Source of the DNA: a virus
Lineage: Duplodnaviria > Caudoviricetes
Direction: 5' to 3' (one strand)
IMG/VR virus record: IMGVR_UViG_3300045771_000049
Span: 88,148 to 152,147 of that record
DNA length: 64,000 bases
The notes beneath the pieces were generated by a model. That model was not told where the DNA came from and did no database searches. It saw nothing but the letters and a program-made list of their open reading frames with translations. This document shows positions 1 through 64,000 of this stretch, piece after piece. The position numbers were made by a program, and so were the translations under genes. Within the stretch, counting starts at the first letter, position 1, and every line of letters begins with the position of its first letter.

Positions 1-19
1 CAAGCAAGGTTAGTCGTCC

Positions 20-319
20 ATGAGTGATGTTCCCAACTATACCCATTATCTTCGTCTTGCCTTCACCGGATACTGGACCGACAGTTGTCCCTCGGCCGAG
101 AAGTTCTACGTTTTGGGCAAAGCCCTCAACGTTACTCTGACCGATGTCTACGAACTAGAGTCTGAAGTGCTTGGCATGATGACAGAATGGTACGGCGACC
201 GCATCACCGAGGTCACCTATATCGGCCATATCAATGTCAGGTTGTCCGACACTGATGTGATCGACGAGGGTTGGTATGTGTTTGACCCAGAATCCATCCA
301 GCCGCTGCCGGTGGGCTGA
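20..319 (+). CDS. hypothetical protein
   Basis: 99-aa ORF with ATG and an AAGG upstream; no recognised motif. Confidence 0.6.
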   Translation: MSDVPNYTHYLRLAFTGYWTDSCPSAEKFYVLGKALNVTLTDVYELESEVLGMMTEWYGDRITEVTYIGHINVRLSDTDVIDEGWYVFDPESIQPLPVG

Positions 320-321
320 GC

Positions 322-490
322 GTGGCGAAGAAAAACCACAGTTCAGATTAAGCTGATCTCGACCGCTGATACCGGATACTTCTACGTCACTACCAAGAAC
401 TCTCGCAGCAAAGCGAACAAATTGGTGCTGCGCAAGTATGACCCGGTGGTCCGTAGACATGTCGATTTCAAGGAAACCAAAATCAAATGA
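322..490 (+). CDS. rpmG: 50S ribosomal protein L33 (zinc-free type), with one extra A after codon 3 (frameshift, pseudogene or sequencing error)
   Basis: Frame 335-490 reads [51 protein letters not shown], the alphaproteobacterial L33 signature. GTG GCG AAG at 322 is one base out of frame across the A5 run at 331-335; removing one A gives a 55-aa MAKKTTVQIK... protein. Confidence 0.88.
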
Positions 491-507
491 TGAACGTGAA
501 CTAAAGC

Positions 508-593
508 TGGTGGGGGCTGAGGGGGTCGAACCCTCACTTCCTAACGGAAACCTGATCTTAAATCAAGCGCGTATGCCTTTTCGCCAAACCCCC
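508..593 (-). tRNA. tRNA-Leu(TAA)
   Basis: Acceptor GGGGGTT/AGCCCCC-A-CCA, anticodon arm CTTGA-TT-TAA-GA-TCAGG, long variable arm, GGTTCGA T-loop. Confidence 0.95.
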
Positions 594-613
594 TTTGAGG
601 CTTCCAGATTGGA

Positions 614-701
614 TGGTGTGGGCGAGAGGAATTGAACCTCCACGATCCTCTCGGACCAACAGGGTTTGAGCCTGTCGCGGCTGCCGTTACGCCACGCCCA
701 C
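614..701 (-). tRNA. tRNA-Leu(CAA)
   Basis: Acceptor GTGGGCG/CGCCCAC-A-CCA, anticodon arm ACAGG-CT-CAA-AC-CCTGT, long variable arm, GGTTCAA T-loop. Confidence 0.95.
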
Positions 702-703
702 AC

Positions 704-739
704 AAAGAAAAACCCCCTTACCGATCTGGCAAGGGGGTT
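704..739 (-). terminator. intrinsic terminator/attenuator directly upstream of the tRNA-Leu pair
   Basis: Minus strand AACCCCCTTGCC-AGATC-GGTAAGGGGGTT followed by TTTCTTT. Confidence 0.8.
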
Positions 740-768
740 CGCCCGTCGCGTGGGATCGGTGATGGGGG

Positions 769-801
769 TCAGGTTAAGCGTAAGGTGCGATGCGGGTGCA
801 T
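769..801 (-). CDS. putative attenuation leader peptide MHPHRTLRLT (two TTA codons)
   Basis: ATG CAC CCG CAT CGC ACC TTA CGC TTA ACC TGA, between a CATAAT -10-like box (816-811) and the terminator. Confidence 0.65.
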   Translation of the reverse strand: MHPHRTLRLT

Positions 802-809
802 AATTCCGC

Positions 810-833
810 TATTATGTAGCAAACGCCACCAAA
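810..833. repeat. left copy of 24-bp perfect inverted repeat flanking the MTase gene
   Basis: TATTATGTAGCAAACGCCACCAAA is the exact reverse complement of 1993-2016. Confidence 0.9.
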
Positions 834-1933
834 TCATCCGCTGGAGTAGCCAGATGCCCAAGTCGCTCGCGAGCAATATTAGCATAAACAGGGTTCAATT
901 CGATCAGCGTCGCTCGTCTGTTCAATTCACCAGCAACCAAGCCGGTCGTTCCGGCGCCCCCAAACGGATCAAGCACCAACTCTCCTTCGGGACATCCAGC
1001 AAGAATGCAGCGCCGGGCTAATTCTGGTGGCATCGTGGCAAAATGTGCGCCGTGAAATGGCTTTGGGGCAATAGTCCAGACATTCCGACCGTTGCGTGTT
1101 ACGTTGTTCAGAAATTCTCGGGTATATCCACCTAAAACCTGCTTTGCCTCGGCAGCAAGCTTCATCACTTCGGACGTGTTGTGCCCAAATCCGTCTTGCG
1201 TGATTTGAGACTTACCCACATCGGTAATCCCGCAGGCGCGTAGTGCAGCAAGATGGGCTGATGTTAAACCGCCGCGCTCAGCCAATTCCAACGCCCGTCG
1301 CATTTGCGGCCGATCAATCACGGCAGATGGTTCAGCCAACGAATCGGCATCGTAATAATAGTGCGGACGTTTGGATAATAAATAGACCTTTTCGTGGGCA
1401 CTGGTAGGCCGATCACGTACGGCTTCCGGCATTTGGCTGGTTTTATGCCATATGATTTCGCTTCGTAAAAACCAGCCATCGGATTGAAGCCCAATCGCTA
1501 CACGTGACGGAATCATCATCAGGTCTTTAGGCTTATAGCCGCTCGGTACGGTTTTTTCGCGTCGCTTACCTGTGACGTTGTCGATATACGCCTGTCCAGT
1601 CGAGTGAAATGCATCACTATGCGATGTGCCCTGCTTGCCGTGATGGGTCGCCGCATAACTGTCGCCCAGATTGAGCCAGACCGTGCCATCGTCACGCAAC
1701 ACGCGCCGCACCTCGCGAAACACGTCCACCAGTCTTGCCACGTAGGCGTCAGGTGTCTGTTCCATGCCGATCTGACCGTCAACTTGGTAGTCGCGCAGGC
1801 CAAAATACGGCGGCGAGGTCACACAGGTCTGAAAATGGAACTTAGGTAGTGTTTGCAATATTCCCATGCAGTCTCCGATATGGAGATGGATACTTTGAGA
1901 GTTCTGAAATTGTATAAGGTCATCTAATGGCAT
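812..1933 (-). CDS. DNA N4-cytosine/N6-adenine methyltransferase (beta class)
   Basis: TSPPY catalytic motif near the N-terminus, HFATMP and LDPFGGAGTT SAM-binding motif near the C-terminus. Confidence 0.93.
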   Translation of the reverse strand: MPLDDLIQFQNSQSIHLHIGDCMGILQTLPKFHFQTCVTSPPYFGLRDYQVDGQIGMEQTPDAYVARLVDVFREVRRVLRDDGTVWLNLGDSYAATHHGKQGTSHSDAFHSTGQAYIDNVTGKRREKTVPSGYKPKDLMMIPSRVAIGLQSDGWFLRSEIIWHKTSQMPEAVRDRPTSAHEKVYLLSKRPHYYYDADSLAEPSAVIDRPQMRRALELAERGGLTSAHLAALRACGITDVGKSQITQDGFGHNTSEVMKLAAEAKQVLGGYTREFLNNVTRNGRNVWTIAPKPFHGAHFATMPPELARRCILAGCPEGELVLDPFGGAGTTGLVAGELNRRATLIELNPVYANIARERLGHLATPADDLVAFAT

Positions 1934-1992
1934 TCAACTACTATAAAGGCTCTCTATTCTGTAAGACTATTTATTAATGACTGAATGGGCGG

Positions 1993-2016
1993 TTTGGTGG
2001 CGTTTGCTACATAATA
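1993..2016. repeat. right copy of 24-bp perfect inverted repeat
   Basis: TTTGGTGGCGTTTGCTACATAATA. Confidence 0.9.
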
Positions 2017-2068
2017 CCGCATAATTCTATATATCATCCTCAATCAGGTCTTGGAAGCCGCGACCTCT

Positions 2069-2464
2069 TCACGGTGTGAGAATTGCGGTGCTTCGCGCCG
2101 AGGTGATCACCCCGGCTGTGACCAAGGCGGCCATCCAGGTCGTTACGATCGGACCGCTAATCAAATTGACCATGCCGACCACCGCGCCAAAGGTCATCGC
2201 CTGGGCGATGCTGGCGTTGGTAGTGGCGTAAGTTTCGATGGCGGATTGTTCAGCCGGTGTGAAGCGTGCCCAAAAATTAGCGATGGGAATGACCGTGGGC
2301 GGCGGAGGTGTCGGCATCGGATCAGGCGTATTCGGCACTGCCAGCCATGTTTGATAATCCAGCCAATCCTGCGACGTGATCGGGGCCGGATTGTCGTAGA
2401 TGTAAACATTGTCCGACGTGCGCAGCACGACAATCGAGATAGCCGTTAATTGATAGAGCGCCAT
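2069..2464 (-). CDS. tail fibre assembly/accessory protein
   Basis: Directly downstream of a fibre gene; DWLDYQTWLAxxNTP and RFTPAE motifs typical of fibre-associated small proteins. Confidence 0.65.
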   Translation of the reverse strand: MALYQLTAISIVVLRTSDNVYIYDNPAPITSQDWLDYQTWLAVPNTPDPMPTPPPPTVIPIANFWARFTPAEQSAIETYATTNASIAQAMTFGAVVGMVNLISGPIVTTWMAALVTAGVITSARSTAILTP

Positions 2465-2467
2465 GTG

Positions 2468-4969
2468 CTAGATTCCCAATGTCTGTTCGATCGACCGCAA
2501 CCGCGCATCGATTTCTTTGAAAGCGTTCAGTGCAGCGAAGATCAGCGGTTTTTCATCAAAGCTAAGCTGTCCCGGCAACCGTGTCCGTTTGATATCTTCC
2601 GGCTTGTGCCCGTGGGAGATAGGATCGTCCGTGAAACGAACACATTCCGGCACGAACGGTTGGGCCTGTTGTGCGGTGACACCGTGCCAAACCTTGTCAT
2701 CCTTGGTGGTGCCACCCAGGCCGTTATATTCAAAGCTGACTGGCTCTAATTGAATGATGTCGGCCAAGCCGCGTGTGTAAGGGCGCACGTTGCGTTTGGT
2801 TCGCTCATCCGAAATATTTGACGCAGACATCGTGCCGTAGACGACGAAATGCCCGCCAATGGCCTCGGAGAAATACAACGCCTGAACGGCCGGACTGGTA
2901 ACAAAAAAGGCATAATTGCCGTTGCCCGCAACCCATTGATGCAACCAGTAAGTCTCATAGTTCATACTGCGATTGCCGTAACTATCAATGCCGAGAAAGA
3001 AATTGTTGGCTGCGGCATTGGAATAGAGTATCCCGTTCGCATATAGCTGGGTGCCAATAGTTGCAGTGGTGCCGACGTTGACGCTCTCGCCGACGGACAT
3101 CTGGAGCGGAGTGCTCCATCCGGTCGTAGTACTCTCGGCTTGCAAGGTCAGATTGGTTGCACCATAGCCCATGTAGCCCATACGGGTTCCGCCCGCATTG
3201 AAGAACCCGAAGTACCCCGTATCGACAGTGTTACCGGGGGTAGCCTGGAGGCTTCCCACGCTCGCTGCGGTGACGTTCACATTGGCGAATGTATAGGCTC
3301 CGCCCGTTTGGACAAAACTCTGCGGGTAAATCGTCGAAGCGATAAAGCCAACATCGGTGGCATCAACGGTTACTTTGGCGCCAGTACCAGCCGTTGACCA
3401 TCCGAGATACACCTTATCGGTGGTCTGTCCCGTGCCACCCCCTTGCTGGACCGGCGTGAAGCCCAAGGACGCCTGACGCGAGGTATCCACCGGATGCACA
3501 TGATCGGCGGCGGCAAACGTGGTGCCCGAACCCACGGCAGCGGTGCTGTTGATCAAGGGCAGGGCGGGGCTGATCTGGCCGAGAACAAAAGCTGTGGTGG
3601 CGATCTGCGAACTGGAATTGTTGATGGCGGGAGTGGGCGCAATGGCGGTGCCGGACAGTGCAATACCGTTATTTGCGGTAATCAAGCCAGTTGCCCGGTT
3701 GATCAAAAGAACTGGTGTGTAGAGAAACGTCCCAGCGTCATTGAAGGCATATAATTCTAAGTTTGATCCGGCATTACTACCAGTTTCTGCTGTTGCATCC
3801 GCGAACAGACACCAGCGATTGAGACCGGCTGATTGCCACCAGACTTGGCGATTGTTACCAGTCGCCGCATCGAGAACCAGACTCACCGAGGCGGCAGTAC
3901 TGCTGCCAATCGTGATGGTTCCAGCGGCCAGTAATGCGGCGATTTGGGTTGTGGTCAGGGCCGTGAAAGACAGTGCCGTGATGGTGAGATAGACCAGTGC
4001 TGTCCCGCTCAGGCTCAGCGCTGTTCCGCCGAGCGAGGAGGATGACACAGTGCGGCTCAGCGTTTCGGCGCCAGACGTATAGACACCTGTCCCGACCTCC
4101 CAAGCATTGGCGGTGTCTTGGATGGCATAATACACCGTGGCGCCCGAGGTCAAAGCCCCAGCCGTGACCGCTGCGGCAAAGCTCCGAAAACCCGCGCTTG
4201 CCGCACCAAGCGCAATCGTTCCGGTGCCGGTTGTTGCTGTTGCGACTGATACTCTATCTGCGAACTGAATTACAGGGGTCGGCAACGAATTCGAAAATGG
4301 TGCGGTTGGCGGTGTGAATGCGCCTGCATAACGGGCCACGCCGACCGTAATACGCACTTCATCGATATAGCCGGGGAATGTGCCGTTGTTTGGATGGGTA
4401 ATGCCATAGGTAGTATTGCCGATTACACCGCCTTGATTACTTGAATAAAATGCGCCGACGATAACTTGCGAGCAGAGGACTGCACCATTGACATAGACCC
4501 GAAGGGTGTTGGTTGCGTCGCGATCCGTCGCCACATGATACCAAGCGTTCAACGATGGCGTATAGGCGCCGCTTGGTCCGGCGCCGTCATAACCACCCGT
4601 TGAATATGAGAAACCTATCGACCCGGCGAACCAGCCGAATAGCCAGCCATACTGACCGCCAACATCCCATTGGCTGATAATGGTATCAACACCGGAACCA
4701 GTGAATGAGGTGAAGTTGACCCACGCTTCAACAGTAAACTGACCAGCACCAAGATAAGCATTTGATGCTAGTGATCCAAACTGAACACCCGTGCTGACAG
4801 CTAAACATCCTGTACCAAACTTAGGACTTGCGGTACTGATCGAATCCGTCCCGCTGTCTGGGGCGAACATCACCAAATTATTTGGAGAACTGTCGATAAA
4901 GGTCGTTGATCCGTTTGTGCCATCAAAATGGGCAAGCAGACTCACATTTGAAAAATAGGGATCACCCAT
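2468..4969 (-). CDS. tail fibre with N-terminal LamG/ConA-like domain and C-terminal S74 intramolecular chaperone
   Basis: SLLAHFDG..FTVEAWV..WYHVA..GYIDEVRITVGVARY (LamG-like); Gly/Thr/Ala-rich shaft; SDERTKRNV...IIQLEPVSFEY...GVTAQQ plus terminal coiled coil. Confidence 0.85.
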   Translation of the reverse strand: MGDPYFSNVSLLAHFDGTNGSTTFIDSSPNNLVMFAPDSGTDSISTASPKFGTGCLAVSTGVQFGSLASNAYLGAGQFTVEAWVNFTSFTGSGVDTIISQWDVGGQYGWLFGWFAGSIGFSYSTGGYDGAGPSGAYTPSLNAWYHVATDRDATNTLRVYVNGAVLCSQVIVGAFYSSNQGGVIGNTTYGITHPNNGTFPGYIDEVRITVGVARYAGAFTPPTAPFSNSLPTPVIQFADRVSVATATTGTGTIALGAASAGFRSFAAAVTAGALTSGATVYYAIQDTANAWEVGTGVYTSGAETLSRTVSSSSLGGTALSLSGTALVYLTITALSFTALTTTQIAALLAAGTITIGSSTAASVSLVLDAATGNNRQVWWQSAGLNRWCLFADATAETGSNAGSNLELYAFNDAGTFLYTPVLLINRATGLITANNGIALSGTAIAPTPAINNSSSQIATTAFVLGQISPALPLINSTAAVGSGTTFAAADHVHPVDTSRQASLGFTPVQQGGGTGQTTDKVYLGWSTAGTGAKVTVDATDVGFIASTIYPQSFVQTGGAYTFANVNVTAASVGSLQATPGNTVDTGYFGFFNAGGTRMGYMGYGATNLTLQAESTTTGWSTPLQMSVGESVNVGTTATIGTQLYANGILYSNAAANNFFLGIDSYGNRSMNYETYWLHQWVAGNGNYAFFVTSPAVQALYFSEAIGGHFVVYGTMSASNISDERTKRNVRPYTRGLADIIQLEPVSFEYNGLGGTTKDDKVWHGVTAQQAQPFVPECVRFTDDPISHGHKPEDIKRTRLPGQLSFDEKPLIFAALNAFKEIDARLRSIEQTLGI

Positions 4970-5020
4970 TATATTCTCGTTTACTTCCCGAAGCTATTGA
5001 ATATTTAGCCCATAGATAGT

Positions 5021-6838
5021 TCACCGAAGGTGTTGATCAATCAATGCCTGTTCGATACGTTCCAATCGGGCGTTGATTTCTTTGAATGCATTGACCGAAG
5101 CAAAAATCAACGGCTTTGCATGAAAACTCAATTGGCCGGGCAACCGGCTCGGCGTAAACGGTTTCGCCGGATCGGGGCGCGGATCATGAGTCAGCGCCAC
5201 GCATTCAGGGACGAAGGGTTGCGCCTGTTGGGCGGTCACGCCATGAAACACCCTGCCATCTCGGGTGGTGCCGCCCAGGCCGTTATATTGAAAACTGACC
5301 GGCTTTAGCTGGATAAGGTCAGCCAAACCACGGGTGTAGGATTGCACATTTTCTTTGGTCCGAGCATCCGACACGTTCGCGGCTGTGACCGTTCCAGTCA
5401 CCGTGAAATTGCCCGAACCATCGCAGTAGTATAACGGAGTACCCGCATTATTTGCGTAAATGTAATAGCCATCGCTCGCGCGCCAATAGTGCTTCCAGCC
5501 ACTGGTGCTATAGTTCATAACCCGATTGCCTGAACCATCAATGTTCAGATAAAACGCATTGGCTGAACCACAGGCATAGGTCGCGCCACCGGACACGACA
5601 TTGCCCCCGACGACACAATCGGTTCCAACACTGAGGGTCGTGCCGCAAGCGAAATTGAGATTGGTCGCCCAGCCGATGGTGCCGTTTTCGACTGCCAGAT
5701 TGAGAACGCCAGTAGCGGCACCAAAGCCCGCATACCCCTGCTGGGTTCCGGCCGGATTGTAAAACGCCGCGTAGCCGGTGTTTGATGCCGAACCTGGAAC
5801 CAGTAGAATCGACCCCACACTGGTCGAAGTGACATTGACACTGGCAAAGTTGACAGAGGTGCTGCTTTGGGCGTAATTTTGTGGATAGACGGTCGTAATC
5901 AGGTTCCCAAGGTCGGTCGAATTGACGGTTATTTTCACCCCGGTCAGTGCCGAATTCCATCCCATATAGACTTTGTCAGCGGTCGTCTGCCCGGTTCCGC
6001 CCCCTTGCTGGACGGGCGTAAAGCCGATTACTGCCTGCCGCGAAGTGTCACTGGGATGGCCATGATCGCTCCGGGCGAAGGTTGAGCCAATGCCACTCGT
6101 GGCCGTGCCATTGATCAATGGTAGCGTCGTGCTGGCCTGACCCATAACATAGGCCGTGGAGGCGATCAGGGTGCTGGAATCGTTTAAGGCGGCGGTCGGC
6201 GTCGAGGTCGTACCGATGATCGCGATTCCATTGTTGACCGAGACTAGACCGGTTGAACGGGTGATCGTCAAGGGCGTGTAAAGCGCGGTTCCTGTGTCGC
6301 TCTGATTGCTGATGGACAAATCCGATCCAGCATTGCCGCCGGTTTCCGCAGTGTTGGTGGCATAAATCGCCCACCGATTGAGACCGGTTGTTTGCCAGTA
6401 AATGGCTCGCGTTGTTGCGGATGCTGCATCGAGTACGAGTGCGCTTGTGGCTGAAGTGTTGCTGCCGATAATAGCAACAGGCGCACTCAGCGCTGCTACC
6501 GTCAATGTCGTCAACAGGGCGGGGAGCAAGTTTGCTGTTGCTGTGAGATAGATCGAGGCCGATCCTGTCAAGGTCAGCGCCGTAGTCCCGCCAAGTGAGG
6601 ATGCTGACACAATGCGGGTCAGTGTCTCGGCCCCGAACGTATAGACCCCACTGCCAACTTCCCAGGCATTGCCGCTATCTTCGATGGTGTAATAGACGAT
6701 AGCGCCACTGGCCAGATCACCGGCAGCTAGGGCCAGGGCAAAACTGCGGAAACCCGGAACCGCCATACCAAGAGTGATCGTGCCGGTGCCGGTTGTTGCA
6801 GTTGATACTCGCACCCTATCGACGAATTGGATTGCCAC
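5021..6838 (-). CDS. tail fibre with C-terminal S74 chaperone (paralog of 2468-4969)
   Basis: IQFVDRVRVSTATTGTGTITLG N-terminus; SDARTKENV...LKPVSFQY chaperone; long blocks shared with the neighbour. Confidence 0.85.
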   Translation of the reverse strand: MAIQFVDRVRVSTATTGTGTITLGMAVPGFRSFALALAAGDLASGAIVYYTIEDSGNAWEVGSGVYTFGAETLTRIVSASSLGGTTALTLTGSASIYLTATANLLPALLTTLTVAALSAPVAIIGSNTSATSALVLDAASATTRAIYWQTTGLNRWAIYATNTAETGGNAGSDLSISNQSDTGTALYTPLTITRSTGLVSVNNGIAIIGTTSTPTAALNDSSTLIASTAYVMGQASTTLPLINGTATSGIGSTFARSDHGHPSDTSRQAVIGFTPVQQGGGTGQTTADKVYMGWNSALTGVKITVNSTDLGNLITTVYPQNYAQSSTSVNFASVNVTSTSVGSILLVPGSASNTGYAAFYNPAGTQQGYAGFGAATGVLNLAVENGTIGWATNLNFACGTTLSVGTDCVVGGNVVSGGATYACGSANAFYLNIDGSGNRVMNYSTSGWKHYWRASDGYYIYANNAGTPLYYCDGSGNFTVTGTVTAANVSDARTKENVQSYTRGLADLIQLKPVSFQYNGLGGTTRDGRVFHGVTAQQAQPFVPECVALTHDPRPDPAKPFTPSRLPGQLSFHAKPLIFASVNAFKEINARLERIEQALIDQHLR

Positions 6839-6926
6839 TTTTGGTTGTTCCTCGAACTATCGCATATTTAGCAGCGCGGTAGTTCACAATCCGTCCTGAC
6901 CGTTGTATCGAGCGTGGGTCTCACCG

Positions 6927-9896
6927 TCACTTGAACGGTTCTGGTTTGGCGTTCTTCGCCGCGTCGGCCGCGATTTGATTGGCCTGGATTTGCAGTTCGA
7001 CCAAAGCGCCGAGCTTGTCTTCAAGGCTTTGCTGCGCCGGGGTGGGAGTTTGACCGGTCGATAAATGGTCCCAGACAGTGTCATCATTCTTTGCCAAATC
7101 GGGATTGGCGGCGCGCACTTGATTGCGGGCGCGAATCTCATCGGCTTCTTTCTTCTGACGGCGCTGGTGCTCGAATTTGGAGATGCGTTTGCCTTCATCA
7201 TGATGCGCAGCGTCGCCAAAATAGACTTCACCGACATCGGCTGATGGGGTGAGGCCAGCGGCCACGACAGGCGTTGGGTCTTCAACCGGCATGGTTGGAG
7301 TGGTCGGCCCAGCCGCTTCGAGAGCCGCCAAGCGATGGGCTTCCTCCGCCATCTTCATATGGCTGATCGAGACTTCGCCGGTCTTCCGATTGACTGATGC
7401 ACCGACCGGCAACTGATCATCACGCAGGGCGCGATAGCGATCTGCTTCTTCGGCATCAGCGTCGAGCTTGGCTTTTTCTTGTGCCACTTGTCGGTCCAGC
7501 GACGACATTGCGTGATCGGGCGGGAGTTGTTGATGCACGCTTCCACCGCGCCCACCCGGCGCATGCTTTTTGGGAGCCACTACTCCAGGTTCTTCGGCGG
7601 GCGCGGTCGCAGCGGGCGGTGTGCCTCCGGGCGGCTTGTTTCGGTCGGCCTGTTTGTTGATTTCCTCAGTGGCTTTTTGCAACGCTTCGGCCGCTTCTTT
7701 TTCATGCAACGCGGCAGCATCTTTTGACTGTTCTTCGTAGCCTCGGCCCAACCCGATTTTACTGAGGGCGTTGTCGATAAACGAGGCGCCCCAAATGTGC
7801 TCATCTCGCCATGTGCCAAACTTGGCGTCAGGATCGAGCTTGTTGCCCAGTGCGTGGATGCCATAGGTCAGCGCCACCCCGGCTGCGATGATCGCCAGAG
7901 GCACCGCCGCAGCAATCGAGGCGAAGCCGACACTTAGTAGTTCCAAAATCGCGGGCATTAAGGCACTGCCGATCATGGTTGCCATCAAGGGTGCGGCGAT
8001 ATCGGCAATCGTCTTGACAGTTTCGTTTTGAGAAACGCTCTCCGGCAACATGTTCAGTGTTTTGTCTTTGAGAAATTCACCTGCGATGATGCTGCCGACA
8101 ATGGTCGCGGTCTGCCCGACTGCGCCCATCGGCTTGCGACCGGGCTTGGACCCGCCGCCGTGCAGATCATCCAGCCGGGGACCGGGTCCGGCGTCCAGGC
8201 CGCCAATCGCCTTTATGACGGCGGTTTTGAACAGAGTGAGGGTGCCGGTCAGCAGTTTTAGGGTTGTCCGAAAAAACACCAGACCGGCGACTACACCAGC
8301 GGTGGCGATCGCCTTGCGGCTCTCATCCCCTTCTTGGTCATCACCGCCGCCGATCCCAAGGAATTTGAGCGCGGCTTGAATTCTATCGCGTACCCATTCC
8401 ACAGCGGTGGCCAATCCGCTTAGTCCGGTTTCCAACTTCGGCCCCAGAACTTCAACAGTATTGAGAAATTTGTTCAAGTCTTCGCCGATCGCGGGCAAGT
8501 TATCGACAAAGCTGTTCAGTAGTTTTTGTGCCATTTCGCCAAGGCGCGCACCAAATGGCACCAACGTGTCGCGAATTTTATTCAGGCTGCTTTCAAACTG
8601 TTCGGCTCTTCTGAGACCATCCGATCCTTCTGGAATCCCAAGGAAACTATGGTAGAAGCCTTGCCGAAATTTACCGAGTGTATCACTCAGGAAATTCGGC
8701 AGCATGGTCATTGCTTTGGTGATGCCTTCCATGCCGCTCTTACGGGCGTCTTCTAATCGTTTGATCATGCCTTCTTTAGTTTCGCCGCGTAAAGCGTTGG
8801 CGAACGCTAGGGCCTGCTTGGCTCCTGCATCGCCAGCATTGGCCAGATTCTGTAGCGTGTTGTATCGTTCAAGAATGCGATCCCGCATTTCCAGTTCGGT
8901 GCTGATTTGATTCGCTTCATCCGCAGCAGTGCGTTCGCCGCCCTGTTTGACGCGATCGACCATGTTATTCATGAGACCCGCGACATTGCCGAGGCCGACA
9001 CTGATGAGGCTCTTTCCCGCCTCACTCCACTGTGCGTTGCCGCCCGCCAGGGTTTCACTGAAGAATTTGGTAAGGTATGGCGCTGCATCTCCGGCCGCCC
9101 CGGCGAACGTCACGACCATCTTGCGATAGATTTCGTTTTGATCGGCGCCCATGGTGCCAAGTCGCCCGGCCGTCATCGGATCACGAATCGCGCCATTCAG
9201 CAATTTCATGATCTCGTCACGACTTTTGCCAGTGGCCTGGGATAGTTCGTTGACATCCTTGATCATCACGCCAGCGGCGTCGGTGCGCTGTTTGTCGGTC
9301 ATCCGGCTCCATTGGCCGCTCTCGCGCAGACTTTCGGCAAAATCACCCGAGGCCGTATTGACCTCATTCAGCGTCATGCCATACATGCCCATGCCAGAAA
9401 GATTGTCCCGCACGCCCTTTTGGAATTTTCCGAACGCTGCAACACCGGCCAGTTGGCTATCGCCCATTTGCGAGATCAAAATGCTGTTGTGGGTGACCTC
9501 TTTGGCAAAGTCCTCCAGCGAAAGACCACTGGCCCCGGCGATCTCCTGCATTTTGAACATGGAGCCGCCGAAATTCACCCCGACCGCTGTCATCTGGCTA
9601 TAGGTGCGACTGGTGCTGCGCAGGTTCTCGATCAAGGCGGTGACCGCACCGCCCAATGCCCCATAGCCCAGCATCCGTGTGAACGAACTGACCACGTCGT
9701 CGGCGCTGCCATGCATGAGGCGCAGCGAACCGGTCAATCTGTTGAGCGTACTATCGAACGCTTCCGAAGCCTTGCTGGCAATCCCTTTGGAGCCTGCACC
9801 ACTGTTGAACGATTGGGTTGGGGATTTGCCAGTCAAATACTGGGTATTCCTGCCAATCATTTCTAAAAGCCGAATTGTGTCCGGATCGTCCGCCAT
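6927..9896 (-). CDS. tape-measure-like protein
   Basis: ~990-aa helical Ala/Gly/Leu-rich protein with hydrophobic segments; next to fibre and chaperone genes; TAAATA at 9926-9921; ATG at 9896 preferred to the ORF-track start at 9920. Confidence 0.7.
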   Translation of the reverse strand: MADDPDTIRLLEMIGRNTQYLTGKSPTQSFNSGAGSKGIASKASEAFDSTLNRLTGSLRLMHGSADDVVSSFTRMLGYGALGGAVTALIENLRSTSRTYSQMTAVGVNFGGSMFKMQEIAGASGLSLEDFAKEVTHNSILISQMGDSQLAGVAAFGKFQKGVRDNLSGMGMYGMTLNEVNTASGDFAESLRESGQWSRMTDKQRTDAAGVMIKDVNELSQATGKSRDEIMKLLNGAIRDPMTAGRLGTMGADQNEIYRKMVVTFAGAAGDAAPYLTKFFSETLAGGNAQWSEAGKSLISVGLGNVAGLMNNMVDRVKQGGERTAADEANQISTELEMRDRILERYNTLQNLANAGDAGAKQALAFANALRGETKEGMIKRLEDARKSGMEGITKAMTMLPNFLSDTLGKFRQGFYHSFLGIPEGSDGLRRAEQFESSLNKIRDTLVPFGARLGEMAQKLLNSFVDNLPAIGEDLNKFLNTVEVLGPKLETGLSGLATAVEWVRDRIQAALKFLGIGGGDDQEGDESRKAIATAGVVAGLVFFRTTLKLLTGTLTLFKTAVIKAIGGLDAGPGPRLDDLHGGGSKPGRKPMGAVGQTATIVGSIIAGEFLKDKTLNMLPESVSQNETVKTIADIAAPLMATMIGSALMPAILELLSVGFASIAAAVPLAIIAAGVALTYGIHALGNKLDPDAKFGTWRDEHIWGASFIDNALSKIGLGRGYEEQSKDAAALHEKEAAEALQKATEEINKQADRNKPPGGTPPAATAPAEEPGVVAPKKHAPGGRGGSVHQQLPPDHAMSSLDRQVAQEKAKLDADAEEADRYRALRDDQLPVGASVNRKTGEVSISHMKMAEEAHRLAALEAAGPTTPTMPVEDPTPVVAAGLTPSADVGEVYFGDAAHHDEGKRISKFEHQRRQKKEADEIRARNQVRAANPDLAKNDDTVWDHLSTGQTPTPAQQSLEDKLGALVELQIQANQIAADAAKNAKPEPFK

Positions 9897-10000
9897 AAAT
9901 TTATCACCTACTACCCTCAATATTTAGAGGGCCATCATTAACTAAGCGGTTTAATTTTAGGTGCTAAATATTTACATCATTATCCCGGAATTTAAACCAC

Positions 10001-10882
10001 ATGCCGAGTCATCCGTCGAAGCGTCCGTTACCTATGCCTGATGAGTTTGAGGAACCCAAGCCCAGCAATCCGCTGGCGCGTTATTTTCGTTTGCCCGGCG
10101 TGCAGGTCCGCCTGCCGACCAATGGTGCCTTCATGCCGCCCGATTCGATCGAATTCACTATGAATAACGAGGTGCCGGTGTATCCGTTACGCGCGGCTGA
10201 TGAGATGCTGTTAAAAACGCCGGACGCGCTGATGAGCGGGTTTGCCATCGAAAGTCTGTTACGCAGTTGTGTGCCTGCGATCACGGCGCCCCAGGAGGTT
10301 AGCACGCCGGATTTGGATGTGCTGCTGATGGCGATCCGGGCGGCCTCGACCGGCGAAACGATCACCTTGCAGCCGGTATGTCCGATGTGTAAAGCGGAAA
10401 ATGAGCTTCATTGGAGCCTTGGGTATACATTCTCGACGATCCAACTGATCGAGCCGGAGAACCCAGTGCGGCTGGCGGATGATGTGGTGGTGTTTCTGCG
10501 CCCGCATAACCTGCGCAACGCCACGCGCATGGGCAATATTTCGTTCGAGGAAGCCCGCAAGGTGCAGGCCGTCGAGGATGCCCCCACAGCGGAGCGATCG
10601 GCGCAGATCAGTGCGAGCATGCGGCGGTTGAGCGATCTCAGCACTGAGACCTTGGCCGACTGTGTGATCAAGGTCGTGGTGCGCGAAGGCACGGTGACCA
10701 GTCGCCCGTCAATCGATGAATTCATCGCCAACATTCCCAACGCTTGGACCCGACAGATGCAGGCCAAACTGGACGAAATGAATAAGAAGGGCATCGACAA
10801 ACACTACCCGGTCACCTGTGCCAATTGCGGGCATGAATGGCAGGGTGAAATTGAGTTCAATCCAGCAACTTTTTTCGTTTGA
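10001..10882 (+). CDS. baseplate hub/tail assembly chaperone (T4 gp26/gp51-like)
   Basis: NPLARYFR..LPT.G..DEMLLKTPDALMSG..DLDVLLMAIRAAS.G; two CxxC pairs; ends NPATFFV. Confidence 0.75.
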   Translation: MPSHPSKRPLPMPDEFEEPKPSNPLARYFRLPGVQVRLPTNGAFMPPDSIEFTMNNEVPVYPLRAADEMLLKTPDALMSGFAIESLLRSCVPAITAPQEVSTPDLDVLLMAIRAASTGETITLQPVCPMCKAENELHWSLGYTFSTIQLIEPENPVRLADDVVVFLRPHNLRNATRMGNISFEEARKVQAVEDAPTAERSAQISASMRRLSDLSTETLADCVIKVVVREGTVTSRPSIDEFIANIPNAWTRQMQAKLDEMNKKGIDKHYPVTCANCGHEWQGEIEFNPATFFV

Positions 10883-10911
10883 GACTCCTCGGTCTGACCG
10901 ACGCCGAGGAG
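10870..10911 (+). other. putative -1 programmed ribosomal frameshift signal
   Basis: Slippery heptamer T TTT TTC (10870-10876), 8-nt spacer, hairpin CTCCTCGG(10885-92)/CCGAGGAG(10904-11); the -1 frame is ORF 10879-11109. Confidence 0.7.
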
Positions 10912-11109
10912 ATCGGGGCCTTCCTGTCGGAGATGAAGCAGGACGCAAAGCAATTGCGCCAACTGATCGTCCGCATATGCTGGCACATGCGCGGCAGCGT
11001 ATCGCGAGAAGAAGGCTGGACGTTATCTCACGAAGAACGCCGCGATATATTGGAACTGATCGACGAAAACCGCGAGACTACCGAAAAGACCGGTCTCCCG
11101 CTGATGTGA
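10879..11109 (+). CDS. frameshift extension of the chaperone (gpT-like)
   Basis: Overlaps the stop of the upstream ORF in the -1 frame; WHMRGSVSREE..LSHEER motif. Confidence 0.7.
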   Translation: MRLLGLTDAEEIGAFLSEMKQDAKQLRQLIVRICWHMRGSVSREEGWTLSHEERRDILELIDENRETTEKTGLPLM

Positions 11110-11137
11110 CGCCGTTGCGCGCCACGATAAATAGAAG

Positions 11138-11836
11138 ATGGATATAACTTTTGACCAACTTCAATTTCATCAACCGATTATTGATCACGCTGATGCTCTC
11201 GATTGGTTGTCTGATCGAGCGCAAGCAAAAGCCTCGGTCATAGTACTCGATCCGCCATATGCCATTGGCTCGCCAGTTCGCGGACGAGAGGATGGCGCGG
11301 CTGGAAGCGTCTCAGGACCGTTTTCGTTTATGTCGCGGGTCATGGCTCTCAGCGTCGCGGCGCTCAAGCCGGGTGGCATCTGCATGATGTTCGCCGATTG
11401 GCGCCGGATGCCTGATATGCTCTACATCGCCACGACTGTCGGGCTGCGCCCCTCAGTGTGCCTTGCGTGGGTGCGGAAGCGGCCTGGGACTGGTGGCATC
11501 TTCCGGTCAGCCTGGGACCCCATCCAAATCTGTGCGCGAGGTGTTCCAGATGCGGTAGATCGAGCAGCCGTGCGAAATGTCGTCGAGACCTTCGACAACG
11601 AAACCGTGATTGAGGCAGATAGCTCGACGCGTCGCAGTCATCCCTACGAAAAGCCGCCACAACTCTTCCGGCATGTTTTTCCGCGCGTTTGCGTGGCTGG
11701 TGATCTGGTGCTCGACCCATTTGCCGGAAGCGGCGTTTCGGGTCGTGTGGCGCAGGAGCTTGATTTGCGCTGGGAAGGCTGTGACATCGATCCTGCTTTC
11801 GCCACACGCACAACCAACTCGGAGCAAATCGCCTAG
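11138..11836 (+). CDS. DNA amino-methyltransferase (beta class)
   Basis: LDPPY, HPYEKP and LDPFAGSG motifs; TAAATA at 11128-11133. Confidence 0.9.
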   Translation: MDITFDQLQFHQPIIDHADALDWLSDRAQAKASVIVLDPPYAIGSPVRGREDGAAGSVSGPFSFMSRVMALSVAALKPGGICMMFADWRRMPDMLYIATTVGLRPSVCLAWVRKRPGTGGIFRSAWDPIQICARGVPDAVDRAAVRNVVETFDNETVIEADSSTRRSHPYEKPPQLFRHVFPRVCVAGDLVLDPFAGSGVSGRVAQELDLRWEGCDIDPAFATRTTNSEQIA

Positions 11837-12364
11837 TTACCGGGCGGCGAATGCGGCGGGGTCGAATTGGATGATCGGCATCTGGGTAGACATCGGGCGA
11901 ACCGCTCCGGTTGGCGCCGGGCGCATCGCCGGGGTCGCGATCAGCGCGTGATAGGTCGGCACCGGCGCCAGGACGATCGTGCTGGCTGGCGCGGACGTAT
12001 CAACGGATGCGTCGGCGATAGCCGCATCCATGCCATCCGGCCTCGGGACCACGTGAAACAGCATCGAAAGGGCAATGGCCCCGGCGTAGATCATCAGGCT
12101 CAGTTTGTGGTCCTCTTTGAACATCGCCCAACCGGCGCAATAGACCACCATAATGAAGAGTGTCGCGGTCGAATACAGACTAACCGCCCAGGAGTCGTGA
12201 CCGAGAAACGGCAAACCGATGAACACGATGATGGTGACATACCACCATTTCAGTGCGGCCGAACCGATCAAGGAGATCAGAATGAAGAGGAATTTAAAGA
12301 GATGTTCACCGACAACACCGACCAGAACGCCGATGATACCGCCCTTGATGATATTAGCATTCAT
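11837..12364 (-). CDS. membrane protein
   Basis: About four hydrophobic helices and an Ala/Pro-rich tail; AAGGAA upstream. Confidence 0.7.
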   Translation of the reverse strand: MNANIIKGGIIGVLVGVVGEHLFKFLFILISLIGSAALKWWYVTIIVFIGLPFLGHDSWAVSLYSTATLFIMVVYCAGWAMFKEDHKLSLMIYAGAIALSMLFHVVPRPDGMDAAIADASVDTSAPASTIVLAPVPTYHALIATPAMRPAPTGAVRPMSTQMPIIQFDPAAFAAR

Positions 12365-12463
12365 GACACATTCCTTTTCGACAGGGTGATAATACCGCGA
12401 AATGCAGGATTGTCAACAGAAAAGTGATCGTGCTATTGTATGCTGGGCCGTATATAGCGCGGT

Positions 12464-12826
12464 ATGGTTTGGTTGCAGTTACCGTTTTTCGACGGACACC
12501 GGCAACGGGTTGAAACGTCTGGTCCCCGACACGACGAAACTGTGTGGACTGAATGGGCAAACCAGCTTTCACCCGGCACATTTCTGGTGTGGCTTGCCGG
12601 ACAAATCTCGGATGATCTGATGGCGCATAAATGTCCAACCGAGTCGGTTGGCGGATTGATTCGCTCGGTTGATGCGGCGATCGGTCCAAGTCAATATCAG
12701 GCCGAACGTTATCTGCATAAACACGCCGGTTGGTTGGTCTTCGCGCCACACATGAAGCGTGTAATCGGCATCTTCCGTCATTTGATTAGATTGAACTTAC
12801 ATTGGTGCGAAGACTTGACGCACTAA
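12464..12826 (+). CDS. hypothetical protein
   Basis: 120-aa ORF in an otherwise unassigned gap. Confidence 0.5.
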   Translation: MVWLQLPFFDGHRQRVETSGPRHDETVWTEWANQLSPGTFLVWLAGQISDDLMAHKCPTESVGGLIRSVDAAIGPSQYQAERYLHKHAGWLVFAPHMKRVIGIFRHLIRLNLHWCEDLTH

Positions 12827-12887
12827 TACCGATCGACTATGCAGACCAAACTTCCAAAGATCGGTTGCACACCCTGGTAGCAAACGT

Positions 12888-13826
12888 TCATGGCGCCGGT
12901 TGCAGTTCTTCTCGGGTATAGTTGTACATCTCGCCGCCTTTCTTCCATTTGACGGAAAACCAGCCGCCCGGCTCGGTCGGTGCCCGAGTAATAATGCCGA
13001 TCATGCCGGGCGGTGGGATAAAATGAACGGGGTAGCGTCCAATCGTAGGATGCGGCTCTTCGTCACCGCGATAGACTCCACGCCAGCCGGTTCCAGCCAA
13101 TCGCCCAGCGGTCATGAAGTCGGCTGGTTTGAGATCATCGACATAAAGCGAATTCGATCCCCGGAAGCGTTGCTTCAGCACCTGGGTATGGGTCACCTTG
13201 GCACCGACTTGCAGTCCGGTCGCTCGCTTCGGGTCCACCACGCGGATCAGACTGGTGTCGTAGATGCAGACCTGATCGCCATCGAGCAGCTTACGGATGC
13301 CTTTGCCGAGAAACCACACGGCATCGGCGCGCGCACTCAGGGTCTTGGTGAGGTTGTTGGTGGCTTCGAGCCAAGCTTTGTAATTGCGGGCGCGGGTGTC
13401 GTCACTGGTCATATTGTAGCCATTGGCGCGCCACCACTTCATCATCGTATTGGGCGCCCCGAAGTTGATCTCTTCGACGTTGGTCGAGGCCAGATAGAAC
13501 GCCCGTCGTCCCTTCGTCGTATTGCCTGCGTAAGCCTTGGCGATCGCTTTGACGGTGGTGAAATAGGCGCCGAACCCCAGGTGATGAACCGGCGCGGCGA
13601 TGCCGGTCTGACCATAGGGTTCGAAACTGTAACCATTGCTGGTACTATTGGTGTCGGATGGGATGGACCGGTCTGTGTCGAAGCCCGTGGCGATGATAGC
13701 GGACAGATCGGTTTGGGTGCCATGATACATCGGACCAAACATTTTTTGATCAACTGCTTCCTGTGGCGAAATCACTTCCACGGCGGCCTCAAACAGCGGG
13801 TTTGGGAAAAGTTCACGAGTGTGCAT
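12888..13826 (-). CDS. ADP-ribosyltransferase-fold protein, putative internal head protein
   Basis: MYHGT ... LGFGAYFTT...AKAYA motifs; N-terminus MHTRELFPNPLFE; TAAATA at 13836-13831. Confidence 0.65.
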   Translation of the reverse strand: MHTRELFPNPLFEAAVEVISPQEAVDQKMFGPMYHGTQTDLSAIIATGFDTDRSIPSDTNSTSNGYSFEPYGQTGIAAPVHHLGFGAYFTTVKAIAKAYAGNTTKGRRAFYLASTNVEEINFGAPNTMMKWWRANGYNMTSDDTRARNYKAWLEATNNLTKTLSARADAVWFLGKGIRKLLDGDQVCIYDTSLIRVVDPKRATGLQVGAKVTHTQVLKQRFRGSNSLYVDDLKPADFMTAGRLAGTGWRGVYRGDEEPHPTIGRYPVHFIPPPGMIGIITRAPTEPGGWFSVKWKKGGEMYNYTREELQPAP

Positions 13827-13953
13827 GGTTTATTTAATCAGAATGGGCTTGACATGGCATGGCTTATATTGTTCCCTGGTTCCGGGCGATGCTCGTATCG
13901 CCTACCTTGAATCAAAACTGCTGAGTGGCATAACACCCCCAACGTAGTGTCAC

Positions 13954-14808
13954 TCAGACTTTTTCTTCCGGCCGATCGCCTTCCCAACCATGCTCAGCCT
14001 GAAATCCGGCAGCGTGATGGTGGCCACCACCGCCATACCGGGCGGCAATTTCCGACACATCGATCCCGACCGAGCGTAAACTGAATACGCGCCCGTCCGC
14101 ACGATCATAATAGGCGGCTGCGAATGGGGCATTCTGAGCCAGTTGATTGGCGCCCTCCGAGGCCATTGTCACAGGCAGATTGGCGACCGGCACATGCATC
14201 CCACCGATCACCATGCTCCGGGTTGTCAGAGTCAGCATCTCCTTCACGTCTTTCTGAAGCTTACGTTCGATGGCCACGCCTTCGGCAATCATTTTGGTTT
14301 TTACGTGCGGCCGTGCGCATTGTCTAGCCAGTCGGTCCCAGGTCTCAAAATCATACTCATAACTGCACATCACAGCCACAATAGCGCGGGTATCCGGTCG
14401 GGTAAACTGCCAGAGATCATAGTCCTGAACATGGAGCAGCAGGTCTGGTACCGGTGCGTCCGGATGGCAATACTGCCACGCTATGACGGCGCCAGACCGG
14501 TTCATATCGAATAGACCGCCAATGCTGCCATCGGCCAGCAACGGCGCCAGATCGGCCTCGGCGGACTTGTGATGGTCCAGAACGGTGACGCTGGCCGCCG
14601 CCTCGATCACTGAGCGCATCACCTCATTCTTGTAGCTAAAATCAACGAACCAAACGTGTTCGTCGGCGACAGTAGGCGGGACGACCCCGTGAATGCCGGG
14701 AAGATATTTGATGCTGTCGCCGTATTTCCGCCAGACCGCCCAGGCGGCGGAAAACCCATCGGCACACGGACTGTGGTAGATGCAAAGCGTCGGAGCATGA
14801 GGAGACAT
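13954..14808 (-). CDS. DHH/DHHA1 phosphoesterase
   Basis: YHxxCADG, VDFS, LDHH, SLRS and GGGGHxxAAG motifs. Confidence 0.9.
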   Translation of the reverse strand: MSPHAPTLCIYHSPCADGFSAAWAVWRKYGDSIKYLPGIHGVVPPTVADEHVWFVDFSYKNEVMRSVIEAAASVTVLDHHKSAEADLAPLLADGSIGGLFDMNRSGAVIAWQYCHPDAPVPDLLLHVQDYDLWQFTRPDTRAIVAVMCSYEYDFETWDRLARQCARPHVKTKMIAEGVAIERKLQKDVKEMLTLTTRSMVIGGMHVPVANLPVTMASEGANQLAQNAPFAAAYYDRADGRVFSLRSVGIDVSEIAARYGGGGHHHAAGFQAEHGWEGDRPEEKV

Positions 14809-14939
14809 GGAAATATAACTTTCAAACTACTAACAACGGGAATTTATCTTTACACGCAGTTCTTGTTTCAAACAGTTGTGCATTGCAGTGTATCTTTAAC
14901 GCTGATATCTTGCTCAGTATAACATTGGAGGTAGCAACT

Positions 14940-15149
14940 ATGCCGTTTGATGGAAATGCAGAAGACTGGTCTGAAGAACCACACCACGAGCCAGTCCGGC
15001 GCTTCGGCCAGTCCCGACTGTGGGGTGGGAGAGTGGTGCTGTATAGTCTGACCATCGCCGTGGTCAGAGCCCTCAGCATCCTTTTCGTTTCTTCTCTGTA
15101 TTTTAGGCAATGGTGCCTGGGTCCGCAGCGTGAAACCGTAACGCTTTAG
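14940..15149 (+). CDS. small hypothetical protein
   Basis: GGAGG ribosome-binding site and TATAAC box upstream of ATG 14940. Confidence 0.45.
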   Translation: MPFDGNAEDWSEEPHHEPVRRFGQSRLWGGRVVLYSLTIAVVRALSILFVSSLYFRQWCLGPQRETVTL

Positions 15150-15213
15150 CAATCTCGAAGTAACATCGCGCATATCGATCATACGGCCGATATGCGCGAT
15201 GTCGTATGCAGGG

Positions 15214-15513
15214 TTATCCTTTTTCCGATGATTGGTGCGGTCGTTGATCGGGATCATTTTCGGCGCACCACTTACACCATTGGGAATGGGTATCAATGGG
15301 GATGCCGTAGACCGGCACCCGAATTGGTCCGAACATATCGCTGCCAACTTCCTTGGAACCGATTTTGATAATCAGCCCAGCCTTCAAGAGCGCCTTAATC
15401 GTGTTTAGTCTCTGCGGCGGGTCCTGTCCAATCGCAATCGCTTCGAAGACTTCTACGGCGCTTTTGGAGCGGCCCGCACAGGGATGTCTGACCGTCCTCC
15501 TTTGACGAACCAT
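15214..15513 (-). CDS. hypothetical protein
   Basis: AAGGAG upstream of ATG; WCxWC near the C-terminus. Confidence 0.6.
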   Translation of the reverse strand: MVRQRRTVRHPCAGRSKSAVEVFEAIAIGQDPPQRLNTIKALLKAGLIIKIGSKEVGSDMFGPIRVPVYGIPIDTHSQWCKWCAENDPDQRPHQSSEKG

Positions 15514-15587
15514 CGTGGTTCTCCTTGGTATTTTGCCATGGTATGCTTACGCAGTTCCTCGGCACCTGACAAGATCAAAATAGGCAG

Positions 15588-15809
15588 TCACGACAGACGC
15601 AAGCGATTGCGCAAGCGCATAATCTCGCGTTGATCCCCCGCCCGTGCCTTCGCCACAGCAAGCGCAATTTCGGCCACCAGGGCTTGCATGTTGCTTTGGT
15701 CCGGCGGGCGCCCGAACCACCAAGATGCGACGTTTTCGGCGATCAACTCATCAGCGGGTGTGGGGACGATATTGACTTCAAGCGGCTTCACTTTGCGCAA
15801 GCGCGGCAT
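15588..15809 (-). CDS. hypothetical protein
   Basis: GAGGAG upstream of ATG. Confidence 0.6.
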   Translation of the reverse strand: MPRLRKVKPLEVNIVPTPADELIAENVASWWFGRPPDQSNMQALVAEIALAVAKARAGDQREIMRLRNRLRLS

Positions 15810-15995
15810 GATAGCTCCTCTGTGCGGACATGGTTCTGTTTCGAATGGGGCGCCTTCGCTAAATCGTAATAGCTGCTGGACGCTCAGGCTTCGGTCTGCT
15901 AACCATCAGCCAGGAGAACAGATTTTGACGGACCATTTAGCGTTGCATGACGATTGGGATGAACCATCCGTCCCCGCTGGCCTACGGGCGCGTCG

Positions 15996-16487
15996 ATGCG
16001 CGACCTGATCAATATCGTCGAGAACGCCGAACGATCATTGCCCCTGGCCATCGGCTGGGATTTCGACAACACCTTGATCGATGCGCCGACTTCGCCCGTG
16101 CTGCACGCGTTCATTGTCGAGCATCCCGAGATACGCCATTGCATCGTCACCTTTCGCACGCATGGCATGCGCGCTGCCATCTGGGAGGATTTGGAACGTT
16201 ATCCCACAGCCCCCGCACCCGGCATGTTCGAGGCTGTGTTCAGCATCTCAGATGAGGCATGGATGGCAAACGAGGTCGCCCTGCACCAGCGCCGCCGTGG
16301 CAAGTTGACCGGCCCCTGGACACCGGCTGAAATGTATTATCGTTCCTGGAAAGCTTTGACCTGCCTGAAGCACGGATTGTCTGTGTTGGTAGATGATGAT
16401 CTCGCGACGTGCCAGGAAGGGTGTGATAAACACGCGATCAAATTGGTGCATCCCGACGCCTTTGTACATCCACACCCATTTGGCTAA
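15996..16487 (+). CDS. HAD-superfamily phosphatase-like protein with capsid-targeting-like N-terminus
   Basis: WDFDNTL motif I, IVTFR motif II, K and LVDDD motif IV; starts MRDLINIVE. Confidence 0.7.
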   Translation: MRDLINIVENAERSLPLAIGWDFDNTLIDAPTSPVLHAFIVEHPEIRHCIVTFRTHGMRAAIWEDLERYPTAPAPGMFEAVFSISDEAWMANEVALHQRRRGKLTGPWTPAEMYYRSWKALTCLKHGLSVLVDDDLATCQEGCDKHAIKLVHPDAFVHPHPFG

Positions 16488-16877
16488 TCAGTGTACTTTC
16501 TGCCGTAGGTATTGCTCCCAGGTATGAAAGTCGTCCCAAAACTCGGCCATGCTGTGTTCGCGCAGAATGATCGGATGGCCCTGCTGGCGCGCTTGACAAG
16601 CCTTTATCAATTCGAGCGATTCGGGCATCAGCCGGGCGAAATCAACTTTACGTCTCGCCAACGCTTCGCCCACCCAAACCAGAAACCGGCAGGCTTCTGG
16701 AATGTCGAACAATTCAAGATCAGTATCGTCGTAGCCGCCCACATAGAGCGCGATGCCCAAGTTGGGTCCGCTATTTTCCAGCAAGACCGCGACTTCGCGC
16801 GCGCTGCGCTCAGCCTGCGCTCGATCCAGGCGGCCTTTCCGTCCCAGCACATGCTGATGCAGAATGAATTTTTTCAT
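16488..16877 (-). CDS. hypothetical protein
   Basis: Likely start MKKFIL after GAGGG; GYDD..LFDIPE motif. Confidence 0.6.
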   Translation of the reverse strand: MKKFILHQHVLGRKGRLDRAQAERSAREVAVLLENSGPNLGIALYVGGYDDTDLELFDIPEACRFLVWVGEALARRKVDFARLMPESLELIKACQARQQGHPIILREHSMAEFWDDFHTWEQYLRQKVH

Positions 16878-16878
16878 G

Positions 16879-17571
16879 TCAGTCCCTCTGGTTTGGGAGA
16901 TCGATGGCGATGTTATGGTCGGCGGCAAATTCGAAATAACCAACTCTTCGCAGCACTTCTGGTCGATGGTTCAGTTGCGCTTTTGACAGGACTCGTGTCC
17001 AGGTGTCCTCATGTGCGGAAGTGGAAAAATTCTCCGCCCGATATACATGCGCGTGACGCAACCAATAATGCACCACGCTGGGCAACGTCGCGCCCTGACG
17101 CAGAATAGCCGAAAAATCCATCGGCTCTGGTGCGACAAAGGCGCCGATCTCGATCCGTCGCAGTCGCCACCGCTGCTCGCGGCGATCGCAGATCAAGGAC
17201 AGATAGCGACTATCGGGCAATACTTTGGCCTTAACGACCCGCGATACGTAACGGCGATTGCGCTTTCGACTGAACAACGTGTCATCGTCGGGTTTGATCG
17301 GGCGTGTTTTGACCACCGTGGTTTGACCGATCACCCGGTCCATGTTCACCACCACGCCGAGATGGTCGCGAAGCTCGCGCGCTTCGGACAGATCGGCGCG
17401 CTGCCATGCTTCGCTGACCAGTCCTTGCAGCCCGTCGGGCACATTGGATGTCGCATCGAGAAGCAAATCAGGTTTACTGATGGCGGGAACTTTCCTGCTA
17501 TGATCAGACTCCAGCATTTGACAGACTCCGAATTTGCAATCGGACGCTAGCAGAATTTCTCCATTGTGCAA
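16879..17571 (-). CDS. hypothetical protein
   Basis: 230-aa ORF; start uncertain. Confidence 0.55.
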   Translation of the reverse strand: MHNGEILLASDCKFGVCQMLESDHSRKVPAISKPDLLLDATSNVPDGLQGLVSEAWQRADLSEARELRDHLGVVVNMDRVIGQTTVVKTRPIKPDDDTLFSRKRNRRYVSRVVKAKVLPDSRYLSLICDRREQRWRLRRIEIGAFVAPEPMDFSAILRQGATLPSVVHYWLRHAHVYRAENFSTSAHEDTWTRVLSKAQLNHRPEVLRRVGYFEFAADHNIAIDLPNQRD

Positions 17572-17756
17572 GATGAAATTTTACATCGTGTCGATAGCAG
17601 AGCTATAAGCCAGCCACAGACGGTGACGCCGTCCGTGGGCTAATCACGCAGAATTCCAGCAGAATCGCTCTACGCCCCGTCCAGGACCGCTGACGAGGCC
17701 ATAAAGATAAAAGCGCCCGCCTCGATCAAAACGTGCAAGCAACACGATGGGATCAG

Positions 17757-19118
17757 TCACTGCCGTGGCAGTCCCGGCGGGATTTGCACGGATGGAGCGT
17801 AGAAATTGCGGGTTGCATCAAACGGCGTCGAAGCGGTACGGTTGGAATTCACGAAGGCGATGATGCCGACGGTCGCGGCAACGACCACAGCGGCGATTGA
17901 GAGCAGCGTGGTGGTAGACGCTTGGCTATGACGATCCGCCCCTTGCATGCGGTCCATGCGCGAGGCGAGGTCGCTGATTTTATCAGTCGTGCTGTTGATC
18001 ATCGTCACAACCTCGGTGCGCTGGATCATATTACTGGACAGATCGTTTAGCGATTGGCGGAACTCGTTGACCGTATTATGCATGGCGAAGCCACCGGCAA
18101 TGTAGGTTTTGGTGGAGGTGGATAGCTGGGCGATAACTCCGTTGCCGACCAGATCAACAGATTTAACAAAGGTCTCGCGATGATTACCGTTGATCGGGCG
18201 ACCGTCCCAAACGCCATCAGATTTAACCAACAATCTCGGTGGCCGAATTGAACCTGATTCCCAGGATGTATCGATTGTCCATAGCTCAGCAGGCCGCATC
18301 ACCTGATCGTCGATCTGTAAATCACTGGTTTGAACCCAGCGCCACTCGGCTCTTGATGTGGAAAGTTTAGGCAACACCAACCAAGGATGATGCCCATTGC
18401 AACGCACGGAGCCATGGCAGGTAGCAACCTCGAACAGCTTATCTTCCGCTAAGCTGTTTGCGGTCACAAAGGATTTTCGCAACCGACGACCACGACGCGT
18501 CACACTTTCTTCATCGAAACCGATCAGAACGTCGCCAACAACAAGTTCACCGGCGGGTCGCCACACCAGATCGGCGCATAAAACAGGGGTGCTGGCTTCC
18601 ACACAATCGAAGCGTTTTTCGACGGCTTGTTCGGCTTTCCGCACCGCTTCGTTCGAAGCGGTCAGGGCGATGCTTAGTGAATCGGTGGCCGCCTTGGAAA
18701 TCTGCTCGTTGAATTCCTTGGCCAGTCTGAACCGATCATCCACCGACCGAAAGCCATTCGTCATCACCTCTCGAAGGACTTGATTGGCCAGCAGCGAAGA
18801 TTCATTTCCAGCCTTCGCCATTGTCTCGGTCGCGATTTTATTGTAATCAAAGCGCTCTCTGATAAACGCTGTGGTGAGGTCTTGACGTTCCTGGAGCCGC
18901 CGATCGATCTCATCGATGATGGCCCGTCTCGCCTCGTCGATTTGGCCCATCCGTCGTTCCAGCGTATCAACACGCTCATGGAACGAATGCAGATCATGCG
19001 CTTTTAATTCCTTGAGGGCTTCCAAACGTGTGTCGAGATAGACTCGCAAGGAATTCACCGTCCAGGTTGCGTCGATTGTAGCACTGGTATCGTTCAGCGC
19101 CGGATTGGGCTCGATCAT
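17757..19118 (-). CDS. coiled-coil protein with C-terminal transmembrane helix, interrupted by a mini-intein
   Basis: Heptad-rich exteins (AVEKRFD|TVNEFR), TM segment LLSIAAVVVAATVGIIAFV. Confidence 0.8.
   Translation of the reverse strand: MIEPNPALNDTSATIDATWTVNSLRVYLDTRLEALKELKAHDLHSFHERVDTLERRMGQIDEARRAIIDEIDRRLQERQDLTTAFIRERFDYNKIATETMAKAGNESSLLANQVLREVMTNGFRSVDDRFRLAKEFNEQISKAATDSLSIALTASNEAVRKAEQAVEKRFDCVEASTPVLCADLVWRPAGELVVGDVLIGFDEESVTRRGRRLRKSFVTANSLAEDKLFEVATCHGSVRCNGHHPWLVLPKLSTSRAEWRWVQTSDLQIDDQVMRPAELWTIDTSWESGSIRPPRLLVKSDGVWDGRPINGNHRETFVKSVDLVGNGVIAQLSTSTKTYIAGGFAMHNTVNEFRQSLNDLSSNMIQRTEVVTMINSTTDKISDLASRMDRMQGADRHSQASTTTLLSIAAVVVAATVGIIAFVNSNRTASTPFDATRNFYAPSVQIPPGLPRQ
18075..18605 (-). 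mobile_element. mini-intein (177 aa)
   Basis: Block A CVEASTPVL, block B CNGHHPW, C-terminus TYIAGGFAMHN followed by +1 Thr; no LAGLIDADG motifs. Confidence 0.88.
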
Positions 19119-19129
19119 TTCGATTCAGC

Positions 19130-20047
19130 CTAAACGTTATCGTCTGGCATGACGATCCCCCGGCGCTTGGTGCGGCTAACCGCGCTCTTGTGTAACGCCC
19201 GCGCGCCGGGCGTGCCGGAGGCCATGAGGGCGTTCCAGCCCTGGGTGGTGGGATTGACCGGGAAGACGCCGATATAGCCGCCCAGCAGCAACTCAAACGG
19301 TTTACGGATCAGATTACAATGATCAAACTGGGTCGAATTCGGTGTACGGAACCCCTCGAACCATGCAGGATAGACGAAATCAGACACCAGGATGCCGTTA
19401 ATCTCATAGCCGAACGAGTCGTCTTCGCAGGCATCAGCCACTTCGGTGGCGTAAAGTGTACCGGTGGTGTCAGTGAGTTGATTAAACACAGTATTATTAC
19501 AGTAGGGATCGACTAATAATTCCATGAGTTCGTGCGACACGGTAACCGTCCAAGACAAACCGTAATGAATATCGTCCTTGGCGAACACCCGGCCGAGTGG
19601 TGTGCCGGTGGCGGTGATATCGTGGTAACCGAGGGCGCCTGCTTGATCGCTGGTGTCCATGATCGCGATCACCCAGGCATCGGAGGCGGGGACGGCATTC
19701 GTCGGCACTGCAACAAGGCTGGCGGCGATTTTCCAGACCGGCGTAAAGTCGCGATCGAGTTGAATTTGCAGCACCGCGACCAGGGCCGCGATTTGTGCAT
19801 CGGTTACCATGGTGCTGTGATTGATAAACGCCACGGTCGGCCCAGTGATCCGGGTCTTGGTCGAAAGTGTGTTGACTGGGAGTGCGGCCACGATGGCAGC
19901 GGGTGCGGTCACCACTGGTGCACTGACAGTTGGTGACGTTATTACCTGGGCAAAAGGGTTCACTGGCGCGCCGGTCGGCAGGCCGGTAAGACAGTCCACG
20001 AATTTGTCGAACATCGATTTTAAGGATGACATGAAAGCCCCTGACAT
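19130..20047 (-). CDS. zincin-like metallopeptidase-family protein
   Basis: GALGYH, TVSHELMELLVDP and EVADAC motifs; TAAATA at 20063-20058. Confidence 0.6.
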   Translation of the reverse strand: MSGAFMSSLKSMFDKFVDCLTGLPTGAPVNPFAQVITSPTVSAPVVTAPAAIVAALPVNTLSTKTRITGPTVAFINHSTMVTDAQIAALVAVLQIQLDRDFTPVWKIAASLVAVPTNAVPASDAWVIAIMDTSDQAGALGYHDITATGTPLGRVFAKDDIHYGLSWTVTVSHELMELLVDPYCNNTVFNQLTDTTGTLYATEVADACEDDSFGYEINGILVSDFVYPAWFEGFRTPNSTQFDHCNLIRKPFELLLGGYIGVFPVNPTTQGWNALMASGTPGARALHKSAVSRTKRRGIVMPDDNV

Positions 20048-20110
20048 TGGTGTCCGGTATTTAGGCCGACCAAAATCACCGGGCTGAGTTCATCGCCGCC
20101 TCTAAATACT

Positions 20111-20416
20111 TTGATGAGCAGCCATTTTCTCTATGTTATCGCACCCAAGGCCGGGATTGCGCCGTGCAAGATCGGCATCAGCAAGGACCCGGATCGCCGC
20201 GTCAAGCAACTCCAGACCGGATTTCCTGAGCGGCTGATGGTGCATTACCGCGAGCCGGTCCCGCCAGACCGCGCCCGTTTTTATGAGCGCCAGCTTCTGC
20301 GTGAGATGAATCACCTGCGAACCCATGGGGAATGGCTGGACCTTTCGGTGGAGACCGCGATCCAGATCATGCAATGGGTGCTGATCCATTATGCCGATGC
20401 TCCGGTTCCAGTGTGA
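20111..20416 (+). CDS. GIY-YIG (T5orf172/MUG113-like) protein
   Basis: LYVI..KIGISKDPDRRVKQLQTG.P...E...GEW. Confidence 0.85.
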   Translation: MMSSHFLYVIAPKAGIAPCKIGISKDPDRRVKQLQTGFPERLMVHYREPVPPDRARFYERQLLREMNHLRTHGEWLDLSVETAIQIMQWVLIHYADAPVPV

Positions 20417-20451
20417 TGGACCGAAAGGTAATGATGGTTTAGACTTGCTGG

Positions 20452-20739
20452 TTGAGGAGGCCAACCAGTATGTTCTGGACGCTAACCTGGAGTTGCTTTA
20501 TGCCTCTTGTATTAGGTGCTGCCGTGCGAATCTACGCGGATGACGATAGTTTCGATGAAGGGGCGGTATGCCAAATTTCTGACTGTTACATCGACGTCGA
20601 ATTTTATGATTGGCAGCAACGCTGGCCGACCGGCGCGTTGCGGCAGCTTCTCACATGGCCCGATCAGCGCCAAGTGTTGTGCCCATCTACCGATGGCGAG
20701 GTGATCCGGACTTTTTTGAGTCATCGGCGGATCGGATAG
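20452..20739 (+). CDS. hypothetical protein
   Basis: ORF in gap; start uncertain. Confidence 0.4.
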   Translation: MRRPTSMFWTLTWSCFMPLVLGAAVRIYADDDSFDEGAVCQISDCYIDVEFYDWQQRWPTGALRQLLTWPDQRQVLCPSTDGEVIRTFLSHRRIG

Positions 20740-20750
20740 AGTGCTTTACG

Positions 20751-20805
20751 ATAAGTGCGGCAGAAAGCCCCGAGGTCTTTAGCCTCGGGGATGAATGCCG
20801 CTTAT
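20751..20805. mobile_element. IS200/IS605-like end hairpin remnant
   Basis: GAAAGCCCCGAGG-TCTTTAG-CCTCGGGG-ATGAATG, flanked by a GCGGCA/TGCCGC outer stem; no tnpA/tnpB adjacent. Confidence 0.55.
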
Positions 20806-20928
20806 TGAAACATATTGCACTCAAATAATAACTCGTGCTAATCTTGGAATTCGCGGCACGGGAGGATTATGAACACACAGTGATCGCGATTGGTGCCATT
20901 CGAAATCGAACGCCGCGTTAAGCGGCAA

Positions 20929-21249
20929 TCAACTCCACGATAAGCGAAACAGGCATGCGTCAGAATTATCGAAAAATTCGATCATCAGCCCGGCGAATAC
21001 GAAGTCACGGGTTTGGATCGCTTCGAGGCTGTAGCGTCCGAACACCTGATAGCCGAATTGGTTGTTGCCGTCTTCGTGCAACCAATTGCGGATCGCCAAA
21101 ATTGGCAGCGTGGAATGTAACGGCAGAAATACGTCCAGTGGTGATTCATGCCGGATGAAGCCATGAACATTGAAATCCAAGGCGGCGCGCGGCTCAACGA
21201 GGCCGCGATGCGCCAGCCGCCAGTTGATCGGTACATCATGCGTCAACAT
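20929..21249 (-). CDS. hypothetical protein (C-terminal FxxxxDAxLFRLxW family)
   Basis: Ends FFDNSDACLFRLSWS; similar end in 60479-60898. Confidence 0.6.
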   Translation of the reverse strand: MLTHDVPINWRLAHRGLVEPRAALDFNVHGFIRHESPLDVFLPLHSTLPILAIRNWLHEDGNNQFGYQVFGRYSLEAIQTRDFVFAGLMIEFFDNSDACLFRLSWS

Positions 21250-21264
21250 GACCGGGCGCTTTTG

Positions 21265-21996
21265 TTAGAAGGCGAGCAACAACGCTCGGGTATCGTGGTC
21301 TGAGTGCACCAGCAGATTATCCCCGAGCATAGCGGCGTGCCAGTTTTCACCAAGAATGCGAGCGATGCGATTGGTTTTTGCAATGCTGCGGAGGGTCATT
21401 TGCAGCGGTCCGCCATGTTCAGCCAGCAGTTTGCGCCCACGGCCAAAGCCGAGAATTTGTAAAACAAGTTTCTCTCCATTGCCTTCGATCAGCAGGATAT
21501 CGCCATCAACCTCGGCACGCCGTAAGCCGGTGGTGCCCAGAAATTCCATAATATCCCGCTGCTGTCCGGTCTGTTTTAACTGTTTCAGCATCTTGGTCAA
21601 GCGATCTTCTGAAAACGGCACCAGACTTTTGAACTTACGAACCCGCATGGCCCATTCATCGATACTTGCCAATGCAATCATTTCATGCAGCATCGCAGCA
21701 ACATTCTCGGCGAGGCGATCATTGTTCATAAATTCGACGAAGACCATGAAATACCCGTGCTGATCGGGCGCGGGTGACACCTCAGTGCCGAGCAACGGCA
21801 GGGCGGATTTCTGCACGAAACGATTGAGATCATTCGCGGCATTTTCATCCTGCACGTAAAACCCGATGACAATGGCCTGCGATTTGTCGATCCGGGATTC
21901 ATATTCGTCCACCGAAATCATTGGCAGTACCAAATCAGCCAGATCACCCTCGCGTAGCCCCTCTCTGAGAGGGGCTTTTGTCTTCGTCATCGTCAT
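21265..21996 (-). CDS. conserved jumbo-phage hypothetical protein
   Basis: EGLREGDL..ISVDEYESRI..YFMVFVE; GGAG upstream of ATG 21996 and TAAATA at 22019-22014. Confidence 0.7.
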   Translation of the reverse strand: MTMTKTKAPLREGLREGDLADLVLPMISVDEYESRIDKSQAIVIGFYVQDENAANDLNRFVQKSALPLLGTEVSPAPDQHGYFMVFVEFMNNDRLAENVAAMLHEMIALASIDEWAMRVRKFKSLVPFSEDRLTKMLKQLKQTGQQRDIMEFLGTTGLRRAEVDGDILLIEGNGEKLVLQILGFGRGRKLLAEHGGPLQMTLRSIAKTNRIARILGENWHAAMLGDNLLVHSDHDTRALLLAF

Positions 21997-22036
21997 CGCG
22001 TTCTCCTGAGGGTTATTTAGGAACGGACATGACAAT

Positions 22037-22579
22037 TTAGCGGGGTGGGGGCTTGGCGTTGGGGTCCTCTGGGGGCGCCCCCGGTGCCGCTGGTGGCATA
22101 TCCTCGGGCGACGGTTCATCCGGGTTTTGTTCATCGCTCTTATACTGCGATTCGTTGTCCAGACCAGAGTCCTTAGCAGTGGTCACATCATCTGGGTTGA
22201 CCTCGTCGGCGTAGATTTTCAGATCGTTCTCCTGATCCTGATCCAGCAGGCGACGCGGTATCGAGATGGTGATGAGCCAATCAGATTGTTTTGCAGTTTC
22301 GCCGCCCTTCCCGTCTTGCCGTTTCTCGCGATTATACTCGACCTCGACCCCGTGCTTTAACAGGCGAAGAGCGGCACGCGGATCGGGCATTTTGTTATAC
22401 GGATACCGCAGCGAAAAGGTGGTCCAGTAACGCCGCACCACCGGCCCATCGACCACCTCGCCGGTGAGCCAGTTGGCGAACGAATACACATCCAACCCGT
22501 CGAGAACGTTTTCCATGGAAATGAGTATGTCGAGCAAATGATCCGAATCGGCAATTAGTTCAAGGTCAATCATAATCAT
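22037..22579 (-). CDS. conserved jumbo-phage hypothetical protein
   Basis: LDVYSFANW..GEVVDGP...RYW...MPDP..ALRL; acidic/Pro tail. Confidence 0.7.
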   Translation of the reverse strand: MIMIDLELIADSDHLLDILISMENVLDGLDVYSFANWLTGEVVDGPVVRRYWTTFSLRYPYNKMPDPRAALRLLKHGVEVEYNREKRQDGKGGETAKQSDWLITISIPRRLLDQDQENDLKIYADEVNPDDVTTAKDSGLDNESQYKSDEQNPDEPSPEDMPPAAPGAPPEDPNAKPPPR

Positions 22580-22596
22580 ATTTAGTCATTTGCGTG

Positions 22597-23133
22597 TCAG
22601 GCTGCTGGAAGTAACGGCATCAGGCTCGCGGTTGGCACAAAAAACGCCGGAGGGCGTCCGCCATAACTCTCTAGCCAGCCGGGCATTTTCGCATCGCGCC
22701 CCTCAATATAACCATGGACCACGAGAACAGGTGGATCGAGATCGAAATTCGCGGTGACATGGACAAAAAACTCATTGTCTTTGTCATTGGGGCGCACCAA
22801 GAGGTCATATGCGACCTTGGATCGGGTGCGGACCTGGACGCAATCCAAGATGTCGGGCGCTTTAAATGTGTTTACCGATCCGCTCCAGGGTACCCCTAGG
22901 ATATGGGCGACCGCCGCTTCGCCCAGTGCGCCGAGAAAATGAATCCGAAACCCATTGCCACGGAACCCATGTTTATCCGGCCGGTGGGCCAGCACAGCCT
23001 CGTCCTGTCGCCGATGGGCGATGTGACGGACCAGTTCCAATTCCGCATGTTCGATCACCCCTCGAACCGCGCCATCGGGTGTTGTGAAATCAATCGCCGT
23101 GGCGTGATCGAGCGGGCTTAAATTGTCTGTCAT
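22597..23133 (-). CDS. PD-(D/E)XK-like nuclease domain protein
   Basis: GALGEAAVA...PD...VQVRT pattern. Confidence 0.55.
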   Translation of the reverse strand: MTDNLSPLDHATAIDFTTPDGAVRGVIEHAELELVRHIAHRRQDEAVLAHRPDKHGFRGNGFRIHFLGALGEAAVAHILGVPWSGSVNTFKAPDILDCVQVRTRSKVAYDLLVRPNDKDNEFFVHVTANFDLDPPVLVVHGYIEGRDAKMPGWLESYGGRPPAFFVPTASLMPLLPAA

Positions 23134-23195
23134 TGGACACCTAACATTGAATACACCGACGATTTAGCCGACCAAACGGGAGGCTAAATCGTTTA

Positions 23196-23684
23196 ATGGA
23201 CAACCTTGAAAATGAGCTTATCCCGCCGCAAGAGCGATCCTTGGCGCGGGACCATGTAATGCTGAATATCGCCCATGAGATCGCCCGATTGGGCACTTGT
23301 AAGCGGCGACAAGTTGGTGCGGTTGCGGTCGATCGCTATCACCGGGTCATGGCGATCGCCCATAACGGGCTGCCGAAGGATTACCCGCACTGTGCCGACT
23401 TCGCTTGTGGAGGCGCCTTCTACCCGAGCGGCACCCATCTAGAAGCTTGCGAAGCGATCCACGCAGAAGCCAATCTGCTGACGTTTGTGGCCGATATCAT
23501 GCGAATTGACACGGTCTACCTGACCCATTCCCCGTGCCGTACCTGTATCAAGTCGCTGGCCAACACCAGTTGTCGGCGGCTAGTGTTTGCGGCCGAGTAT
23601 CCGCATCCCGAGGCGCAGGAATATTGGTTGCGGATACCCGGCCGCTCGTGGGAACTGTTTAGCCGTCAATCACCTCAAAGATAA
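23196..23684 (+). CDS. dCMP deaminase
   Basis: CKRRQVGAV, HNG, IHAEAN and SPCRTC motifs. Confidence 0.92.
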   Translation: MDNLENELIPPQERSLARDHVMLNIAHEIARLGTCKRRQVGAVAVDRYHRVMAIAHNGLPKDYPHCADFACGGAFYPSGTHLEACEAIHAEANLLTFVADIMRIDTVYLTHSPCRTCIKSLANTSCRRLVFAAEYPHPEAQEYWLRIPGRSWELFSRQSPQR

Positions 23685-24450
23685 TCGCCTCGGCAGCCTC
23701 GTCGGACAGGGGTTCGACGTGCGGGGGACGCTCGCCAGGACGGGGCTGGTCCTGCAACACCCGCGCCACGTCGGCCACGGTCACCACACGGCCGGACAGC
23801 CATGGTCCCGATAAGACCGCCTTCTGCGGGAATAAGCGATGCTGGATGGCTCTGATATCGTCGGTCAGAGCCATCGCGCGCGGGATGATCTGGTGCAGGT
23901 CCCATTCACTGAGCACCGGCAGATTGGCCTTGATCTGTTCGATCGCCCGTTTGGTTTGTAGATAACGCTTATGCGACAGAGCGGCCTGCTCGTACGCGAT
24001 CAGGTGCAGATATTCCGTGGCATCGTCAGGTTTGGAGGACAAGTGCGACAAGTGCTCCAGCCCGATCCATCGACGATCCATCGCCACCAGCTTGAAATAG
24101 GGCTGGTCAGGCCGAAAGCCAGCACTGTTGATCGCATCCATAAAGCGGCCACCAAAAGTGGTGGGTGCAATATCCCCCACATGAACGTTGCGATTACGCG
24201 TCATGACGATCGTATCGCCGCGTCCTTCATAGCTGGTTGACTTTAGATAAATCATATTGTTTTCAATCTTCACGCGAAGATTTTTGCCATCGCGCTGAAA
24301 GAAATTGCGCATTGCTGAATCACTGATATTGAGGCGCGCGATCGGATCGCTGGATTTCATTGCAAGGTACCTCCGACCATGATTTATACCAGGACGAAGG
24401 CGGCTGTCAACGTTCAGCAGGCACTCCACGACAGCCGTTCCACGGGACAA
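23659..24450 (-). CDS. hypothetical protein
   Basis: Long ORF; probable start at MKSSDP. Confidence 0.6.
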   Translation of the reverse strand: MSRGTAVVECLLNVDSRLRPGINHGRRYLAMKSSDPIARLNISDSAMRNFFQRDGKNLRVKIENNMIYLKSTSYEGRGDTIVMTRNRNVHVGDIAPTTFGGRFMDAINSAGFRPDQPYFKLVAMDRRWIGLEHLSHLSSKPDDATEYLHLIAYEQAALSHKRYLQTKRAIEQIKANLPVLSEWDLHQIIPRAMALTDDIRAIQHRLFPQKAVLSGPWLSGRVVTVADVARVLQDQPRPGERPPHVEPLSDEAAEAIIFEVIDG

Positions 24451-24502
24451 AACATCACAAATCAGATAGTCGTAGACGCGCTTGGAAGAGGGGCGTTCAC
24501 AG

Positions 24503-25108
24503 CTATGACATTACCACGCGTATTGTGTAAACCAGTTGGATGCGACGGTTGAGGGATTTTTGTACCGGATGAAAAATGACATGGCTGAGCAGGAAGCCCG
24601 TGCTGAGCGAGCTATTCGGATCGAGTGTACTGAGGCCGAGTTCATCAAAAATATAGGTGCCGTTTGCGAGACTGGCGTCATCGAAGGCGGCTTGTCCACT
24701 CGGTTCATTGTAGTCGAGCAGACAGGACACCACGACATCTGAATAAGTCAGATTTGCGGTGTGATTGACCTGGATGTTGTCATCGTTCGGGTCGGTTACG
24801 GCCGGTGAATTGTCGTCGATGTATTTCTGATAGGTCTGGTTGTATAATGTGGCAGTGAGACCAGTGACATTGGGTGGCAGATAGGCAATGGCGCCGATAC
24901 TGCTGGTTGAGGAGGCGCCATTGCCGAACACGATCTGCACAAGATGGCCGGTTGGCGTGGTACGATCCCCCAGCGCCAAGGCCAAAGCATAGCTCATCGC
25001 CTCGGGATTGATCGCATTGGCTTTGTCCACAAGCACTTCGCCGGTGTCCGGATCGGAAATCATCACGTGACCGGTGAGGTGTAAGCTGATGGTATCAGGT
25101 GCTTGCAT
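24503..25108 (-). CDS. virion structural (baseplate/tail) protein
   Basis: GHVMISDPDTGEVLVDKANAI..FGNG..LDYNEP..FDELGL..HVIFHPVQKSLNRRIQLVYTIR. Confidence 0.65.
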   Translation of the reverse strand: MQAPDTISLHLTGHVMISDPDTGEVLVDKANAINPEAMSYALALALGDRTTPTGHLVQIVFGNGASSTSSIGAIAYLPPNVTGLTATLYNQTYQKYIDDNSPAVTDPNDDNIQVNHTANLTYSDVVVSCLLDYNEPSGQAAFDDASLANGTYIFDELGLSTLDPNSSLSTGFLLSHVIFHPVQKSLNRRIQLVYTIRVVMS

Positions 25109-25238
25109 CGCGATCCTCCTGCGGCATTGGCGGCGGAAGGTTGTCCCGCCGCCGCAGCAGAATCTCGTTCGTATCGGGATCGCGAATGCAGATGTGGCCG
25201 ATCATAATAATCGTGCCGGTATCCAAGGTCGGTTCCAA
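25095..25238 (-). CDS. small protein paralogous to the N-terminus of 24503-25108
   Basis: 47 aa (not in ORF track) containing IGHICIRDPDTNEILLRRR; TAAATA at 25271-25266. Confidence 0.6.
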   Translation of the reverse strand: MEPTLDTGTIIMIGHICIRDPDTNEILLRRRDNLPPPMPQEDRDAST

Positions 25239-25303
25239 AGCAGTGCCCTTAAACTGAATCGATATTATTTATGGCACCGCGTAAACGCCGTCCTTTAGCC
25301 GTG

Positions 25304-25627
25304 TTACCGATGGCCCGGCAGCACCAGACTGCTGGTCATTTGGACATAGTTGGTGGTGACGTTGGCGCCGGTTTTGACCGGGCGAATGCTGAGGCTGCCG
25401 AGGGCAAAGGTTAGCGCGGCTTCCGGTTCGATCGATCCCATGACGGGGAAAAACGACAACCCGACTTGGCCGTTTTCGACCGGCTGGATCAAGACGGCAA
25501 TTGGTTTGGCGAGGGTCACGGTTTCGCCGCTTAGGGCGTGCATTCGTCCGACCACTTCCTCGCCGCTCGCCAGCTTGATGGTGACGACATCGCCGACACT
25601 CGGCGCGGTATTTTTCTCAATCAGCAT
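25304..25627 (-). CDS. Sm/LSm-like fold protein
   Basis: GDVVTIKLASGEEVVGR...LAKP; AAGGA upstream of ATG 25627. Confidence 0.6.
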   Translation of the reverse strand: MLIEKNTAPSVGDVVTIKLASGEEVVGRMHALSGETVTLAKPIAVLIQPVENGQVGLSFFPVMGSIEPEAALTFALGSLSIRPVKTGANVTTNYVQMTSSLVLPGHR

Positions 25628-25655
25628 GTTCAAATCCTTCTTAGTTGTTTTGTGC

Positions 25656-28067
25656 TTAGACCAAAATGGCCGCTTCGCCGCCTTGCAGCGCCACCCCATG
25701 GCCCCACAGCGTCTTGACGTGGTTGGCCATCGCCGCAGCGTTGTCGAGATTGCGCCCGCGATAGGGCGTGTAAGTGAGGGTCAGAATGCGAGTTTCAGGA
25801 TCGACGGTGCTGACCTCGATCTGGGGCACCGTGTTGTGGCGTTCGTACTGATCGGCCAGACTGTCACGCACTTTCTGATAACCCGCATCGTCGTGGATCG
25901 CGGCGACCTTATATTCCGGTTTGCCGTTATCATCGTGGATTTGGAACAGTTTCAGGGCGCGTATCACTTCCGGTGACAGAAATTGCCGGATCATGCTCTC
26001 ATCCCGGTAGTTGGCCCAGATGTCGCGAATGACCGCCATCTCATCCTGGACCCCGGCGATCTCGGGAAACCACCGACGATCCTCATCGGTTGGTTCGTGA
26101 CAGATACGCTCCACGTCCTTCATGATCGCAAAGCCCAGGGCGTAAGGATTGATGCCGGTATAGCGGTGATCATTGAAGTTCGGTTGCATCACGACATTGG
26201 TATGGGATTGCAGGAATTCCAGCATCGCGCCATCGGTCATATGACCGAGTTCATGCAACCGGGTCATGATCCGGTAGTGCACATAAGTGGCGCACCCTTC
26301 GTTCCCGCACTTGGTTGCGCCTTGAGGGTAGAAGTATTGCGCGATTTTACGCACGATGCGGATGGTCTCACGCTGCCATTCCTTCAAATCCGGGGCGAAC
26401 TTCTCGCAGAACCAGAGGATGTTTTCCTCGGGCTGGGCAGGAAATTTCTTCACCTTAGCTTCCGGGTCTTTCTTCGCCTTGATCAACGAATCAAATAGTT
26501 CACTGATATGAGCCACGTCATAGTCGTTTTTCTCGGCCTGTCGTTTGCGTTCATTCACCAAGGAAAGTTTGCGCGGCTTGCGATACGGATTGACCCCATA
26601 ATTCATCAACGCGTGACAAGAATTAAGAAATGTTTCAACGACCTCACGACCTTCGCGAGCCTCGCACTGGTTGATATAGTCGCGCGCGAAGATCAGATAG
26701 TCCAAGATCGACGAGGCGTCGGTCCATTCCTTGAACAGGTAATTGTTACGAAAGAAGTGGGAATGGCCTTGGCAATTTCCCGTGACAGAGATTTTGTTAT
26801 TGCGGCGCATGACAAACATGCCGCTTGGGACGGTGAAGCAGTAGGCTAGGCCGTCTGGACTGGGAATGCGCGCGAATGGCTGCGGTGGTAAGCGTCCATC
26901 TTTGCTGATTCCAATGAGTGGTCGTTCAGACTTGGTTACATTTACACAGCGAGTACCGGCTGATATATGGCCGTGACATCCAGTTGCAGCCCACACGTAC
27001 TGGACAAACTCCACATCCTGTTTGAATTCTGAAGTAAAATTGAAATTTGGACTGGCGACCGAACCGTCCCAGTAGCAAACCTCCTCACCAATCAGTTTTA
27101 GTTGACGATATGAGGCGGTATACCACTCAGCAGTAAACCGCTTATCGATCATCGGATAACGGAAGAGTACAGAATGTCTTCCCTCATAGGTCGGTTTGCT
27201 AGTGTAAGCGATGCCGAGTTTATCCAAAAGCATTTTTAAGCGCGCGATCTTTCGTTCTTTCTTCAGATGGAATCTCATGATGTAGTCGGGTTTGACGTCG
27301 AAGTGCGTCTTATCGACATTTGGATTGATCATTGAACCGTCTGCTTTGATCGCGATATGCAGGCAGATTTCGTCATCACTCAATGGTAATTCGTTTTCGA
27401 TATCGATATGAAATCCGGTGATGAATCGATTGCACATGCCGCGTGTTTTATTCCGGTGTTGTTGGTATAATTCGGCACCCGTGGTCGTACGGAGCTTGTT
27501 ATAATGATCCACCAGGATCACCGTGTGGTCCTCGGTGATTGCCTGATCGATTTTTTCACTCTCAATATGGATGAAGTCAGTCTGCGGACGCTTGATGTAA
27601 GCTTCTGGCTCAACAAAATTCACGCGCCCATCTTCGTGATACTGGGCGACCTTACCTGCCTGATAGGCATCGATTCTTTGCCAGCCGGTTGGCGAAAGAT
27701 ATTCAGTATCACCGGAAACACAGGCGTGACTCAGCACAAGGCTTTGCATAGTCTGCGTGTTTTCCTCCATCAGATAAGCGATGCAGGGGTCGGAGTTGAT
27801 CACGATCTCATAGGCCAAGCCCTGATAACCATGCTTGTACAATTCCCAGTCACGCGAGAAGTGTTTACCGAACGACCAATGCCGGTAGAAAATCGGCATC
27901 CCATTTCCAGCATAGGCGTCAACCATCTGTTCGGCGGTGATGATCTCGATCTGGGCGGGGTACGGCGTCAGGCCGAGTTCCTGGGTGCCGATCCGTTCGA
28001 TTTCTTTGTACACCCGATTGATGATTTCAAACGACCATTCCGAAGCCGTCCAGAGATATTCGGCCAT
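25656..28067 (-). CDS. spoVR: SpoVR/YcgB family protein, intein-containing
   Basis: GMPIFYRHWSFGK, GLAYEIVINSDPCIAYLMEEN, HA(C)QGHSHFF, NEGCAT, NPYALGF. Confidence 0.93.
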   Translation of the reverse strand: MAEYLWTASEWSFEIINRVYKEIERIGTQELGLTPYPAQIEIITAEQMVDAYAGNGMPIFYRHWSFGKHFSRDWELYKHGYQGLAYEIVINSDPCIAYLMEENTQTMQSLVLSHACVSGDTEYLSPTGWQRIDAYQAGKVAQYHEDGRVNFVEPEAYIKRPQTDFIHIESEKIDQAITEDHTVILVDHYNKLRTTTGAELYQQHRNKTRGMCNRFITGFHIDIENELPLSDDEICLHIAIKADGSMINPNVDKTHFDVKPDYIMRFHLKKERKIARLKMLLDKLGIAYTSKPTYEGRHSVLFRYPMIDKRFTAEWYTASYRQLKLIGEEVCYWDGSVASPNFNFTSEFKQDVEFVQYVWAATGCHGHISAGTRCVNVTKSERPLIGISKDGRLPPQPFARIPSPDGLAYCFTVPSGMFVMRRNNKISVTGNCQGHSHFFRNNYLFKEWTDASSILDYLIFARDYINQCEAREGREVVETFLNSCHALMNYGVNPYRKPRKLSLVNERKRQAEKNDYDVAHISELFDSLIKAKKDPEAKVKKFPAQPEENILWFCEKFAPDLKEWQRETIRIVRKIAQYFYPQGATKCGNEGCATYVHYRIMTRLHELGHMTDGAMLEFLQSHTNVVMQPNFNDHRYTGINPYALGFAIMKDVERICHEPTDEDRRWFPEIAGVQDEMAVIRDIWANYRDESMIRQFLSPEVIRALKLFQIHDDNGKPEYKVAAIHDDAGYQKVRDSLADQYERHNTVPQIEVSTVDPETRILTLTYTPYRGRNLDNAAAMANHVKTLWGHGVALQGGEAAILV
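26775..27722 (-). mobile_element. intein (316 aa) with degenerate LAGLIDADG region
   Basis: CVSGDTEYL start, TEDH block B, AYCFTVPSGMFVMRRNNKISVTGN end, +1 Cys; AIKADGS and CYWDGS motifs. Confidence 0.9.
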
Positions 28068-28076
28068 GTTACAGTC

Positions 28077-29357
28077 CTATACGTTGACGCTTTGTTTTTG
28101 AAACAGCGAGCGAAAGACTTCAATGACATTGTCCGGTGAAGACAACCGTCGGGCCGCGACCTTCGGCGTGAGGGCGGCAATTTCAGCGAACATCTTCCAG
28201 ACTTCCGAGTCACGCTGCACCAACCCGTTCGGATAACCGCTGCTATCGCGACCGACCTCGACATAGGTCACATATTGGAACCACGGCAGCATGGCGGACA
28301 ATTTCTCCCGCGCTTCGGTATTGTCGCTGGACGAATTATCGCCATCCGAGCACTGCGCCATATACAGGTTCCAACTATTCACATCATAGCGTGAGATGAT
28401 AATCTTGCGGGCTTCTTCGTATGCTACGGACACGACGGTGCCACCGGTATCGGTCGCGTGAAAGAATGTATCTTGGTCAACCTCGGCCGCAACATGGGTG
28501 TGCCGGATGAAGACGATATCCACATGCTTGTATTGACGGGTGAGGAACAACCAGAGCAACAGATAGAACCGTTTGGACAATTCCTTCATAAACTCGGTCA
28601 CCGACCCTGACACATCCATGATCGCGATCATCACTGCCTGGGTGATCGGCGTCGGCCGCTTCTCAAAGTTCACATAGCGCAGATCGGATTTCTCTAAAAA
28701 GCTGATCGCGTCAGCGCTGTGTTGCAAGGCGGCGATTTCTATATTGATTTCGCGCTTGCGGTCTTCGTCGTCGGTTTCTTGCAATTCGCCGATGAGTTCT
28801 TCGATCAGCGCGAGTTTGGGGAATTTCAACGCGATGCGCCGACCGAGGCCCTGGATCATGGTGCGTTCCAGCGCGAGGTTGCTGGTCGAGCCAACCGTGG
28901 TGAAGCCAGCCCGGTGGCGAGTGAACGAGATGGTCTGCTTATTGGAGCGCTTGATCATGTCTGGCAGGCAGAGGTCTTCGAGGATGGCATCGACGTATTC
29001 CTGGTAGCTGATGCTGAACCGGAAGTCGTCATTCCCCTCGCCGTCCCGCGCGCCGTCTGAGCCACTGCCGCCGCCAGCGGGTGGCCGGGGGATGTTATCC
29101 CCGACCACGTAGTCTTGGTTACCCGGCAGCACGTAGTCCCACATACCTTTGCCTTTGGCGTAGTGGAATTGGGGTTCCTCGATCCCGTCTTTGGAGACGG
29201 TCACCTCGGTATCGGACTTGTCCTGGATGTTGCGGCCATTGAGTTGTTTCCGCGCCGCTGTGCGGATCGATCCTCTCACGCGCTCGACGAAGCGTTGCCG
29301 GTTTGTCAGACTTTTCCCACTGGGGTTCAGGCGTCGATCAATAATGCCGAATGTCAT
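28077..29357 (-). CDS. yeaH: YeaH/YhbH (DUF444) vWA-domain protein
   Basis: IIDRRLN..KS..NRQRF, PGNQDY, DLRY, MDVSGS MIDAS, TGGT, QCSDGDN. Confidence 0.93.
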   Translation of the reverse strand: MTFGIIDRRLNPSGKSLTNRQRFVERVRGSIRTAARKQLNGRNIQDKSDTEVTVSKDGIEEPQFHYAKGKGMWDYVLPGNQDYVVGDNIPRPPAGGGSGSDGARDGEGNDDFRFSISYQEYVDAILEDLCLPDMIKRSNKQTISFTRHRAGFTTVGSTSNLALERTMIQGLGRRIALKFPKLALIEELIGELQETDDEDRKREINIEIAALQHSADAISFLEKSDLRYVNFEKRPTPITQAVMIAIMDVSGSVTEFMKELSKRFYLLLWLFLTRQYKHVDIVFIRHTHVAAEVDQDTFFHATDTGGTVVSVAYEEARKIIISRYDVNSWNLYMAQCSDGDNSSSDNTEAREKLSAMLPWFQYVTYVEVGRDSSGYPNGLVQRDSEVWKMFAEIAALTPKVAARRLSSPDNVIEVFRSLFQKQSVNV

Positions 29358-29375
29358 GACAGGTGTCCTTAAAAA

Positions 29376-32300
29376 TTACCCAGACTTCTGCACTCGCATA
29401 TAATACTCAACGACACGCCGAACTTGTCGGGGCGTGTAACCTTTCTGGCTCATGCGATCAACAAAGTCATTGTGTTTATCTTGATCGTCTTTGTTCGACT
29501 TAGTACCGAAACTGACGATCGGCAGCAGTTCAGCCACGTTCGAGAACATCTTCTTCTCGATCACCTTGCGCAGTTTTTCGTAGGACGTCCACTTGATGAT
29601 TTTGCCGTTGGCCCGCTGGCGCAACACAAACTTGACGCATTCCTGCCGAAAATCCTTCGGATTGGCGATGCCAGCCGGTTTTTCGGTCTTCTCCAACTCG
29701 CCGTTCAGATATTCGCGGTTGAACATTGTGCCAGTGTCGGCGTCCTTATAATCGATATCGTCCATCCAGTGGTCTGCATAGACTATATACCGATCGAACA
29801 AGGTTTGCCCGAATTCGTCATAGGCTTCCAGGTAGGCCATCTGGATTTCGTTGCCGATGAACTCGACGTAGCGCGGCGCCAATTCCGATTTGATATAGTC
29901 GAGATACATTTTCTCGGCGTCGTTGGGGAACTGTTCGCGGATCAACGCCCGTTCCAACATGAACAAGAGATGCACCGGATCGGCCGACACTTCGTCGGTG
30001 TCGTGGTTGAACGTCGCGGATAAGACCTTGAACGCGAACCGGGTTGACGTGCCGGTCATCCCCTCATCAACGCCCGCCGCTTCGCGGTATTCCATCACCG
30101 GCTTGGCGCGCGGATCGGTCTCCTTGATGTTTTGCCCGTCATAGACACACAGTTTCGCCCACTGGGTGGAATTCTCATGCTTCGCCAGCCGCGTAAGGAC
30201 CGAGAATTCGGCCAGCATCTGCAAGGTCGCCGGGGCACACGGGGCATTCTTCAAGTCAGACGACTGAAGCATCTTCTCATAGATCAGGCGCTCATCGGTG
30301 GCGCGCAGGCAATACGGCACCTTGATCACACAAATCCGATCGATGAAGGCTTCATTATTAGAGTTTGCCTTAAAGTTCTGCCATTCGCTCTGATTCGAAT
30401 GCGCCACGACGATACCGTTGAACGGGATGGCGGAAATGGCTTCAGTTCCCATATAATTGCCTTCCTGCGTCGCCGTCAGCAACGGATGTAGCATTTTTAT
30501 CGGAGCTTTAAACATTTCAACGAACTCAAGCATGCCTTGGTTGCCCCGGCACAGACCACCTGAAAACGAATAGGAATCAGGATCATCCTGTGAGAACTTT
30601 TCCAGCTTGCGGATGTCAGTCTTGCCGACCAGGGACGAAATATCCTGATTGTTCTCGTCGCCCGGCTCGGTCTTGACGATGCCGATCTGTTCGAGCTTCG
30701 ACGGCATCACCCGCGCCACCCGGAACTTGGTGATATCGCCACCCGCCTGCTTGAACCGTTTGATCGCCCATGGACTGAGAATCATATTCAAGTAACGCTT
30801 GTCGATGCCATAATCGGCCATCAGTGCATGATACCTGGGCGCATTGAACAGACCGAGCGGCGTTTCCAGCACGGGCGACATTCCATCACCTGCACACAAT
30901 ACGTAGATCGGAAACTTGGTCATCAACTCGCCGACGCGGATCGCCAGACTCGAATTATGACTAACAATGCCGTTCGCGACGTAATTATGCGTTCCGGCAA
31001 CTTCAATATCATACATCGGCTCATCACAGTCGAGGTCAACGATATCGTCTATCTTGTCCCAGTAAATATCACCTTCGGCAAGTTCTCGCAACGATTCAGC
31101 GTTTTTGAAGAACTCAATGGCATATCGGACAAAGCCCCTGCGGGACCCGATGTTATTGTCGAGTTGAGTGCGCAAGTTTTCCTTGAGTCTGGACGTACCG
31201 TCTTTTTTTGATGCTAGTAGAGTGTTTGTGGCCTCGATCACTAAGTTCTTCGGCAAAATATCCCAACCACCCGAGTGCTTTCGTTGATCGATGACACTGA
31301 CAAACACTTCGTCACATGCCTTTTCTTTTCCATAAATACCAATTCTGGAAAGAAACGTCATGATATGATACCGATCATATATTGCAACAGTATAGGCTCT
31401 CCGTTTCTTCACCCCGTTCAAAATCGGCACGTAGGAGGAGATGCGTGCAGCGATACCAAATTTGCTTAGCAGCGAGCAGACTTGTCGAGCCATGATCTCA
31501 GACACACTGGTATAGCCGATTTCGTTATTAGTTCCGCAAGAAGCCCATCCATCAGTGGCGTATAATCTAGATAAAAATAACGCGACTTGATCTTCTTCCA
31601 ATTGGAACACGTAGTCAGGAATGAATTTTGTGTGACTTAGCGTACCGTTTAGGTTCAATTCCTCAAAACGATGGCGGATCGCCATTTCACCTTCGCGTTC
31701 ATTGATCCGGTAATAGTCGATCAGACCTGTTGCTGCTTCGATCTGCGGTTTGACGACACAGCCCAGTTCCGCAACTGCGCCTTGAAAATCAGCTACCACC
31801 GCTTCGTTGAAATTGGTGAACGTTATATTTCCAGATGCCGGTATATGCCCGTCACCCAGGATATAAGCTAGTACTTTTAGAAACGCTTCGTCGTCGCGTT
31901 TGGTACCGAACGGCAATGTCATTGCCGTAGCAATCAAATCCCCCGGTCGCAAAGCGTCAATTTGTTTCCAGCCATGGTTGGTGAATAAACGATGCGTTGG
32001 GGCTCCGCACACCTCCAAACCACGCGATGTAGTGACTTTCCAAACAGGCTTTTCATCTAGGATGAAAGTGTTGTTGACCTGCTCCGCACAGGTCCGATGT
32101 GTAGTTGCATCAGTCGAAACCACACAGTCACCGACCTGAACAGTTTCGATGGTTCTCCATGACCCATCAGCCATGGCGATCAAGGTCCCGGCACGGTGAC
32201 ATTTCGCGGTGCCGACCGGCCCCAGTAGATAGAGGATTTGCTTGCGTTCCTCCAAGCCCTGCGCGGCGTGCTTGAAGTATCCCACGATCCGCTCAATCGT

Positions 32301-32564
32301 GTCCTCCATGCCGTAGAAGTCCTCGAAGGCTGGATAGACTCGCACGGTGCGATTGGCGAAGATGCGCGACAGCCGAGGATCGGCCGAGGTATCAAGCTTG
32401 ACGGGATCACCAATGGCCGCAACCATGCGTTCGGCGGGTGTGGCATAGGCCATCGAATCGGTGCGACAGAGGTCCAAATAGTCCTGGATACTCATGTACG
32501 TGGTTTCGGTAATTTGAAAGTCGTTTTTGAGAAGGGCTACGATGTCCATTTGCTGTCCTGACAA
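29376..32564 (-). CDS. yeaG: PrkA/YeaG AAA+ serine kinase-family protein, intein-containing
   Basis: FYGMEDTI, GLEERKQILYLLGPVGTAK|SS Walker A, EPGDENNQDIS, EFVEMFK; true start may be ATG 32549; TAAATA at 32579-32574. Confidence 0.94.
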   Translation of the reverse strand: MSGQQMDIVALLKNDFQITETTYMSIQDYLDLCRTDSMAYATPAERMVAAIGDPVKLDTSADPRLSRIFANRTVRVYPAFEDFYGMEDTIERIVGYFKHAAQGLEERKQILYLLGPVGTAKCHRAGTLIAMADGSWRTIETVQVGDCVVSTDATTHRTCAEQVNNTFILDEKPVWKVTTSRGLEVCGAPTHRLFTNHGWKQIDALRPGDLIATAMTLPFGTKRDDEAFLKVLAYILGDGHIPASGNITFTNFNEAVVADFQGAVAELGCVVKPQIEAATGLIDYYRINEREGEMAIRHRFEELNLNGTLSHTKFIPDYVFQLEEDQVALFLSRLYATDGWASCGTNNEIGYTSVSEIMARQVCSLLSKFGIAARISSYVPILNGVKKRRAYTVAIYDRYHIMTFLSRIGIYGKEKACDEVFVSVIDQRKHSGGWDILPKNLVIEATNTLLASKKDGTSRLKENLRTQLDNNIGSRRGFVRYAIEFFKNAESLRELAEGDIYWDKIDDIVDLDCDEPMYDIEVAGTHNYVANGIVSHNSSLAIRVGELMTKFPIYVLCAGDGMSPVLETPLGLFNAPRYHALMADYGIDKRYLNMILSPWAIKRFKQAGGDITKFRVARVMPSKLEQIGIVKTEPGDENNQDISSLVGKTDIRKLEKFSQDDPDSYSFSGGLCRGNQGMLEFVEMFKAPIKMLHPLLTATQEGNYMGTEAISAIPFNGIVVAHSNQSEWQNFKANSNNEAFIDRICVIKVPYCLRATDERLIYEKMLQSSDLKNAPCAPATLQMLAEFSVLTRLAKHENSTQWAKLCVYDGQNIKETDPRAKPVMEYREAAGVDEGMTGTSTRFAFKVLSATFNHDTDEVSADPVHLLFMLERALIREQFPNDAEKMYLDYIKSELAPRYVEFIGNEIQMAYLEAYDEFGQTLFDRYIVYADHWMDDIDYKDADTGTMFNREYLNGELEKTEKPAGIANPKDFRQECVKFVLRQRANGKIIKWTSYEKLRKVIEKKMFSNVAELLPIVSFGTKSNKDDQDKHNDFVDRMSQKGYTPRQVRRVVEYYMRVQKSG
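30954..32201 (-). mobile_element. intein (416 aa) with LAGLIDADG homing endonuclease, inserted in Walker A
   Basis: CHRAGTLIAMADG start, THRLF block B, LAYILGDG and LYATDG motifs, MYDIEV..HNYVANGIVSHN end, +1 Ser. Confidence 0.94.
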
Positions 32565-32931
32565 TGGTACAAGTATTTAGTCCGGTTATATTGCCGGAAT
32601 CACGCCATCAGTGCATTTTGAAGCTGACTGACTATTACTTTCTCACCACTTTGGAGCACGAGGGACTTTGAGTGGTGTCAGACGCCTGTCACAACAAATG
32701 TATGACGGAGTTTGCGTCGGTGAAAACATACTGCGATATTCTGCTGCCGCAATGCAAGCGAAATTGTGATCTTTGTTTTTCTACTTCGCCAAGTTCAAAA
32801 GCAGGCTGGTTGTTGCGTTGCCATTTCCGCTTCAGGTCTCGGCCGGGACGCCATGCAAAGGCGTTCTCCGATGGTTGCGAAGCTCAGTGATGATCTGCTA
32901 GTCTATACTGCGCTAAACAAGGAGGTTGAAT

Positions 32932-33054
32932 ATGTTTCGCAATCCGAGACAAAGCAAGACGGCCTTGGCTGAGCTAGCGGCCGAACGTCGGATGATCATG
33001 CCGGGCGTTGCTCGCCGTGCAAACGGAAACTCGCGAGCATCAGCCGAATTTTAA
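32932..33054 (+). CDS. small hypothetical protein (40 aa)
   Basis: AAGGAGG ribosome-binding site and TATACT box upstream; MFRNPRQSKTALAELAAERR... Confidence 0.5.
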   Translation: MFRNPRQSKTALAELAAERRMIMPGVARRANGNSRASAEF

Positions 33055-33190
33055 TTGGCTTGCCGATGCGCTGCCTGCCGACCAGGAGGCGTGAATCGTA
33101 TGGCGGGGAGGGCTTGGAGGCCTCGCCGCCTTCTGGCATATCGTGATATCAAATCATTTTGCGGTTTGTCAGACGCTAAGGAGAACGAAC

Positions 33191-33556
33191 ATGATTACGA
33201 CTGACCAATTACTCGCTGCGGGTTATCGGGCGTTGCGCGACACTTATGCTGAGCAACGGCTGGGGAGTTGGTATCGTATGTCCTATGTGAAACACATCAC
33301 CGATCGCGTGGGGACCCGTTATATCATTTTCATTTCTCATGGGCTCATCCCAGCGCACAACGGGTCTCCGGCGCGGCCGTTTTTTTCCACCGATCATCAA
33401 TTTGCACGCAAGGGGGTGATCTTCAATGTCGAGGTGGTCAGCGGGGCGGACAGCGTCGAGGAGATCGAGACGTTTTTCGAAACGGTCTGGTCAACGCTGC
33501 GGGCTGATTATTACCAGGGCGGCCCGGATCAACAGCGCCATTTTCCGCAACAGTAG
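33191..33556 (+). CDS. hypothetical protein
   Basis: AAGGAG upstream of ATG 33191; followed by a terminator. Confidence 0.65.
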   Translation: MITTDQLLAAGYRALRDTYAEQRLGSWYRMSYVKHITDRVGTRYIIFISHGLIPAHNGSPARPFFSTDHQFARKGVIFNVEVVSGADSVEEIETFFETVWSTLRADYYQGGPDQQRHFPQQ

Positions 33557-33573
33557 GACCCGCGATGAGGAGC

Positions 33574-33602
33574 GGGCGGAGGTTGACCCTCCGCCCTTTT
33601 TT
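33574..33602 (+). terminator. intrinsic terminator
   Basis: GGGCGGAGG-TTGAC-CCTCCGCCC followed by TTTTTT. Confidence 0.8.
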
Positions 33603-33809
33603 CCCGGTCGCTTACTTCCGAGGCGGCTCCCGGTCACTTACTCCCGAGGCGGCGGATGTACGCGGAACGCAGTTCAGTGTCAACGCCTTCTTTTTTTGAA
33701 CGGTGGCAGTTGACCCGCTTGACAAACCGACCGGTCTCCAACAGACTGTTTGTCCAGCCAAGATAATGGCTACGATAACAAGAAGCGATTGGTCCAGGTA
33801 TGACATGGA

Positions 33810-34292
33810 TTAAGGCGAACGTGCATCACACGTTCGCTTTTTTTTGGCGCGATCAGCGAGTTTAAGTTGTCGGGCCGCTTTTCGTGCCAGATTCTGCTGG
33901 AAAGCCTGCTCGTCTTGGACGATCTGACGCAGCAGTTGATTGACCGTGTTGGTCAACATCACCTCCGGGCTGATAATGTAATTGACGGCCCCAGGGTAGG
34001 TTCCTTTGGGGTAGGGATGATTGCTGATCCGGATTTCGAAACTCTGATTATGCGGGGATCGGTAGTAGCGACTTTCGGCGCGGCCGTCCCATTTTGCCTT
34101 GCTGGTGCGGCGGCGCACCCATTTGCGACAGCGCAATTTCCGGGTCAAGACTTCGATGGTGGCACGTCCGGCCTCGACGGCGATGTCCCGACCCTTGGCT
34201 TCGGCCACGCGGGCGCGAAATGGTTTTGCCCACTCGCAGGCAATCGGCAGTGCCAGCACTTGTTTTGAACTATACCAATCAAACTTTTGCAT
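33810..34292 (-). CDS. basic hypothetical protein
   Basis: AGGAG upstream of MQKFDW; ESRYY..IRISNH motif. Confidence 0.6.
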   Translation of the reverse strand: MQKFDWYSSKQVLALPIACEWAKPFRARVAEAKGRDIAVEAGRATIEVLTRKLRCRKWVRRRTSKAKWDGRAESRYYRSPHNQSFEIRISNHPYPKGTYPGAVNYIISPEVMLTNTVNQLLRQIVQDEQAFQQNLARKAARQLKLADRAKKKRTCDARSP

Positions 34293-34525
34293 GGGTTCTC
34301 CTGTTACTGAGAGTAGATGAGACTTGCATTGGTGTTTACTGCGGGATAAATGTGCGGACCCCAATGGAGCTTCAAAATGTCGAGTAAAGGTCACGCTGAT
34401 AATGCGATTTTGCGCGAGACGCCACAGTTCAAAGAGAAATTGGCCGCGAAAAAGCGTAAGCGTCGGCAAGCTGTATATACCAACCGTCGTGCCAATCAAC
34501 ACGGTAAAATCCGAGGCAAAAGCTG

Positions 34526-34840
34526 ATGGCACCCCTCGCCGACCTCAATGTCCGCAGACTCTGCATGATCCTCGAAGTTGCCATGTCCAATCTGCTCGAC
34601 AGCAGCGAGGCTCCGGTCCCCAGACCGGCGATCGAAACGTGGCTGATGAACTATCTGGACGCGCTCCCCTTACGTATCTGGCTGACAGAGCCGCCGCCTT
34701 GGGCACTGCTGACCGATGATCGGTTCTTCATAAACTTCGATGGTTGCTATATGATCACATTGACGGTCAACCAGTCAGTCAGCCACCGCGCGCTGGACTA
34801 TTTCGCGATCACGCGGGAAATATATCAAGAACTGTCGTAA
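34526..34840 (+). CDS. hypothetical protein
   Basis: 104-aa ORF. Confidence 0.5.
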   Translation: MAPLADLNVRRLCMILEVAMSNLLDSSEAPVPRPAIETWLMNYLDALPLRIWLTEPPPWALLTDDRFFINFDGCYMITLTVNQSVSHRALDYFAITREIYQELS

Positions 34841-35063
34841 TCATCCACGGCCCCGCCACGCCTGCCACTGGTAGCGAGACTGCTGAGAGGCGATAGCCCG
34901 TTTGAACCGCTCAGGGGGGCATCCCAGGCCAATGGCGGGGCCTGTCTGAAGCCATGTTGATCCTGACGCGAGTCCAGCTTGCGATGTGCGTGATGCGGGG
35001 CTGCACCCGTGGCAGCGCGGGCACTCAGTGTTCCACATCGCCAGAGAAGTGGGATGATGGCGA

Positions 35064-36398
35064 TCAATCCTGCTTACGGCTGTGGTAGAGCCACAACATC
35101 TTGTACAACTGGTCTGCGTTCAAATCGGCGATCAGATCGCGCAGTTTCTGCGACGGCTCATTCGGATGGTGGATACGGGCGAGTGCCAGCATCGCGGCTT
35201 GGGCCTTCGGTCGAGAATAGGTAGCTTTGAGCTTGGCGATACCGGCCGCCTCCGTGCCGGGGACGCCCGCAACGGCACGGTCACCATGGACCGTCTCATC
35301 CCAGGGCTGCAAATAATTCGGATCACCCTTGGTATCCACCACCTGCACCTGAGTGATAAAACTCTTTGCGTTGGTGATTTTGTTCGTTTTACTGGTAACG
35401 ACCCATTCCCATTCGTAGTTGTCGCCCAGTGTGCCGTATTCATCGTCATCATCATGTGGTGTGACGGTGTGGGATGCGGCCAGTTTGTGCCCATCTAACG
35501 TGAGGACCACGCCCCATCGGCCGCCCTGGGATGACATTCTGGCAAACCGAATCGCGACACTTTCATCTTCGGTGGTACTAAACCCGAGATTGCCTTGATC
35601 GTAGCTGTCGATGTCGAAGGTGTTGCTGGCGCGCATGTCCAGATACTGTTGGAGACCCGTGCCGTGATACAGCGTCTCGGGCACGCCGTTATGGCCGTGT
35701 CGCAAGGTCTCGCCCAGAATGTCAGTATGTGAGTTCACTCTGCCGTCGAGCAGCTTATCGCTAGACGTTTTTGATGGATCGAAGCTGGCGTGTCGGGTGC
35801 GGATATTGTTTGGATGAAACACCACGTAGCTGTCGCCTTTGCCTTCGACACGATTGCCATAAACCAAACCGTCATAGCCTTGTCGCTCGGCGCTGGCTTG
35901 GATCGCGCGCCAAAAATCTGCGGCACTGGCTGTGAACTTGGCTTGTTGTTCGCTCTTAGACTTGTTCAGAGCGCCCCATTCACCACCCGCTGCGCGTCGC
36001 AATCGATCTGTTTGTTTCGCCAAGTCGAAAATACGATCATGATCCTCGTTATTCGGATCAAAACCTTTAGTGTTCAAACACCAAATCTTGGCGCGGTTCA
36101 TATAGGTCGTTCGCAACGTAGAAAACATATCATAGACACGCAGGGGGTTATGCAGACGCAGTTTGACGGGAATAATATTTGCGCCCGGCTGATACTCCGC
36201 ATTGTCAGGCGAACGAAATATTGGTCTTATGACTTTATCAGCCTGTTGAAGAGTCCCGAAATGCATCCCGATATCGCCAGTTCGGCGCGGATCGAACGCG
36301 TCAAAAGCAGCGGTCGTGCCGTGGTAGGCATCGATGTTGAAGCCTCGATCATCGGCGTCTTCCACCAGCCGTATCCATCGTCTCAGGGCATTTTCCAT
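35064..36398 (-). CDS. tandem ADP-ribosyltransferase-fold protein, putative internal head protein
   Basis: Domain 1: AYHGT..FD..GMHFGT..GYDG..SYVVF. Domain 2: LYHGT..GFSTT..AIRFA..EWE. N-terminus MENALRRWIRLVE; TAAATA at 36408-36403. Confidence 0.7.
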   Translation of the reverse strand: MENALRRWIRLVEDADDRGFNIDAYHGTTAAFDAFDPRRTGDIGMHFGTLQQADKVIRPIFRSPDNAEYQPGANIIPVKLRLHNPLRVYDMFSTLRTTYMNRAKIWCLNTKGFDPNNEDHDRIFDLAKQTDRLRRAAGGEWGALNKSKSEQQAKFTASAADFWRAIQASAERQGYDGLVYGNRVEGKGDSYVVFHPNNIRTRHASFDPSKTSSDKLLDGRVNSHTDILGETLRHGHNGVPETLYHGTGLQQYLDMRASNTFDIDSYDQGNLGFSTTEDESVAIRFARMSSQGGRWGVVLTLDGHKLAASHTVTPHDDDDEYGTLGDNYEWEWVVTSKTNKITNAKSFITQVQVVDTKGDPNYLQPWDETVHGDRAVAGVPGTEAAGIAKLKATYSRPKAQAAMLALARIHHPNEPSQKLRDLIADLNADQLYKMLWLYHSRKQD

Positions 36399-36624
36399 GT
36401 GATATTTATGGCATACGCCTGACTAGGTGCTAACCCATTAACATTCACCCGTCAATCCTGCGACTGACGGGTGATGCCGGATGGACGCCCACAGAACCGT
36501 CTCCTACACGCCCACATCGCCAATCACTGTAGGCAGTTGGTTATTGGTCGTGTAATCGTAGTCTGACTACGATGGGCGGGCTTTGTCCAAACCTTTTCGC
36601 TCACTATTGCGATAGATAGCGATT

Positions 36625-36729
36625 ATGCGCTACGCTGAACTTCTCATGGAAACCACGGTCCGGCTCACCGATCTGTACGATGAGCGAGACAAGTATATTG
36701 ATCTCGCGGAGTATTCCGATGACGCATAG
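36625..36729 (+). CDS. minigene with capsid-targeting-like start (MRYAELLME...)
   Basis: 34-aa ORF overlapping the start of the next gene. Confidence 0.4.
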   Translation: MRYAELLMETTVRLTDLYDERDKYIDLAEYSDDA

Positions 36730-37252
36730 TCTTCGGCGTTGGATGAGGTTGATCGAAGGCGATGCCACGGGATTGCTGTTTCATTCTACGACCGTCGATG
36801 CCGCGCTCAGGATCATCGCCAGTGGCACGATCAGGGGCACGCCGACCCATGTGGGCCATGAGTCGGGGGTCAGTCTGACGCGCAGCTTCAATTTCGCGCA
36901 ATACTGGCGCGACGGCATCATGTTTGTGTTGGATACTGACAAGCTGAAATCCGAAAATCATCTGGTGCCGATCCAGTGGCGTCCGCATCACGGTGAGGCT
37001 AATCCAGGCGACGAGCAGGAGACCTTCGCCTATGGTTCGATCGCACTGGCCGACACGTTGGTCAGCATCAATATCGGTAACCCATTTAAGATCGAGCCGT
37101 CGAAATGGGAGACACCCGAACGAGTGGCGCAATGGAAAACCAAGCTGGCCCCGCTGCTGACACATCCGAAACTAAACGCGTGGCAGCCAGTGGTTTCAGT
37201 TCCGAAGCCGAGGCGCAGGCGGACACTGCCATCAAAAGGAGCTTCGTTATGA
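36719..37252 (+). CDS. ADP-ribosyltransferase-fold protein, putative internal head protein
   Basis: LFHST..GVSLTRS..FA..DEQE; N-terminus MTHSLRRWMRLIE. Confidence 0.65.
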   Translation: MTHSLRRWMRLIEGDATGLLFHSTTVDAALRIIASGTIRGTPTHVGHESGVSLTRSFNFAQYWRDGIMFVLDTDKLKSENHLVPIQWRPHHGEANPGDEQETFAYGSIALADTLVSINIGNPFKIEPSKWETPERVAQWKTKLAPLLTHPKLNAWQPVVSVPKPRRRRTLPSKGASL

Positions 37253-37470
37253 TTCAGCAATTCGATTATCTGCCCGGTCCGTGCCTACGATCCAGCCATT
37301 GCTGCAAGACGACTGCCTGCCGATTTGGCGAGTGGGACGCCGCCAAACATCAATGTCGATTCCTCGAAGTGAGCGAATCGAGGCGCTGCCTTAATCGTAC
37401 GGTGCCGCACTCAATCCCGCTTTTGGTCGCGGCTGTTGTCACCAGAACTCGCTGTTTCAGCGGATGCTGA
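37249..37470 (+). pseudogene. Cys-rich (CxxxxxCC, YkgJ-like) metal-binding protein, possibly disrupted
   Basis: PCLRSSHCCKTTACRFG..CRFL; an NPAFGRGCC segment appears in another frame. Confidence 0.4.
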
Positions 37471-37614
37471 AATGACTACTTCGGGTGAACTAAATATCGC
37501 TCTCATGCGCTATCATCTAATGATGTTCGAGATCAGCACCGATCTGCTCGATTAGGTTACGATCGAAACGAAGTCATGTGGGTATCTGCACACTCAAGTT
37601 TGTCGGAACCATGT

Positions 37615-38136
37615 TCATCGTCTTGACCACAGAACGGATGACCACGCTCCGATATCCACGCTGGCAAAGGGTGTCGCCGCGAACAAGTCCACCTGGAACT
37701 GGGACGACTGACTGATGGGATCGATGAGCGCGTCGGATGCGACTGGATCAGGGGTATCATCACCAAAGTCATGGTATAAGCGATCGAACAAAATGTGCTG
37801 CTGGTATGCCTGGGTCAGACCATCATCGCCGCCGCGAATGTAGAGCGGCAGAGGAACCGTGCCGATAAATTCATTGTCGTTCATCGGCAGAAGCCAGCCG
37901 GTTTGCTGGACGAACATGTAGGTATCGGCCAGCCGGGCGCGCAACCGCGTCATGATCATACGCGGCACGTAGCGGCCGAATGGGACGAAAAGGTGAATTT
38001 GCATATTCGATGTGACCATGGACCATGCTGATGAGCCTGGGGTCGCCGAATGATAAATCGGATCGAAGCTGATCGTCATGGTTTCTCGGGTCTCGGCGGC
38101 CAAATTTGCCACGCTGCTGATGACGATCATGTGCAC
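37615..38136 (-). CDS. hypothetical protein
   Basis: 173-aa ORF behind a TAAATA motif. Confidence 0.55.
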   Translation of the reverse strand: MHMIVISSVANLAAETRETMTISFDPIYHSATPGSSAWSMVTSNMQIHLFVPFGRYVPRMIMTRLRARLADTYMFVQQTGWLLPMNDNEFIGTVPLPLYIRGGDDGLTQAYQQHILFDRLYHDFGDDTPDPVASDALIDPISQSSQFQVDLFAATPFASVDIGAWSSVLWSRR

Positions 38137-38138
38137 TA

Positions 38139-38172
38139 TCCGCTAAATATCAGAGTTCTGATATTTAGCGGA
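38139..38172. repeat. perfect palindrome containing two opposed TAAATA motifs
   Basis: TCCGCTAAATATCAGA-GT-TCTGATATTTAGCGGA. Confidence 0.85.
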
Positions 38173-38218
38173 AGCCAACGGGTCTTTACGGCGTAGAAGT
38201 CGTCTGCGCCGTCATGGT

Positions 38219-38998
38219 TCACCAATGCATCGCTTCGAGCGCCATCACCACCTTTTGCACATCCGCTGCATAGAACCCGGCATGACTGAGGCAGCCGATC
38301 TCGACGATGCCAATGTCATCGCCTGCGACGTAAGTATCCAACACGAACGCCCTGGCGGGTTGCCACAGGGCGGCCATGCGACCGGCGAAATCGACAATGT
38401 AGGGATCGACGATATCGCTCTGGTTCGCTTGCCCGTTCAGCTTATAGTGACTGCTCGAAATGACGGCCTGATCGACAATAAAATGGCGATGCTCCTGGCC
38501 TGTCGATCGAACCGGGCCGTAGAGAATTCTGGTTTCCGCCAAGGTTCCCTGGCGGTGGAGGATATCCGCTTGCCAGACCCGAAAATCGGCGCGGGTGGAA
38601 ACGCGTCCGGTAAAGCTCTTGTCGTCGAGCGATGGTCGGATGAAGAATTTGTCAAGCTCGGGATCAGCCTCGGCGATGGTGGTGAAGGTGATATCTTGAT
38701 TGAGCAGGTAATCCCGTAAATGTGGGTGCCAGACTTCGTAGGAGAAGGCATGGTTCAACAGGCTGCCGGGTGTCCAGCCGCGCTGCATTGCGATGTGTGA
38801 GAGCATGATAGACCCATTTGTGATGATCGGTCCCGCGTGAGTCACTTCAGGGATGAGTTCGTATGTGCCGCTCACCCGCACAATTTGATGCGGGATAGCA
38901 AATCGCCGCAAAGTTTCGAGCAAGGCCAGTCGTTCGTTTTGTTGGAACAGGTCTTCTTGGACGACCCAAAACATCTCGCTATCTGCCTCCGCCATCAT
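38219..38998 (-). CDS. ATP-grasp domain protein (R2K-like)
   Basis: FFIRP..DKSFTG, EHRHFIVD, FVLD, IVEIG..AGFY. Confidence 0.75.
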   Translation of the reverse strand: MMAEADSEMFWVVQEDLFQQNERLALLETLRRFAIPHQIVRVSGTYELIPEVTHAGPIITNGSIMLSHIAMQRGWTPGSLLNHAFSYEVWHPHLRDYLLNQDITFTTIAEADPELDKFFIRPSLDDKSFTGRVSTRADFRVWQADILHRQGTLAETRILYGPVRSTGQEHRHFIVDQAVISSSHYKLNGQANQSDIVDPYIVDFAGRMAALWQPARAFVLDTYVAGDDIGIVEIGCLSHAGFYAADVQKVVMALEAMHW

Positions 38999-39324
38999 TT
39001 GTGTTCACGTTTGTTGCGCTTTAGTCTGCGCCGATCCGGGCGCGGTCGCCGGTCAAGGCTGCGCACCACCTCGGCCATGATATACATCTGCTCCTTGAAT
39101 ACCGGATGGGCCGAAAAACATGCCTCCTGTTCTCCGGCGCGCGGTTTGCGTAACCTCAGATCAAATTCATACACCAGAAATTGGGAACAGCCGATACAGA
39201 CCGTCCAATCACCCGGCTCTGGACCCCGGTTATCGGTGATGTTGGACGCCACATCAAGCAGCTTGTCGCAGTAGGGACAGCGACTTTTTGGCATCCGAAA
39301 TTCATCGTCGCGGAGCTTCGGCAT
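38995..39324 (-). CDS. zinc-finger protein
   Basis: CPYC...PEPGD..VCIGC. Confidence 0.65.
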   Translation of the reverse strand: MPKLRDDEFRMPKSRCPYCDKLLDVASNITDNRGPEPGDWTVCIGCSQFLVYEFDLRLRKPRAGEQEACFSAHPVFKEQMYIMAEVVRSLDRRPRPDRRRLKRNKREHK

Positions 39325-39370
39325 CGGTACCTAACACATTCATGGCCAATTAAACCGCATTTGCAGAGTG

Positions 39371-39725
39371 TGCAAGGTGTGCTTTTCGGCCAAAGTCTCT
39401 AAGGGCTGTAATGGTCGTCTCAGGATAACTGCCACTGTTCACAATGTCTCCCAATCAAACCCCCCATTCCTCCTGGTTGTGGGGGCAAAACCATTACTTA
39501 CTACTCACCCGGTTCGAACGTCACAGTCTGTGCTGGAGGAACGTCCTCGGTCACCCGATTCAGAAGGCCAGCTTACCGTTCCACGCCGCCGTAGCTTCCA
39601 TATCCCTGCGGCTCTACGCCCGTTTCAACAGCAGCATCCACGGGACCACTTGATTCGGCTCGCGACACCGTTTCCGCCGCTCGACACTCTTTAAAGGATG
39701 AGATTCTACCCCCACCTTCCTTGCA
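39371..39725 (-). ncRNA. putative large structured ncRNA (GOLLD/ROOL-like context)
   Basis: No credible ORF; closing helix TGCAAGG/CCTTGCA, long-range GTAATGGT/ACCATTAC, GNRA-capped hairpins (GTGA, GAAA, GGAA) on the minus strand; adjacent to a tRNA cluster. Confidence 0.55.
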
Positions 39726-39774
39726 GGCCGCTGTATGACCGATCAGCGCGCCGCGAGTCAACGATAATTTCCTA

Positions 39775-39804
39775 TTGACGTTGTTTGAGTGCATGTCTTA
39801 TACA
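39775..39804 (+). promoter_or_regulatory. sigma70-like promoter for the leader/tRNA operon
   Basis: TTGACG-18 nt-TATACA; predicted start falls at about the leader ATG (leaderless). Confidence 0.6.
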
Positions 39805-39811
39805 TATCGCT

Positions 39812-39868
39812 ATGAGCAACACACCCACCACGACCCGGCGCGACGAACGCGATACAACCACGCGGTGA
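39812..39868 (+). CDS. putative attenuation leader peptide MSNTPTTTRRDERDTTTR
   Basis: 14 of 18 codons are Thr/Arg/Asp/Glu, matching the downstream tRNAs. Confidence 0.7.
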   Translation: MSNTPTTTRRDERDTTTR

Positions 39869-39929
39869 CCGCTCATGCGCGGTCGCCAGACAGGGCGGCT
39901 GCGGTGTTAATCTCCTTTCGGAACACCCA

Positions 39930-39954
39930 GGTCGCCAATTTGGCGGCCTTTTTT
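39930..39954 (+). terminator. attenuator terminator upstream of the tRNA cluster
   Basis: GGTCGCCA-ATT-TGGCGGCC followed by TTTTTT. Confidence 0.8.
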
Positions 39955-39993
39955 GTGTTTTGGAGACCAGCCTATGCATTGATCCCTTCGTCT

Positions 39994-40067
39994 GCTCGCA
40001 TCTTCCAATGGTAGGAAACCAGATTGTCGATCTGTGAACGCGGGTTCGATTCCCGCTGTGAGCGCCA
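39994..40067 (+). tRNA. tRNA-Asp(GTC)
   Basis: GCTCGCA/TGTGAGC-G-CCA; CAGA-TT-GTC-GA-TCTG; GGTTCGATT. Confidence 0.93.
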
Positions 40068-40069
40068 AC

Positions 40070-40146
40070 GGCGCATTCGTCTAGTGGTCCAGGATTTCCG
40101 GACTTTCAATCCGGAGACGACAGTTCAAATCTGTCATGCGCCGCCA
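40070..40146 (+). tRNA. tRNA-Glu(TTC)
   Basis: GGCGCAT/ATGCGCC-G-CCA; CCGGA-CT-TTC-AA-TCCGG. Confidence 0.93.
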
Positions 40147-40166
40147 CATGTCTATCGCTCTACTAC

Positions 40167-40240
40167 GACGCTGTCGTCTAACGGTAGGATTTTTGATTCT
40201 CAGTCAACCGATCGGGGTTCGATTCCCCGCAGCGTCACCA
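40167..40240 (+). tRNA. tRNA-Glu(CTC)
   Basis: GACGCTG/CAGCGTC-A-CCA; TTGA-TT-CTC-AG-TCAA. Confidence 0.88.
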
Positions 40241-40241
40241 C

Positions 40242-40321
40242 GGACCCGTATGCCCTCGCGCTTCGAACGCGTTGAAAGGCTAACTGGATACATGCAGGTT
40301 CGATCCCTGTCGGGTCCGCCA
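40242..40321 (+). ncRNA. atypical tRNA-like RNA (TCG/Arg-like anticodon, no canonical D-arm)
   Basis: GGACCCG/CGGGTCC-G-CCA acceptor and GCAGG-TTCGATC-CCTGT T-arm; CGCG-CTTCGAA-CGCG arm only 8 nt after the acceptor; D-loop-like TAACTGGATA placed 3' of it. Confidence 0.7.
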
Positions 40322-40337
40322 AAATCAATTAAACCCT

Positions 40338-40419
40338 GCCGGGTTGGCCCAGAGGCGACGGCAGCAGATTTGTAATCTGCGATACAACATCGGGGGTTCG
40401 AGTCCCTCACCCGGCACCA
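40338..40419 (+). tRNA. tRNA-Thr(TGT) with enlarged variable region
   Basis: GCCGGGT/ACCCGGC-A-CCA; GCAGA-TT-TGT-AA-TCTGC; variable region GATACAACATC. Confidence 0.88.
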
Positions 40420-40548
40420 CTGACCCATTATTCGCCCATTGCAGGCGATAATGGTCAATAAATGGGTCATCCCTAAGCCAAACCGGATACGCGTAAATAC
40501 CTCGGCGGCGGCAACGAATGAGCGTTTCGCCCGGATGGCGAAGCGCGC

Positions 40549-42201
40549 ATGAATCTGATAACTCTCTTCGAAATGGACTGGTACGATAAGACGCCCTTGG
40601 TGGCGGTCCTGAAGGCCAACAGAGGGCGCTGGATACATTTCAGCCAGGGCGCTCCCAACCGTGATTACGCAAAAGCCACGCTGCTGCCAGACCCCGTTAA
40701 GCCCAGCGATGGGTGGAACGTTAAAGCGAACAAGCAGTATCAGCGTGACCTGTTAAAGGTGCAGCGGCAAAACGCGATCGCCAAAGTTCCCAAGATCGGC
40801 ATCAACCCTAAATCGTTTTGGAAAGACCCCAAGGGTGTTTACTTCTATCCCTGCGATTGGCTCCTGGGTGGCGCCGAGCGCATCCGCATCGCCCAACAGC
40901 ACGGTCTGGACTACCCGAACTATTATCTGGCCGACCTTAATCTGAATGATCCAGCCGGAGTCAATCTTGGCACAGTCACCTGGGATCAGGTCACCGAAAT
41001 CGCCCGGCGCAATGGCTGGCTCGACATCATGGTGGCATTCCGAAGCCAGCCGCTAAGCTATCAGAAAACTGAATTGGGGTCCTATTCGCGCCCCGAGACC
41101 CCAGGCTCGTTCTTTTGGCATTTCGTCGATCGAGAGGTCAAAGGCGGTCGGATGTCGTGGCTCAAAGCCTATTACGGCGTGAGCTTCGTGCGCGATCCGA
41201 ACCTGTCGATCATTCACAGCAATGAACCTGATCAGGTTTTGGTGATCAATCCGAAGATCATCAAAAATGTGACGCTGGCCACGAACCAGCCGGTTGGCTT
41301 CCAGAACCGGGAGAAGATGGAGCACTGGATGTTCGCCTTGATGACGGTCATCAAGGCGGTCCGGGGGGACTATGGCGGCACTCTGATATGGGAAAAGAAG
41401 AAGCCCAAACTCTCCTTCGAGAAGGGAATGGGGAAATTTAATTTAACGATCGCCGCTAGTAGTTACAGCGCCTCAGGCATGGAGCCCGGCCTGACGATGA
41501 CCTACACGTACGGACGGGCTGAAAATTCGATGTCGGTTGGCCGCAAAGACCTCGAAACCAAGACCTCTGAACAGATCGTCGATCTGCTGAAATCGAAGGT
41601 GGACTTCATATCGCGGCTGCGAACAGACTTGCTCTTTAAGCCGGTGATGACCATCGCTGATGGTAAAGTTTATATGAAAAATCGGCTCAGCAATCTGTCT
41701 GACTTAGAGATCACCGAGACGATCCACAACTCCGAAGGCCCGGATAAGAAATGGTCCAGTGTCTCGATGTATGGAAAATTGGTGCATGAAGTTGAAGGCC
41801 TATCCGTGGAAACCACTATATACACCAGACTTTACGCTGATCGCATGTCGATGAGCGTCAAAGCCAAACTTGGTTTAGCGGACTTGATTTACGCATCACC
41901 CCAGGGCGATACACCAACACTCGATGACGTGGCCAACGCCGCGATCACCAATTTTGATACGATGTTCGAACGCTACGCCCCAGCCCGGCAAGCCTCTAAA
42001 TATCGTTCCAATGCGTTATTTCCATCCGATGAAGACCAATTTGCCTGTGCTGGATGGATCATTAAAAATTGTGGGATAAATCTAGATGGTGCTTTAGAGC
42101 GGCATTACCACAAACAGATCGCCGCGTTCGAAGCAAAATCAGAGCGCGAACAGGCCGACCTCATCAGAGAAATGCGCTGGGTCCTGACCAGCCGCTATTG
42201 A
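40549..42201 (+). CDS. putative internal head protein with ART-like N-terminal region
   Basis: Starts MNLITLFE; WIHFS..IGINPKS..PKGVYFYP..IIHSNEPDQ; TAAATA at 40494-40499. Confidence 0.6.
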   Translation: MNLITLFEMDWYDKTPLVAVLKANRGRWIHFSQGAPNRDYAKATLLPDPVKPSDGWNVKANKQYQRDLLKVQRQNAIAKVPKIGINPKSFWKDPKGVYFYPCDWLLGGAERIRIAQQHGLDYPNYYLADLNLNDPAGVNLGTVTWDQVTEIARRNGWLDIMVAFRSQPLSYQKTELGSYSRPETPGSFFWHFVDREVKGGRMSWLKAYYGVSFVRDPNLSIIHSNEPDQVLVINPKIIKNVTLATNQPVGFQNREKMEHWMFALMTVIKAVRGDYGGTLIWEKKKPKLSFEKGMGKFNLTIAASSYSASGMEPGLTMTYTYGRAENSMSVGRKDLETKTSEQIVDLLKSKVDFISRLRTDLLFKPVMTIADGKVYMKNRLSNLSDLEITETIHNSEGPDKKWSSVSMYGKLVHEVEGLSVETTIYTRLYADRMSMSVKAKLGLADLIYASPQGDTPTLDDVANAAITNFDTMFERYAPARQASKYRSNALFPSDEDQFACAGWIIKNCGINLDGALERHYHKQIAAFEAKSEREQADLIREMRWVLTSRY

Positions 42202-42286
42202 CACCGGTCCGTCACCGGTATGTTGCAGATGACCGGATGACATACCCACGGGCTGAAGCCCCCGTGGGTATCCATAGGTGCGATTA

Positions 42287-43435
42287 TCATCCAAACCGGT
42301 GAATCCAATGTTGTTCTGTAATCTTACAATAGGTCTTCAATTCGTGCGATTGCTTCTCTAACCAATCTAGATGATCCCCCGGCCGCTGATTGTTCGCCAT
42401 CATCAAACGCCCAACAATCGACTCGCTGTCGTTCGGATCAGCATGGAACTGATGCGAAAGAAAGGGCACTTGTGCCGACGTGATCACGGGAACCCGCATC
42501 CAAATGGCATCCGCCGAAACAATGTTGAATGTCTCTGAAAAGGAACATTGCAGCGAATAGTTCATCGTCCGCATCAAATCGAGAAACGTAAACTGGGTCT
42601 CGTCTTCGGCCCCCCACGACGCCAAACGTGGAATCCAAGGGTGTTCGACCAGCACGGCGCGTCTGGTATGGGAGAACATCTCTCGCAGGTTTTTAACGAT
42701 GGGGGCGCCATAGCCCTCGACCCGAGAGCTATTGACGTGAAACTCCAATTTACGCCCTACCTTACCGGCAAACTTGATCGCCGCCACAGCCTGCGTTAAA
42801 TGGTTCTTGAGCGGACGTATGGCACCAAAACAACCGATCTTCACCGTGTCATTCGCCACCCAGGGCGTAGCACTCTTGCTGGTGGAGGGTTCGATCGGAT
42901 AGAAGTTCGGCGCGTAACTGACAAGTTGTTCCAACCCAGCGCCATATGCATGAGCGATGGTTTTCACATCGTCCACAGCGCGCGGCGAGTTGTTCATAAT
43001 CTCAACGCCACGCGACAAATAACCATATATCCAATCCATCGACATGCCCTCGTTCGCCAGGAATGCCATTTCAGAATGATTGCGTACCGCCCAGTTGACG
43101 CGCGGATGTAACTTCTGAAGGATATCGAGTTTGGAGGGAACAACCCAGAACGCTTCAATGATGACCAGTGTGGGCTGATATTCGGTGACGGCTTTGTCGA
43201 TACAGTTATTATCGACCAGTTGCATCATTTTAGCTTGTATGTTATTGTGGCGTAACATATGAACGATGAATGAGACCGAGTTCTTCAAGCCACTCGATAA
43301 GTCACTCCCACTGCCCCAATTCGCCTCACGGTATTTGAGTAGAAATAATAATCTCGGCGACATAAAATACACCCATATTGGTTGGCTGATAAAACGATCA
43401 GCAATATGGGTGTATCTATCGGGGATTAGTCCCAC
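42287..43435 (-). CDS. glycosyltransferase (GT-B-like)
   Basis: IGCFGAIRPLKN and SFSETFNIVSADA..VPVITS motifs; start probably MSPRLL. Confidence 0.75.
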   Translation of the reverse strand: MGLIPDRYTHIADRFISQPIWVYFMSPRLLFLLKYREANWGSGSDLSSGLKNSVSFIVHMLRHNNIQAKMMQLVDNNCIDKAVTEYQPTLVIIEAFWVVPSKLDILQKLHPRVNWAVRNHSEMAFLANEGMSMDWIYGYLSRGVEIMNNSPRAVDDVKTIAHAYGAGLEQLVSYAPNFYPIEPSTSKSATPWVANDTVKIGCFGAIRPLKNHLTQAVAAIKFAGKVGRKLEFHVNSSRVEGYGAPIVKNLREMFSHTRRAVLVEHPWIPRLASWGAEDETQFTFLDLMRTMNYSLQCSFSETFNIVSADAIWMRVPVITSAQVPFLSHQFHADPNDSESIVGRLMMANNQRPGDHLDWLEKQSHELKTYCKITEQHWIHRFG

Positions 43436-45033
43436 CGATCCAGTGTATATTCAAACATCGTGCCACCGGACGCCACCCGGATCGAAACCGGCACCTTCGT
43501 GGCGCTATCGAAACTCATTCCGCAAGCAGTGGCGTTGTCGATGCCACTGATGGTCAGCGTCTGTGAATAGGCTTCGATCGTCGCCCGGATCGCATGAAAC
43601 TCGCTTTTCAGCAGGGATGGAAACAGACATCCGCCAGCGCCCTTGTAGCGGGTGTCTTTGGCGCCGTGCAAGATCAGGCCCATACCTTCGCTAAATTGCT
43701 CCATGCGGTTCTCATACCATTCCGGCGGACGCCGAATGACCGCATCAACCGGGCACCACGTGTGCGGAATCAAATTCCAATCCCTGGCGGTGGTCAGCGC
43801 CGCATACAAGTACCACGAGACTGGATTGCGCCGATCGGGGTGATCCCATTGGAAAATGGGCGGCGCATCGAAATTGGCCGCCGTGACATAAGCCGTCCAG
43901 TTTCCGGCTTGGTGCGGAACCAACACCTCAATCGTTTCCGCTGTCGGCAGCACGGTGCGAATAAACTTCGTGCAGGTTATCGGGGTGCTGCCGACTTGCA
44001 GATTGATCCGCTTTGCTGCACCTTTTGGTTTGAGATTGCCAAAAATACCTTTGCCGGTCGGCCGTGTCACCGGCGGCGGCACCCATAGTGTTTCCAGATC
44101 AGCGAGCGTCGCATAGCGCCGTTGCAGCGCTCCGGCCGCGCCCAGAGTTTCGATGATCTTTTCCGCCTGTGTGATGTTGCCAGCGCTCGGCAGCGCTTGG
44201 GGCCGGGCATAGCGCAGCGGATGCATTTTCGCATCGAACCGGGTCTTGACGGTCTCGAACACCATGCCGCTGGCGATATCCTCCAACAAGGTGCCGATCA
44301 TCGAGCTACGCGGATGACAGAAGCCCGCCGGAGCAGTCGCCACCGCCCGCCAAAGCAGATTATCCTGCTGGCGCCGCCCGCTATAGGATTGCCGCGCGTT
44401 CAACAGCGCTTGCAGCCATTTCGCCACGCCCAGCAGCTTATCCGATTGATATAGCGTCTCCGCTTCCAGTAGCTTGACCGCCGTGGTCACCACACTCATC
44501 GGCAATTCATGCAGCGCAGTCACCATGATCCGGTAATCTTCGCGCTTCTCGGCCATCTTCTGGGCCGCACTCAGGATCGGCTTTTTGTAGATCATGGCAG
44601 CCGGTGGGGTGACTGCGAGATGGGTCCAGACGCCGGTCCTCGGCTGTCCCCAGACGTTCGCTTCGGACAGAAATACACCGTTGACCGGTGCACTCGCCAC
44701 TGCCTCCCGCAAGGCCGCGATGACAGGCACATGCGGGGACGGAATATAACCATCACTCCAGAGCAGCGGTTTGGCGATGCCGTGATCATCGATCGTGACC
44801 AGCCCACCATAGTTTCTGATGAAATGTTCGCAAGCCCGGCAACGATAGGTCTGGCGCACCGAGAGCGGATACTGACTAAGATAAAGCTCGTACAAATCGC
44901 CATGTGTTGTCGTATAGACCGGCACGCCGGACACCACGCGGTCACGAAAATGGTGTCGGAATTCGTCAAGAAAGTCGGCATATTCGCGGTCATTGAAGCC
45001 GGGTGTTTGCGATGCTACGGTTTGAGAGTTCAT
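43426..45033 (-). CDS. conserved phage hypothetical protein
   Basis: CxxC near the N-terminus; SSMIGTLL, PLRYARP, NPVSWYLY motifs. Confidence 0.8.
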   Translation of the reverse strand: MNSQTVASQTPGFNDREYADFLDEFRHHFRDRVVSGVPVYTTTHGDLYELYLSQYPLSVRQTYRCRACEHFIRNYGGLVTIDDHGIAKPLLWSDGYIPSPHVPVIAALREAVASAPVNGVFLSEANVWGQPRTGVWTHLAVTPPAAMIYKKPILSAAQKMAEKREDYRIMVTALHELPMSVVTTAVKLLEAETLYQSDKLLGVAKWLQALLNARQSYSGRRQQDNLLWRAVATAPAGFCHPRSSMIGTLLEDIASGMVFETVKTRFDAKMHPLRYARPQALPSAGNITQAEKIIETLGAAGALQRRYATLADLETLWVPPPVTRPTGKGIFGNLKPKGAAKRINLQVGSTPITCTKFIRTVLPTAETIEVLVPHQAGNWTAYVTAANFDAPPIFQWDHPDRRNPVSWYLYAALTTARDWNLIPHTWCPVDAVIRRPPEWYENRMEQFSEGMGLILHGAKDTRYKGAGGCLFPSLLKSEFHAIRATIEAYSQTLTISGIDNATACGMSFDSATKVPVSIRVASGGTMFEYTLDRWD

Positions 45034-45107
45034 TTGATTTCCCCAATGATCTGGAAGAATCTGCTGGTTACGATAAAACTTGCAACCGAATTGTGCGACA
45101 GCAACGA

Positions 45108-45374
45108 TTAAATTAATTTGCCGTGTTCTAACTTGGCGAGACGTTCCCGCTCGATCGGGCTGCCCTGGCCCACCAAGGTGTCATAATCCAAGCCGATATC
45201 ACTGGCCAGCAGGCGATAGAACGCCAGTTCATCGGCCGGGACGTAGTCGTCATCCGGGTGGATCAGAAACGACGGATCGGCGAGTAGTTCTTCGATGAGG
45301 GTGCGAAAACACGCACGGGCAAATCCAAGGATGCGCATTTCACGATCTTTGTTGGCATAAAACTCTTCTGCCAT
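45108..45374 (-). CDS. hypothetical protein
   Basis: GGAG upstream of ATG. Confidence 0.6.
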   Translation of the reverse strand: MAEEFYANKDREMRILGFARACFRTLIEELLADPSFLIHPDDDYVPADELAFYRLLASDIGLDYDTLVGQGSPIERERLAKLEHGKLI

Positions 45375-45464
45375 TTTGGCTCCGATCTCTGTTTACACTT
45401 GTGGATCTAGTCAATTCATCTCGCCGCTTCAAGTCAAACGAAGTGATATTTAATTCGATGTTTT

Positions 45465-46064
45465 TTGGCGAAGCTAAATCAAATCATGAAAGTATCTCTG
45501 TTTATCGTCAGCCTCGCTGGCGTCATGGCAACGCACGCACTGCTTGCGCGCAATGCCATACCCAATCCGGCAACCGAAGCCAGCGTATCCGCCTGTTTTG
45601 TTCCCGCGCAGGACTGTGTGGATCGGGTGGTGGCGGGTATCGCCTCTGCCAAGACCTCGATCCATGTGCAGGCCTATGGTTTTACCTCACCGCCGATCTT
45701 GCAGGCCCTGGTACAAGCCAAGCAACGCGGGGTCGAGGTCATGGCGATCCTCGATAAAACCAATGTTGCTAAGCGGTCACGTTATTCTGGCGCCACCTTC
45801 GTCATCAATGGCGGCATCCCCGTGTGGATCGATAGCACGGTCGCAATTGCGCATAACAAAATCGTCATAATCGATAATCATCTGGTGATCGGCGGCTCGT
45901 ATAATTATACGCCGAGCGCGGAGAAGCGAAACGCCGAAAACGTGACATTTATCGAGTCGCCAGTCAACGCCGCCTTGTTTGAGCAAAATTGGGAGTCACG
46001 AAAAGCGGTTTCGACGCCCTATGCGGCGTCAATCCCAGATAATGCCCCACCCGCACCGGAGTAA
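45465..46064 (+). CDS. phospholipase D-family (Nuc-like) nuclease with signal peptide
   Basis: HNKIVIID..GGSYN..AEKRNAEN single HKD motif; hydrophobic N-terminus. Confidence 0.9.
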   Translation: MAKLNQIMKVSLFIVSLAGVMATHALLARNAIPNPATEASVSACFVPAQDCVDRVVAGIASAKTSIHVQAYGFTSPPILQALVQAKQRGVEVMAILDKTNVAKRSRYSGATFVINGGIPVWIDSTVAIAHNKIVIIDNHLVIGGSYNYTPSAEKRNAENVTFIESPVNAALFEQNWESRKAVSTPYAASIPDNAPPAPE

Positions 46065-46068
46065 AGTT

Positions 46069-47061
46069 TTGGTTCATACAATTGTAGAAACACGGTTTGG
46101 TAGTGTGCTCTACGGCACTTCCACACCCGCGTCTGACGAAGATTTCAAGAGCGTGTTTTTACCGGACGCCGAAGAAATTCTGCTGCAACGGATCAAGACC
46201 ACGCTGAGCAATCGCCGCGCTAAGGCTGAATCTGAAAAGAACGTCGCGGGTGAGGAAGATCGCGAATCGTTTGCCTTTCATCGGTATCTCTCATTGCTGG
46301 CCGAGGGACAGACCTTGGCGCTCGACATGTTGTTTGCACCCAGGTGGGCGATGCTCAATGAGCCTGATCCGATCTGGTGCGAGCTTGTCGCCAATCGGCA
46401 TCGGGTGATCAGTCGGTCGGCTGCCAGTTTCGTCGGGTATTGCCGGACCCAGGCGGCGAAATATGGGATCAAGGGATCACGGGTGCATGCCGTGCGCGAG
46501 ATCGTGGCGTGGTTTGATCAGGCGATCGATCAGCATGGCCATTTAACGCGGCTACGCGACGCCCTGGAAGGCCTGCCAGAGTTCATCGTCGATCAAAAGC
46601 TGGAACACACAGCGCTGATCGAGATCGACCATCCCGGACGTGCTGCGGGGCCGGTGCTGCATTTGGAATGCTGCGATCGCAAGGTGCCGGTGACCAATAC
46701 GCTAAAGGATTGTCGGGCAGTGTTCGGTCGGGTGTTTGATCAATATGGCCTGCGATCCTTGCAGGCTGAGCGACAGGAGAATATCGATTGGAAAGCACTG
46801 TCGCATGCGGTGCGGGTCGGGAATGAGGCGATCGAATTGCTGACCACTGGTTTCATCACCTTTCCGCTGCCAAATGCCGCCCACGTGCTGGCCATCAAAC
46901 GCGGCGAACGTCCGTACCAAGAGGTGGGTCAAGAGATTGAAGAGTTATTAGAGCGTGTCGAGGCAAGTCAGCTTATCTCAGGACTGCGGGAGACGGCCGA
47001 CACGGCGTTTATGGATGAACTCACCATCCGAGCGTATCATCGGGCTGTGTGTGGTTCCTAA
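46069..47061 (+). CDS. DNA polymerase beta-superfamily nucleotidyltransferase (RlaP-like)
   Basis: FGSVLYGT..SDEDF, DWKALSHAVR, IKRG motifs; start uncertain. Confidence 0.82.
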   Translation: MVHTIVETRFGSVLYGTSTPASDEDFKSVFLPDAEEILLQRIKTTLSNRRAKAESEKNVAGEEDRESFAFHRYLSLLAEGQTLALDMLFAPRWAMLNEPDPIWCELVANRHRVISRSAASFVGYCRTQAAKYGIKGSRVHAVREIVAWFDQAIDQHGHLTRLRDALEGLPEFIVDQKLEHTALIEIDHPGRAAGPVLHLECCDRKVPVTNTLKDCRAVFGRVFDQYGLRSLQAERQENIDWKALSHAVRVGNEAIELLTTGFITFPLPNAAHVLAIKRGERPYQEVGQEIEELLERVEASQLISGLRETADTAFMDELTIRAYHRAVCGS

Positions 47062-47104
47062 GGGGATACACGGTGCCGGTTTGGGACCGGCACCGGTTCA
47101 TGAT

Positions 47105-48091
47105 TCACTCGTCCGGATTGACGGTTTTCCAGATCGTCGGCGAGGCGTCTTCGACGGCCTGCACCAGCCGATCGGCTTTGCCGCTGGGCCGGATCGCTTT
47201 CAGCCAATCGGATCGCACGACCAGGACGGCATCAACCGTGGGCACACTCACGCTGCTCGATTGCATGATATTTTCATAGAGGCCGGGATTGCCGCCGCTG
47301 GGTTCCTTCCGATCGATTTCCTTCCATTCGTACATGGGTTTGCCGTTCAAACCTTTGATCGATTTCATATCCCGATCATTGACATCCAGCAGCATCATCG
47401 AGGGTTGATGGTCTTTGGTGTTGACCGACATCATATTCGCGATTTTCATGCTGGCCGCATTCACGCCACTGACCCACAGGACGCAGGTGTCCTTGGAGTC
47501 CTTGACTTTTGTCAACGATTCTCGATCAACCGGATCGGGCAACCGCCCGACTTTCTCGTAAAGCGAATCATCGGCCTGCCGCAGGATACGCCATGTCTCT
47601 GCACTGCCTGTGCCGTTCGGCCCGACGATCAGATTGCCCTGCGCCTTGCCCAGATGATTGACCCGTGTCCATCCGGCGACCACGGGGCAGAGAATGTGCA
47701 CGTATTCGGTGTAGACCACTTTCCACGCCTCGATCGCGCCCAGCGAGGCGGGCTGTTCCAGGGCGAATTGCGAGAACACATCTGATTGCGAAAAGGCGAT
47801 GGTGCAGGTCCCGTCCATCAGGTCGCGCAGGTTGGTGAGTGATCCATCGGTATTGACTTCTTTGCCGCCGCCCACGCGACTCAAAATCTCCATCCCGGCG
47901 AAATGGTAATTACCGGATGGCGAGCCGGTACACAACCGCAGATGATTGGCGCCCATATCTTTATCAGCACCAGATGGTGCTTGGTCGGTGGTTTGCGCCA
48001 TCGCTGGCAGAGCCAGCAGCGCGCCGCCCAGAGCTAGTGCCAAACCCCATACGCGTTTCATTTGAGACCCTCCATGTGGTAACAAGATCAT
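47105..48091 (-). CDS. TAXI-type TRAP solute-binding-like protein
   Basis: Signal peptide; TGSPSGNY, TDGSLTNL, AFSQSD, YTEYVHI, GTGS motifs. Confidence 0.75.
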   Translation of the reverse strand: MILLPHGGSQMKRVWGLALALGGALLALPAMAQTTDQAPSGADKDMGANHLRLCTGSPSGNYHFAGMEILSRVGGGKEVNTDGSLTNLRDLMDGTCTIAFSQSDVFSQFALEQPASLGAIEAWKVVYTEYVHILCPVVAGWTRVNHLGKAQGNLIVGPNGTGSAETWRILRQADDSLYEKVGRLPDPVDRESLTKVKDSKDTCVLWVSGVNAASMKIANMMSVNTKDHQPSMMLLDVNDRDMKSIKGLNGKPMYEWKEIDRKEPSGGNPGLYENIMQSSSVSVPTVDAVLVVRSDWLKAIRPSGKADRLVQAVEDASPTIWKTVNPDE

Positions 48092-48128
48092 GCACTCGAC
48101 GCAGGGTTTATCCCGACCAGGGTGGTGT

Positions 48129-49316
48129 CTACAACACCTGCTTGACCGAGATCACCTTCGACGCGGCGACTCGGAACTCCGACTCGCCGTAGAGATATTG
48201 GTCGCTTTTTTCAAGTTGAACCTCGCACGCTAGCACACCGATATCGGCAATGTCTTGCTTGACCAAAAGCTCGATTGTTTTTTCGGGCGAGACCATCACC
48301 GGATCACTGCGCAGTTTGGTATGGGCCAACCAATATCGGTATAACAACGCTACCCGTTTCGGATCGGCGTTTCGCTTGGGGATTTCACCACCGGTCAGAT
48401 GCGACCAGGATTTGGTCACCTCGGCCTCGATCCCCTCAGTGCGCGCCCAGCCCAAAATCTGAGTACCGGTCAACTGGCCGTGAGCAATCATCCACATCTC
48501 TTTCAAGGTGCGCATGATATTGCGGGCCAGTTCGAGATCATGCGTAAACGAAATCAGGTTTTGATGACCCAGATTGCCAAGGCCCCGCCGTCCGTCCGGT
48601 AACTCAGGACTAAACCCATTTTGTACCAGATCGCGGACATACGCCGTGGCATGATACAGGGTCTCCGTTGCGCCATGTTCGGGACGATATTCTTTGCCCC
48701 AGGATGCGGAAGCACGGATGTCTGTCAGGACTTGCATCTTGGCCTTGAGGTCAGCTTGCAGCGCATCGATGGCAACCAGTGCACCAGCATAAACCCGAAA
48801 GGCTTGCAGTAATTTTTTGGCGGCGGCGTATTCCGGGTCGGCTTCATGTTCCTCATTGCCGGGTTCCCACCCGTACTCCAAGAAGCCTGCCTCGGCCTGT
48901 GGCAAGAGGGTTAGCGCACGCTTAGTATCATCATCTATTGGCCGAATATACTCCAAGGCAGCCAACACGTATTTGATGAATTCCGGCCCATATTGGACAT
49001 AATTTTCTAGACTAGAGCGCAGATCATCTAGTCGATAACGCTCAATCAGATTCGTATGCTCTAAATTATACAGGCTGTGAACTAGGTCTCTGGCTTCTTC
49101 ATCATCGGCATGGCCGTAGCGCACGCCCTGCTGAAGCATACTCGCCCCATCGACGGCATTGTCCTTGATCACCGCCCGCGCACCGTTCAAGCGATCGATC
49201 AGCACGGTCAAGGTCTTGATACGATTTCGCAGATAGGTTGGGAGTTGATACGGCCGGTTGACAATGGCTTCATTGACAGCCGCGTAGTTGATAAGCTGTC
49301 GCATTGTCTGCATCAT
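48129..49316 (-). CDS. ADP-ribosyltransferase-fold protein, putative internal head protein
   Basis: C-terminal LYHAT..GLG..ISFT..A..GESEFRV; N-terminus MRQLINYAAVNE; TAAATA at 49340-49335. Confidence 0.65.
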   Translation of the reverse strand: MMQTMRQLINYAAVNEAIVNRPYQLPTYLRNRIKTLTVLIDRLNGARAVIKDNAVDGASMLQQGVRYGHADDEEARDLVHSLYNLEHTNLIERYRLDDLRSSLENYVQYGPEFIKYVLAALEYIRPIDDDTKRALTLLPQAEAGFLEYGWEPGNEEHEADPEYAAAKKLLQAFRVYAGALVAIDALQADLKAKMQVLTDIRASASWGKEYRPEHGATETLYHATAYVRDLVQNGFSPELPDGRRGLGNLGHQNLISFTHDLELARNIMRTLKEMWMIAHGQLTGTQILGWARTEGIEAEVTKSWSHLTGGEIPKRNADPKRVALLYRYWLAHTKLRSDPVMVSPEKTIELLVKQDIADIGVLACEVQLEKSDQYLYGESEFRVAASKVISVKQVL

Positions 49317-49423
49317 GGACTCCTGACCTCGCCATATTTACCCGATGGTGGCGCAACGAACAACAGGGATTGTCAACAGTCCCAGACAAATAACTGACTT
49401 GGATCGGAAATCAAGCGGTATTT

Positions 49424-49684
49424 TTAGAAACCGGGCGGGCCACCCATGCCCCCAGCGGCCGGATCGGCGGGCGCGTACATGATGGTCAGCAGGTCTTCCC
49501 GCTTGAGTTTTTCGAGTTTGCGCAGCGCCCGCACCTTTTTCAGCCGATTTAAATGTTTGAGGGTCAGCACTGGCTTGCGCGTCTGATTAGGGGTGCGCAC
49601 ACCCACCTTATCCTCGGCCGGATCATAATAGGCCGCGTTTAGATCGTTCTGATCAAGTTCAAGTATTTTCATTCCAAAAACCAT
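49424..49684 (-). CDS. small conserved head-region protein
   Basis: MKILEL..TRKPVLTLKHLNRLKK..MY; TAAATA at 49710-49705. Confidence 0.65.
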   Translation of the reverse strand: MVFGMKILELDQNDLNAAYYDPAEDKVGVRTPNQTRKPVLTLKHLNRLKKVRALRKLEKLKREDLLTIMYAPADPAAGGMGGPPGF

Positions 49685-49703
49685 TCTCTATGCGATTTTA
49701 CGG

Positions 49704-49946
49704 TTATTTAGGGGTTTCGACCTCGCCACTGACCGCGCCGAACTCAGCCTTTTCCGTCATTGGGAACATCTCCTTGTAAATAGCCGGTTCAAGAACCGCA
49801 ATCGCTTGACGCAGCGCGACCGACAGCCGATCGCAGCAAGGCATATTAGCGGACCCCGCCGCGTCGGCGGACTGGCGCCAGAATGCGCAGATGATTTGAG
49901 CATTGGTCAGATTCTGCATTGTCGGCACAAGCCAAATACGAAACAT
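49704..49946 (-). CDS. hypothetical protein
   Basis: 80-aa ORF. Confidence 0.4.
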   Translation of the reverse strand: MFRIWLVPTMQNLTNAQIICAFWRQSADAAGSANMPCCDRLSVALRQAIAVLEPAIYKEMFPMTEKAEFGAVSGEVETPK

Positions 49947-50125
49947 TCACAAATTCTTTCTTTGCTGGTGGTTATTCAGCCAATTTGGGCGTGCGATTGT
50001 CGAAATACCAGCTATTTCAAGATTTCAGCAATGTTTTGCATCACTAATAATCCCTGCAATAAGACCAGAGGTAAATATCTGTGGTGTGAACAGCATCATA
50101 GGTAGCAACCTTTGGGAGAACGACA

Positions 50126-51235
50126 TTGAGAAGTTTACTGGAACGGGCGATCGTTCATCTATTGAACGGTGACGAGGGTAAGGCGAGTGCGCTGTTGCAC
50201 AAGTTTATGGTGGAACGGGCACGTCAGATTCATGAATCCCTGCGGCAGAACGACGATGTCGATCTCACCGAGAATTGGGACCAGGAAATCAGGCTCGAAG
50301 AATATTTCGATGATGCTGACGTAAACGACGATCCGTCCGCCGATCCGACTGATGAACCGGTCGATGATGGCGCCCCTGAAATGGCCGACGATGCGCCAGA
50401 TATGGGGGATGCTGAGGGGGTGGATAGCGGCGACGGCCTGGACGATCAGGTCGATGACGGTGGTCTGGATGACATGGACGGCGACGCGGACGGCCTGGAT
50501 GGCGAAGACGGCTCCGTGGAAGACAAGATCGATACCCTGAGCGGTAAGATTGACGATTTCATGGCCGAGTTCGATCGCGTCATGGCGGAATTCTCCGACG
50601 AAGAAGGGATCGACGATCCTGTTACCGATGATGGCGGCCTCGAAGACGACGGTGCGGGCGGCGATGATGCGTTCGGCGGCGATGAAGACCTCGACAATGG
50701 CGACGCACAAACAGACAACAAGGCGCTCGCAGGCCGTATGGAGACCGATGTCGCCGACCCTGACGAGGACAATCCCGAGGATGAAATTCCGGAAGACGCC
50801 GAGATGGGGATGGGCAGTGATGACGCCGATCTAGACGATATCACCGAATCGGTGCTGGCAGAACTTGACAAGGTGGCCGCACCAGCCAACACCGATGGAC
50901 GGCAGAGTGACGGCAAGTCATTCAGCCAGAATAAAAGTTCGGTCATTCGTGGCAACAACAACGTCATGGACCGCAAAGGCGGCGAACCGGTGATGACCAA
51001 GGCGAAGAACCCGGCGCGTGGTTATGCCCGTGAAACCCCGCCATCCTCGACCAGGAACAACTCTGGCAGCAATAGCAAAGTGCGCAAGGGCAATGTTCGC
51101 GACCATTGGGAAGAGACGATGGAAAAAGTGCCAGCCGAAGGACCATCCGGCGCGCTGCTGAATACCGACTTCGCGTCCGGCCACAAGAAAGCCGACTCGA
51201 TCATCCCAGGCAAGAAGGATAACTCCAAACTGTAA
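50126..51235 (+). CDS. acidic prohead core/scaffold-type protein
   Basis: Very Asp/Glu-rich; upstream of protease-scaffold-capsid genes; TAAATA at 50072-50077. Confidence 0.7.
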   Translation: MRSLLERAIVHLLNGDEGKASALLHKFMVERARQIHESLRQNDDVDLTENWDQEIRLEEYFDDADVNDDPSADPTDEPVDDGAPEMADDAPDMGDAEGVDSGDGLDDQVDDGGLDDMDGDADGLDGEDGSVEDKIDTLSGKIDDFMAEFDRVMAEFSDEEGIDDPVTDDGGLEDDGAGGDDAFGGDEDLDNGDAQTDNKALAGRMETDVADPDEDNPEDEIPEDAEMGMGSDDADLDDITESVLAELDKVAAPANTDGRQSDGKSFSQNKSSVIRGNNNVMDRKGGEPVMTKAKNPARGYARETPPSSTRNNSGSNSKVRKGNVRDHWEETMEKVPAEGPSGALLNTDFASGHKKADSIIPGKKDNSKL

Positions 51236-51254
51236 TGGGAACGGGTTGAGATTG

Positions 51255-53072
51255 TTAAACGCCGCGAGGAGCTTTCCTGCCTCGCGGCTTCTTTTTGTCC
51301 GGTGGCATGTCCTGGAAAGCGGGATTGCACTTTACGACACGCCATTTCCCAGCGTCATACACGCGCGGTATCTGTTCGGCAATGGCCATTTGTCGCTCTG
51401 TCATACCGGTGCCAACATATTTGGCGAATCGCTTGCTTGATTTACGAAGATTAAACTTGTGAATGCGCCGATTAGCGATTACGTACATGTAATCCGGGGC
51501 GATTTCTTTCTCGACCGTAAAGCCAAGGATCGTGTATAGCGCGCCCATGCTCCATCGCAGATCAACAAATGACTTGATGGTCTGCCAATTATACATGCGC
51601 TCAAACGCACACAATAACCGACTCGCACCACCCACGACCGAATTTTTGCTGGCATAACGAACCAATTCCCACCCTGCGGATGTTCGTTCTGTAAACGACA
51701 TACAAGCCACCAAATCGTGCTGGCTCCGCAGCCCGAGATGCACGGTGGCAGAGGCGCGACCGAAAACATGGTGAATGTCGTAAAATCCGGCCGCCTCGTG
51801 ATGGCTGATCGGTCCGAGAACGCACGATCGCGCATAGGTCTTGTGAGTGGTCAGACCAAGCCGGTGTCTGATGGTGGCGATCACTGCCTCAGGGTGGTCG
51901 ATCCATTCATCTTCGAAAACTTGAAGCAAGGTGATATTTTGGCGCAACGCCATCAATCGTTTTTTAGCATGATAGGCGCGATCCCGGCCGAATGCTTCGC
52001 TATGCCAGATCGCCCCACCGAATTCGACTCCAAGTCGATGTGTCGGAAAGTAATTATCAATCTGCTGCCAACAACGGCGATCGTTGTCTTTACCTTCTGG
52101 AATCAGAATGTCAACATTCCGCTCTGGTGGCATTATTTCACGTGCTAGACAGTCGGCAAAAGCGTTTTCGGCTGCACGATGATCACCGCCCGTATAATCT
52201 AGTTCGATGTTCCATCGATAGGCATACCGATGAATCAGAGACGGATCATATCCGGTTTCTGCGGCAATATCACCAGCGCGTCTGCCGGTGAAACGCCGGG
52301 CGAAATCGGTCTGGTCGATGATGCGATGTTGCGGCAGGATATGAAGCTGGGCGATATGCCCGCCGAACCGCTGTTCCATAGTCTGCTTCATTTTGTGCCG
52401 CACTACAGGTGAACAGGCGGGTGCGACACCGCCATAGCGAAGCAAGTTCGTCGCTTGGATTTTGGCTTGCACGACCGGATGCCGCGCCACATTGGATACC
52501 CCCCACGTGGCCCTTACCCCCGCTCGCATACGGACCTGATGTTCCGGTGAATGACTGATGTGGTCCACACCGTGGTTCAGTTGCGTCTTGTCGCGGATAA
52601 CCGCTTTGATCTCGTCAGACGCAAACACGTTTTTGGCGCCATATCTGACGAGATTGGTGGCCTCGGCCGTCTCGCGACGACTGACCAGTGATCCGGTGTT
52701 AGGCACCCCGTAGCGGTCCAGGCAGGTATCACGGATTTTTTCTTTTACATCCGCTGCCTGTGCGGCATTGGCGACGCCTCGTTTGGCAAAGTTGGTCGCC
52801 TCCGAAGTGGCTAGGAAATGCTCCATAAAACACGGGCAGACACGGCCGTTGCCGCAAAACTTCCATCCATCCGCAATCCGCACGATCGACCGATCGCGAC
52901 CGGCTGCACAGATGGCCGGACCATGCAACAACGTTGCAGCGGCACGACGAATATCGGTTTCTTCGATCTGACCCAACGCCAATTGCAATTCGGGGGTCAG
53001 CTTTGTAACCCACCCACCGCGCCACCGCAACAAATGTTGTCGCAGCACTTCCGCCAAAGGGTGGGTCATCAT
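51255..53072 (-). CDS. homing-endonuclease-like protein (repeats + Vsr/EDxHD-type nuclease + GNAT-like C-terminus)
   Basis: TxxxRYG repeats, VEFGGAIWHSE, VFEDEW, ELVRYAS..VVGGASRL, DLRWS.G.LY. Confidence 0.75.
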   Translation of the reverse strand: MMTHPLAEVLRQHLLRWRGGWVTKLTPELQLALGQIEETDIRRAAATLLHGPAICAAGRDRSIVRIADGWKFCGNGRVCPCFMEHFLATSEATNFAKRGVANAAQAADVKEKIRDTCLDRYGVPNTGSLVSRRETAEATNLVRYGAKNVFASDEIKAVIRDKTQLNHGVDHISHSPEHQVRMRAGVRATWGVSNVARHPVVQAKIQATNLLRYGGVAPACSPVVRHKMKQTMEQRFGGHIAQLHILPQHRIIDQTDFARRFTGRRAGDIAAETGYDPSLIHRYAYRWNIELDYTGGDHRAAENAFADCLAREIMPPERNVDILIPEGKDNDRRCWQQIDNYFPTHRLGVEFGGAIWHSEAFGRDRAYHAKKRLMALRQNITLLQVFEDEWIDHPEAVIATIRHRLGLTTHKTYARSCVLGPISHHEAAGFYDIHHVFGRASATVHLGLRSQHDLVACMSFTERTSAGWELVRYASKNSVVGGASRLLCAFERMYNWQTIKSFVDLRWSMGALYTILGFTVEKEIAPDYMYVIANRRIHKFNLRKSSKRFAKYVGTGMTERQMAIAEQIPRVYDAGKWRVVKCNPAFQDMPPDKKKPRGRKAPRGV

Positions 53073-53163
53073 TACACACCTTCCAAATTATACAAGATCG
53101 ACAATATTTATCGCTGGAAAGCAGGTTTTTTTGCTTTCGTCCACTAAAATGATGCCCGATCGC

Positions 53164-53169
53164 TAAATA
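53164..53169 (+). promoter_or_regulatory. T4-like late promoter core TAAATA (representative of about 20 copies in the window)
   Basis: TAAATA precedes head, tail and internal-protein genes on both strands (e.g. 5002, 6865, 9921, 9965, 50072, 53164). Confidence 0.75.
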
Positions 53170-53260
53170 TCGTTGTCGATATAACGTCCGGCCTATTGAA
53201 CCCAGATTTGCTTAGTCGATCACTTAGTTACGCATTATCGACTAAACAACGGTCAGGCTC

Positions 53261-53890
53261 ATGTTTTTAAGAGAACAACTTTCATTTTCACAAGCGCAGT
53301 GCGTCATCGAAGCCGCCGACAAGGAGGGTGGAGGTAAGGACCTCTACATGAAAGGCATTTTCATTCAGGGCGGGGTCCGCAATTTCAATGAGCGGATTTA
53401 TCCGGCTCGCGAAATCAAAAATGCCGTAGAAAATATCGATAAGCAACTGCGTGATGATTACAGCGTCATTGGTGAACTCGATCATCCTGAAGAACTAACG
53501 ATCAATCTAGATCGCGTGTCACACGCGATCACGGAAATCTGGATGGATGGCAACAACGGCATGGGCAAGTTGAAGATTTTATCAACGCCCAAGGGCAACA
53601 TCGTCAGAACGCTGATCGAATCTGGCGTCAAGCTAGGCGTTTCCAGCCGGGGGGTCGGGAATGTTGATGAGAGAGGCGAAGTTTCGGGATTTGAGATCAT
53701 TACGGTCGACATAGTAGCTAGACCCAGTGCGCCGGATGCCTATCCCAAGCCAGTTTACGAATCACTGAACAGCAAACGCGGGCGGATTATCTCCGACTTG
53801 TCCGAAGCGGCGGTGCACGACCCGATGGCGATGCGGTTTCTCAAACGGGAAATCCTGCGAGCCATTACTGAATTAAAATGGAAGATTTGA
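53261..53890 (+). CDS. prohead protease (T4 gp21-like)
   Basis: GIFIQ..N.N.RIYP, GELDHP, RVSH, TPKG, LGVSSRGVG, DIVARPSAPDA. Confidence 0.95.
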   Translation: MFLREQLSFSQAQCVIEAADKEGGGKDLYMKGIFIQGGVRNFNERIYPAREIKNAVENIDKQLRDDYSVIGELDHPEELTINLDRVSHAITEIWMDGNNGMGKLKILSTPKGNIVRTLIESGVKLGVSSRGVGNVDERGEVSGFEIITVDIVARPSAPDAYPKPVYESLNSKRGRIISDLSEAAVHDPMAMRFLKREILRAITELKWKI

Positions 53891-53909
53891 CCATAGGAGA
53901 AATGTTCTA

Positions 53910-55148
53910 ATGGAGAACATCAAAAAGCTTCTGAGCGACGGCAACCTCCCCGAGGAGATTGTTAGCTCGTTGCAAGAAGCCTTCGATAAGAAGGTCGAGG
54001 AAGTCCGCGAACAGGCAGAAATGACCATTCGCGAAGATTTCGCTAGACGTTACGAACACGACAAGGAAGTGCTGGTCGAGGCGGTCGATCGCATGCTGAC
54101 CGATGCCGTGCAGAAGCAAGCGGATGAGAAGGCTGCCGAAGTCGGCAAGTTTGTCGATGCCCGCAATGCCTTCCGCCGAGGCATCAAGGAAAGCAAACGC
54201 ACCTATCGCGCCAAGCTCAATGAGCATGCGGTGGCCGCACGCACCGCTGTCTCGACCAAGCTAAAGGAAGAGATTCTGAAACTGCGCGAGCAGAAGAAGG
54301 TGCTCAATCGCGAGCGGCTCCGGTTTGCCGACAAGTACAATGCCGTCAAAGAATCACTGACGAACGATCACGTCAAGCGCGTGCGCAAGATCGACGAATT
54401 CGTCGTTCGGCAAGTGACCAAGGAGCTTGCTGAGTTCCAGCAGGACCAGAAGGCGTTGGTGGCCACCCGGCTCAAGCTGGTGAAGGAAGGCCGTAAGAAG
54501 CTCAACGAAACCCAGGGCCGTTTCGTCAAACAGGCCGCCTCCAAGGTGGAACGGGTCATCAATGAAACGTTGAAGACCGAAATGACCCAACTGCACGAGG
54601 ACCTGGAACGCAATCGCCAGAACATGTTCGGTCGGCGCATTTTTGAAAGTGTCGCGGCGGAATTCATGACCTCGTATTTGGCAGAAGGCACCGAGATGCG
54701 CAAGCTGCAATTGGCCGTCGAAGCGCGCGACACTGAGCTTAAAGAAGCCAAGAGCACTCGTGACGCGGCGGTGAAAGACAGCCACATCGCGTTACGCAAG
54801 GCCAAGATCGCAGAGGATCGGGTGGTACGCTCGAAGACCCTTGGCGAATTACTGATCAATTTGCGTGGCGACAAGCGTCAGGTGATGGAGGGCATGCTGG
54901 AAACAGTCCGCACCGAAGCCCTGCGCGAGTCATTCAACAAGCTCTTGCCGGTGGTTCTCGATGAAACCACACGCGTGAAATCAGCGACGCCCCAAAAGCG
55001 CGTGCTGAGCGAAACGCGGATCGATAAGCCCAACGTCGTGTCCGGTGAACAACGGGGCAACCGACTAGCAGAAGCGGTGCAAGCCGAGGCCTATGACATC
55101 GATCCCGAGATCGCGCAGGTAATTAGACTTGCCGGTATTACTAGATAA
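53910..55148 (+). CDS. prohead scaffolding protein (gp22-like)
   Basis: Coiled coil between protease and capsid genes; GRRIFE motif. Confidence 0.8.
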   Translation: MENIKKLLSDGNLPEEIVSSLQEAFDKKVEEVREQAEMTIREDFARRYEHDKEVLVEAVDRMLTDAVQKQADEKAAEVGKFVDARNAFRRGIKESKRTYRAKLNEHAVAARTAVSTKLKEEILKLREQKKVLNRERLRFADKYNAVKESLTNDHVKRVRKIDEFVVRQVTKELAEFQQDQKALVATRLKLVKEGRKKLNETQGRFVKQAASKVERVINETLKTEMTQLHEDLERNRQNMFGRRIFESVAAEFMTSYLAEGTEMRKLQLAVEARDTELKEAKSTRDAAVKDSHIALRKAKIAEDRVVRSKTLGELLINLRGDKRQVMEGMLETVRTEALRESFNKLLPVVLDETTRVKSATPQKRVLSETRIDKPNVVSGEQRGNRLAEAVQAEAYDIDPEIAQVIRLAGITR

Positions 55149-55166
55149 TTTTCAGGAGTTCAATTA

Positions 55167-56381
55167 ATGAACAAGCTGTTTGAAACACAGTGGAAACAGA
55201 CCAAGGCAGCGCTTTGCGAGGGCCGCGATCTCACCCACAATCAAGACGGGACCGCAAATCCCAACAAGCGCCAGACCATGGACACCATCCTGGAAAATAC
55301 CCGGCGTGAACTACGGCTGATGGAAGCCGCGACCAATGGCGCGACGAACGCCTCATCCGTGGCGACGCTGAACCGCGTTATTCTTCCCGTTATTCGCCGT
55401 GTCATGCCCACGGTAATTGCAAATGAAATTATCGGCGTCCAGCCGATGACAGGACCAGTCGCGCAAATCCATACGCTGCGTGTGCGTTATGCCGATACTA
55501 TTCCGGCAGCGGGCGGCGGAATTTCGGCTGGTGCCGAAGCATTGTCGCCGTTCAACATCGCCAATTACTACTCTGGCAATGGTTCTGTAGCCACTCCGGC
55601 TGCTGCGTCTACGACCTATCTTGAAGGCACTGGTGGAAATCGTCTGAGCATTCAGATTTTGAAAGAAGTCGTCGAAGCAAAGACCCGCAAGCTGGCGGCT
55701 CGTTGGACCTTTGAAGCGGCACAGGATGCGCAAGCACAGCAAGGGCTTGACATCGAGGCCGAGATCATGGCGGCACTAGCGCAGGAAATAACGGCCGAAA
55801 TTGATCAAGAAATCATCAACTTCTTGATTGCTCTACCCGGCGCTGCTACTAGCACCTTTGCTATGTCCAATGTCACGGGAACCCCCACTTTTGTTGGAGA
55901 CGTGCATGCTGCACTTGCGATCCTGGTAAACCGTCAGGCAAACCTCATCGCGGCAAGAACTCGTCGTGGCGCAGGCAACTGGTGCGTAGTATCCCCGACT
56001 GCTTTGACCATCTTGCAGTCTGCGACGACTTCCGCCTTCGCCCGTACTACTGAGGGAGTATTTGAAGCCCCAACTAATACCAAGTTCGTTGGCACTTTGA
56101 ACAATGCAATGAGGGTCTACGTCAATCAATACGCTGCCGATAATACCCCGGTGCTAATTGGTTACAAAGGCAACGATATCGATGCGGCAGCGTTCTATTG
56201 CCCATATGTACCATTGACGAGTTCCGGCGTGGTGATTGATCCCCAAACGTTCGAACCAGTCGTTAGCTTTATGACACGTTATGGTTTCATTGCTTTAACG
56301 AACACAGCCTCCAGCCTTGGCAACGCGGCTGACTATGTTGGACTCGTTGCAATAGACACATCGAGCTTGACCTTTATTTGA
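55167..56381 (+). CDS. major capsid protein (T4 gp23-like)
   Basis: IRRVMP..GVQPMTGP, AKTRKLAARWTFEAAQD, EIDQEI, FYCPYVPL, FMTRYG. Confidence 0.97.
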   Translation: MNKLFETQWKQTKAALCEGRDLTHNQDGTANPNKRQTMDTILENTRRELRLMEAATNGATNASSVATLNRVILPVIRRVMPTVIANEIIGVQPMTGPVAQIHTLRVRYADTIPAAGGGISAGAEALSPFNIANYYSGNGSVATPAAASTTYLEGTGGNRLSIQILKEVVEAKTRKLAARWTFEAAQDAQAQQGLDIEAEIMAALAQEITAEIDQEIINFLIALPGAATSTFAMSNVTGTPTFVGDVHAALAILVNRQANLIAARTRRGAGNWCVVSPTALTILQSATTSAFARTTEGVFEAPTNTKFVGTLNNAMRVYVNQYAADNTPVLIGYKGNDIDAAAFYCPYVPLTSSGVVIDPQTFEPVVSFMTRYGFIALTNTASSLGNAADYVGLVAIDTSSLTFI

Positions 56382-56404
56382 TTTCTTTCGTAACTAAAGC
56401 CTCT

Positions 56405-56432
56405 AAAAACCGGCCTCGATGGCCGGTTTTTT
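56405..56432 (+). terminator. intrinsic (possibly bidirectional) terminator after the capsid gene
   Basis: AAAAACCGGCC-TCGAT-GGCCGGTTTTTT. Confidence 0.88.
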
Positions 56433-56439
56433 AATGTTC

Positions 56440-56652
56440 GGTGGCATTCTCGCCTCATCTCGCCCGGCTACGATCCAGCCACGAACACGGTTCACAGCTT
56501 CCATGGGGATTTCTGGCACGGCAACCCAGCGCAGTTCGCCCCGACGATTTCGTGACGAACTGGTGCGGCAACTTGGCTATAATCTTATCGTCATGTGGGA
56601 GACCGACTGGAAACCCGAGTATAGGCGCCGTAGGGTAAGATTAGTGAAATAG
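56440..56652 (+). pseudogene. remnant of a Vsr-like endonuclease
   Basis: FHGDFWHGNP in one frame and LGYNLIVMWETDW in another. Confidence 0.6.
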
Positions 56653-56714
56653 CTTAGTGACATGCCATTGAACACGCGATAATTGGTCGCATCAACCATC
56701 TGACTGGTGAACCT

Positions 56715-58418
56715 ATGCTCGAACGTTTAAATCAACTGATCGCAAAAGCGGGCCTTAAACAATGGTCATTCGCACTTCGCAGAGACCATGAGTTCCTCGA
56801 CTGGATCGATGCTCAAACTACGGATATGCCCTCTGACACGTCATTCCCGATCCGCGTGTTTTCGGCCGTGCACAATGAACGTCCCCTGTGTCCGCAAGGT
56901 CGGCAACGGACCTTGAAATCGATTGTTGATGGCTGGAGATTCTGTGGGAAGACCGGCCAGTGCGCTTGCGCCAGGGAATCGGTATCAGCCAATGTCAGTA
57001 AAACCAAATCGCTGGACACCGAAGAAGAAAGATTAGCCACTCAGCAAAAACGCGAACAAACGAATTTAGGGCGCTATGGTCACGTCAATACTGGTCAGAC
57101 CGAGACGGCCAAAACTGCCCATGCCGCGTTCTACTCGAACCAAGACAACATCAAGGCCCAGCTTCGGAAGCAGGTCGCCACCATGCAACAGAGATACGGC
57201 GTTACCAACCCCGCCCATCTGCGTGCGGTCGGCGAGCAGAAACAGATGACCATGCGAGTTCGCCATGGCGTCAGCAATCCGATGCAAAGTAAATCAATCG
57301 CCGTCCGATCGATTGCGACCCGCTTGGCAAACGGCTACGCCGAGTCCTATTATCGGAGAAACTACGATCGGATGAAGACGCGACTGATGGAGGATTGTAA
57401 GCTAATCCTGCTCACATCATTCGAAAATTATACCGGAGTGGCCGGAGCGCCGCTGGTGTCATTAAGTTGCCCGACCTGCGCACGAAACATCGAATGGCGA
57501 ATCGATTATGGTCATCAGCCGCGCTGCGCGGCATGCAATCCTCGTCCAATCAACTACAAATCCAAAGAGGAAATCGAAGTTTATAATTACATCTGTTCCG
57601 ATTTAGGGATCGCCAGAGTCATCTCCGGCGATCGCAGACTCATCGGCCCCTACGAGATCGATATTCTCAGCGAGGAACACAAATTAGCCATTGAATATTG
57701 CGGTCTCTACTGGCACAGCGAGAGTCAACGAATCAATCGGAACTATCATCTCAAAAAACACAATGCGGTGGAAAAACAGGGCTATCGTCTTCTTACGTTG
57801 TTCAGTGACGAATGGTTAGATCACTCTGAAATCGTCAAGAGCAAAATCGGCCATCTGTTTGGCTGTACTCCGGACCGTCGCTTTGCCCGCAGCCTTCAGG
57901 TTGCCGAAATCAACAATAAGGAAGCTGCGTGTTTCTACACAATCGCCCACATTCAAGGGCCGGTTGACGCCACCAAGCACCTCGCACTTACTGACCGTGG
58001 CAAGATTGTTTGCGCAATGTCATTCATCAATGCCAGAGAAAGTCGCGGTCTGATGTCTGGGGCATCTGAATTGGTTCGCTATGCTTCCCTGCCTTTTATC
58101 ACCGTGGTTGGCGGCGCCTCACGGTTATTCGCCCATTTCATCAAAGATCACTCGCCGATCGCGGTTATCAGCTATGCAGATCGACGATGGAGCGACGGCG
58201 GCCTGTATCGAAAACTGGGATTTACGTTGGAGCACACCACAGCGCCAGATTATAGCTATGTCGAGAATCATCGATATCGCCATTTCCGTTTCGGCTTCCG
58301 CAAGGATGTCTTGAAAAGTGTTCTGGGCGACTTTGACGATACCGAATGGGAGGTGATGCGCGCTCTTGATTACGATCGCATCTGGGACTGCGGCAAATAC
58401 CGCTTTGTCTGGTCATAG
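56715..58418 (+). CDS. homing-endonuclease-like protein (paralog of 51255-53072)
   Basis: GWRFCG, RYG repeats, CxxC pairs, AIEYCGLYWHSE, LFSDEW, VVGGASRL, RIWDCGK. Confidence 0.78.
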   Translation: MLERLNQLIAKAGLKQWSFALRRDHEFLDWIDAQTTDMPSDTSFPIRVFSAVHNERPLCPQGRQRTLKSIVDGWRFCGKTGQCACARESVSANVSKTKSLDTEEERLATQQKREQTNLGRYGHVNTGQTETAKTAHAAFYSNQDNIKAQLRKQVATMQQRYGVTNPAHLRAVGEQKQMTMRVRHGVSNPMQSKSIAVRSIATRLANGYAESYYRRNYDRMKTRLMEDCKLILLTSFENYTGVAGAPLVSLSCPTCARNIEWRIDYGHQPRCAACNPRPINYKSKEEIEVYNYICSDLGIARVISGDRRLIGPYEIDILSEEHKLAIEYCGLYWHSESQRINRNYHLKKHNAVEKQGYRLLTLFSDEWLDHSEIVKSKIGHLFGCTPDRRFARSLQVAEINNKEAACFYTIAHIQGPVDATKHLALTDRGKIVCAMSFINARESRGLMSGASELVRYASLPFITVVGGASRLFAHFIKDHSPIAVISYADRRWSDGGLYRKLGFTLEHTTAPDYSYVENHRYRHFRFGFRKDVLKSVLGDFDDTEWEVMRALDYDRIWDCGKYRFVWS

Positions 58419-58459
58419 TTGGCCCTCACGATTGATAATATAGCTTAGGAGGATTTGTA

Positions 58460-58804
58460 ATGAATCACGATATGACTGACCAAGAGCGGATGATGGAAGA
58501 GGCTGAAACCCGCAGTATGCGTGCGGGATCAATCCTGTACCATAGTGCGGTGTTACACGCATTCGAGGCGGAGGATCAGGAAGGGGCGTGGTGCGAGGAT
58601 ATCTTGTTTAGCCTGTGGTGGGACCTCACCCGCCACGTGCGCACCAAGAAGGGCTTCACCCAGGAGGATATGCATCGGATCGTCGATCATATCATGAAGC
58701 CGGAGGGTGACACCGACGCTGCCATCGAAGCCCGGCGCGACGGCCGGGTGGTCAGCATCGCCCAGTTCAAGGCACCGAAGAAGGCGAACCAAAAACCAAA
58801 CTAA
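58460..58804 (+). CDS. hypothetical protein
   Basis: AGGAGG ribosome-binding site. Confidence 0.7.
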   Translation: MNHDMTDQERMMEEAETRSMRAGSILYHSAVLHAFEAEDQEGAWCEDILFSLWWDLTRHVRTKKGFTQEDMHRIVDHIMKPEGDTDAAIEARRDGRVVSIAQFKAPKKANQKPN

Positions 58805-58852
58805 CCCACGCCGAGCCTTGGAGAAGCAACCTTCTCCAAGGCGATAATCGAT

Positions 58853-59014
58853 TTAGAACCGCAGACGACGAACGCCCGAGCGCGGCGCCACCATGTGCCA
58901 CAACAGCGCGATGAGAATGCCAAAAATAATCACAAACACCAAAGACTTGATTGCGTGAAACACGAGGAACACGCAGGTGATGATGATCAGACCGATGAGA
59001 AACAATCGAAGCAC
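58853..59014 (-). CDS. small two-helix membrane protein (53 aa)
   Basis: AAAGGA then GTG; MLRLFLIGLIIITCVFLVFHAIKSLVFVIIFGILIALLW...RRLRF (not in ORF track). Confidence 0.55.
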   Translation of the reverse strand: MLRLFLIGLIIITCVFLVFHAIKSLVFVIIFGILIALLWHMVAPRSGVRRLRF

Positions 59015-59125
59015 GGTAATTTCCTTTGTTAGAGACGCCTAGGTATATGGGCGGTCGCGAAGACATTTCCACCAAGTCATCGCCCCATCGTTGATATTGA
59101 CAAGTCCTCATGATTATGACGTGGC

Positions 59126-59794
59126 TTGACGCGCGCAAATTTCGGAGTACAAGGCGAATTACGCCCTTCGTCCAGCCCCGGAGTTAAGAGCATGATACGG
59201 ACCCCCAGCCCTCATCGGTCTCGCAGCGTTGCCGCACGTGCCCATGATCCTGCCCCGACCACGCCGTTTGAAATCGCGGGTAGTTTGCCACGGTTGCAGC
59301 GAAATGCGCGTTACTTATTGGCTCGTCTGAATGAGAATTTCACCGATAAACCGATTTTCACCCGTGAGGATTGCCTGCACGTGGCGTTTTCCGAGGTGGC
59401 AACGATAACGCGGTATGCCTACATCCGAGAAACCTTGCGCTACCTGATCGACGAGACCGCCCAGGTGGTGGAGATCAGCAGCACCGAACTGACGCTACAA
59501 GCCAATCATCAACGCGCGGTGCGCCAGCAAGGTCTCAGTTATCTGGCGACCGTTGCTCGTTTGATCCGGGAGCGATTTGCCGAGCAGCCCTTTACTATCA
59601 CGGACCTGATCGACGCCTGGACCTCGGACCAACTCTTGACACGGAACGGCAAACGTGTGGCAATCCGGGGTTGTCTCGCTCAACTGATTAAGGAGAAGCA
59701 GGTGGAAAGGCGTGAGGATTACACCTACGTGGCGAAAATACCCACGATGAAAGCGGCGGCGAAGGCGAACGCCAGGGTAAAGGTGTCTGGATGA
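59126..59794 (+). CDS. putative winged-helix DNA-binding protein
   Basis: Two similar FT..D...IR..L..L modules; start probably MIRTP. Confidence 0.5.
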   Translation: MTRANFGVQGELRPSSSPGVKSMIRTPSPHRSRSVAARAHDPAPTTPFEIAGSLPRLQRNARYLLARLNENFTDKPIFTREDCLHVAFSEVATITRYAYIRETLRYLIDETAQVVEISSTELTLQANHQRAVRQQGLSYLATVARLIRERFAEQPFTITDLIDAWTSDQLLTRNGKRVAIRGCLAQLIKEKQVERREDYTYVAKIPTMKAAAKANARVKVSG

Positions 59795-60291
59795 GTGATT
59801 TAAATGATTTTCCAACCGATCATATCATGGTCATACGCATTCCAGCAATTGCCGATCTCGGTGTGGTTCACCAGGGCGACCACCTCATAATCATCCCTGG
59901 GCGAGGCGTGGTGGCAGTGGACACCCGCCGGGACCCAGCGGAGGCTGTTTGGCGCGCAGCCCCCGTGATGCCCCCGGCAGACGCAATTAAGACCGAGCCC
60001 GCCAGCGTTTCGCAGAAGCTGACGACCATTACCCTGGATCGTGTGCGTGCCGTGTTCCAGGAACATGGTCCATCAACCACGCTTCAAGTGGGCGATGCGT
60101 TGCGGATTGATCGGCAAAACAGGCCGTCGCGCGACCGGGTAAAGCGAGTGGTGCGGATTCTCCGCGACAAAGGCGTTATCATCAACGATGGCAAGCCACG
60201 GCGCAATCATACCCGGTATAAAATGGCGGCCGACGCTCAATCAAAGCCGCACGATGCGGGGCCGCTCAAGAAGGAAACAGCCGAGGCATAA
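59791..60291 (+). CDS. putative winged-helix protein
   Basis: HGPSTTLQV..LRDKGVI...RY; overlaps the upstream stop (ATGA). Confidence 0.55.
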   Translation: MSDLNDFPTDHIMVIRIPAIADLGVVHQGDHLIIIPGRGVVAVDTRRDPAEAVWRAAPVMPPADAIKTEPASVSQKLTTITLDRVRAVFQEHGPSTTLQVGDALRIDRQNRPSRDRVKRVVRILRDKGVIINDGKPRRNHTRYKMAADAQSKPHDAGPLKKETAEA

Positions 60292-60476
60292 TACCGATCG
60301 CAGCGTTCAATGTTGCCATGCTCAAGCGCAGCATTGATCGCTGCGGTGGCCCGATCCGCCGGAAGTTGGTATTTGTGCATCAGCAGATTGCGAACTTCGA
60401 TGACTGACGATCCTTGACCGAGCAAGAAACAGCAGCGGATTACCTTATAGTCGTCGTCGCTTTGTATTGCGAACAT
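60237..60476 (-). CDS. hypothetical protein
   Basis: 79-aa ORF continuing the minus-strand operon. Confidence 0.5.
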   Translation of the reverse strand: MFAIQSDDDYKVIRCCFLLGQGSSVIEVRNLLMHKYQLPADRATAAINAALEHGNIERCDRYYASAVSFLSGPASCGFD

Positions 60477-60478
60477 AT

Positions 60479-60898
60479 TTAATTTCCATCACCTGTGTAA
60501 ACAGAACCGGCCCAAGCCAGCTTAAAGTGCACGATCGCGGCGATATCCCACACGCGCAGGCTCCAGAATGTCTCGGTCAAAATATATGACCAGATGCCGT
60601 CTGGACATCGTTCGCAATCATAGGGGTCATGACGCATCAAGGTCAAATCGTTTTGCCGCGTTTCACAGATCAATTTGCGCGGATACCATCGCGTCGGGGA
60701 ACCGATTGAGATCAGGCACCAGGGCAGCATTTCACGGGTGAAGCTGTTGGTTGGATCATTGACGCTCGGCCGCTTGATCGGCAGCCATGCCACGCGTCGC
60801 CCAATCAGCAACAACCCATCGCTATCGAGCGTCACGAGCCGCTCGTGTGGACTTGATCGTAAACGATTCACCACAACCACAGAGACGGTGTTCGGCAT
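60479..60898 (-). CDS. hypothetical protein (C-terminal FKLxW family)
   Basis: Ends DIAAIVHFKLAW; start uncertain. Confidence 0.55.
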   Translation of the reverse strand: MPNTVSVVVVNRLRSSPHERLVTLDSDGLLLIGRRVAWLPIKRPSVNDPTNSFTREMLPWCLISIGSPTRWYPRKLICETRQNDLTLMRHDPYDCERCPDGIWSYILTETFWSLRVWDIAAIVHFKLAWAGSVYTGDGN

Positions 60899-61166
60899 GC
60901 TGGAACTGAAAACCGGGCGTCAGCCCATCGCCCAGGTAGTCGATGGTCAGGTCCTTCATCCAGCGCTGGGCGCTGGGTTCGATGATCAGGATACCGTTGT
61001 CGAGCAGCACATGATCGATTGAGCCGGTGCCGCTAAAGTTCAAGGAAAACTTGTTACCGCCGCAGCCTTTGTTAGCGACGCCAAGAAAAAGTCTGTCGCT
61101 TTTATTGCGATTCAGTAGATCAATCAATCGATTGCGCGCAGTTTCGGTAATCGTAAGTTCTTGCAT
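60822..61166 (-). CDS. HesB/IscA-type Fe-S cluster assembly protein
   Basis: ITETA, GCGG, TIDY, CGCGESF. Confidence 0.9.
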   Translation of the reverse strand: MQELTITETARNRLIDLLNRNKSDRLFLGVANKGCGGNKFSLNFSGTGSIDHVLLDNGILIIEPSAQRWMKDLTIDYLGDGLTPGFQFQHAEHRLCGCGESFTIKSTRAARDAR

Positions 61167-61237
61167 GCAATTATTTAGTTGCGCGGTTTCGACCAGATCA
61201 ACTAAAGCTGCGTTGTCACCAACCGAAGCGGATCAAA

Positions 61238-62911
61238 ATGAACGCTCCTATTACTGAACTTCATACAAATGCGCAGATTTTGGGTTACATCGAATCCCGT
61301 TACTTCAGCGGATTTAAAATCATCGCGACGGACACCCATCTGCAATTGACCAGCGACGATTCCACCGTGCAGTCGCTGCTCAGCAATGCCAAAATCATCA
61401 AGGAGATCGAGGTCGAAGAACCCATCAAGCTTGACGTGCAGCTTTTGCTGCATCGGCGCATGGTGCTGAAAAAAGCGATGCGCGACCTGCGCCTGGAACA
61501 CGAGGTTGAGGCCTGTGATCTGATCGAAGCGATCACCATGATCAATGCCTTTAGTGATCCCAGCATCAAGACGCGGATCGATGCTGGCTATATCATGTAT
61601 AGTGATTTGCCGGTGCTGCTGGCGCGCGGTGCGCCGGTCGTCTGTGAGATATCCATGGGTCTGTTGGCGGGTCAGGTGGAAAGCTGCGCTGAGCAGACCT
61701 CGTTTTTCGGGTCCCTCTACGCGATCGCCTTGTCGATCGTGGTGCCGACCGCGCATGGCAGTGCTGTCGGCAAGTATATCTACAAGCTGCCGCAGTTCGA
61801 TGGGCGGATCGCGATCGATAAACTGGGCATTCGTCCGCTGGACCGTGAAACGCGTGAGGTGCTGACGGCGCGTGGGCGCATGTTCCGTGACTTCACGCAA
61901 CGGCCGACGCCTGCCAATTACGCCGGGGCATTGACCATCCCGAACTGGATGCGTGATCGGCAGATGCATGCCGATGGCCGGGTGATGATCGATGGCGGCA
62001 GTTTCGCGCAGATCGATCCCGACACGTACCAGGAGATGATGAACAGCTTTCGCTTGGATGAGGATTTGGCGGGCGTGGTGTTGGATGCCGATCTGTGGCG
62101 CTGCTATCCGCAGGTGCAGGCATTCTCGATGCGCCTGAAACGCTGGGGCTGGATATCGGTAGACGGGTTGTCGCCGATCATCTGGCGCGAGGACGCCTTC
62201 GATCATCTGGTCCTGGCACCCGAGCATAAACAGGTGCTGTTGGATTTGGTCACCCATTACGATGCCACGTCGGGGGATTTCATCGACGACAAATCGCGCG
62301 GTCTGATCTTTTTGCTGCATGGGAAAAGTGGCACGGGCAAAACGCTCACGGTCGAGGCGGTCGCGGAGGTGCTGCATCGGATGATCTACTCGGTGAGTAT
62401 TGGCGAGTTGGGCACCAATCCCAATGACCTGGAAGACCGGCTGCGGTCGATCCTCGATCTGGCGCAGCATTGGAACGCGGTCTTGAAGCTGGACGAAGCC
62501 GATATTTTCATGGAAGCGCGCGATACCAGCAACATCGAACGCAACGCGATGGTGAGCATCTTCCTCCGTCAGTTAGAGTATTTTTCCGGGGTGATGTTTC
62601 TCACCACCAATCGGGTGCAGAGCTTTGACCCAGCGTTCTTCTCGCGGATTTCGCTGCCGATCAGCTATCCCGATATGACCGAGGCGTTGCGCGCCCAGGT
62701 CTGGCACAGCGTTCTGCTAGGAGCGGGCATCGATCCTCGGGCGTTCAACATCAAGCGGTTGTCGGGTCACGAAGTGAATGGCCGAAACATCACCTCGGCT
62801 GTGCGCCAAGCGCAGACTTTGGCCCTGGCGGCTAAGCGCACCATTTGCCAAGATGATATCGAGCGGTCGTTGCGAATGATGGAGGAGTTCACCGCCATGA
62901 TTAATGGCTGA
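61238..62911 (+). CDS. AAA+ ATPase
   Basis: GLIFLLHGKSGTGKTLT Walker A, LKLDEADIFME Walker B, FLTTNR, FDPAFFSRI. Confidence 0.92.
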   Translation: MNAPITELHTNAQILGYIESRYFSGFKIIATDTHLQLTSDDSTVQSLLSNAKIIKEIEVEEPIKLDVQLLLHRRMVLKKAMRDLRLEHEVEACDLIEAITMINAFSDPSIKTRIDAGYIMYSDLPVLLARGAPVVCEISMGLLAGQVESCAEQTSFFGSLYAIALSIVVPTAHGSAVGKYIYKLPQFDGRIAIDKLGIRPLDRETREVLTARGRMFRDFTQRPTPANYAGALTIPNWMRDRQMHADGRVMIDGGSFAQIDPDTYQEMMNSFRLDEDLAGVVLDADLWRCYPQVQAFSMRLKRWGWISVDGLSPIIWREDAFDHLVLAPEHKQVLLDLVTHYDATSGDFIDDKSRGLIFLLHGKSGTGKTLTVEAVAEVLHRMIYSVSIGELGTNPNDLEDRLRSILDLAQHWNAVLKLDEADIFMEARDTSNIERNAMVSIFLRQLEYFSGVMFLTTNRVQSFDPAFFSRISLPISYPDMTEALRAQVWHSVLLGAGIDPRAFNIKRLSGHEVNGRNITSAVRQAQTLALAAKRTICQDDIERSLRMMEEFTAMING

Positions 62912-63114
62912 TAGCAGCCTCTAGGAAGGCGCTACGGGCGGGCGGAGCCAGATTGCGTAGTCCTCCCGCCCGCTGGCTGACAGGCCGCTGGCGGGGCCTC
63001 TGAGGGCCGTAGCGAGGGTGGCAAAAAATGCCCCGGAATCGCATCGGTTTCCTCGCAAGTCGTCGATGCCATCACTAAATACCGGCGGAGGGAGTCCAGG
63101 TTTGATGTTAGGCT

Positions 63115-63348
63115 ATGAAGATTGTTCGTTTTCCCGGCAGCACTAATCTGCCGACCGATCCAGTACTCGACCCTAATCGACGGTTGTCGATTGGTCCGGT
63201 CGCCTTCACCTGTACCGCTTGCGGCGACACCAACACTGCCAATTTCACCAATATGGTTTTTCGCAGCCTGGAATTTTACTGCCTAAGCTGCGGCTCTCCT
63301 TTCCGCATCGTCAACCCGGCGTTTGGAGGTTGCCGGTCAAAACACTGA
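63115..63348 (+). CDS. zinc-ribbon protein
   Basis: CTACG ... CLSCG; TAAATA at 63076-63081. Confidence 0.65.
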   Translation: MKIVRFPGSTNLPTDPVLDPNRRLSIGPVAFTCTACGDTNTANFTNMVFRSLEFYCLSCGSPFRIVNPAFGGCRSKH

Positions 63349-63382
63349 CCATTTGAGTTGTGTCATTAGCAAGGAAACTGCG

Positions 63383-63952
63383 ATGTTTTTACAAGTTGCC
63401 GAGTTTCATGCCGCCTTCGGATTGCCGCATGCGGACCATCCGCTGTTACCTGACCGTAAACAACGCGAACTGCGCAAGCGTCTCCTGATCGAGGAGGTGC
63501 AAGAGTTGATCATGGGGTTGCGCGCAGACGATCGCCTGAACATCGCCAAAGAACTGGCCGATGTATGCTACATTCTGGCCGGGACCGGCGTGGTCTATGG
63601 GATTGCACCAACCACCCCCTTCGCCTCACCGTTCGATAATTGCTCGCAAATGGCGGTGTTTATTCACACGCCGCTCGACGATATCATCATGGCCTATCTG
63701 GAGGATTACTTGCGCGCCGAGGCGCGGGACAATCTGGATGAGATTTGGACCAGCATCAATTTCATGCTGTGGGCGATGTTCGGCCTCGCCTTGCATCTGG
63801 CGATCCCGCTGAATGCCGTCTTTGCCGAAGTGCATCGCAGCAATATGACCAAGCTGATCGATGCGGACCAGCAGCTTATGCGGACCGACGGCAAGATTCT
63901 CAAGGGTCCGAACTACCAACCGCCCAGCCTGAGCGAGATCATGCATGGGTGA
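63383..63952 (+). CDS. MazG-like/PRA-PH nucleotide pyrophosphohydrolase
   Basis: VAEFH, LLIEEVQEL, KELADVCY, EVHRSNMTK, DGKILKG; AAGGA upstream of ATG 63383. Confidence 0.88.
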   Translation: MFLQVAEFHAAFGLPHADHPLLPDRKQRELRKRLLIEEVQELIMGLRADDRLNIAKELADVCYILAGTGVVYGIAPTTPFASPFDNCSQMAVFIHTPLDDIIMAYLEDYLRAEARDNLDEIWTSINFMLWAMFGLALHLAIPLNAVFAEVHRSNMTKLIDADQQLMRTDGKILKGPNYQPPSLSEIMHG

Positions 63953-64000
63953 CACCACATTGTTTTCTGCGAAATTGCTATCCGACGAACAGATGTTTAC

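Follow-up and report, generated by a model that had tools for sequence, protein, structure and literature searches.

A putative UUA-sensing leader-peptide attenuator before two tRNA-Leu genes of a jumbo phage and its sister units at other tRNA clusters

How is the expression of two adjacent tRNA-Leu genes controlled in a phage genome in which a hairpin followed by a T-run stands directly before them? The genes lie in a window of 64,000 nucleotides (the whole stretch of DNA that was analyzed), which corresponds to bases 88148–152147 of a 152-kb IMG/VR virus record; positions below are those of the window unless the genome is named. According to CheckV, the completeness of the record is 36%. The phage is a jumbo phage with a G+C content of ~54%, and its large kinase-like protein indicates a distant link (50–60% identity) to uncultured phages of 634–642 kb and to the Ralstonia phage RsoM2USA. 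A sequence-only reading of the locus had proposed a TTA-sensing attenuator, in which a ribosome stalled at the TTA codons of a short leader ORF lets the tRNA genes be transcribed. In our judgment, held with moderate confidence, this stretch is one of four ribosome-mediated attenuators located before the tRNA clusters of this phage. It appears somewhat probable as well that the Leu unit is a UUA-sensing leader-peptide transcription attenuator that is either working or just recently perturbed.

Leader ORF, terminator and tRNA genes

On the minus strand, the tail-fibre genes are followed by a 131-codon ORF (2464–2069), the gene of an N6/N4 DNA methyltransferase (1933–812; Pfam N6_N4_Mtase, E = 1e-43), the Leu leader with its terminator, and two tRNA-Leu genes. 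The tail-fibre genes encode proteins with Laminin_G_3 and Peptidase_S74 domains, according to Pfam. The first regulated gene is tRNA-Leu with the anticodon CAA, which reads UUG (701–614; Rfam tRNA, 49.7 bits), and the second is tRNA-Leu with the anticodon UAA, which reads UUA and UUG (593–508; 50.3 bits). Thus, the two Leu tRNA genes that had been proposed to follow the terminator were recovered by both ARAGORN and Rfam, at ~50 bits each. In total, ARAGORN detected four tRNA clusters in the 152-kb record. A gene encoding ribosomal protein L33 (320–490, plus strand; Pfam E = 7e-15) is convergent with the tRNA-Leu genes.

The 10-codon ORF with two TTA codons near its end, the central element of the earlier proposal, is present on the minus strand at 801–769, where it opens with the ATG at 801–799, comprises ten sense codons and closes with the TGA at 771–769. 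Its Leu codons are exclusively TTA (783–781 and 777–775), and yet TTA accounts for 6.5% of the Leu codons in the long ORFs of the phage. UUA is the codon that is read by the downstream tRNA-Leu(UAA), so the unit has a short ORF enriched in cognate codons, as is characteristic of leader-peptide attenuators. Two TTA codons within seven codons of a short ATG-initiated ORF were found in 0.5% of random 220-nt windows (chance 0.005), and this chance rises to 0.087 when the leader ORF is rescored for TTR (TTA or TTG). The ATG of the leader has no good Shine-Dalgarno sequence; the use of such sequences is low throughout the phage, with 28% of first-ATG starts versus 12% in the background by crude counts.

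The hairpin before the tRNA genes spans 739–711 on the minus strand (5′ arm 739–728, loop 727–723, 3′ arm 722–711; approximately −21.4 kcal/mol) and is followed by a T-run at 710–704, which corresponds to the U-run of an intrinsic terminator. The terminator scan called a structure of 13 pairs with the hairpin and T-run at 740–704. With an energy in the range of −21.4 to −22.7 kcal/mol, the structure qualifies as a Rho-independent terminator, and no T-run follows the same hairpin on the plus strand. The region folds better than 200 of 200 shuffled sequences (z = −3.65). Sequence inspection and the terminator scan therefore agree with the sequence-only reading on this element, and the leader ORF is separated from the regulated genes by an intrinsic terminator, as attenuation demands. 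The T-run ends 3 nt before the 5′ end of tRNA-Leu(CAA), which leaves no room for a promoter downstream of the hairpin; such a downstream promoter had been named beforehand as evidence against attenuation. Since the U-run abuts the tRNA, the tRNA-Leu genes would be made solely via read-through of the terminator.

These elements could also be explained without any regulation. According to this alternative, the hairpin is an ordinary intrinsic terminator of the tail-fibre/methyltransferase unit, the tRNAs come from leaky read-through transcripts cut by RNase P, and the ORF with its TTA codons is a product of chance. The hairpin and U-run are indeed canonical, no other terminator is located between the upstream minus-strand genes and the tRNAs, and the ORF is very short, with no clear ribosome-binding site and with the above chance of 0.087 for TTR codons. 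Nevertheless, both Leu codons of the ORF represent the 6.5% codon that the downstream tRNA reads, and further evidence against a plain terminator comes from the position of the hairpin, its paralogue, the other tRNA clusters and the pairing over the stop codon (see below). Overall, we consider this explanation unlikely.

Methyltransferase cassette and promoter of the Leu unit

The methyltransferase gene is the sole gene of a mobile cassette of 1213 bp (807–2019). The cassette is bounded by inverted repeats of 27 bp (807–833 and 1993–2019; 26/27 identical), with an exact repeat stretch of 24–27 nt flanking the gene in inverted orientation, and by an 8-bp target-site duplication, CATAATTC on the plus strand, both copies of which are exact (799–806 and 2020–2027). 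Such a combination of terminal inverted repeats with a direct target-site duplication is IS/MITE-like and, as far as the pattern can be read from the sequence, is the signature of a transposed cassette. No transposase was detected inside the cassette, where Pfam finds N6_N4_Mtase alone. A third copy of the cassette repeat is located at genome positions 63751–63774 and has no partner repeat. The start codon of the leader falls within the duplication copy at 799–806.

The sequence-only reading had assigned the promoter of the leader to a CATAAT box. The box is present at 816–811 (minus strand); its promoter role was not upheld. It sits in the left cassette repeat, contains the stop codon TAA of the methyltransferase gene (814–812), has no −35 partner at 16–19 nt upstream, was not called by the promoter scan, and is unlike the TTGACR-N18 promoters found in the sister units (see below). 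The CATAAT box was consequently rejected as a sigma-70 promoter. An extended −10-like sequence, TGnTATATA, was found upstream of the second duplication copy (2036–2028, minus strand). When the cassette is removed in silico, this sequence comes to lie 5 nt before the leader ATG, and the corresponding distance in the sister units is 6–7 nt; a TTGACR −35 sequence is absent. Judging from this arrangement, the cassette probably separates the leader from its old promoter. Each of the three sister units has a promoter of its own, whereas the Leu unit lacks their TTGACR promoter and leaderless spacing and has a −10-like box in the repeat together with the displaced TGnTATATA. The methyltransferase cassette between the presumed promoter and the leader represents a natural rewiring. 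The absence of a dedicated promoter of the sister type is also what a plain terminator would predict. However, the terminator hairpin lies outside the cassette; hence, it is not the methyltransferase's own terminator and predates the cassette. This contradicts the simple methyltransferase terminator that had been put forward as the alternative to attenuation.

Since the cassette stands between the leader and the presumed former −10 sequence, the Leu unit may be impaired. In its strict form, this would mean that the Leu attenuator is a relic, disabled by the cassette that cut it from its promoter, with a terminator that has become constitutive and a leader that is poorly translated. The near-identical repeats and the exact duplication place the cassette 0–8 nt upstream of the ATG, the in silico excision restores the TGnTATATA close to the spacing seen in the sister units, and the present upstream context has no −35 sequence, all of which is consistent with such a loss. 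In contrast, the leader ORF, the pairing segments A and Pi (see below), the terminator and both tRNAs are intact, and re-initiation would be possible from the stop codon of the methyltransferase gene, which precedes the ATG by 10 nt. Repeats as well preserved as these point to a recent insertion, which leaves little time for decay either way. A completely disabled unit therefore seems rather improbable, somewhat more so than an ordinary terminator.

Sister units in the genome and in distant phages

The interpretation of the locus as an attenuator gains most from the other tRNA clusters of the record. Each of the four clusters is preceded by a short ATG-initiated ORF rich in codons of the tRNAs located behind it. 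The leader before the Trp-Phe-Tyr-Cys cluster is a 30-codon ORF that contains the run Phe-Phe-Cys-Cys-Trp-Arg-Tyr, and the leader before the Val-Met cluster is a 32-codon ORF with six Val in its last 13 codons. The leader before the Asp-Glu-Glu-Thr cluster (39812–39868 with the stop codon, plus strand) has 18 codons, including seven Thr, two Asp and one Glu. The leaders were scored by their best 7-codon window of cognate codons, and the chance of each score was obtained per random 220-nt window. As a result, the best windows contained 6/7 cognate codons for Trp-Phe-Tyr-Cys, 5/7 for Val-Met and 6/7 for Asp-Glu-Thr, and two TTA codons for Leu, with chances of 5e-4, 1e-3, 1e-3 and 5e-3, respectively. 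The top score of every leader (4/4) was obtained with its own tRNA set. Among 1892 small ORFs of the genome, these scores were reached by one ORF for Trp, ten for Leu, and three and two for the remaining two units, the leaders themselves being counted.

In three of the leaders, all but Leu, a TTGACR-N18-(−10) promoter is located 6–7 nt before the ATG. The pattern TTGACR-N17–19-(−10)-N5–8-ATG occurs at just three sites on both strands of the 152-kb record, and these sites are the three sister leaders. Promoters with this spacing would be of the host type and their mRNAs are expected to be leaderless, so that, by sequence, the three sister leaders should be leaderless mRNAs.

A clear hairpin with a U-run precedes the first tRNA in three units, including Leu; that of the Val unit is weak. 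The hairpin motif CTTGnCAGATCG, within AACCCnC...GnGGGTTTTT, is found exactly twice in the genome, each time directly before a tRNA cluster. The hairpins of the Leu and Trp-Phe-Tyr-Cys units are two compensatory pair changes apart, a covariation comparison that consists of this single paralogue. Aligned over the stretch that begins with the last sense codon, takes in the stop codon (TGA versus TAG) and closes with the U-run, the two units are 74% identical, which indicates that the ORF ends at a homologous place in both. On these sequence grounds, the Leu terminator is considered a paralogue of the terminator of the Trp-Phe-Tyr-Cys cluster. The only paralogue of the hairpin therefore belongs to a codon-matched, promoter-driven leader, and all three other clusters use attenuator-like units; both facts are difficult to reconcile with an ordinary terminator of the upstream genes.

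The Asp sister attenuator as a whole occupies 39775–39961 (plus strand). Its promoter consists of TTGACG (39775–39780), an N18 spacer and TATACA (39799–39804), with the ATG 7 nt further on. A chain of alternative pairings (39864–39872, 39879–39887 and 39893–39902) is followed by the terminator (39929–39949) with its T-run and by tRNA-Asp, tRNA-Glu(UUC), tRNA-Glu(CUC) and tRNA-Thr(UGU) (39994–40419; ARAGORN). In the co-transcriptional snapshots, a ribosome stalled at codons 6–14 allows the first hairpin to form, and the 5′ arm of the terminator is held by the third segment; when the ribosome is at the stop codon, this segment pairs with segment two instead, which leaves the terminator free. In this model, the Asp unit acts as a textbook attenuator switch. 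As for the equilibrium probability of the terminator, the profile of the Leu unit was informative, whereas that of the Trp unit was flat and that of the Asp unit inconsistent. Since no clear switch of the Trp unit was seen at equilibrium, such folding calculations have limited power, and co-transcriptional snapshots were relied on instead. Among the four, the Leu unit departs furthest from the canonical form, and its codon match, with two regulatory codons in a 10-codon ORF, is much weaker than those of the other three leaders.

A similar organization was found in distant phages. For comparison, the tRNA genes of LR745206, LR756502 and LR756504 (640-kb phages) and of RsoM2USA were grouped, and the ORFs upstream of the groups were read. 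The matched leaders include a Gln-rich leader before tRNA-Gln, a Gln/Tyr-rich leader before Tyr-Tyr-Gln, an Ile/Ala/Val/Glu-rich leader before Glu-Ala-Ile-Val, and a Ser/Arg-rich leader before Arg-Ser. When the tRNA sets were permuted among the units of each genome, the matching of leaders with tRNAs was significant in the three 640-kb phages (p<5e-4, 0.003 and 0.012) and non-significant in the Ralstonia phage RsoM2USA (p = 0.13). The matched leaders of the distant phages have strong AAACCC...GGGTTTTT terminators located 5–22 nt before the first tRNA, which is the layout of the Leu unit. Thus, the Leu unit shares with the units of LR745206, LR756502 and LR756504 the succession of a short cognate-codon ORF, a terminator and a tRNA cluster. 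It differs from the other leader units of huge phages in that it senses a single codon, is the shortest, has a competitor of the 3′ arm, and is split from its probable promoter by a cassette.

In addition, orthologues of the Leu unit itself were searched for. Searching via the methyltransferase gave relatives of at most 51% identity on unrelated contigs. The exact 43-mer of the tRNA and a degenerate hairpin pattern each produced zero matches in viral contigs, and the degenerate hairpin pattern produced zero in metagenome contigs. For the gene at 2069–2464, one relative with 57% identity was found, with other DNA and no tRNA downstream, and none was found in metagenomes; the ORF at 20–319 used as a query for relatives gave no match. 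BLASTN against isolate phages returned generic tRNA or methyltransferase similarity and nothing more.

Competing pairings, proposed working and known systems

A C-rich segment A (771–753, minus strand) overlaps the stop codon of the leader and is a direct repeat of the 5′ arm and loop of the terminator, with 12/17 positions identical. The 3′ half of A (760–754) pairs with the loop of the terminator plus three initial nucleotides of its 3′ arm (726–720), and its 5′ half (770–764) pairs with the G-run of the 3′ arm. Together they give two 7-bp helices around a 3x2 internal loop, with an energy of −23.8 kcal/mol compared with −21.4 kcal/mol for the terminator. A pairing of this quality was equalled by 4/5000 random genomic 62-mers and 11/5000 shuffles (p ~0.001–0.002), which argues against a plain terminator. 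No equivalent of A pairing with the 3′ arm is present in the Trp unit. The claim that A is complementary to the 3′ arm and competes with terminator folding was accordingly borne out as far as the pairing is concerned. However, the terminator and the complete A:3′-arm helix share the U-run at which they end, which makes the label "anti-terminator" an assumption; as modeled, the complete helix looks more like a long terminator than an anti-terminator and may itself terminate.

A candidate for the core of an anti-terminator is a small hairpin, Pi (749–729, minus strand; leader nt 53–73; −7.6 kcal/mol), which appeared in the folding path. There, the spacer pairs with the 5′ arm of the terminator, forming Pi before the 3′ arm is transcribed, and the 3′ half of A, stacking on Pi, pairs with the loop and the three initial bases of the 3′ arm as soon as these have emerged. 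Direct refolding from Pi with the A clamp to the terminator has a barrier of ~16 kcal/mol. When the region was folded with and without ribosome-footprint constraints, the equilibrium probability of the terminator was 0.00–0.05 with segment A free (no ribosome, or the ribosomal A site at codons 2–7) and 0.57–0.69 once the A site had reached codon 8 or any later position up to the stop codon. It jumps from 0.01 to ~0.6 between A-site codons 7 and 8, which is the equilibrium switch that had been anticipated from the sequence.

From the sequence features, statistics and paralogy, together with the alternative pairings and their energies, we infer the following working, in which translation of the ORF, stalling and the identity of the terminating fold are conditional. 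The leader ORF would be translated while the polymerase transcribes the following 100 nt, and its two UUA codons would gauge the speed of UUA decoding, i.e., the supply of charged tRNA-Leu(UAA) from both host and phage. If decoding is fast, the ribosome reaching UGA would cover A and leave the weak Pi as the sole opponent of the terminator; the compact hairpin with its U-run would then form and end transcription 3 nt short of tRNA-Leu(CAA). A ribosome stalled at UUA would instead leave the 3′ half of A free; with Pi holding the 5′ arm of the terminator, the 3′ half of A and Pi could clamp the loop and the upper part of the 3′ arm while the remainder of this arm has yet to emerge. The terminator would come too late, the polymerase would enter the two tRNA-Leu genes, and a negative feedback loop would be closed. 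Since the complete A:3′-arm helix may terminate, read-through is most likely with the ribosome on the second UUA, where it would hide the 5′ half of A (770–764) and not the 3′ half. An untranslated leader RNA would be expected to terminate, as at trp. At present, transcription of the leader would have to come through the cassette or begin within its repeat, and ribosomes could re-initiate on it 10 nt beyond the stop codon of the methyltransferase gene.

The idea of attenuation by stalling at TTA is thus backed as a concept by the three sister units, the paralogy, the distant phages and the folding, and its promoter assignment and switch logic need revision.

Leader-peptide attenuation has been textbook knowledge for fifty years as a sensor of amino-acid supply. 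It is known from the amino-acid operon leaders trpL, hisL, leuL, thrL, pheL and ilvL and also from pheM before pheST. The Leu unit resembles these systems in its short ORF of cognate codons, the terminator before the regulated genes and the predicted mutually exclusive pairings, between which the position of the ribosome would select; the sister units, which sense several amino acids, resemble the multivalent leaders thrL and ilvL. The phage units differ from them in being carried by a virus, in that three of their four mRNAs are apparently leaderless, and in having tRNA genes as the regulated genes. In place of the biosynthesis, transport or aminoacyl-tRNA synthetase genes of classical attenuators, the Leu unit has two tRNA genes, and with such targets the loop would sense and correct decoding capacity directly rather than amino-acid supply. 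The geometry of the competitor differs as well: to our knowledge, the competitor pairs with the 5′ arm of the terminator in all studied attenuators, whereas A of the Leu unit pairs with the loop and the 3′ arm. In terms of class, the Leu unit would extend leader-peptide attenuation to phage tRNA genes, a class of target new to it, and its competitor has a geometry that is new as well.

No match to the Rfam families Leu_leader, Trp_leader, His_leader, Thr_leader, Phe_leader or T-box was found in 1–3000, 39500–40500 and two further loci, where tRNA hits alone were returned at E values up to 1. T-box riboswitches, which regulate synthetase and amino-acid genes of Gram-positive bacteria, bind uncharged tRNA through a specifier codon and the T-box sequence, work without translation and are ~200 nt long. 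The Leu unit would share with them transcription attenuation in response to one specific tRNA; unlike them, its leader is ~100 nt long, contains an ORF and does not match the T-box family. In Streptomyces, tRNA-Leu(UAA) encoded by bldA limits the translation of TTA-containing genes. Like the bldA system, the Leu unit would use the rare TTA codon as a sensor of the availability of tRNA-Leu(UAA); however, bldA acts on the translation of target mRNAs, whereas the TTA codons of the Leu unit would gate the transcription of tRNA genes. Full-text literature searches revealed no report of leader-peptide attenuation of tRNA genes. Escherichia coli pheV was considered as a precedent with a Phe-rich leader and was rejected because its promoter is located directly before the tRNA (NC_000913).

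With the distant phages taken into account, it seems reasonably likely that giant phages run a tRNA-homeostasis regulon. In such a regulon, each tRNA cluster would be gated by a codon-matched, often leaderless, leader-peptide attenuator that gauges how fast individual codons are decoded and replenishes exactly those tRNAs in short supply, and Leu would be the single-codon (UUA) version with an unusual competitor of the loop and 3′ arm. The present phage probably makes its tRNAs just when ribosomes read the leader codons slowly. If so, shortages that arise, e.g., when host tRNAs are depleted or cut by defence nucleases could be made good, and the output of phage tRNAs is predicted to rise when specific host tRNAs fall through codon-usage mismatch, host shut-off or anticodon nucleases. 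Attenuation of tRNA genes would provide direct feedback on decoding capacity, which bears on the mode and timing of expression of the numerous tRNA genes of phages, and it offers a testable reason why tRNA genes of huge phages are sorted into blocks. Moreover, the leader ORFs could guide annotation and could provide synthetic biology with compact sensors of specific codons. What the Leu unit contributes beyond this is a putative single-codon sensor with an unusual competitor geometry and an example of natural rewiring by a mobile methyltransferase cassette.

Finally, the pairing of A with the 3′ arm could serve as an RNA-processing or stability element, e.g., an RNase III stalk that splits the tRNA precursor from the upstream mRNA, in keeping with the significance of the pairing, its not obviously anti-terminating geometry and a minimum-free-energy fold of 830–695 in which the stem grows to ~25 pairs and takes in the 5′ end of the tRNA; this is very improbable, as it leaves the TTA codons, the overlap with the stop codon and the three other codon-matched leaders unexplained, and nothing equivalent pairs with the 3′ arm in the paralogous Trp unit. 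In read-through RNA, such a stalk would be lengthened by pairing of 754–746 with the last part of the U-run and with five nucleotides at the 5′ end of the tRNA.

Leader units at other tRNA clusters

The strongest of the sister units, in which a codon-matched leader precedes another tRNA cluster of the phage, is the Trp-Phe-Tyr-Cys unit, located outside the window at G000:C1:18090-18316 of the whole phage record (locus L086:190-417). Its promoter (TTGACA-N18-TTTAAT) is followed 6 nt downstream by the ATG of a 30-codon leader, which includes the run Phe-Phe-Cys-Cys-Trp-Arg-Tyr. A candidate anti-terminator lies at leader nt 51-59 or 74-88, upstream of a terminator paralogous to that of the Leu unit (the putative attenuator preceding the two tRNA-Leu genes); the genes of tRNA-Trp, Phe, Tyr and Cys follow in this order on the 3' side.

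The Val-Met unit was identified at G000:C1:87690-88102 (locus L087), 45-460 nt upstream of the window start. It has a TTGACG-N18-TACATA promoter with the ATG 7 nt downstream and a leader of 32 codons, at the end of which is a Val-rich stretch interrupted by Met. The Val codons are mainly GTC, whereas the tRNA anticodon is UAC. A strong U-run terminator ahead of tRNA-Val was not found in this unit.

In the distant 640-kb phages LR745206, LR756502 and LR756504 (loci L094-L120), many tRNA-cluster leaders have a common N-terminus similar to Met-Lys-Thr-Ile-Asn-x-Asn-Ile, located 5' of the codon-matched part. This similarity may point to common descent of the leaders or to an initiation context that they share.

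Methyltransferase cassette and promoter-like motifs

The methyltransferase cassette (window 807-2019, 1213 bp), whose sole gene encodes a DNA methyltransferase, is bounded by inverted repeats at 807-833 and 1993-2019 (identity 26/27) and by an exact 8-bp target duplication at 799-806 and 2020-2027. The repeat also occurs a third time, as a solo copy with 3 mismatches at genome positions 63751-63774. Within the repeat sequence, GCTACATA is similar to an alphaproteobacterial -10 box.

Throughout the whole record, a TAAATA-type motif similar to T4-type late promoters recurs 5-12 nt upstream of the putative start codons of many long ORFs, including the methyltransferase gene. This placement suggests that late mRNAs have short 5' leaders or none.

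Other genes and a tRNA-like sequence

A phage-encoded ribosomal protein L33 gene (window 320-490, plus strand; Pfam E = 7e-15) is convergent with the tRNA-Leu genes; close to the N-terminus, its open frame lacks an obvious in-frame start codon. Between tRNA-Glu(CUC) and tRNA-Thr, positions 40241-40318 (plus strand) show a weak tRNA-like Rfam match to the tRNA-Sec model (26.9 bits, below threshold), not called as a tRNA by ARAGORN; this stretch is possibly a tRNA that is degenerate or unusual. Two paralogous large ORFs, at 51255-53072 (minus strand) and 56715-58418 (plus strand), have PHROG hits to homing/HNH endonuclease families, at E = 1e-84 and 7e-95.

Follow-up and report, generated by a model that had tools for sequence, protein, structure and literature searches.

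What governs the tRNA genes at positions 39994-40419 of the window (the whole 64,000-nucleotide stretch of DNA analysed here), which are preceded by a mini-ORF rich in the same amino acids? The carriage of tRNA genes by phages has been debated for decades, and their regulation is poorly understood. Reading of the sequence between positions 39775 and 40419 revealed a potentially switchable transcription stop, placed between an ORF rich in Thr, Arg, Asp and Glu codons and tRNA genes for these amino acids. The locus is probably a classical leader-peptide attenuator, in which the ribosome controls transcription and only the output, tRNA genes, is new; translation of the leader and read-through into these genes are inferred. 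The record harboring the locus belongs to a giant soil-type phage and is 152 kb long.

All elements of the unit lie on the plus strand. A -35-like hexamer, TTGACG (39775-39780), is followed after an 18-nt spacer by a -10-like hexamer, TATACA (39799-39804), and 7 nt further by an ATG. The TATACA hexamer lacks the conserved final T, and for this reason the pair was not called by a consensus scan; the promoter hexamers given in a first-pass annotation of the window were confirmed, with an imperfect -10. The transcript start is inferred, from the position of this hexamer and without expression data, to coincide with the ATG at 39812 or to lie beside it. Here begins a leader ORF of 18 codons plus TGA (39812-39868, with the stop at 39866-39868), read directly from the sequence. 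Fourteen of its 17 post-Met codons specify Thr, Arg, Asp or Glu (7, 4, 2 and 1, respectively, as had been claimed), and since no Shine-Dalgarno sequence precedes it, the ORF is presumably leaderless. Windows equally rich in the cognate set occur at 3 places among 304,000 six-frame positions of the whole genome, and the enrichment has an empirical p value of 0.002-0.003 against random genome windows. A terminator scan identified an intrinsic terminator downstream (39929-39955, -14.5 kcal/mol), consisting of the D:E hairpin (39929-39949, nine pairs, six of them G-C) and a T6 tract (39950-39955). No promoter-like site was seen between this terminator and the tRNA-Asp gene. The unit stands at the start of a plus-strand block after minus-strand ORFs, so the terminator is not merely the end of an upstream gene. 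The promoter-like pair, the ATG, the ORF, the terminator and the tRNAs are all found inside 220 nt and in attenuator order, and this anatomy is shown.

Beyond the terminator, ARAGORN and the Rfam tRNA model both recognized genes for tRNA-Asp (GTC; 39994-40067), tRNA-Glu (TTC; 40070-40146), tRNA-Glu (CTC; 40167-40240) and tRNA-Thr (TGT; 40338-40419), with Rfam scores of 59.5, 57.4, 55.6 and 53.4 bits, respectively, and the earlier claims of a terminator and of these four tRNAs were upheld. The gene at 40241-40321, claimed as an Arg-like (TCG) tRNA, held only in part. It was called neither by ARAGORN nor by the Rfam tRNA model, its sole Rfam match being a sub-threshold one to tRNA-Sec (26.9 bits). 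Its fold includes an acceptor stem, an anticodon loop with UCG (Arg), a T arm and an encoded CCA, without any D hairpin. It fails the criterion for a canonical tRNA, namely a cloverleaf including the D arm and recognized by tRNA models, and is referred to here as a D-arm-less tRNA-like gene. An odd Met(CAT) gene was also noted. The Arg enrichment of the leader was considered as support for this gene and dropped, since all four leaders of the phage (described below) contain many Arg codons and the enrichment is not specific. The match between leaders and tRNAs is closer by amino acid than by codon: under standard wobble, three ACC and two CGC codons of the leader at 39812, as well as five GTC codons of the Val leader, cannot be read by the downstream anticodons.

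The RNA between the end of the ORF and the T tract can adopt two alternative folds. Segment A (39864-39872), which covers the last sense codon and the stop, pairs with segment B (39879-39887) over 9 bp (-18.4 kcal/mol). Segment B, which includes the same 7-mer as the 5' arm of the terminator, can instead pair with segment C (39894-39902) over 9 bp (-17.5 kcal/mol). In the computed folds, segment C pairs with B in the OFF state and with D in the ON state; the core of D (39930-39936, read from the sequence) lies in the 5' arm of the terminator. A small hairpin, GGTGT/ACACC (39903-39927), has -7.4 kcal/mol alone and stacks within the C:D antiterminator, the extended helix reaching -21.4 kcal/mol. 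All four helices named in the first-pass annotation were confirmed, with coordinates amended for D (39930-39936) and for AACACC (39922-39927). The ON fold (A:B and C:D) has approximately -39.8 kcal/mol and the OFF fold (B:C, the small hairpin and D:E) approximately -39.4 kcal/mol; by calculation, the two folds at 39864-39955 are mutually exclusive and equally stable, which is shown energetically. With the ribosome at codon 8 and the chain grown to 39940, the best calculated fold is A:B with C:D. An extra copy of the terminator-arm 7-mer together with two complementary sites upstream arose in 3 of 20,000 dinucleotide shuffles.

Several observations limit what can be drawn from these folds. The equilibrium model for stalls at codons 2-7 favors an extended B:E and C:D hairpin that likewise ends at the T tract, so the ON state depends on folding kinetics. 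A ribosome stalled on the second Thr run (codons 15-17) would sit over segment A, a misfit with the simple model. When 150 terminator-like hairpins of the genome were ranked by pairing of the 5' arm with upstream sequence, the four tRNA loci were placed 9th to 90th and were not singled out; alternative pairing alone was therefore not used as evidence. The only other copy of the leader is identical in sequence, so no helix has covariation support.

Further evidence comes from the rest of the genome. Of the four tRNA clusters in the 152-kb record, two lie beyond the 64-kb window. Each of the four is preceded by an ATG-initiated mini-ORF rich in the amino acids of that cluster: Trp/Phe/Tyr/Cys, Val/Met, Leu, and Thr/Arg/Asp/Glu (39812). 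The best windows of the four leaders are enriched with empirical p values of 0.0005, 0.003, 0.003 and about 0.05 (Fisher combined p of approximately 5e-7), and for every leader the best-scoring tRNA set is the one it precedes. A TTGAC[AG] motif ends 30-31 nt ahead of the leader ATG at three of the four leaders (chance of three in three about 1e-9), and at these three the ATG lies 6-7 nt past a -10-like hexamer, a common leaderless geometry. The -10-like hexamers of all three promoter-sharing leaders are imperfect. This leader-type spacing between -35 and ATG was not found elsewhere among 28 loose promoter matches in the 152 kb. Textbook last hairpins with T5-T6 are present at the Thr/Arg/Asp/Glu, Leu and Trp/Phe/Tyr/Cys loci, and the Val/Met locus has no U tract after its last hairpin, the terminator being weak or absent there.

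The Leu unit lies on the minus strand of the window. Its leader ORF, read from the sequence, has 10 codons (769..801), both Leu codons being TTA, which accounts for only 0.5% of the codons of long ORFs (probability of at least two in nine codons, 8e-4). The intrinsic terminator (703..740) ends 2 nt ahead of tRNA-Leu(CAA) (701-614), which is followed by tRNA-Leu(TAA) (593-508). A methyltransferase cassette is inserted exactly at the leader ATG, and as a second example this locus is weaker than the first-pass annotation had assumed. A 38-codon Leu-rich ORF picked here by the scoring was treated as a by-product because it runs out of the inserted cassette. In a ribosome-mask model of the Leu unit, the terminator had a probability of 0.00 when the ribosome stalled at the first TTA and of 0.96 when it was at the stop codon. 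In the Val/Met unit this probability was about 0 with the ribosome stalled on codons 21-29 and 0.9 with it at the stop; in the Trp/Phe/Tyr/Cys unit it was 0.07-0.11 at Trp and the next codon and 0.7-0.95 elsewhere. The central claim, that a multi-codon leader chooses between antiterminator and terminator, is supported by the match at all four clusters, by the promoter geometry and by the folds.

In the proposed mechanism, translation of the leader, its coupling to the polymerase, the natural trigger and the direction in which the switch works are all inferred. Support for translation is indirect only and comes from the ATG lying 6-7 nt past a -10-like hexamer at three loci. Transcription would begin at or beside the ATG at 39812, and a ribosome would translate the 18-codon leader while RNA polymerase synthesizes segments A-E. 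With fast decoding, the ribosome at the end of the ORF would cover or melt A, allowing B:C and D:E to form and transcription to stop at the T6 tract (OFF). A delay on Thr, Arg, Asp or Glu codons (about codons 4-14) would leave A free, so that A:B and C:D form, E remains single-stranded and the polymerase proceeds into the genes for tRNA-Asp, both tRNA-Glu, the tRNA-like UCG gene and tRNA-Thr (ON). The precursor would then be converted to tRNAs by the usual processing enzymes. The tRNAs at 39994-40419 are thus predicted, with good likelihood, to be made only upon slow reading of Thr, Arg, Asp and Glu codons, the net effect being a feedback loop that produces a tRNA set when its amino acids are decoded slowly; the same design would operate at the other three tRNA clusters of the phage. 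Possible triggers include loss of host tRNAs, high codon demand of the phage and shortage of amino acids. The earlier suggestion that host tRNA loss, through starvation or an anticodon nuclease, is sensed holds as an inference only, without expression data.

The correlation is not confined to this phage. Matching of leaders to tRNAs was detected in three published huge-phage genomes (permutation p values of 0.00025, 0.0007 and 0.008), with canonical terminators after the matched ORFs. The same scoring in six control phages, including Phosso and Atu_ph07, gave no excess. The absence of any codon-anticodon correlation in other arrays, which had been set as a refutation of the attenuator, was not seen. 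In a related phage, whose capsid protein is 80% identical, a similar leaderless ORF stands ahead of tRNA-Glu and tRNA-Asp, with a last hairpin that has no U tract.

Chance is the explanation most firmly dismissed. An ordinary promoter, an insulating terminator and a fortuitous ORF could have come together here; the ORF is short, alternative pairings are easily found near terminators, and the leader stretch is T-poor, making stops rare in any frame. Against this stand the match at all four clusters (Fisher p of approximately 5e-7), the promoter geometry common to the leaders, the helix chain found in only 3 of 20,000 shuffles, and the recurrence of the correlation in other phages together with its absence in six controls, which strongly disfavor coincidence. 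Only slightly more credible, and still very unlikely, is an RNA that works untranslated, either as a T-box-type tRNA-binding leader reading anticodons or as a small RNA released by the terminator. An anticodon-pairing RNA would also show codon-like triplets, and in Sinorhizobium, action in trans is known for attenuator RNAs released by termination (PMC6614838). However, no T-box or other non-tRNA Rfam family was detected at E-values up to 1 across 39000-41500 or up to 0.1 at the sister loci. Moreover, the cognate triplets share one ATG-opened frame 6-7 nt past a -10-like hexamer at three or four independent loci, the stop of this frame overlaps segment A, and any role of the released RNA in trans would supplement attenuation rather than supplant it.

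Two further rivals retain a translated leader and are each considered improbable. In one, the codon-sensing leader acts through Rho-dependent termination, through processing by RNase P or RNase E, or through precursor stability. The Val/Met leader and the Glu-Asp leader of the related phage favor this view, as they lack a U tract yet refold in a stall-dependent manner, and so does the Leu unit, where only 2 nt separate the terminator from the tRNA, so that leader structure could affect 5' processing. It is countered by the textbook intrinsic terminators with T5-T6 at the Thr/Arg/Asp/Glu, Leu and Trp/Phe/Tyr/Cys loci and by the leaders of other huge phages, which likewise precede such terminators. 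In the other rival the logic is reversed: smooth translation would lead to read-through and stalling or absence of translation to termination, the tRNAs being made only when translation is healthy. With five pairing segments the outcome hinges on the first-formed helix, and in the equilibrium model several stall positions at the 39812 locus give hairpins ending at the T tract. Nevertheless, in the models of the Leu and Val/Met loci the terminal hairpin forms once the ribosome is at the stop, and stalls on the cognate codons give the competing structure. Because segment A spans the stop codon at 39866-39868, a ribosome terminating there would free B for B:C and leave D for the terminator; a codon-matched leader would also be pointless under reversed logic.

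The attenuator reading can be set against established systems. The criterion of a 5'-leader ORF enriched in codons of the linked amino acids is met at 39812, and that of a Rho-independent terminator between leader ORF and regulated genes at 39929-39955. The expected target genes for biosynthesis, transport or aminoacyl-tRNA synthesis are not present, and tRNA genes lie downstream instead; this target is likely the point of novelty, with a family-like mode of working and an extension of the known outputs. As in the attenuators of amino-acid operons (trpL, hisL, leuL, pheL, thrL and ilv, and trpL of Sinorhizobium), the locus has a short ORF with regulatory codons followed by a terminator; a predicted antiterminator would exclude this terminator, a predicted anti-antiterminator lies where the ORF ends, and the position of the ribosome is proposed to select the fold. 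Leaders with codons for several amino acids are familiar from the thr and ilv operons. Unlike these systems, the phage locus regulates tRNA genes and not biosynthetic enzymes, and the loop therefore acts on decoding capacity rather than on amino-acid supply. The element also differs in being phage-encoded, apparently leaderless and built of five pairing segments instead of four, and in the deployment of a whole set of such leaders, one for each of the genome's tRNA clusters.

Leader-peptide attenuation of a component of the translation apparatus is exemplified by Escherichia coli pheST with its pheM leader, where the output is a synthetase protein and the signal a single amino acid, whereas the phage locus has tRNAs as output and four amino acids as signal. 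In mycobacteria, leaderless polycysteine short ORFs direct a ribosome-dependent regulon over several loci (Canestrari et al., 10.1101/834739). These resemble the phage locus in that a leaderless mRNA opens with a short sensory ORF, enriched there in a single amino acid, but act by unmasking a ribosome-binding site ahead of protein genes, while the phage locus has a terminator and non-coding tRNA genes. T-box riboswitches likewise attenuate transcription according to the state of a specific tRNA and have translation-related targets; they are untranslated and bind uncharged tRNA directly, in contrast to the phage element, which is an ORF without a T-box match. Sets of phage tRNAs as counter-measures against cleavage or depletion of host tRNAs (van den Berg et al., 2023, PMC10264068) provide a biological reason for an on-demand tRNA supply; the subject of that study is the sequence features by which tRNAs evade tRNA-targeting defenses. 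Leader-peptide control of tRNA genes was not found in the full-text literature searched, including a report checked for motifs upstream of tRNAs.

If the attenuator reading is correct, the phage gauges decoding speed for each amino-acid group and tops up the tRNAs accordingly, a feedback on translation capacity that, in the literature searched, is described only for amino-acid and synthetase genes. Leader composition would then predict the tRNA set behind it, giving a rule for annotation, and matched leaders would explain the sorting of tRNA genes by amino acid in some giant phages. The leaders would also be compact parts for studying the coupling of leaderless translation to termination. A bolder reading, which can be offered only as a possibility, regards the four leaders as a phage "decoding-stress regulon" of leaderless sensor ORFs. 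Each leader might report that one group of host tRNAs has been lost, for instance to anticodon-nuclease cleavage or to shut-off of the host, and switch on the exact block of replacement tRNAs, an inducible counter-defense made from attenuators. Such counter-defense attenuators may have been gained patchily, perhaps repeatedly, by unrelated giant phages.

As for relatives, Phosso and Atu_ph07 are the closest cultured ones. No matched leaders were found in the cultured phages RsoM2USA, Phosso and Atu_ph07. A DNA search of cultured phages for close relatives returned two short tRNA matches only, a tblastn search of cultured phages with the gene downstream of the tRNA unit gave no match, and searches of IMG/VR with the flanking proteins found no relatives. 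In one metagenome scan, besides one 48%-identical gene without tRNAs beside it, two contigs of the same phage were recovered, one starting inside an insertion and the other carrying an identical leader.

All elements that the first-pass annotation had listed at window positions 39775-40419 (a promoter, a short ORF rich in Thr, Arg, Asp and Glu, a terminator and tRNAs for the same amino acids) were found, and the observation held with minor corrections only, among them the placement of terminator segment D at 39930-39936. Sequence reading of the plus strand identified TTGACG at 39775 and, beyond an 18-nt spacer, TATACA at 39799; this promoter-like pair ends 7 nt short of the ATG at 39812, and its -10-like hexamer was missed by the consensus promoter scan because it lacks the conserved last T. 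The leader ORF, read in the same way on the same strand, has 18 codons (ATG 39812, TGA 39866-39868), including 7 Thr, 4 Arg, 2 Asp and 1 Glu, and the terminator scan placed a plus-strand hairpin of nine pairs at 39929-39949, with a T6 tract after it. Four canonical tRNAs follow (Asp GTC, Glu TTC, Glu CTC and Thr TGT, by ARAGORN and Rfam). No promoter-like site was detected by the promoter scan between the terminator and tRNA-Asp, and the tRNAs should therefore be reachable only via terminator read-through. Since the long ORFs upstream (38219-38998 and 38995-39324) are minus-strand ORFs, this locus starts a plus-strand unit. It is likely a ribosome-mediated attenuator of tRNA transcription, with leader translation and codon-dependent read-through being inferred; the earlier interpretation to this effect is supported, not proven.

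The strongest evidence against chance is the replication of this arrangement across four clusters, which lies beyond what the first-pass annotation considered. The whole record encodes 12 tRNAs (ARAGORN) in the clusters Trp-Phe-Tyr-Cys, Val-Met, Leu-Leu and Asp-Glu-Glu-(Arg)-Thr, each preceded by an ATG-initiated ORF enriched for the amino acids of its own cluster. With 2000 random 260-nt windows drawn from this genome as the null, empirical p values were at most 0.0005 for the Trp-Phe-Tyr-Cys leader (30 codons, genome 18149-18241, cognate core FFCCWRY), 0.003 for the Val-Met leader (32 codons, genome 87726-87824, the final 13 holding 6 Val and 1 Met) and 0.002-0.003 for the focal leader (window 39812-39868, 14/17 cognate). 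Both Leu codons of the 10-codon Leu-Leu leader (window 769-801) are TTA, a codon making up 0.5% of long-ORF codons; the probability of at least two TTA in nine codons is 8e-4 uncorrected, and about 0.05 after crude correction. Fisher combination of the four clusters gave about 5e-7, each leader scored highest with its own tRNA set (4/4), and equally extreme windows occurred at only 3-7 places among 304,000 six-frame positions.

The match between leaders and tRNAs is stronger at the amino-acid than at the codon level. Under standard wobble, the three ACC and two CGC codons of the focal leader are unreadable by the downstream anticodons, as are the five GTC codons of the Val leader by theirs, and all of these codons track the general codon usage of the phage. 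Of the putative triggers, slowed decoding of an amino-acid group would fit this pattern better than the loss of one cleaved isoacceptor.

The same scoring was applied to three published huge phages (LR745206, LR756504 and LR756502), each sharing a PrkA-like gene with the focal phage, and gave matches with permutation p of 0.00025, 0.0007 and 0.008. In one example, three tRNA-Gln genes are preceded by a 16-codon ORF with 7 Gln codons; canonical terminators lie 3' of the huge-phage leader ORFs. No clear matched leaders were found in six controls (Ralstonia phage RsoM2USA, Phosso, Atu_ph07 and three complete IMG/VR capsid relatives), the tRNA genes of which are dispersed or grouped without regard to amino acid. 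A closer relative, with a capsid 80% identical to that of the focal phage (IMGVR_UViG_3300047462_000407, 7200-9800), carries TTGACA, 17 nt, TATAAA, 7 nt and an ATG that opens a 19-codon ORF; this ORF contains an ERDTEER core and precedes tRNA-Glu and tRNA-Asp. This is a likely homologue; its leader has fewer Thr codons and is not followed by a tRNA-Thr, in keeping with the leader-tRNA rule. With matched leaders in some phages and none clear in the controls, the system is patchy within the clade, accompanying amino-acid-sorted tRNA clusters. The G+C content of the relative is about 30% (4.2 kb examined) versus 54% in the focal phage, an unusually wide difference between phages with capsids this similar.

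A common layout recurs at three leaders: TTGAC[AG] is followed after 18 nt by a TA-rich hexamer, and this after 6-7 nt by the ATG. A loose promoter pattern occurs at 28 sites in the 152 kb, with such ATG spacing only at these three leaders. Because no Shine-Dalgarno sequence precedes any of the four ATGs, the leader ORFs appear leaderless, a configuration for which sensory short ORFs of mycobacteria offer a precedent (10.1101/834739).

At the focal unit, the same 7-mer occurs in segments B (39879-39887) and D, with complements in A (39864-39872), C (39894-39902) and the terminator arm E; a comparable chain 5' of a terminator arose in 3/20,000 dinucleotide shuffles. Predicted helix energies were -18.4 (A:B), -17.5 (B:C), -21.4 (extended C:D), -7.4 (small hairpin) and -14.5 kcal/mol (D:E), so that ON (A:B + C:D) and OFF (B:C + small hairpin + D:E) differ by no more than 0.5 kcal/mol. 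Since A overlaps the last codon and stop, a ribosome completing the ORF would free B for C and leave D available to the terminator; one stalled on codons 4 to about 14 would leave A free to pair first with B, and C would remain for D. In the folding model, with a ribosome on codon 8 and the chain grown to 39940, the best fold is indeed A:B + C:D, and without translation the Thr-codon stretch is able to pair with C, restoring the terminator.

Several points weigh against taking this scheme as settled. Some stall positions prefer, at equilibrium, a long B:E + C:D hairpin that also ends at the T tract, which makes the ON state a claim about folding kinetics. Across 150 terminator-like hairpins of the genome, the 5' arm commonly pairs with sequence further upstream, and the sole other copy of the leader, from another sample, is identical, thus giving no covariation support for the helices. 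The exact choreography, predicted by the model, could as easily be wrong as right.

In a ribosome-mask model, in which terminal-hairpin probability was computed per ribosome position, the three sister units are predicted to behave as expected for attenuators. This probability was 0.00 with a stall at the first TTA and 0.96 at the stop in the Leu unit; about 0 with stalls on codons 21-29, 0.9 at the stop and 0.78 in free RNA in the Val/Met unit; and 0.07-0.11 with the A site on Trp or the next codon and 0.7-0.95 elsewhere in the Trp/Phe/Tyr/Cys unit. The Val/Met unit has a trp-like 1:2 / 2:3 / 3:4 arrangement, its final hairpin being without a U tract. A 1.2-kb cassette (window 799-2027) has entered the Leu leader precisely at its ATG, displacing the former upstream DNA by 1.2 kb; it carries only a DNA methyltransferase (812-1933, PF01555), has inverted repeats of 27 nt (807-833 and 1993-2019), and its 8-bp target duplication includes that ATG.

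Apart from tRNAs, the Rfam search detected no T-box or other Rfam family at the focal unit (E up to 1) or sister loci (E up to 0.1). The focal unit has the leader ORF and terminator of classical leader-peptide attenuators, together with predicted alternative helices, and would share their working principle, but the outputs known for that family comprise enzymes, transporters and synthetases, whereas its output is tRNA genes. The full-text literature searched contained no description of tRNA genes controlled by a leader peptide, and what is new is likely this output, the mechanism itself being already known.

Between Glu and Thr lies a plus-strand tRNA-like gene (window 40241-40321). It encodes its CCA end and has an acceptor stem, a T arm and an anticodon loop with UCG, and it lacks a D arm; neither ARAGORN nor the Rfam tRNA model called it. 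Arg codons are scattered among the cognate codons of all four leaders, and His codons in two; no tRNA set accounts for them, with the UCG gene as a possible exception. A second odd tRNA, Met(CAT) (genome 88031-88102), shortly before the window, was called by ARAGORN, while Rfam missed it at E up to 0.1.

The 152-kb IMG/VR record, of which the window covers bases 88148-152147, is 36% complete (CheckV), with a G+C content of 50-58%. Its major capsid protein (window 55167-56381) shares 76.5% identity with the counterpart in Sinorhizobium phage Phosso and 62.9% with the one in Agrobacterium phage Atu_ph07, which makes the record a fragment of a giant phage of this group. Homing/HNH endonuclease-like ORFs (51255-53072, minus; 56715-58418, plus) lie on either side of the capsid gene, and ART-PolyVal ADP-ribosyltransferase-like and R2K-type ATP-grasp ORFs (35064-36398 and 38219-38998, both minus) shortly upstream of the tRNA unit. 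An other-metagenome copy of the same phage (Ga0302281_10005046, L040 1762-2941) has 1.18 kb of inserted DNA separating tRNA-Thr from the gene that follows (window 40490-40501); a 46-nt match of this insert to window 20756-20801 hints at a possible second mobile cassette family. Relatives of the 1062-aa PrkA/YeaG-like serine-kinase ORF (29376-32564, minus) align in two pieces (62-66% coverage), residues 158-214 form a weak terminase-like stretch, and an insertion or extra fused domain is possible.

Follow-up and report, generated by a model that had tools for sequence, protein, structure and literature searches.

A phage-borne family of rewired-core tRNA genes and its member in a 152-kb phage record, a probable tRNA-Arg(UCG)

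Outside organelles the topology of tRNA is regarded as universal. Among the described non-canonical forms, the D-armless tRNAs of metazoan mitochondria have lost the D-loop together with the contacts of the elbow, and are molecules of smaller length and greater flexibility (PMC7609411). In bacteria and phages, tRNAs with 8/4 or 9/3 acceptor/T stems are reported to keep the cloverleaf order and to differ in their stem lengths (PMC5389517). Permuted tRNA genes are also described for the red alga Cyanidioschyzon merolae, where the whole gene is reported to be circularly permuted and its processing to restore the cloverleaf (PMC3728597). Our survey of the literature, a 2020 review of non-canonical tRNAs included, found no description of the layout presented below; as its coverage is incomplete, the absence of a published description does not prove novelty. 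Herein we analyse a gene at 40242-40321 (+) of the window, that is, the whole 64,000-nt stretch of DNA under study, which belongs to a 152-kb phage record of 54.7% G+C with a CheckV completeness of 36%. As judged from comparison of sequences, the gene is, with a probability of about 0.8, a functional elongator tRNA-Arg(UCG) reading CGA and CGG, and would be a member of a class of permuted-core tRNAs that is specific to phages.

The gene consists of 77 nt plus an encoded CCA, and all of its parts lie on the plus strand. As stated in the initial annotation, it has a perfect 7-bp acceptor stem, a G discriminator, a CCA end and a canonical T arm, and the D hairpin is absent 5' of the anticodon arm. 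The 5' acceptor strand (40242-40248) pairs at 7/7 positions with 40311-40317, and the latter is the beginning of the 3' part (40311-40321) that ends with the discriminator G (40318) and the CCA (40319-40321). Behind the 5' strand comes the linker UAU (40249-40251), probably the equivalent of U8, A9 and a U opposite an invariant U at 40281, and then the strand GCC (40252-40254), which pairs with GGC (40278-40280) to form a 3-bp helix around the anticodon arm; in canonical terms GCC would be the D-stem equivalent in place of positions 23-25, and GGC would stand in for positions 10-12. Within this enclosing helix are found the linker CU (40255-40256), which may be equivalent to positions 26 and 27, the anticodon arm (40257-40271) with a 4-bp stem and a 7-nt loop CUUCGAA whose anticodon UCG lies at 40263-40265, and the linker UUGAAA (40272-40277), which connects the anticodon stem with the 3' strand of the enclosing helix. 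Directly 3' of GGC follows the decamer UAACUGGAUA (40281-40290), the D-loop-like sequence that had been pointed out 3' of the anticodon arm, and it can be read as U and then A14, A15, C16, U17, G18, G19, A20, U20a and A21. The linker CAU (40291-40293), whose U is the likely position 48, precedes the T arm (40294-40310) with its 5-bp stem and its loop UUCGAUC.

The gene is part of a tRNA cluster (39994-40419, +) with the order Asp(GUC), Glu(UUC), Glu(CUC), the rewired gene and Thr(UGU). It starts 1 nt past the CCA of tRNA-Glu(CUC), and tRNA-Thr begins 16 nt downstream of it; RNase P and the 3' processing enzymes of the host would release the transcript from this tight operon. The neighbouring genes have peculiarities of their own. 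The tRNA-Thr(UGU) (40338-40419) is 82 nt long with a variable region unusually long for a Thr tRNA, which is kept in a related contig, L033; a similar tRNA-Thr gene is that of Sinorhizobium phage Phosso. Where the window has its canonical tRNA-Glu(UUC), relatives have an uncalled tRNA-Glu(UUC)-like gene (L033:1897-1975 and L017:1364-1440 (-)) whose acceptor stem is perfect, whose D-loop is very small and whose T loop is of a non-canonical AGCAUC type, and which ARAGORN misses. Behind the cluster, the window (40420-40548) is without an insertion of about 1.2 kb that is seen in near-identical sibling contigs (L026:1679-3000), where a TnpB (Cas12f1-like_TNB) gene lies between tRNA-Thr and a gene for a 550-aa protein; in L029 a different ORF, of 186 aa, occupies the same site. 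This looks like a polymorphic IS200/605-type element within the phage population.

The initial annotation proposed a comparison with the standard tools, and ARAGORN and Rfam were used for it. ARAGORN makes no call at 40242-40321 even with a relaxed threshold, and Rfam at gathering score yields nothing there, RF00005 with its cut-off of 29 bits included. The top sub-threshold Rfam match for the gene was tRNA-Sec (RF01852) with 26.9 bits against a cut-off of 47; a tRNA-Sec identity was rejected on this score, on an alignment that deletes the D arm and on the anticodon, UCG instead of UCA. ARAGORN reports 12 tRNAs for the phage record and none of them for Arg, and apart from the rewired gene no Arg tRNA was seen in these 152 kb; as the record is estimated to be 36% complete, other Arg tRNAs may exist in the phage. 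In this phage CGA and CGG make up 39% of the Arg codons. In the same 36%-complete record, neither an ArgRS gene nor a gene for a CCA-adding enzyme was found. The rejection by standard finders would suit a tRNA-Arg pseudogene that decays after a rearrangement, and so would the folding energy of the single sequence, which is unremarkable (z = -0.84, not unusually stable); because of the latter, the case for the gene rests on its homologs.

Few close relatives of the gene came to light. In a first search of viral contigs, neither an exact 24-mer nor the neighbour protein gave a match, a whole-cluster DNA search of GenBank phages returned ordinary tRNAs only, and in the contigs P0010, P0003 and P0004 synteny was lost or the contig was too short. 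An earlier gapped pattern built on the anticodon loop, D-loop and T loop gave one match, which lies within a coding region and was discarded as fortuitous. By way of the neighbour protein the relative L033, which is 67% identical, was reached. In its syntenic cluster, a canonical tRNA-Arg(ACG) (2066-2142) takes the slot of the window gene, and a rewired copy follows tRNA-Thr, with a wholly different yet perfect acceptor stem and with CUC/GAG replacing GCC/GGC. This copy has G at position 33, an atypical anticodon loop and no CCA, so that some rewired copies may be decaying.

A first pattern was made from the bases common to the window gene and the L033 copy; it fixed UUGAAA, part of the T loop and part of the D-loop, and left the helices and the anticodon free. 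In viral contigs all of its 63 matches share the 80-nt layout. Among 185,579 prokaryote species (one genome each) there were 41 matches, two of them real, namely on a MAG contig of 16 kb that also encodes a homing endonuclease and a lysin-like peptidase, and on one of 2.4 kb that consists of a dense array of tRNA genes; both are short MAG contigs with phage traits, and the class is essentially confined to phages. In a second pattern the D-loop region (columns 37-55) was left free as well, with the anticodon again unconstrained, and only UUGAAA and part of the T loop were fixed; this gave at least 123 distinct sequences in viral contigs, two of which are outside the family among the matches listed. 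A set of 113 genes was kept from the matches listed, with at least 6/7 acceptor pairs and at least 4/5 T-stem pairs, and this filter biases those two helices in the 114-sequence set, while the enclosing helix, the anticodon stem and the tertiary pair are unaffected. One degenerate member with a broken acceptor stem, L090, was excluded from alignments A2-A4, and L064 and one copy of L075, which read UAA rather than UAU, are absent from A4. Altogether the two scans of viral contigs gave more than 110 distinct 80-nt genes with the layout of the window gene, and a metagenome scan for the UCG type added about 7 further distinct members with different stems. Since both patterns fixed UUGAAA and a part of the T loop, and the first one a part of the D-loop, the conservation of these elements is partly imposed. 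The window gene itself is identical in at least nine independent assemblies of the same phage (L026-L032, L171, L174). A covariance model (R1) built from 63 homologs with the window gene left out aligns to it over the full length (1-80) with 97.3 bits (E 4.5e-27), and the gene is the best match across the phage record and related loci, while canonical tRNAs reach at most 28 bits. With RF00005, conversely, members of the rewired family score 22-30 bits versus about 67 for neighbouring tRNAs, and ARAGORN calls two of the 113 rewired genes among the matches listed.

The collection of homologs for covariation, likewise proposed at the outset, thus turned up more than 110 distinct relatives, and all four helices covary in them. 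The pairing analysis was done on 58 distinct sequences of the first pattern in a gap-free alignment, where 98.9% of the pair cells are standard (98% overall), compared with 35-47% in controls with slid partners (37-47% for slides of 1-3 columns), and where compensatory changes occur at 17 of the 19 pairs; the outcome is the same with 114 sequences among the matches listed. The acceptor stem has compensatory changes at 7/7 positions across the family, and the anticodon stem is paired at 98.7-100%, with compensatory changes at all four pairs. The extension of the anticodon helix by GCC/GGC, as claimed in the initial annotation, is confirmed by covariation: columns 11-13 with 37-39 are 100% paired in the 58 sequences and 99.7% in the 114 sequences among the matches listed, with four pair types per position in both. 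The further extension by UAU/AUA is not upheld, as there is no compensatory change and the middle pair is mismatched in 23/58 sequences. These residues are conserved without covariation, and they look like U8, A9 and their tertiary partners.

With such results a decaying pseudogene becomes very unlikely. A few members do have broken acceptor stems (L090, which adjoins a canonical Arg(ACG), and L191), which would speak for decay, but more than 110 distinct relatives keep the same helices by compensatory change, and the window gene has 19/19 pairs intact, every family-invariant base and the top R1 score. The absence of homologs, by which the gene would have been taken as degenerate, is contradicted by their number and by the clear structural selection in them.

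Besides the helices, the single-stranded parts are strongly conserved. The UA of the UAU linker and the CU linker are invariant in the 58 sequences, although their bases were free in the search, and the CA before the T stem is invariant in the family; these linkers and the U after the helix are all present in the window gene. UUGAAA occurs in all members, where it was required by both patterns, and it is present in BLAST-found homologs of Streptomyces phage Mildred21 too, while Rhodococcus phage Trina has a variant of it. In the 113 sequences among the matches listed, the equivalents of G18 and G19 are near-invariant in a stretch that was left unconstrained. Moreover, columns 42 and 52 (40283 and 40293) covary, with A-U in 85, G-C in 20 and others in 8 of the 113 sequences, and with A-U in 86, G-C in 20 and others in 8 when 114 are counted, in both cases among the matches listed; this is the behaviour expected of the 15:48 Levitt pair. 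The decamer at 40281-40290 agrees with the D-loop sequence of canonical tRNA-Arg genes that occur alongside family members in phage loci, and therefore we read the 5' strand of the D stem together with the D-loop as having moved behind the anticodon arm.

Under this reading all standard parts of a tRNA would be kept, the only change being that the block made of the 5' D-stem strand and the D-loop sits after the anticodon arm instead of before it, and with the block so placed the two D-stem strands would pair around the anticodon arm. The three enclosing base pairs and a U-U layer would stand in for the 4-layer D stem, and the four anticodon-stem base pairs and a U-U layer for the usual five layers of that stem; adding one layer for the junction, the stack would total ten layers as in the canonical D/anticodon stack, a count that supports the moved D arm. 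The relocated D-loop could still make the U8-A14, 15:48 and G18/G19-T loop contacts, so that a normal L shape would result. The elbow between GG and the T loop had been suggested before, and its formation in the normal way is plausible given the conservation of the D-loop GG and of the canonical T loop. A D-armless tRNA of the mitochondrial type was considered and rejected, as the gene has, and the family conserves, the GG-bearing D-loop motif as well as a canonical T loop. Processing back to a cloverleaf was rejected too: no rotation gives the canonical order with the acceptor ends kept, and the family keeps its ends paired. As for the origin, the layout could have arisen by a tandem duplication of the block from the D arm to the variable loop inside the gene, followed by two deletions, one of the first D strand and loop and the other of the second D strand and anticodon arm.

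Rewired genes are found in about 45 Streptomyces phage records, in the Microbacterium phages A3Wally and Zooman and in Rhodococcus phage Trina. They are almost always unannotated in these cultured phages; the one of Trina is labelled 'tRNA-OTHER'. In Mildred21 (MF155946.1, 73000-96500) there are four rewired tRNAs, three of them strong and the fourth divergent, which lie at 73703, 86379, 91367 and 94857 of the record, and the types found are Ile(GAU), Arg(ACG), Arg(UCG) and a variant Arg(UCU). Two of these genes are unannotated, the divergent one (86379-86456) is labelled 'tRNA-OTHER', and the UCG-type gene, SEA_MILDRED21_169, is annotated in GenBank as 'tRNA-Phe(gaa)'. This last label would favour a tRNA-Phe with UUGAAAG as its anticodon loop. 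We tried this reading and consider it extremely improbable: the five pairs that would flank such a loop are 24% paired, no better than shuffled or slid controls, and the bases of the would-be stem covary with other partners. Genes for a Ro-like protein, a tRNA nucleotidyltransferase and a tmRNA lie in the same stretch of Mildred21. The phage studied here has a second tRNA-like element about 2.7 kb before the window (G000:85367-85444, or L006:5367-5444), whose 7-bp acceptor stem is perfect and whose T arm, preceded by a D-loop-like motif, has the unusual loop UCCGACU, while an anticodon loop of 7 nt is not clearly recognisable; it scores 32.7 bits against R1. As this element resembles Mildred21 86379-86456, it may be a second rewired subtype or a decayed copy.

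It is from the anticodons and identity bases that the preferred reading as a working tRNA-Arg draws its isotype. The first set is Arg throughout (58/58), with ACG in 26, UCU in 20, CCU in 9, and UCG, CCG and GCG in one each; in the second set of 113 genes among the matches listed, 54 are of Arg type, 48 of Ile type with GAU or UAU, 11 have CAU, and there are no others. Both types can occur together, as in the locus L095 with one Arg and one Ile rewired version. The anticodon loops of the family are identical to canonical bacterial ones, and C35 is invariant in the Arg-type members, whose loops have U33 and A37. ArgRS recognises an identity set of A20, C35, G36 or U36 and an A or G discriminator, with A20 as the determinant in the D-loop. 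Among the matches listed, 53 of the 54 Arg members have A as the base equivalent to position 20, while in the 59 Ile/CAU members it is U in 55 and never A; the discriminator is A in 59/59 of the latter and G, A or U in the Arg members, and CCA is rarely encoded in the Ile/CAU members. The window gene has UCG at 40263-40265 and A at 40288, so that by the proposed numbering A20, C35, G36 and G73 are all present, and they would be placed for the arginyl-tRNA synthetase of the host. The tRNA-Arg reading that had been put forward is in this respect strengthened by the homologs, since those of Arg type all keep C35 and an Arg anticodon.

The distribution within the loci is also informative. Among the matches listed, there is no case in the 54 Arg members of a canonical tRNA in the locus having the anticodon of the rewired gene, although 20 of them adjoin a canonical Arg tRNA with another anticodon, and only one of the 48 Ile members has such a canonical counterpart; outside the 113-gene set, two UCU members have a canonical twin in the same locus. 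The patterns of anticodon, identity and non-redundancy are what one would expect of working isoacceptors, and not of a decoy or a wreck, as far as genome sequences can tell. A tRNA-shaped RNA that does not decode, be it a decoy for tRNA-binding enzymes, a Y-RNA-like partner of Ro or a processing or regulatory element of the operon, has accordingly to be weighed against them. Charging of the rewired RNAs would be an assumption in any case, Mildred21 with its three to four rewired genes encodes a Ro-like protein, and the L033 copy has an atypical anticodon loop, all of which would fit such an RNA; but among the matches listed the anticodons are limited to Arg, Ile or CAU, a pattern that speaks against a mere decoy, the bases at C35/A35, at position 20 and at the discriminator change together in the way that recognition by the synthetases demands, and the rewired genes fill the anticodon slots left empty by the canonical tRNAs of the same locus. 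The Y-RNA-like variant, which the initial annotation had offered, found no counterpart either, as the Y RNA and YrlA models of Rfam give no match at E<=10 within 39900-40500 and no TROVE (Ro) domain (PF05731) is matched in the 152-kb record (36% complete). A non-decoding RNA is thus in our opinion improbable, though less so than a pseudogene.

For the working tRNA-Arg(UCG), codon use can be compared with the leader upstream of the cluster, whose Arg codons are CGG, CGC, CGC and CGG. An anticodon UCG reads CGG by wobble and does not read CGC under standard rules, and hence the earlier statement that UCG matches the leader Arg codons stands for the CGG codons and fails for the CGC ones. The leader is a short ORF (39812-39868, +) rich in Thr, Arg, Asp and Glu, which are 14 of its 18 residues and also the amino acids of the downstream cluster tRNAs, and between it and the cluster there is a terminator-like hairpin (39929-39949). 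Order and composition of the ORF and hairpin are kept in L033:1637-1696 with substitutions within the same residue set, and the arrangement is compatible with a putative attenuator role.

Several other genes of the window merit mention. Just upstream of the tRNA cluster there are a gene for an ADP-ribosyltransferase (ART-PolyVal; 35064-36398 (-)) and one for an R2K-clade ATP-grasp protein (38219-38998 (-)), the latter at the same position in L033. At 25656-32564 (-) three adjoining large genes match phage families related to the bacterial YeaG/PrkA kinase, to sporulation-protein-like and to PhoH-like proteins; their best phage relatives are those of jumbo phages and the 'YeaG' of Enterobacter phage LAU1, and in a 1062-aa protein among them the N-terminal region gives weak matches of terminase/helicase type. 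The window further has a pair of paralogous genes for homing/HNH endonucleases (phrog_3339, phrog_559), located on opposite strands at 51255-53072 (-) and 56715-58418 (+).

If the rewired gene is a working tRNA-Arg, one may ask for the advantage of the layout. It is possible, and we put it forward tentatively as a refinement of the preferred reading, that the rewiring is adaptive and hides the tRNA from toxins or defence nucleases which recognise the D arm or core, yet leaves it acceptable to the synthetase and ribosome. In favour of this, phage tRNAs are reported to act against defences directed at tRNA (PMC11555353). The class is moreover limited essentially to phages, recurs in such different ones as those of Streptomyces, Microbacterium and Rhodococcus, and has retained its layout through many anticodon switches. 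On the other hand, no known nuclease is linked to the D arm of tRNA-Arg or tRNA-Ile, many of the carrier phages also have canonical Arg or Ile tRNAs, and since the anticodon loops are the same as the canonical ones, nucleases directed at the loop would still cut the rewired tRNAs. A neutral frozen accident that has spread with phage tRNA arrays is equally possible. In the same tentative sense one may speculate, more generally, that the cloverleaf connectivity is not obligatory in bacteria, and that a permuted-core design for Arg and Ile/CAU tRNAs has been spread by phages, is accepted by synthetases, EF-Tu and ribosomes, and was selected as an escape from host factors that recognise the core.

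Should the rewired genes be working tRNAs, several consequences would follow. Bacterial translation would tolerate a natural rewiring of the tRNA core, which bears on how the shape of tRNA is read by synthetases, RNase P, modification enzymes, EF-Tu and the ribosome. The tRNA repertoires of phages would be undercounted, as the only Arg tRNA of the present record is invisible to standard tools. Furthermore, the family would provide a natural scaffold for the engineering of orthogonal tRNAs and a concrete hypothesis for the escape of phages from tRNA-targeting defences.

To place the family among known systems, the nearest one is the canonical tRNA-Arg (RF00005; for example L033 2066-2142). The rewired gene has in common with it the 7-bp acceptor stem, the 5-bp T arm with a UUCGA-type loop, an identical 7-nt anticodon loop, a D-loop that follows the scheme A-A-Y-U-G-G-A-Y-A with A20 in it, G or A as the discriminator and the setting in a phage tRNA operon. 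It differs in that the 5' D strand and D-loop are 3' of the anticodon arm and no D hairpin is formed, in that there are 3 bp in the enclosing helix and just four Watson-Crick pairs in the anticodon stem, and in that the linkers UAU, CU, UUGAAA and CAU replace positions 8-9, 26 and the variable loop. Within the family, the rewired phage tRNA-Ile/CAU genes share the 80-nt layout, linkers, helices and 42:52 pair with the Arg type, whereas their anticodons are GAU, UAU or CAU, their 'position 20' is U, their discriminator is A and their CCA is rare. Like the mitochondrial D-armless tRNAs, the rewired genes have no D hairpin between the acceptor and anticodon arms and are missed by standard finders; unlike them, they keep the D-loop, G18/G19 and the T loop, have changed in connectivity alone and belong to bacterial translation. 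With the 8/4 and 9/3 tRNAs they share that they are natural non-canonical forms from genome or metagenome data which default tools miss, whereas the acceptor/T branch of the rewired genes is a canonical 7/5 and it is the order of the core segments that has changed. As in the permuted genes of C. merolae, gene segments stand in a non-standard order, but here both ends of the gene are normal acceptor ends, and as no rotation of the segments restores the canonical order, the mature RNA itself must be rewired.
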